IMG/VR virus record: IMGVR_UViG_3300045988_004603
Location: 1 to 5,714 of that record
Reading direction: 5' to 3' (one strand)
Source: a virus
Length of the DNA: 5,714 bases
Shown: positions 1 through 5,714 of the stretch, one piece after another
Layout of the letters: every line of letters starts with the position of its first letter
Numbering within the stretch: the stretch's first letter is position 1
The notes under the pieces: generated by a model
Told to the model about the DNA's origin: nothing
Databases searched by the model: none
Seen by the model: the letters and a program-made list of their open reading frames with translations, nothing else
Made by a program: the position numbers and the translations under genes

Positions 1-57
1 TATCACAAAAACGATATCATCAACGAAGTTATGGAGGATAACAACAATGACTTTTGA
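1..57 (+). CDS. 3' end of the second RHH-like ORF (duplicate of 5596-5652 caused by the terminal redundancy)
   Basis: Reads YHKNDIINEVMEDNNNDF* in frame, identical to the C-terminus of ORF 5452-5652. Confidence 0.8.
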   Translation, partial: YHKNDIINEVMEDNNNDF

Positions 58-119
58 ACTTTATGCAATCAAAGACGAGCTGGCGGGCACCTTCGGAAAC
101 ATCATGGTAATCAATCCGA
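1..119. repeat. Terminal direct repeat, copy A (identical to 5596-5714); a circular-genome assembly overlap
   Basis: Base-by-base comparison shows 1-119 (tatcacaaaaacgatatc...ggtaatcaatccga) equals 5596-5714. ORFs run seamlessly across the junction. Confidence 0.97.
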
Positions 120-304
120 TCGTTAAGGAAAGAACCTTCAAGTGGATGACCCAAGAGATGGAAAAAAGCGACTGCGAGGATAAGCGGGTCTATCATCTGG
201 GGCAGTACGACACCGAAACCGGCCTGATCACACCGTGCATGCCGGAGATGGAATGGAACATCGAACAGGTCAAGAAAACCATGGAGGAAAAAAAGGATGG
301 TTAA
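47..304 (+). CDS. VP5: Gokushovirus VP5/ORF5-like small non-structural protein (proposed analogue of phiX174 protein C)
   Basis: 85-aa ORF. GGAGG at 33-37 lies 9 nt before the ATG. The N-terminal F-x-L-Y-A-I-K-D-x-x-A-G-x-F block and the later Y-H-L-G-Q-Y-D-T-E-T-G-L-I block match, from memory, the conserved pattern of gokushovirus ORF5 proteins (F/Y..D.K...F..P ... L..IG.FD..TG). The gene sits immediately upstream of VP3. Confidence 0.65.
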   Translation: MTFELYAIKDELAGTFGNIMVINPIVKERTFKWMTQEMEKSDCEDKRVYHLGQYDTETGLITPCMPEMEWNIEQVKKTMEEKKDG

Positions 305-770
305 AATCTTTACACCCTATGGAGATGAAAAACCGAAAAGAGAGCCAAACGAGCCGGGAAATATTCTGGAACCGCAGTATAAAGAGCGGTACGATGAAAA
401 CGGGAATGCCTATCTTGAACAGGTCGGAGAGATCAACACGTATGAAAAAATCCAGAGCTTCAAAGACGAAGTTGACCCAATGAACATCCTTGCAAGGTAT
501 GCAGCAGGTGACACAACGGTCATGGCGAATCCTGGTTGGTACATCGACACGAGCAAATTACCTGCAAACTATATCGAGTGGCGGAACCTGATGAACGAAC
601 AGAAAGAAAGGTTCGAAACACTGCCGCTAGAAATCCGAAACAAGTTCGACAACAACTTCGATACCTGGGCAGCAACCGCAGGAGAGCCGAAATGGCTGGA
701 AAATATGGGCATTATGACGAAAAACGATGCTACAACACAACCTGATCAGAGCAAGGAGGCAGCAGAATGA
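297..770 (+). CDS. VP3: Internal scaffolding protein VP3
   Basis: 157-aa ORF. GGAGG at 283-287 lies 9 nt before the ATG, and the start overlaps the VP5 stop (ATGGTTAA). The blocks NTYEKIQSF, DPMNILARYAAGD and ERFETLPLEIRNKFDNNF are typical of gokushovirus VP3 (Chlamydia-phage scaffold family). The gene sits directly upstream of VP1 with an ATGA overlap. Confidence 0.85.
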   Translation: MVKIFTPYGDEKPKREPNEPGNILEPQYKERYDENGNAYLEQVGEINTYEKIQSFKDEVDPMNILARYAAGDTTVMANPGWYIDTSKLPANYIEWRNLMNEQKERFETLPLEIRNKFDNNFDTWAATAGEPKWLENMGIMTKNDATTQPDQSKEAAE

Positions 771-2458
771 ACAGAAACAGTGAACAACACTACAACCAGG
801 TACCACACGCAGAAATCAGGCGAAGCAAGTTCAAAAGAGATTTTTCACTGCTGACTACGATCAACGAGGGCGATCTGGTACCGATCTACACCGACGAAGT
901 GTTGCCTGGCGACACTTTCAAAATCGATGTGAACGGCCTGGTCAGAATGGCCACTCCGCTCTATCCAGTCATGGATAATTGCAACATGGATATTTTCTTC
1001 TTCTTCGTACCGTGTCGCTTGCTCTGGAATCACTTCGTGAACATGATGGGACAGAACGACAGTTCTTTCTGGGCAGAAACAACCGAGTACACAACACCAA
1101 CAGTAGAAGATCACGGAGGAAAAGGCTGGAAAGTAGGAACACTGGCAGATTACATGGGCATTCCAACAGGAGTGCCGGGCCTGAAAGTGAACAGAATGCC
1201 GTTCCTTGCATATGCGAAGATCTGGAATGAGTGGTTCAGAGATGAAAACTTACAACAGCCCGTAGAAGAAGACAAAACAGACAAAACACTGTGGTATGAA
1301 GAAACAGAGATAGGACAGCTGGGCGGGCCAATGAGAGGTGCAAACCTACTCAAAGTTTGCAAACACAAAGACTACTTCACCAGCAGCCTACCACAGCCAC
1401 AGAAAGGCCAGGCCGTGCCGCTGCCGCTGACAGGAAATGCAACGTTAAGAGCATACACCACGCCGGAACTAACCGAAATAAAAACAGGAACAGGATTTTT
1501 CAATAGCGAGTACAACAGCGGAATTATAAATCATGCAAACATCTCATTCACAAAACAAGGAGCAAAATTCAGCCTGAACAAAAACAACAACGGAAACAAA
1601 GCGCCGAAAAGCGGCGAAGAATACCTCGAAACAATGAGCCAGGACGATGCAAATTTTCTTGACGCATGGGTCGGAACGGACTTGAGCGCAGTCAACGCAA
1701 CCACGATCAACGAGCTCCGAAACGCTATCGCAGTACAACACATCCTAGAACGTGATGCCAGAACCGGAACCAGGTACAAAGAAATCCTAAAAGGGGCCTG
1801 GGGTGTAACATCGCCAGATGCACGACTTGACAGAAGCGAATACATCGGCGGATACAGAATGCCAATCAACATCAACCAGGTCATTCAGACCAGCAGCAGC
1901 AGCCAAATCAGCCCGCAGGGCAACACAGCGGCATACAGTATGACAACCATGTCCAAACACATGTGCACCTACAGTGCAACTGAGCACGGCTATGTCCTGG
2001 GCCTATGCTGCGTACGAGTAGATCACAGCTATCAGCAAGGTCTGAGCCGGATGTGGACACGCAGCACACGGTTTTCCTACTACGACCCGATGCTAGCAAA
2101 CCTGGGAGAACAACCAGTGCTTAACCAAGAAATCTATGCACAGGGTAACAGCAAAGATACCGAGGTATTCGGCTACCAAGAAGCCTGGGCCGACTACAGG
2201 TACCGCACAAACATGGTAACATCCGAAATGCGCAGCACCTACGCACAAAGCCTGGATGCCTGGCACTATGCAGACCACTACACGAGCATGCCGACACTGT
2301 CAAGCGACTGGATCAAAGAAGGCAGCGAGAACATCGCCCGGACGCTGGCAGTTGAAGATACCAATCATTCGTATCAGTTCATCTGTAACTTTTACTTCGA
2401 TCAGACCTGGACACGTCCCATGCCGATCTACAGCGTGCCTGGCCTTGATACGATCTAA
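767..2458 (+). CDS. VP1: Major capsid protein VP1 (Microviridae F-protein family)
   Basis: 563-aa ORF. AGGAGG at 754-759 lies 7 nt before the ATG. Hallmark blocks are RRSKFKRDFSLLTTINEGDLVPIYTDEVLPGDTF, MDIFFFFVPCRLLW, KDYFTSSLPQPQKG, TINELRNAIAVQHILERDARTGTRYKEILKGAWGV, RLDRSEYIGG and FGYQEAWADYRY. Confidence 0.97.
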   Translation: MNRNSEQHYNQVPHAEIRRSKFKRDFSLLTTINEGDLVPIYTDEVLPGDTFKIDVNGLVRMATPLYPVMDNCNMDIFFFFVPCRLLWNHFVNMMGQNDSSFWAETTEYTTPTVEDHGGKGWKVGTLADYMGIPTGVPGLKVNRMPFLAYAKIWNEWFRDENLQQPVEEDKTDKTLWYEETEIGQLGGPMRGANLLKVCKHKDYFTSSLPQPQKGQAVPLPLTGNATLRAYTTPELTEIKTGTGFFNSEYNSGIINHANISFTKQGAKFSLNKNNNGNKAPKSGEEYLETMSQDDANFLDAWVGTDLSAVNATTINELRNAIAVQHILERDARTGTRYKEILKGAWGVTSPDARLDRSEYIGGYRMPININQVIQTSSSSQISPQGNTAAYSMTTMSKHMCTYSATEHGYVLGLCCVRVDHSYQQGLSRMWTRSTRFSYYDPMLANLGEQPVLNQEIYAQGNSKDTEVFGYQEAWADYRYRTNMVTSEMRSTYAQSLDAWHYADHYTSMPTLSSDWIKEGSENIARTLAVEDTNHSYQFICNFYFDQTWTRPMPIYSVPGLDTI

Positions 2459-2472
2459 GGAGGTGCAGCACA

Positions 2473-3444
2473 ATGGCAGGATGGGGAGCAATCGCTTTGC
2501 AACTGCTGCCAAGCGTAGTGGGAGCCCTAGGAAACGTTGCAAGCAGCTGGATAAACTCGCAAGGGTCAAACAGCTCTGCAATGAATCAGAACACCATGAA
2601 CACACAAACTGGGAATACCAGCATGACCGGAAACACGAGCCAGACAACCGGCACACAAGGCGCACAGGTAACGCAAGGCAGCACATCCGGGATATCTGAT
2701 ATCCTGGGAAAAGCACTGACAGGCATCACCGGGAACAACAGTCAAACAGCAGCCAACTTTAACGCCGGACAGGCAACCACGGCAAACAACCTACAAAGCG
2801 GACAATGGGCACTAGGCAACTTAATGAACTTGTGGTCAAACGCCAGGGCAAACGAGCTGACAGCACAAAGCCAGGCCTCAGCAATGGCCTTTAACAGGGA
2901 AGAAAGCCAGAAGAACCGAGACTGGCAACAGATGATGAGCAGCACAGCCTATCAAAGAGGTGTAAAAGACCTGAAAGAAGCAGGTCTCAACCCGGCACTG
3001 GCAGCCTATAATGGTTTTGGAGCAAGCTCAGGCAGCGGGGGACAGGCAGCAGTCGGAAACTCAACTTTCAGCCACGCTCAGGCATCGGCTATACCGGCAG
3101 CACACACGGCCACCATGCAAGCAATGTATGACTACGGGAACAACACAAGCCAGTTCTTGCAAAATGCGATGCAAGCGATCAACACGGCAAAGGAAACCAA
3201 AAACTGGGAAGAAGCCGGTTATATGCAGAGTATCATGCAGAATATCGGCTCAACCAGCGCAAAAACGGTTGGAAACATTGCTCAGACCGCAAACAACACC
3301 TATAACAACAAATCCTCGGAAGAAACAGCAACAGCACCGAGAATAGCCACAGAAGCAGACAAAGCCATAAACGACCTGAAGAACAAATGGAACACAGGCG
3401 GAAAAGGCAAGTTCTCAGGCAGCGGAAGCGGCAGAGGAAGGTAA
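2473..3444 (+). CDS. VP2: Minor capsid / DNA pilot protein VP2
   Basis: 323-aa ORF. AGGAGG at 2458-2463 lies 9 nt before the ATG. It has a hydrophobic N-terminus (MAGWGAIALQLLPSVVGALG), a long Q/N/T/S/G-rich low-complexity segment and the conserved block SSTAYQRGVKDLKEAGLNPALAAY seen in gokushovirus VP2. It occupies the position right after VP1. Confidence 0.9.
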   Translation: MAGWGAIALQLLPSVVGALGNVASSWINSQGSNSSAMNQNTMNTQTGNTSMTGNTSQTTGTQGAQVTQGSTSGISDILGKALTGITGNNSQTAANFNAGQATTANNLQSGQWALGNLMNLWSNARANELTAQSQASAMAFNREESQKNRDWQQMMSSTAYQRGVKDLKEAGLNPALAAYNGFGASSGSGGQAAVGNSTFSHAQASAIPAAHTATMQAMYDYGNNTSQFLQNAMQAINTAKETKNWEEAGYMQSIMQNIGSTSAKTVGNIAQTANNTYNNKSSEETATAPRIATEADKAINDLKNKWNTGGKGKFSGSGSGRGR

Positions 3445-3474
3445 TTGACAAACACACAAAGGGGGGTGTATAAT
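3445..3474 (+). promoter_or_regulatory. Consensus sigma70/sigmaA-type promoter: TTGACA (3445-3450), 18-nt spacer, TATAAT (3469-3474)
   Basis: Both hexamers are perfect matches to consensus. The promoter starts immediately after the VP2 stop codon and lies about 40 nt upstream of the next ATG (3516). The expected transcription start is near 3481. Confidence 0.75.
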
Positions 3475-3515
3475 ATGGGTGTAAGAATCGTACACTTCAA
3501 GTAGGAGGACATAAC

Positions 3516-3686
3516 ATGCGAAGTCAAATGGCAAAAAGAATGAACATCAACCTGACACAAAAACAGATCGAAGAACTAGAGTTCATCAAAAGATGCAAAC
3601 TGTATGATAAATATATCGACAGTGATATCATAAGAGATGCAATTGACGTATACGCAGAAGCACTAGGATACCAAAAAACAGCTTGA
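3516..3686 (+). CDS. 56-aa predicted ribbon-helix-helix (CopG/Arc/MetJ-like) DNA-binding protein (RHH-1)
   Basis: Hand-translated, as it is below the ORF-track length cutoff: MRSQMAKRMNINLTQKQIEELEFIKRCKLYDKYIDSDIIRDAIDVYAEALGYQKTA*. AGGAGG at 3503-3508 lies 7 nt before the ATG. The layout is a basic tail, a beta-strand-like MNINLT, then two amphipathic helices. The second helix (SDIIRDAIDVY) resembles the S-x-x-I-R-x-A-I signature of RHH helix 2. Confidence 0.65.
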   Translation: MRSQMAKRMNINLTQKQIEELEFIKRCKLYDKYIDSDIIRDAIDVYAEALGYQKTA

Positions 3687-3763
3687 GTTACGGCTACCGC
3701 CTCACTCAGGGAAGAAACATTTGTCCATAACGAGTTACGAGCAGCATCTAAATTTTGTGTCAA

Positions 3764-3800
3764 TGGGCCCCAATAACATCAAGAAGGTTATTGGGGCCCA
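3764..3800. other. Perfect 14-bp inverted repeat (hairpin) with a 9-nt loop
   Basis: TGGGCCCCAATAAC (3764-3777), loop ATCAAGAAG (3778-3786), GTTATTGGGGCCCA (3787-3800). The arms are exact reverse complements. No T-run follows on either strand. It lies 8 nt upstream of the VP4 AGGAGG. Confidence 0.9.
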
Positions 3801-3826
3801 ATCAGGGAAGGAGGCATGAAACATCT

Positions 3827-4930
3827 ATGCCATGTACGAGGCCGTTGGTTAGAACCGTCATCAACCGACAAGAAAGAGTAGTCAGCCTAAAGGCATACCT
3901 ATCAAAAACAGGCGAAAGACTGGAATACGATGCAGACCCGAAACAGCAAAAGTGGAACGAACAACGGATTAAAAGAATGCTCAAAGAGCAGAACGCTCAA
4001 CTGCTGCCATGCGGGCACTGTCCTGGATGCAAAATGGCAAATGCAGCATCCTGGGCGAACCGAATGGAAATGGAACTGCCATACCATGAAAACGCCTGGT
4101 TCCTGACACTAACCTATGACAACGAAAATGTCCCATATCGAGCGACATGGGACACACTGACAGGCGAAGTGATAACAGAAAACCTCAGTCTATGCTATGA
4201 GGACATGCAGAAGTTCTGGAAACGTCTCAGGAGATACATAAAGTACCACGAAATAGAAACAGGAAAGCTGATGTATTTCCAAGCTGGTGAATATGGCAGC
4301 CAGACACACAGACCACACTATCATGCAATCGTCTACGATCTACCGATAAAGCAAGAAGAACTGAAAATTTACAAGAAAGAAAGAGGATACACATACTATA
4401 ACTGTAAATGGCTAGAAAAAATCTGGGGTATGGGACACGTAATCCTGGCACCGGCAGAATGGCGATCAATGGCATACACAGCAAGATACACAACAAAAAA
4501 GATTTACGGAAAGGACGGTAAAAAATTTTATGAAGAACTAGGTATAATGCCGGAACAGTGCCTAATGAGCAAAAAACCAGCAATCGGAGCACAATACTAT
4601 TACGACCATGCAAAAGAAATTTACGACAAAGACCAAATCCAGCTGAAAAACGGCAGATTGGTAAAGCCACCAAGATATTTTGATAAGCTATTCGACATTG
4701 ACCACGGAGCAAAACCGCTGACAGATGAAGAAGTGCAAAAAATCGAGAATATAACAGAAAAAGCCGAATCCGAAGAACTGAAAGCAATTAAAAGAGAACG
4801 TCGCAGAATTGCTAACGACGCACTCTTTGCTCAGTTACAACAGACCGGCCAGACCATGCAAGACTATTATAGCCTGAAGGACAAAAAAATGCAAGAACGA
4901 ATGAGCAAGCTAATTCGTACCGAGGTCTAA
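3827..4930 (+). CDS. VP4: Replication initiator VP4 (HUH rolling-circle endonuclease, phiX174 A-protein analogue)
   Basis: The track ORF starts at 3755, but that N-terminal extension is encoded by the palindrome and has no RBS. ATG 3827 gives MPCTRPL..., a typical VP4 N-terminus, and follows AGGAGG at 3809-3814 with a rather long 12-nt spacing. Motifs present are CGHCPGCKMANAASWANR, FLTLTYD (RCR motif I), RPHYHAIVY (HUH, HYH at 4316-4324) and YTARYTTKK (two catalytic Tyr at 4475-4477 and 4487-4489). Identity is near certain; the start codon is less so. Confidence 0.92.
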   Translation: MPCTRPLVRTVINRQERVVSLKAYLSKTGERLEYDADPKQQKWNEQRIKRMLKEQNAQLLPCGHCPGCKMANAASWANRMEMELPYHENAWFLTLTYDNENVPYRATWDTLTGEVITENLSLCYEDMQKFWKRLRRYIKYHEIETGKLMYFQAGEYGSQTHRPHYHAIVYDLPIKQEELKIYKKERGYTYYNCKWLEKIWGMGHVILAPAEWRSMAYTARYTTKKIYGKDGKKFYEELGIMPEQCLMSKKPAIGAQYYYDHAKEIYDKDQIQLKNGRLVKPPRYFDKLFDIDHGAKPLTDEEVQKIENITEKAESEELKAIKRERRRIANDALFAQLQQTGQTMQDYYSLKDKKMQERMSKLIRTEV

Positions 4931-5072
4931 GCCATGAATAAAAAAAATTCGGAAAATGTTAAAATACATCCATAAACCGCAACGATAAATCGACAATCGG
5001 AAGCGTACAACGAATCATAAAAAGCTACAAAAGCAAATAAAAGCGCAAACCGAAATCTGACCTATAAGCTAC

Positions 5073-5114
5073 GCTGTCCTCTATTCGTCGGCCGACCACG
5101 GCCGATCGGACAGC
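5073..5114. other. Nested GC-rich imperfect hairpin in the large non-coding region
   Basis: The outer stem pairs GCTGTCC (5073-5079) with GGACAGC (5108-5114). The inner stem pairs TCGGCC (5088-5093) with GGCCGA (5100-5105) around the loop GACCAC. CGGCCGA also occurs twice (5089-5095, 5099-5105). This is the only GC-rich island in an A-rich spacer. Confidence 0.7.
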
Positions 5115-5141
5115 CAACAACGGAAACAACATCAAGAACAG

Positions 5142-5173
5142 CAAGGTGGACAAAATTCCACCTTGTTTTTTTT
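5142..5173 (+). terminator. Rho-independent (intrinsic) terminator downstream of VP4
   Basis: The stem pairs CAAGGTGGA (5142-5150) with TCCACCTTG (5157-5165) around the loop CAAAAT. A T8 run follows immediately (5166-5173). Confidence 0.85.
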
Positions 5174-5200
5174 CTCTTTTTGATAAAATGAAACTATAAA
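5172..5200 (+). promoter_or_regulatory. Weak candidate promoter for the structural operon (-35-like TTCTCT 5172-5177, -10-like TATAAA 5195-5200)
   Basis: A promoter is expected between the terminator (5173) and the first coupled ORF (5229). TATAAA is a 5/6 match, the 17-nt spacer is right, but the -35 is poor (3/6). The alternative TTGATA (5180-5185) has no properly spaced -10. Confidence 0.3.
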
Positions 5201-5228
5201 CAAAATTACCGAAAGGAGGTTGAAAACA

Positions 5229-5336
5229 ATGGTCACTTTACAGGACATCAACGCAATTTTCAGGCATCTCAAAAAAATCCTGCACATGCTGGATAAGATT
5301 TACCACACACTGGAACTCGACAAGGAGGAAGAGTAA
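5229..5336 (+). CDS. 35-aa hypothetical protein (predicted single amphipathic helix)
   Basis: Hand-translated: MVTLQDINAIFRHLKKILHMLDKIYHTLELDKEEE*. AGGAGG at 5214-5219 lies 9 nt before the ATG. Its stop overlaps the next start (TAATG), consistent with translational coupling. I recognise no family. Confidence 0.5.
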   Translation: MVTLQDINAIFRHLKKILHMLDKIYHTLELDKEEE

Positions 5337-5455
5337 TGGCATACCGCAGCACTGTTAAACCGAAGACCGACAAAAAAGTTTTCACCAACACGGCAAAGAA
5401 AACCAAAAAGATCAACGTCAACCCGAAACCGAGCCGAGGAGGAATCCGACTGTGA
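5336..5455 (+). CDS. Small basic DNA-binding/packaging protein (gokushovirus ORF8-like, phiX174 J analogue)
   Basis: Hand-translated: MAYRSTVKPKTDKKVFTNTAKKTKKINVNPKPSRGGIRL*, 39 aa with about one third K/R. The F-x-x-T-A-x-x-T block and the C-terminal RGG-I-R-L match my recollection of Chlamydia-phage/SpV4/phiMH2K ORF8-type proteins. AGGAGG at 5323-5328 lies 7 nt before the ATG. Confidence 0.75.
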   Translation: MAYRSTVKPKTDKKVFTNTAKKTKKINVNPKPSRGGIRL

Positions 5456-5652
5456 AGAGCATCAAAGAAATGACATGCTGCACACTGACAGTCAGACTGA
5501 GGTATGACACAGCAGCCGAAATCGACGATCTGGCAGAAGAACTGGGATGCAGCGTGCCGGCAACGACACGAAAAGCAATCGAATATGGGTTGAAATATCA
5601 CAAAAACGATATCATCAACGAAGTTATGGAGGATAACAACAATGACTTTTGA
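5452..5652 (+). CDS. 66-aa predicted ribbon-helix-helix (CopG-like) protein (RHH-2)
   Basis: MKSIKEMTCCTLTVRLRYDTAAEIDDLAEELGCSVPATTRKAIEYGLKYHKNDIINEVMEDNNNDF. The layout is a beta-strand TLTVRLR, a helix DTAAEIDDLAEEL, a G-x-S turn (GCS) and a helix VPATTRKAIEYGLKY, which is the RHH signature. A GTG start at 5452 overlaps the upstream stop (CTGTGA) and follows GAGGAGG (5436-5442) by 9 nt. ATG 5470 is an alternative start. The 3' end overlaps the VP5 start by 11 nt. Confidence 0.65.
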   Translation: MKSIKEMTCCTLTVRLRYDTAAEIDDLAEELGCSVPATTRKAIEYGLKYHKNDIINEVMEDNNNDF

Positions 5653-5714
5653 ACTTTATGCAATCAAAGACGAGCTGGCGGGCACCTTCGGAAACATCAT
5701 GGTAATCAATCCGA
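5596..5714. repeat. Terminal direct repeat, copy B (identical to 1-119)
   Basis: See copy A. 5596 minus 1 gives a unit genome length of 5,595 nt. Confidence 0.97.
5642..5714 (+). CDS. VP5: 5' part of VP5 (duplicate of 47-119), truncated by the window end
   Basis: ATG at 5642 equals ATG 47 plus 5,595, and the sequence is identical. Confidence 0.65.
   Translation, partial: MTFELYAIKDELAGTFGNIMVINP

Follow-up and report, generated by a model that had tools for sequence, protein, structure and literature searches.

A candidate ribbon-helix-helix repressor gene and an operator-like repeat array upstream of the rolling-circle initiator in gut gokushoviruses

Small DNA-binding proteins beside replication genes

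On the Sulfolobus plasmid pRN1, the small ribbon-helix-helix (RHH) protein ORF56 is encoded directly upstream of the ORF904 replicase, with which it is co-transcribed, and it binds its own promoter. Omega, of the inc18 plasmid pSM19035, is an RHH protein that reads short direct and inverted repeats at several promoters, one of them for copy number. In pMV158, the operator of CopG lies over the -35 hexamer. CopG represses its own promoter and is transcribed together with repB; a burst free of repression is required for the plasmid to become established in a new cell (PMC5717011, PMC4485353).

The window analysed here, meaning the whole stretch of 5,714 nt, is a circular genome, as shown by a terminal overlap of 119 nt that closes a 5,595-nt circle. 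The virus is a gokushovirus (Microviridae), defined as having a VP1 capsid, VP2, a VP3 scaffold, a VP4 Rep, VP5 and a small basic DNA-binding protein on a circle of 4.5-6 kb. This gene set was found, with Pfam matches to Phage_F (1e-157), Chlamy_scaf (2e-31), Phage_ORF5 (1e-8) and REP (1.5e-14), and a match to phrog_10695 for the basic protein of 39 aa. The clade to which it belongs is abundant in the gut, one variant of the RHH protein being found on 118 contigs.

A sequence-only reading of this DNA had proposed a copG-repB-like cassette upstream of and including VP4. In architecture the comparison stands: a minimal RHH-type protein (56 aa, as against 45 aa in pMV158) is the product of the first cistron, its gene lies directly upstream of that for an HUH initiator on the same strand, one promoter is predicted to serve both, a candidate operator overlaps that promoter, and the expected logic would again be an unrepressed burst on entry followed by a set dose of Rep. 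In homology it does not stand, as VP4 is a two-tyrosine Rep of the phiX174 type (PF23343) and no member of the RepB family, and the likeness to CopG is at the level of the fold (hhalign, 80% probability), with no specific homology. The locus also differs from pMV158 in that its repeated boxes lie over the -10 hexamer and the +1 position, one every 13 bp, in that a conserved hairpin stands between the cistrons, and in being carried by a lytic-type virus instead of a plasmid. There is no sign of an RNAII-like antisense arm, in that no minus-strand promoter-like site of at least 8/12 occurs within 3650-3960, and a tblastn search of the RHH protein against 72,556 plasmids returned chance matches only.

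The other systems show partial likeness. The locus shares with pRN1 a small RHH gene directly before a replication gene, and one family member has a weak match (E = 0.04) to the NCBIfam model 'ORF56 family plasmid copy control protein', while PDB entry 2k9i is one of the weak profile matches; however, pRN1 is an archaeal plasmid, its replicase is a primase-helicase and not an HUH Rep, and the sequence matches are sub-threshold. As with Omega, boxes occur in direct and inverted orientation and, in relatives, at two promoters, but Omega reads contiguous 7-bp heptads, whereas here 5-bp GTGTA boxes recur every 13 bp; moreover, the Omega gene is not beside an HUH Rep, with no similarity detected at the sequence level. 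Arc and Mnt of P22 are likewise minimal RHH repressors encoded by a phage, and Arc (1par) is the best Foldseek match in the PDB, yet P22 is a tailed, temperate, double-stranded DNA phage in which these proteins control the immI region and have no tie to a replication initiator.

The 56-codon gene upstream of VP4

Comparison of sequences indicates that the 56-codon ORF, found together with its AGGAGG where the sequence-only reading had put them, is a real gene (Table 1). Its dN/dS against close relatives is 0.07-0.21, which denotes purifying selection. Relatives of the protein form 23 clusters at 73-95% identity, and 30 clusters in a library made at 50% identity. Conservation and synteny upstream of VP4, which that reading had left to be looked up, extend to all 49 VP4 relatives (48-94% identity) with readable upstream DNA, and the order of VP2, the ORF and VP4 is preserved. 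Everywhere the ORF is either left without annotation or labelled "hypothetical".

Table 1. Coordinates of features between the VP2 stop codon and the terminator downstream of VP4 (positions in the window)
Feature	Position	Strand	Remarks
-35 hexamer TTGACA of P1	3445-3450	+	begins one base past the VP2 stop; TTGAC invariant in 34 distinct relatives
Operator-like box 1 (GGGTGTA)	3464-3470	.	overlaps the -10 hexamer; direct repeat with 13-nt spacing
-10 hexamer TATAAT of P1	3469-3474	+	spacer of 18 nt in the window, 17 nt in nearly all relatives
Operator-like box 2 (GGGTGTA)	3477-3483	.	at the expected transcription start, ~3481
Inverted box 3 (GTACACT, reverse complement of AGTGTAC)	3490-3496	.	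forms GTGTA-N7-TACAC with box 2
Shine-Dalgarno AGGAGG of the RHH gene	3503-3508	+	7 nt ahead of the ATG
56-aa RHH-type gene	3516-3686	+	ATG 3516, 56 codons, TGA 3684-3686
Invariant non-coding box TTGTGTCA	3755-3762	.	5' foot of the hairpin
Conserved hairpin	3764-3800	+	perfect 14-bp stem, 3764-3777/3787-3800; 9-nt loop ATCAAGAAG
Shine-Dalgarno region of VP4, GGAAGGAGG	3806-3814	+	
VP4, HUH rolling-circle initiator	3827-4930	+	367 aa; HYH 164-166; YxxxY 217-221
Intrinsic terminator closing the RHH-VP4 unit	5140-5177	+	11-pair stem and T run; kept in close relatives

An RHH fold, as the sequence-only reading had it, is the best reading of the protein and is supported by structure prediction, structural searches, alignment to CopG and sub-threshold profile matches, each of these lines being weak alone. 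The layout comprises a strand at about residues 9-14 (MNINLT), helix A (15-27) and helix B (35-49). With a diverse alignment, the AlphaFold2 monomer model (pLDDT 83.7) gave an extended segment at 9-14 (block pLDDT 93) followed by both helices, which places strand, helix and helix in the RHH order within about 45-50 residues. Residues 9-14 are not labelled as a strand in the monomer, as is expected of RHH proteins. An alignment of close homologues only gave a poor model (pLDDT 66), with which Foldseek found nothing. Nine of the 13 top Foldseek matches in the PDB are RHH proteins (Arc, NikR, ParD/PrpA, ParB of pCXC100 and Reg576; TM-scores 0.50-0.69, E 1.4-8), and the two best matches in BFVD are named 'RHH protein, CopG' (TM 0.63-0.78, E about 1); all of these E-values exceed 0.9, the protein being too short for significance. 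The inter-helix loop is some 7-8 residues long and the usual glycine is missing from it, which was counted against the RHH reading.

Profile methods point in the same direction. Alignment of the family to CopG by hhalign covered 40 columns, using a CopG sequence with the 45-aa length of the 2cpg and 1b01 chains, and a PDB profile search reached CopG at E = 0.7. Pfam RHH_1 is the commonest match among relatives (13 of 33 members, best E = 9e-4), and the sub-threshold matches in NCBIfam are to RHH families, among them aCcr1 (best E = 0.0026, in 10 of 33), NikR and the ORF56 copy control family. The window protein itself has no Pfam or NCBIfam match at E <= 1 and no significant match to a curated RHH model, and single-sequence searches of Pfam, the PDB and PHROG were uninformative.

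The residues predicted to contact bases are R8, N10 and N12, which are at least 90% conserved in the family. These strand residues fit the alternating polar or basic positions with which RHH proteins read bases, and S36-D37 stand at the start of helix B, where RHH proteins have a conserved Ser/Thr N-cap. In the hhalign alignment, R8, N10 and N12 fall on CopG R4, T6 and T8, and the S36-D37 region on the CopG SKS turn.

The promoter P1 and the GTGTA array

Directly after the VP2 stop codon (TAA, 3442-3444), where the sequence-only reading had reported a consensus promoter, lies P1 (TTGACA-18-TATAAT, 3445-3474). It is the sole 12/12 match on both strands of the genome, against 0.0016 per genome expected from base composition, and it is conserved throughout the clade. 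Within 3650-3960 there is no promoter-like site of at least 8/12 on either strand. No further sigma-70-like promoter is predicted in the stretch that separates VP4 from the RHH gene; co-transcription of the two genes is therefore the default, and P1 is predicted to be the single promoter that they share.

Several other accounts of the sequence around P1 were rejected. An extended -10 promoter does not explain GGTGTATAAT, as the TG directly abuts TATAAT and so is in the wrong register. A promoter mimic in single-stranded DNA, of the kind that forms the M13 minus-strand origin, is not indicated, as 3435-3520 folds no better than shuffled sequence (z = -0.41). Nor is a dif/XerCD site over the promoter: with the E. 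coli and B. subtilis dif sequences as queries, the best matches genome-wide reach 17-18/28, which is the chance level, and only 12-13/28 within 3441-3510. A leader mini-ORF (ATG 3475, MGVRIVHFK*) was dismissed because its third codon positions are invariant across relatives and the first and second vary; in addition, transcription is expected to start downstream of its ATG.

The main new evidence for an autorepressor is the array of GTGTA boxes over the -10 hexamer and the +1 position, which the sequence-only reading did not see and which is, from its sequence and placement, a candidate operator of P1. The inverted repeat formed by boxes 2 and 3 is unique in the window (0.01 expected), and the pair 3478/3496 flanking it covaries (G-C 15, A-T 15, G-T 4, A-C 0). 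In 18 related genomes, GTGTA-N8-GTGTA occurs 37 times, as compared with 0.15 expected, always on the + strand and confined to P1 and to a second consensus promoter that has been lost from the window. The register of the array is fixed relative to the -10 and +1 positions. GGTGTATA at box 1 is invariant in relatives, and the block GGTGTATAwTATGrGTGTAnnAAtCnnACaC is nearly so in 34 distinct relatives, although substitutions at synonymous sites in the neighbouring gene have reached saturation. A distant contig, L222, has three AGGTGTA boxes, again with a period of 13 bp, and an inverted copy over its RHH promoter. This period is greater than one helical turn, which was counted against the autorepressor reading.

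Conservation of R8, N10 and N12 matches the invariance of the GTGTA box, and a family member in which N10 is replaced by V has different palindromes over its promoter. It is reasonably probable, on grounds of sequence and modelling, that the RHH protein is an autorepressor that doses Rep, in analogy to CopG-RepB and not by homology. The 56-aa product would be a minimal RHH DNA-binding protein encoded by the first cistron, in the order P1, RHH gene, hairpin, VP4 (Rep) and terminator. Infection would begin without RHH protein, so that P1 would act at full strength and give a burst of Rep. As they accumulate, RHH dimers would bind the GTGTA boxes, which span the -10 hexamer and the start of transcription at 13-bp intervals ahead of the inverted copy, and binding would turn P1 off and keep Rep at a set dose per replicative form; we infer the binding to GTGTA, the repression and the role in timing or dosage alike. 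Since no terminator follows VP2, bound protein may also stop transcription that runs on from the late operon. In relatives, the array would in addition govern the second promoter, which drives small cargo genes, so that the RHH protein would control a small regulon.

The hairpin before VP4 and alternative readings

The next gene was correctly taken for the HUH rolling-circle initiator VP4. Its best start is ATG 3827 (MPCTRPLV...), the HUH motif is H164-Y-H166 ('HYHAIVY'), with YxxxY at 217-221, and it matches Pfam PF23343 REP_ORF2-G2P (1.5e-14) and PHROG 942 (8e-97); a 367-aa VP4 gene is also called in relatives. A first terminator had been put at 5142-5173, and a canonical one is found at 5140-5173, made up of 5140-5167 and a T run; the + strand of the window has no second terminator-like site. 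The statement that no terminator intervenes between the two genes holds for canonical terminators, but it overlooked the conserved hairpin at 3764-3800, which has no T run; nor does a T run follow it on the minus strand.

The stem of this hairpin is rich in G+C and its loop sequence ATCAAGA is invariant. Compensatory changes affect 13 of 18 pairs, 95.8% of cells are paired, and none of 500 shuffles did as well. As single-stranded DNA it has a folding energy of -16.9 kcal/mol (z = -4.6). The TTGTGTCA box at its foot is still recognisable in L222, as GTGTC at the hairpin base. A search of Rfam gave no meaningful RNA family matches, and among the matches listed in a pattern scan of IMG/VR, true hairpins occurred only in contigs of the same clade, which is weak evidence. 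The reverse complement of the loop (CTTGAT) resembles the nick region of phiX174 and pC194, a likeness that was set aside because CTTGAT falls on the unpackaged strand. Candidate roles for the hairpin are a replication-origin or Rep recognition hairpin and an RNA element between two cistrons, and it could uncouple VP4 from RHH expression. Since its foot carries a GTGT-containing box, the RHH protein could act there and not at the promoter. In other small microviruses, a hairpin just upstream of Rep has an identical loop and compensatory stem changes in relatives (PMC9865509). The present hairpin is like these in its position before Rep, its constant loop and its compensatory stem; they differ in belonging to other clades, in sequence, and in having no RHH gene reported beside them.

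It is conceivable, if unlikely, that the RHH protein is an origin-accessory factor, instead of or besides being a repressor, which would bind near the hairpin (TTGTGTCA and the loop ATCAAGA) and help VP4 to nick or to assemble the replisome, as may be compared with the RHH partners of HUH relaxases (TraY, TrwA and NikA). A hairpin immediately 5' of VP4 with an invariant loop and a covarying stem is a rolling-circle origin signature, although it is an origin only as a candidate, and the searched literature yielded no replication origin for a gokushovirus. Like the promoter boxes, the box at the foot of the hairpin contains GTGT, whereas the GTGTA array accompanies two promoters, in a fixed register, and is absent at the hairpin, where there is a single GTGTC. 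A NikA-like RHH protein is among the BFVD matches. In many family members the C-terminus consists of an acidic stretch plus LPF (EEEDLPF, NDDLPF), which resembles the C-terminal tip DDDIPF by which SSB recruits replisome proteins (PMC5872125), but the window protein has no such tail.

Less probable still is that another factor, either the 66-aa protein encoded at 5452-5652, which is small and DNA-binding-like, or a host protein, could read the GTGTA boxes, with the 56-aa protein acting elsewhere, for instance on host genes, or serving in anti-defence or as an antitoxin-like binder. The 66-aa ORF is conserved and has an RHH- or HTH-like pattern (hhalign to CopG, 49% probability), yet its product is only 23% identical between subclades that have the identical GTGTA array, whereas the strand residues of the RHH protein are invariant. 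RHH domains are known in antitoxins, and ParD and PrpA are among the structural matches; against this, the C-terminus of the 56-aa protein is not extended for binding a partner, a 5.6-kb genome has no room for a toxin partner, and a repressor gene right behind its operator is the usual autoregulatory layout. That the leader is merely a strong promoter with an mRNA 5' element, and the small ORF without regulatory role, is highly improbable: the -10 region would be conserved in any case, and the inverted GTGT/ACAC repeat with its one covarying flanking pair could make a small stem, but this stem would be truncated in the RNA because the expected start (~3481) falls inside its left arm, the region folds no better than shuffled sequence (z = -0.4), the second promoter has in common with P1 the GTGTA period and not the downstream sequence, and the small ORF is under purifying selection.

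The autorepressor reading has a more far-reaching form, which we consider unlikely as a whole. The RHH protein would be the master switch of a plasmid-like circuit for replication control and immunity. It would set how many copies of the replicative form are present, making episomal (carrier-state) persistence possible, and, because operator and recognition residues are invariant, it would keep any superinfecting member of the clade from becoming established; in relatives, the SSB-tip-like ..DLPF tail would recruit host replisome factors to the adjacent hairpin as the gokushovirus origin. Episomal persistence has been seen experimentally for another gokushovirus (PMC7062461). For a link to a carrier state, as drawn in the sequence-only reading, or to lysogeny, nothing speaks here: one scan of 185,579 species genomes for a prophage or host link yielded no relatives, its sole match being a spurious one to the RsmG N-terminus (MNINLTQKQIDELK), and there is no dif-like site.

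Microviruses are regarded as lacking dedicated transcription factors. In large surveys, the accessory functions listed are limited to methyltransferases and lysis genes (PMC9239249), and neither a repressor nor an RHH protein is reported from microviruses in the searched literature, in keeping with the view that the gokushovirus gene set contains no dedicated repressor. Here, a whole clade of gut gokushoviruses has a conserved regulator-type gene, a consensus promoter with an iterated operator-like array, a second array-bearing promoter in relatives and a covarying hairpin before Rep. If the autorepressor reading is true, this would be the first transcriptional circuit in the family, giving a direct handle on the setting of Rep dose and on early and late timing, together with a candidate origin element. 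The DNA and protein parts are defined (about 40 bp and 56 aa), such that in vitro work would not need the identity of the host. It would also mean that plasmid-style control of Rep dosage arose, or was retained, in a virus whose Rep is of an unrelated lineage.

The 56-aa gene and its product

The window contains a gokushovirus genome that is complete and circular, 5,595 nt in length; bases 1-119 recur at 5596-5714, and all genes are on the + strand. This packaged, coding strand is strongly skewed in composition (A 36.7%, T 16.7%; G+C 46.6% over the whole window). A Bacteroidota host is disfavoured by the strong Shine-Dalgarno sequences and by hexamers that match the sigma-70 consensus.

Coordinates of genes and sequence features in the window
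Feature	Position	Strand	Basis or remark
VP5	47-304	+	Phage_ORF5
VP3	297-770	+	Chlamy_scaf, 2e-31
VP1	767-2458	+	Phage_F, 1e-157
VP2	2473-3444	+	gene order
-35 hexamer TTGACA	3445-3450	+	first base is one past VP2 stop codon
-10 hexamer TATAAT	3469-3474	+	18-nt spacer after TTGACA
AGGAGG	3503-3508	+	7 nt upstream of ATG 3516
56-aa ORF	3516-3686	+	conservation, dN/dS, predicted RHH-type fold
VP4/Rep	3827-4930	+	REP_ORF2-G2P 1.5e-14; phrog_942 8e-97; HYH at 164-166; YxxxY at 217-221
Weak promoter-like site	4990-5018		9/12 match
Conserved G+C-rich element GGCCGACCACGGCCGA	about 5089-5104
Second copy of 11-mer AACATCAAGAA	5128-5138		matches hairpin loop region 3775-3785
38-aa ORF	5220-5336	+	ORF only
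39-aa basic protein	5336-5455	+	phrog_10695
66-aa ORF	5452-5652	+	conserved in close relatives; DNA-binding-like

A search of 5.8 billion proteins grouped homologues of the 56-aa protein into 23 clusters of 73-95% identity, most of whose contigs measure 5.1-5.9 kb; a profile search of a 50%-identity library matched 30 clusters, and IMG/VR contained 31 loci of the ORF at 39-96% identity. The order VP2, ORF, VP4 is constant, and a search from the VP4 side found the ORF in all 49 relatives with enough upstream DNA to be counted (VP4 identity 48-94%). Against close relatives dN/dS is 0.07-0.21, synonymous sites being saturated in more distant comparisons. The ORF is a real, conserved, unannotated gene: it is labelled 'hypothetical protein' wherever sources name it, and the published GenBank gokushovirus records MG945569 (5242-5621), KX513873 (5204-5631) and MT135351 contain the promoter, ribbon-helix-helix (RHH) gene and hairpin, with the RHH gene unannotated.

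The RHH fold proposed for the product in the sequence-only reading is favoured by every line of evidence, although none individually reaches formal significance for a 56-residue protein. The sequence follows the RHH-typical pattern KR-h-N-h-N-L-T ... S-D-I-I-R-D-A-I-x-x-Y. AlphaFold2 gave a poor model from close homologues only (pLDDT 66), while a diverse alignment raised the pLDDT to 83.7, with an extended N-terminal segment followed by helices at 15-27 and 35-49. Of the 13 leading Foldseek matches in the PDB (E-values 1.4-8), nine are RHH proteins, comprising Arc (1par), NikR, ParD/PrpA (7ycw and 7ycv; TM 0.65-0.69), ParB of pCXC100 and Reg576, and the best two BFVD matches are named 'RHH protein, CopG' (TM 0.63-0.78). 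Comparison of the family with CopG by hhalign, using a 45-aa CopG sequence equal in length to the 2cpg and 1b01 chains, gave 80% probability across the whole domain and aligned R4, T6 and T8 of CopG with R8, N10 and N12 of the family. RHH_1 is the commonest Pfam match (13/33 members, best E = 9e-4), and the NCBIfam matches, aCcr1 (10/33), ORF56 copy control and NikR, are all RHH families. One contig, L097, carries two tandem RHH paralogues, the second having changed strand residues (I8, K10, K12) and a C-terminal tail.

Promoter P1 and its repeat array

All coordinates in the sequence-only reading were correct when rechecked against the window; its observation is confirmed and its interpretation is supported in part. 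The perfect TTGACA-18-TATAAT promoter it described after the VP2 stop (P1) is the sole 12/12 match on either strand of the window, where base composition predicts 0.0016 per genome. Among 34 distinct relatives, the block GGTGTATAwTATGrGTGTAnnAAtCnnACaC (window 3465-3495) shows almost no variation, while the end of VP2 upstream of the promoter is unconserved. In the window this block contains GGGTGTA twice, 13 nt apart, at 3464 and 3477; the inverted copy GTGTA-N7-TACAC is unique in the window (0.01 expected), and the pair flanking this inverted repeat covaries (G-C 15, A-T 15, G-T 4, A-C 0). Across 18 non-redundant clade genomes, 37 copies of GTGTA-N8-GTGTA were counted where 0.15 are expected, all of them on the + strand. 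In these genomes the array is confined to P1, over the -10 hexamer and +1, and to another consensus promoter, 3' of VP4, whose three boxes follow the -35 hexamer, overlie the -10 hexamer and fall at +1.

On contig L222, the RHH promoter of a distant family member is overlaid by three AGGTGTA boxes, again at a 13-bp period, and by one inverted copy. In another member, where V takes the place of strand residue N10, the palindromes over the promoter are of a different kind (TGTATATACA). Residues R8, N10 and N12, which are predicted to contact bases, are at least 90% conserved, in agreement with the invariance of the GTGTA box. The iterated array at the promoter appears operator-like and is the principal new evidence. 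On L099, a T-rich contig of 1.4 kb, a terminator and then a promoter with many palindromes of the TGTATATACA type precede a distant RHH member (strand KRSVINFT; 1120-1373); operator and protein may here have changed together. Explanations of the conserved block as a leader peptide, a ssDNA or RNA fold, or an extended -10 promoter were rejected owing to the wrong codon-position pattern, a z of -0.4 and a TG in the wrong register, respectively.

The hairpin and the regions flanking VP4

The claim that no terminator separates the small ORF from VP4 holds for the canonical type, of which the only + strand example is at 5140-5173 (terminators follow VP4 in relatives also), but it overlooked a hairpin at 3764-3800 that lacks the T run needed for detection by the terminator scan and, having no U tract, is not a canonical terminator. 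The two arms (3764-3777 and 3787-3800) form a perfect 14-bp stem around the loop ATCAAGAAG, with a ssDNA folding energy of -16.9 kcal/mol (z = -4.6). Comparison of 21 distinct relatives shows compensatory change at 13 of 18 pairs, with 95.8% of cells paired; none of 500 shuffles was as good, and in slid controls 30-46% of cells paired. Both the loop core TCAAGA and the foot box TTGTGTCA are invariant in these relatives (window 3755-3803; loop consensus ATCAAGArG), and L222 has a wholly different 21-bp stem, yet retains the loop ATCAAG and a basal GTGTC. The invariant loop, covarying stem and location just upstream of rep fit the signature of a rolling-circle origin or Rep recognition element, which the hairpin may represent; an RNA element between the two cistrons is another candidate. 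Similar hairpins of unknown function have been reported ahead of Rep in other small microviruses (PMC9865509).

No promoter-like site matching at least 8/12 was found on either strand of 3650-3960, implying that VP4 relies on P1 or upstream read-through, and offering no hint of an antisense transcript comparable to RNAII. As no terminator follows VP2, late transcripts would enter P1, where bound RHH protein would be a candidate roadblock. A plausible late promoter for the structural-gene operon, free of GTGTA boxes, is TGATAAAAT at 5181-5189, directly past the terminator T run; it has the extended -10 form TGnTAAAAT and is kept in relatives as GGTAAAAT.

Downstream of VP4, relatives including contigs L042 (1217-1498) and L004 (2597-2909) carry a self-contained unit resembling a moron cassette, in which a consensus promoter bearing three GTGTA boxes precedes one small variable gene and a strong terminator; the products of this gene in L004 and L042, of 53 and 60 aa, are unrelated. 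In L205 the GTGTA-box promoter adjoins the terminator with no gene between, and in the window (5090-5175) and L007 the promoter core is deleted (24-nt gap), leaving the terminator alone. The approximately 210 nt downstream of VP4 in the window (4931-5139) are ORF-free, and the copy of AACATCAAGAA there is unconserved in two more distant relatives checked. Between the VP4 Shine-Dalgarno and ATG, a long spacing of 12 nt, lies a conserved block, GAAACATC(C/T)AT (3809-3829); an out-of-frame ATG at 3816 starts a 21-codon ORF.

Proposed regulatory role and comparison with plasmid cassettes

The best reading, which we consider somewhat probable, is that the RHH protein is an autorepressor setting the dose of Rep. 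At infection, with no repressor yet present, the consensus P1 would give a burst of Rep; accumulating RHH protein would then bind the GTGTA boxes over the -10 and +1, shutting off P1 and so setting the Rep dose.

That the protein serves as an origin-accessory factor at the hairpin seems unlikely, though the tails of many relatives (..EEDLPF, ..NDDLPF), which resemble the C-terminal tip of SSB (DDDIPF/DDDLPF), would suit such a role. DDDIPF is the C-terminal motif of SSB, whose tip docks replisome and repair proteins (PMC5872125). These acidic extensions with LPF ends (EEEDLPF, NDDLPF, DDDDLPF) are absent from the window protein; they occur on L028-L038, L042 (5273-5485), L097 (2360-2569) and proteins P0024, P0030, P0033, P0034, P0036, P0037 and P0050. 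It is more doubtful still that another factor reads the GTGTA boxes. The 66-aa protein is an improbable reader, as it shares just 23% identity between subclades having the same array. This small, DNA-binding-like protein (CTLTVRL / TAAEIDDLAEELG / SVPATTRKAIEYG) has a coding region that runs from within the end of the basic-protein gene into the start of VP5, is 82-89% conserved in close relatives, has an acidic end (..EDNNNDF) and matches CopG at 49% by hhalign (RHH or helix-turn-helix pattern). Least credible is a promoter or leader element acting without any regulatory protein.

The omega repressor of inc18 plasmids recognises short boxes, direct as well as inverted, at multiple promoters; the GTGTA boxes likewise take both orientations and, in relatives, lie at two promoters. 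CopG of pMV158 shares a transcript with repB and acts as repressor of the operon that encodes it, and a plasmid entering a new cell needs the unrepressed burst to become established (PMC5717011, PMC4485353). The autorepressor reading proposes a similar logic of burst then repression, and to this extent, and in architecture, the description of the locus as copG-repB-like stands. It is not, however, a member of that group: its Rep belongs to another family, no plasmid homologues of the RHH protein and no antisense arm were found, and the geometry of the candidate operator differs. The suggested link to a carrier state is unsupported, as is any link to lysogeny, no relatives being found in 185,579 species genomes, nor any dif-like site; a different gokushovirus has been shown to persist as an episome (PMC7062461), and a tie between this and the RHH gene is speculation. 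The view that the known gokushovirus gene set includes no dedicated repressor accords with the searched literature, in which no repressor or RHH protein is reported from microviruses. New here are a proposed RHH-Rep control module in a microvirus, the RHH family itself and the definition of a candidate operator.

Follow-up and report, generated by a model that had tools for sequence, protein, structure and literature searches.

Does a single-stranded DNA phage of 5.6 kb encode a DNA-binding regulator of its own? Gene expression in the Microviridae is thought to be constitutive; in textbook microviruses such as phiX174 it is set by the strength of promoters and terminators, and to our knowledge no microvirus has been known to encode such a regulator. 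The question is raised by a short open reading frame of a gut microvirus, a gokushovirus, which a preliminary description of the DNA had read as the second of two ribbon-helix-helix (RHH) proteins in the genome. It has three parts, i.e. whether the frame is a gene, whether its product has the RHH fold, and what such a protein may do.

The locus, its translation signals and its relatives

The window, i.e. the whole stretch of 5,714 nt that was analysed, is a circular gokushovirus genome of 5595 nt followed by a terminal redundancy of 119 nt. The frame, which we call RHH-2, and the features that touch it are as follows.

5336 to 5455, plus strand: J-like gene, encoding a 39-aa basic protein (phrog_10695) with the C-terminus ...NPKPSRGGIRL; directly upstream of RHH-2
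5436 to 5442, plus strand: Shine-Dalgarno sequence of RHH-2, GAGGAGG, 9 nt upstream of the GTG and formed by the R-G-G codons of J
5452 to 5455, plus strand: GTGA overlap of the J-like stop and the RHH-2 start, the putative translational-coupling junction
5452 to 5652, plus strand: coding sequence of RHH-2, 66 aa, with a GTG start at 5452-5454 (from the ORF listing)
5628 to 5633, plus strand: Shine-Dalgarno sequence of VP5, GGAGGA, inside the RHH-2 codons M59-E60-D61 (ATG GAG GAT)
5642 to 5652, plus strand: overlap of the last 11 nt of RHH-2 with the start of VP5 (ATG at 5642; the remainder of VP5 lies at 47-304, in the redundant copy)

The remaining genes are all microviral: VP1-VP5, the J-like gene, a 35-aa ORF and the other RHH candidate, RHH-1. 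VP4 carries a Rep/G2P HUH-type domain, VP5 matches Pfam Phage_ORF5, and the homolog of the J-like gene in Dulem virus 202 carries the annotation 'DNA binding protein'. The SD-rich genes and the sigma-70-type promoter of the phage, along with a distant prophage in a MAG of the Oscillospiraceae, hint at a host among the Firmicutes. RHH-2 starts 522 nt 3' of the end of VP4, past a strong terminator at 5140-5175. It sits within the J-VP5-VP3-VP1 cluster, which bears out the earlier statement that it is embedded among structural and packaging genes. Because of the terminal redundancy of the circular genome, the 3' end of RHH-2 (5596-5652) is repeated at 1-57. The frame is intact in relatives whose contigs break at other points, so it is no assembly artefact.

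We compared the slot that separates the J-like gene from VP5 in 43 related viral contigs. An RHH-like gene fills it in 24 of these, 15 are empty and four have short gaps; in three of the 43 the slot holds a tiny hydrophobic peptide. The RHH proteins of the slot are divergent yet homologous, with hhalign probabilities of 96.8, 83.6 and 83.7% for family A against families B, C and E, respectively. The family B proteins are about 28% identical to RHH-2, whereas VP5 of the same genomes is about 68% identical. The subfamilies of RHH-2 follow the clades of VP5, and the empty-slot loci are mainly one clade in the VP5 tree. A large sister clade lacks RHH-2 and has a 12-nt spacer in place of the gene, which indicates that virions can be made without it. 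In one relative (L012/L022) RHH-2 is frameshifted, and one database entry of the family (P0025) has an aberrant N-terminus.

Outside this group of phages the family seems to vanish. When 1.84 billion representative proteins were searched exhaustively with a profile, no small homolog turned up outside three microviral clusters; the long matches of this search (P0027, P0029 and P0030) are tandem-repeat proteins and were rejected as homologs. Neither bacterial relatives nor prophage copies of RHH-2 were found in 185,579 species genomes, and a tblastn search against 50,697 GenBank phage records returned nothing. The family is confined to microvirus-sized contigs; it has no name, and the gene is unannotated in public records. 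The RHH-2 superfamily diverges fast and occurs only in the J-VP5 slot of one gut gokushovirus group.

The junctions at both ends of the gene can be read in the sequence as they were first described, i.e. the GTG start overlaps the stop of the J-like gene (CTGTGA) and the 3' end overlaps the start of VP5 by 11 nt. The translational coupling to the J-like gene that had been proposed from the first overlap gains independent support from the synonymous codons and the stop codon in the tail of J. TGA is the stop codon of J in 27 of the 28 related loci that have a gene in the slot, giving a GTGA or ATGA overlap, and the sole exception is a frameshifted locus. A Shine-Dalgarno sequence is contained in the R-G-G codons of J in 17 of the 28 occupied loci and in none of the 16 empty-slot loci. 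In all 16 of the latter, J ends in TAA or TAG and the same amino acids are encoded by codons that do not form such a sequence. Since this signature tracks the occupancy of the slot, it supports coupled translation. At the other end every relative has a Shine-Dalgarno sequence at a distance of 7-10 nt before the ATG of VP5, regardless of the content of the slot. The acidic tail of RHH-2, previously regarded as a feature of the protein, is therefore accounted for by the ribosome-binding site of VP5, which occupies the codons M59-E60-D61.

RHH-2 is a genuine coding gene under purifying selection. The dN/dS ratio was calculated from eight genomes of 89-95% nucleotide identity over the non-overlapping 183 nt of the gene, and was 0.25 in frame as compared to 1.15 and 1.20 in the other two frames. 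In the same eight genomes the variable columns at codon positions 1, 2 and 3 numbered 10, 6 and 27, respectively. The same slot is filled in more distant genomes by homologs of 43-60% identity, and the homologs comprise 24 close and 11 distant clusters. The absence of RHH-2 from many relatives, together with the frameshifted and the aberrant sequence mentioned above, could be taken to mean that the frame is a chance or decaying one, held open by the constraints of the neighbouring signals. This reading has a negligible probability: it is already contradicted by the selection analysis, and it also runs against the conservation of the protein (to 43% identity, and to about 28% superfamily-wide with the fold pattern kept), the size of the superfamily (at least 174 protein clusters) and the translation-start signature in the synonymous sites of J.

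The predicted ribbon-helix-helix fold

An RHH fold of RHH-2 is supported by the sequence profiles of its homologs and by structure prediction. RHH-2 itself gave nothing above threshold in Pfam, NCBIfam or PHROG and stayed below the Pfam reporting level for RHH_1, a match that is exposed only if the homologs are scanned. RHH_1 (PF01402) aligns in 22 of the 24 close homologs, where residues 12-45 correspond to profile positions 2-35 of 39. Ten close homologs were examined individually, and three of them passed the gathering cut-off of 20.5 bits (P0005, P0007 and P0015 with 23.3, 22.4 and 22.1 bits, respectively); the distant homologs score 14 bits or less. Among the sequences of the PDB, the superfamily profile matches ORF56 of pRN1 (E 5.5e-4, residues 8-52), which is the sole PDB protein found by a sequence profile, and the profile of the close homologs gave noise only. 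PHROG returned weak matches to transcriptional-repressor families, i.e. to phrog_876 in 19 of 28 family members and to the Arc-like phrog_582 in nine of 28 (best E 8.3e-4).

The AlphaFold model that we kept was made from a diverse alignment of 28 sequences. As a monomer it has a mean pLDDT of 87.3, with residues 7-17 extended, residues 18-31 helical, a loop at residues 32-34 and a second helix at residues 35-60. On the DNA the predicted parts are located as follows.

5479 to 5502, plus strand: predicted beta-ribbon strand, residues 10-17, CTLTVRLR (extended in the AlphaFold model, pLDDT 75-88)
5503 to 5544, plus strand: predicted helix A, residues 18-31, YDTAAEIDDLAEEL (AlphaFold, pLDDT above 90)
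5545 to 5553, plus strand: predicted loop G32-C33-S34, the G-x-S/T/N turn of RHH proteins (AlphaFold; S34 is invariant and G32 nearly so)
5554 to 5631, plus strand: predicted helix B with its extension, residues 35-60 (AlphaFold helix; conservation)

The model agrees with the RHH signature (strand, helix, G-C-S turn and helix) that had been recognised earlier. In the strand T11-L12-T13-V14-R15-L16 the polar residues T11, T13 and R15 face outward and L12, V14 and L16 are hydrophobic, and the alternation of polar and hydrophobic residues recurs in all subfamilies, e.g. as IFSVRC, DFHIRI, VNVYL and ISVKL. Three residues do not vary in family A/A', namely R15 (strand), S34 (helix cap) and R40, which speaks for a competence to bind DNA. 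H50, I54 and E57 are conserved in this family as well, and G46 is invariant throughout the superfamily. We note that an earlier AlphaFold run, based on 24 near-identical sequences, had a pLDDT of 61.7 and a helix at residues 4-17, with the N-terminus below 50. This helix was rejected as spurious, since the diverse alignment gives an extended N-terminus with a pLDDT of 87.

Nearly all of the top 30 matches of the model in a Foldseek comparison with the PDB are RHH proteins, with probabilities up to 0.98, and they include CopA_SO, Arc, ORF56, CopG, PutA, AmrZ and NikA. Every single E-value is weak (0.02-1), which is expected for an RHH domain of only about 45 residues, yet such values are no proof. 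The best structural match in BFVD is an RHH CopG-domain protein of Microvirus mar32.

It is very improbable that RHH-2 is instead a small helix-turn-helix (HTH) protein, with helix 1 at the N-terminus and with 'DDLAEELGCS' as helix 2 and turn. Such a reading could draw on the helical N-terminus of the first model, on weak sub-threshold matches over residues 20-45 (TetR_N, HTH_24, Sigma70_r4_2, HTH_11, IF2_N and others) and on the weak matches of distant homologs to HTH families over 'LAEELGxS'. However, the helix of the first model lay in a part with a pLDDT below 50 and gave way to an extended segment when the alignment was diverse, and the structural matches of that second model are RHH rather than HTH proteins. 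Beta-branched residues abound in the N-terminal segment, where hydrophobic residues recur with an i, i+2 periodicity in all subfamilies. Moreover, RHH_1 alone reaches a curated cut-off, and the profile match to ORF56 covers the strand and both helices.

Possible roles of RHH-2

The preliminary description had suggested three roles, namely a switch like that of Arc and Mnt, an accessory of packaging and an antitoxin-like decoy. The explanation that we consider best, and to which we would give an even chance, is that RHH-2 is a sequence-specific DNA-binding regulator, most probably a repressor, which is made late and is coupled to the J-like gene. Its translation would be coupled through the Shine-Dalgarno sequence in the last codons of J and the GTG that overlaps the TGA of J. 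By analogy with other RHH proteins, RHH-2 would pair into a dimer, the two strands of which (T11, T13 and R15) may combine into a ribbon for reading double-stranded DNA in its major groove, while the helix cap at S34 and R40 may hold the DNA backbone. Produced along with the late packaging proteins, the dimer would act on the replicative form of the phage or on a host promoter. In short, our best guess is a dispensable, late-made DNA-binding regulator.

A DNA element specific to the genomes that carry RHH-2 was looked for and none was found, as the candidate elements occur both with and without the gene. The GTGTA sites (GTGA-free) at the early promoter (3445-3474) were rejected as an operator, and the hairpins at 3764-3800 and 5073-5114 were rejected as targets, since genomes that lack RHH-2 conserve all of these too. 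A second promoter module follows VP4; it was rejected as well, as it does not co-vary with RHH-2. Because genomes without RHH-2 have them equally, it is more natural to attribute the sites at 3445-3474, and likewise the hairpin at 3764-3800, either to RHH-1 or to replication. The sole element that is specific to the clade of the window is a two-copy TCAGGGAAG repeat, and two short copies may be due to chance.

RHH-1 is a candidate gene at 3516-3686 which lies 3' of a perfect TTGACA-18-TATAAT promoter, in a CopG-like layout, and is universally present. The two RHH genes had been described as paralog-like, a view that we cannot maintain: a pairwise BLASTP gave no alignment, and the profile-profile comparison (hhalign) gave a probability of 0.8%. 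They are about 1.8 kb apart and are not adjacent.

RHH-2 might also be an accessory of replication or packaging, a role that we regard as unlikely. Bound to the phage DNA close to the origin or a packaging hairpin, the dimer would help or hold back either the HUH endonuclease VP4 or the switch by VP5 to single-strand synthesis. The RHH proteins of relaxosomes (TraY, NikA, TraM and proteins of the MobC type) aid HUH relaxases, and the HUH-type domain of VP4 would fit such a partnership. RHH-2 lies between, and is coupled to, the J-like DNA-binding gene and VP5, and the conserved hairpins at 5073-5114 and 3764-3800 would be candidate targets. A weak likeness to relaxosome RHH proteins was also seen for NikA (2ba3 by Foldseek, and the NikA-like PF21983), for MobA (NF041264, in four members) and for TraM (4qpo, E 0.16), but it is no better than the likeness to any other RHH protein. 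The sister clade keeps the hairpins, J, VP5 and VP4 with the 12-nt spacer instead of RHH-2, so an accessory factor of this kind cannot be required; the absence of the gene from so large a clade argues against an essential packaging role.

We hold it for quite improbable that RHH-2 is an orphan, antitoxin-like anti-defence protein, whose RHH domain, with the conserved C-terminal helix, would either neutralise an abortive-infection effector or a toxin of the host or act as a repressor at the promoter of a host toxin-antitoxin or defence system. The best structural neighbours in the PDB do include antitoxins (CopA_SO, 6iya and 7etr; MazE-mt1, TacA1, Rv0298 and MazE6), and NCBIfam gave weak matches to RelB-like antitoxins (in nine of 28 members) and to BrnA, all of them with E 0.018 or worse and far below the cut-offs. 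Conservation extends past the RHH core (G46, H50, I54 and E57), and the gene is both dispensable and fast-evolving, as the figures for family B and VP5 show. On the other hand, the 5.6-kb genome has no toxin gene, and the 1.84 billion representative proteins held no small homolog outside the microviruses. The absence of relatives from the 185,579 species genomes means that RHH-2 mimics no bacterial antitoxin family, and the antitoxin reading is weakened by the lack of bacterial relatives and of a toxin partner. In addition, the short tail owes its acidic residues to the VP5 ribosome-binding site, and the subfamilies track the clades of VP5, which is not the behaviour of typical, mobile anti-defence cargo.

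The regulator that we prefer could be part of a wider circuit of two RHH proteins. RHH-1 would autoregulate the early rep promoter in a CopG-like manner, and RHH-2, a late product synthesised along with the J-like protein and VP5, would exert feedback on the transcription of the phage or the host and so time the switch from replication to packaging; alternatively, RHH-2 would be an anti-defence factor specific to microviruses. This proposal is speculative and we think it improbable as it stands. If true, the circuit would be the first phage-encoded transcriptional timing device in the Microviridae.

The RHH fold is common and small RHH regulators are ordinary in phages, and at least one microvirus protein is already labelled as RHH, so the surprise is moderate. 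The interest is moderate too, as it rests on microviruses not having been known to carry DNA-binding regulators of their own. RHH proteins in the Microviridae had already been flagged by automatic annotation, i.e. in Microvirus mar32. A survey of microvirus diversity from 2022 reports as accessory genes only methyltransferases, lysis peptidases and small unassigned peptides (PMC9239249). We searched the literature for repressors and RHH proteins of microviruses and gokushoviruses, without any relevant result. The RHH-2 family is an easily synthesised test case for the question whether phages of 5.6 kb regulate themselves or their hosts, and the natural relatives with an empty slot are a template for the deletion of RHH-2.

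Comparison with known RHH systems

The RHH CopG-domain protein of Microvirus mar32 (A0A8F5ML28) matches RHH-2 in BFVD with E 0.023, a probability of 1.00, a target TM of 0.83 and 28% identity. It has 47 aa and is without the C-terminal extension of RHH-2, and neither of the two HMMER searches recovered it as a homolog.

Antitoxins of the RHH type (CopA_SO/ParD, RelB, MazE-mt1 and TacA) resemble RHH-2 in that the RHH domain is followed by a short C-terminal helix. The DNA-binding domain of CopA_SO (6iya) is the best Foldseek match of RHH-2, with 31% identity over 48 columns. Unlike these antitoxins, RHH-2 has neither an adjacent cognate toxin gene nor bacterial homologs, and its C-terminal part falls short of the usual length of a toxin-binding domain and owes its sequence in part to the overlapping translation signals.

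Arc and Mnt are phage-encoded RHH repressors of the immI region of Salmonella phage P22. Their strand pattern, x-h-x-h-R-h, is the same as that of RHH-2 (QFNLRW in Arc, TLTVRL in RHH-2). Structures of Arc rank third to sixth among the Foldseek matches, with probabilities of 0.90-0.97, and the Arc-like phrog_582 is weakly matched by nine of 28 family members. The RHH-2 family has no Pfam match to Arc, i.e. it is not a member of the Arc family by sequence. The genetic setting differs as well: this phage has no divergent promoter pair and no antirepressor gene as found in immI, RHH-1 and RHH-2 are mutually unrelated and not adjacent, unlike the genes of the Arc/Mnt locus, and unlike P22 the phage is a 5.6-kb ssDNA microvirus without sign of lysogeny genes.

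CopG of plasmid pMV158 and ORF56 of the Sulfolobus plasmid pRN1 are like RHH-2 in being small and in consisting of a strand, a helix, a G-x-S loop and a helix. CopG (1ea4 and 1b01) superimposes on the RHH-2 model with a Foldseek rmsd of about 1.5 Å and a target TM of 0.75-0.79, and the extension of helix B in RHH-2 is about 20 residues longer than in CopG and ORF56. All three are found on small replicons with an initiator of the Rep type. CopG (RepA) and ORF56 are minimal RHH repressors of copy control in rolling-circle or Rep replicons. Their genes immediately precede rep and form one transcript with it, and the proteins repress the promoter of this transcript. This position, upstream of rep and behind a promoter of its own, is not that of RHH-2; it is RHH-1 that has the layout.

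The slot gene and its translation signals

The window covers a circular gokushovirus genome of 5595 nt in full and is terminally redundant by 119 nt (1-119 = 5596-5714). Its closest GenBank relatives are gokushoviruses of pig and human gut, with about 72% nucleotide identity. Genes were assigned using Pfam and PHROG.

Gene map of the window
47-304: VP5 (Phage_ORF5)
297-770: VP3 scaffold (Chlamy_scaf)
767-2458: VP1 capsid protein (Phage_F, E 1e-157)
2473-3444: VP2 pilot protein
3516-3686: RHH-1, a ribbon-helix-helix (RHH) candidate of 56 aa
about 3827-4930: VP4 Rep (REP_ORF2-G2P)
5229-5336: 35-aa ORF
5336-5455: J-like protein, 39 aa, basic (phrog_10695)
5452-5652, + strand: RHH gene, 66 aa, in the slot between the J-like gene and VP5

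The 35-aa ORF (MVTLQDINAIFRHLKKILHMLDKIYHTLELDKEEE) has a good SD sequence and was found conserved in every relative examined. Its counterpart in Dulem virus 202 (L004) is placed between the J-like gene and VP5, not before J.

The coordinates of the slot gene were confirmed on the sequence. The same holds for the two overlaps of the preliminary description, i.e. the GTG start within the CTGTGA of the J stop and the 11 nt shared with the VP5 ATG, both of which also have comparative support. A GAGGAGG motif lies 9 nt upstream of the GTG. The ORF extends into the redundant end of the contig, and since it is intact in relatives assembled with other breakpoints, it is no junction artefact. Selection was assessed by comparing the window with seven IMG/VR genomes of 89-95% nucleotide identity, overlaps excluded. 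In frame, pS was 0.177, pN 0.050 and dN/dS 0.25, as compared to dN/dS values of 1.15 and 1.20 in the two other frames; the variable columns at codon positions 1, 2 and 3 number 10, 6 and 27.

The J-like protein ends in ...PSRGGIRL in nearly all genomes, and the synonymous sites of this tail vary with slot occupancy. In counts over loci that are not phylogenetically independent, 27 of the 28 with a slot gene have TGA as the J stop, overlapping the next start as GTGA or ATGA, and 17 of the 28 have GGAGG-like R-G-G codons; all 16 empty-slot loci have a TAA or TAG stop and GGC or GGT codons. As a sequence signature, this is what one would expect of coupled translation of the slot gene from that start. 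At the other end, the VP5 SD is found 7-10 nt before the ATG in every genome compared. In the window it is GGAGGA (5628-5633) and occupies codons M59-E60-D61 of the slot gene, so that the "acidic tail" described earlier is largely the imprint of overlapping signals.

A word-indexed search with the slot protein gave 24 full-length clusters (82-89% identity) as well as P0025, a cluster with an aberrant N terminus. When 1.84 billion representative proteins were searched exhaustively with an HMM, only two more small clusters emerged, P0026 and P0028; their genes lie in the same J-like gene/VP5 interval of gokushovirus contigs. Distant members (43-60% identity) numbered eleven after a second indexed search. 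The long matches P0027, P0029, P0030 and P0033 of the exhaustive profile search were rejected as homologs; they are tandem-repeat proteins that gather score on short 'DDLA..LG'-like motifs. The N terminus of P0025 reads like another frame, and in one relative (L012/L022, about 4069-4267) the RHH gene is frameshifted and the J tail has an error in a run of G. Both are probably assembly or sequencing errors; they could also be decaying copies.

Fold of the slot protein

The slot protein of the window itself has no match in Pfam. RHH_1 (PF01402) is matched by 22 of 24 close homologs, with residues 12-45 aligned to profile positions 2-35 of 39, and its curated cut-off was passed by three of the ten homologs examined individually. 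Since both folds share the 'LAEELGxS' motif, helix-turn-helix families are weakly matched by the same stretch as well, and a structural test was therefore needed. AlphaFold was uninformative when given near-identical sequences (pLDDT 61.7), and with a 28-sequence alignment it reached a pLDDT of 85-87 in all five models: residues 7-17 are extended, followed by helix A (18-31), a G32-C33-S34 loop and helix B (35-60).

In Foldseek, the model matched almost exclusively RHH proteins of the PDB (CopA_SO, Arc, ORF56, CopG, PutA, AmrZ, NikA, MazE-mt1, TacA, CdbA, SvtR), with an rmsd of about 1.5 A to CopG and Arc. The probabilities were up to 0.98 and the single E-values weak (0.1-1), as expected for a domain of only about 45 residues. 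The best BFVD match is an RHH CopG-domain protein from another microvirus. By sequence alone, a profile of the slot-protein superfamily matches pRN1 ORF56 (E 5.5e-4, residues 8-52), followed in rank by AvtR, TraM and CopA_SO. Taken together, these results bear out the RHH fold first proposed from the sequence, which we consider well supported, and make a helix-turn-helix fold unlikely.

Occupancy of the slot among relatives

The J-like gene/VP5 interval was read in 44 VP5-anchored IMG/VR loci, one of which was too short to score. The slot holds a gene of 54-74 aa in 24 of the 43 scored loci, a mere spacer of 12-15 nt in 15, and a gap of 78-97 nt in four, three of which encode a hydrophobic peptide of 27-30 aa. 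Such strongly hydrophobic peptides (e.g. MNEVQLIIKIVTLSLLIADLYMIVKMIRRK), which could be membrane or lysis peptides, are encoded by some genomes without the RHH gene (L002 1841-1933, L035 1406-1498, L037 1416-1499, L039 about 372-455); those of L002 and L035 also begin at the GTGA overlap.

By eye, the proteins of 54-74 aa belong to several families with no apparent relationship, but all share a strand-helix-loop-helix arrangement and an '...IK.GLK(H/N)...' motif. The window's family was aligned to the others by hhalign with probabilities of 96.8%, 83.6% and 83.7%; G46 is the sole residue invariant across all families. A combined-profile search placed at least 174 clusters in this superfamily. 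The 120 listed are all on contigs of up to 7.7 kb, with no name beyond 'hypothetical protein'. GenBank phage records contain two copies of the divergent family B, neither with an annotated feature, and no copy of the window's family was found there. The fold is a very familiar one; the sequence family is new and has no name.

A neighbour-joining tree built from about 85 VP5 residues, few enough to make it no more than indicative, places the RHH subfamilies in line with the VP5 clades and brings the empty-slot loci together in what is essentially a single clade. Divergence is uneven: VP5 of family-B genomes is about 68% identical to that of the window, the RHH protein only about 28%. The simplest reading is an old, fast-diverging resident gene, lost by one lineage, rather than a hopping cassette.

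A distantly related microvirus, which has a Rep domain and a VP1 of 45% identity, was seen at 2454-9083 of CAZYSS010000055.1, an Oscillospiraceae MAG. It adjoins a tyrosine integrase, has bacterial genes on its flanks (MacB/FtsX, HlyD, RadA-like) and appears to be an integrated prophage in a Firmicute, a hint at the host range of the wider group.

DNA elements and possible function

A perfect sigma-70 promoter (3445-3474, TTGACA-18-TATAAT, 12/12 matches) directly follows the VP2 stop and drives RHH-1 and then VP4. GTGTA half-sites overlap its -10 element (GGTGTATAAT), GTGTA-N7-TACAC lies at 3479-3495, and GGTGTA occurs 7 times in the window versus 1.6 expected. Relatives that have the slot gene and relatives that lack it both keep the 3445-3686 region and its half-sites; we provisionally assign the half-sites at this early promoter to RHH-1 and not to the slot protein. 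RHH-1 homologs, present in all full closer-clade genomes examined including L001 and L002, where the slot gene is absent, have the classical 'KRxNINLT ... SDIIRDAI' pattern, with a weak RHH_1 match in two of seven. The slot protein had been called paralog-like to RHH-1, but no relationship between the two is detectable.

Just upstream of the VP4 ribosome-binding site is a perfect 14-nt inverted repeat (3764-3800, TGGGCCCCAATAAC-N9-GTTATTGGGGCCCA). It is kept across the clade with compensatory changes (CCCCTATAAC/GTTATAGGGG in L002; a different sequence that still pairs in L004), which suggests a functional stem-loop, with an origin, a priming signal and an mRNA element as possible roles. Further on, a conserved nested palindrome (5073-5114, GCTGTCC...TCGGCCG-ACCA-CGGCCGA...GGACAGC) precedes a strong intrinsic terminator (5140-5175, 11-bp stem and T run) that separates VP4 from the late cluster. 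As the window has no good sigma-70 promoter downstream of it, the late genes may depend on read-through. In many relatives, VP4 is followed by a further promoter (CTTGACAAGTGTATGTTTTAGGTGTATAAT), which also has GTGTA motifs, and by one or two additional short ORFs. This module is missing from the window, where some 110 nt of unrelated sequence take its place. Judged against L001, L002, L006, L009, L011, L012 and L013, the genome varies in a second region, 4931-5140.

The analysis identified no DNA target of the slot protein. TCAGGGAAG occurs twice (3705-3713 and 3801-3809, 96 nt apart) on either side of the 3764-3800 hairpin, the second copy overlapping the VP4 ribosome-binding site. The clade of the window has both copies, and L013 has them in degenerate form; L001 and L002 show unrelated sequence in the region of the first and a degenerate second. 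No other candidate site is restricted to genomes carrying the window-type RHH gene, and two such short copies may be due to chance.

Purifying selection indicates that the slot gene matters where present. It is missing from a thriving sister clade of otherwise identical architecture, so replication, packaging and assembly as such can proceed without it. In family A/A', which includes the window's protein, R15, S34 and R40 do not vary, and the strand pattern is like that of Arc, features that would fit a DNA-reading ribbon. On these grounds we favour, with evenly balanced confidence, a dimeric sequence-specific DNA-binding regulator that would be made together with the late proteins. A relaxosome-like accessory of VP4 or VP5 ranks second and is unlikely. 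Less probable still is an antitoxin-like anti-defence factor; the gene has no toxin partner, no family of cellular homologs was found, and the tail is otherwise explained.

We found no link of RHH proteins or repressors to gokushoviruses in the papers searched, and the main survey of microvirus diversity lists as accessory genes only methyltransferases, lysis peptidases and small unassigned peptides (PMC9239249). The RHH slot protein comes from a virus family in which one would not expect regulators. The placement of RHH-1, in the order promoter, RHH-1, VP4, is that of the copG-repB layout.
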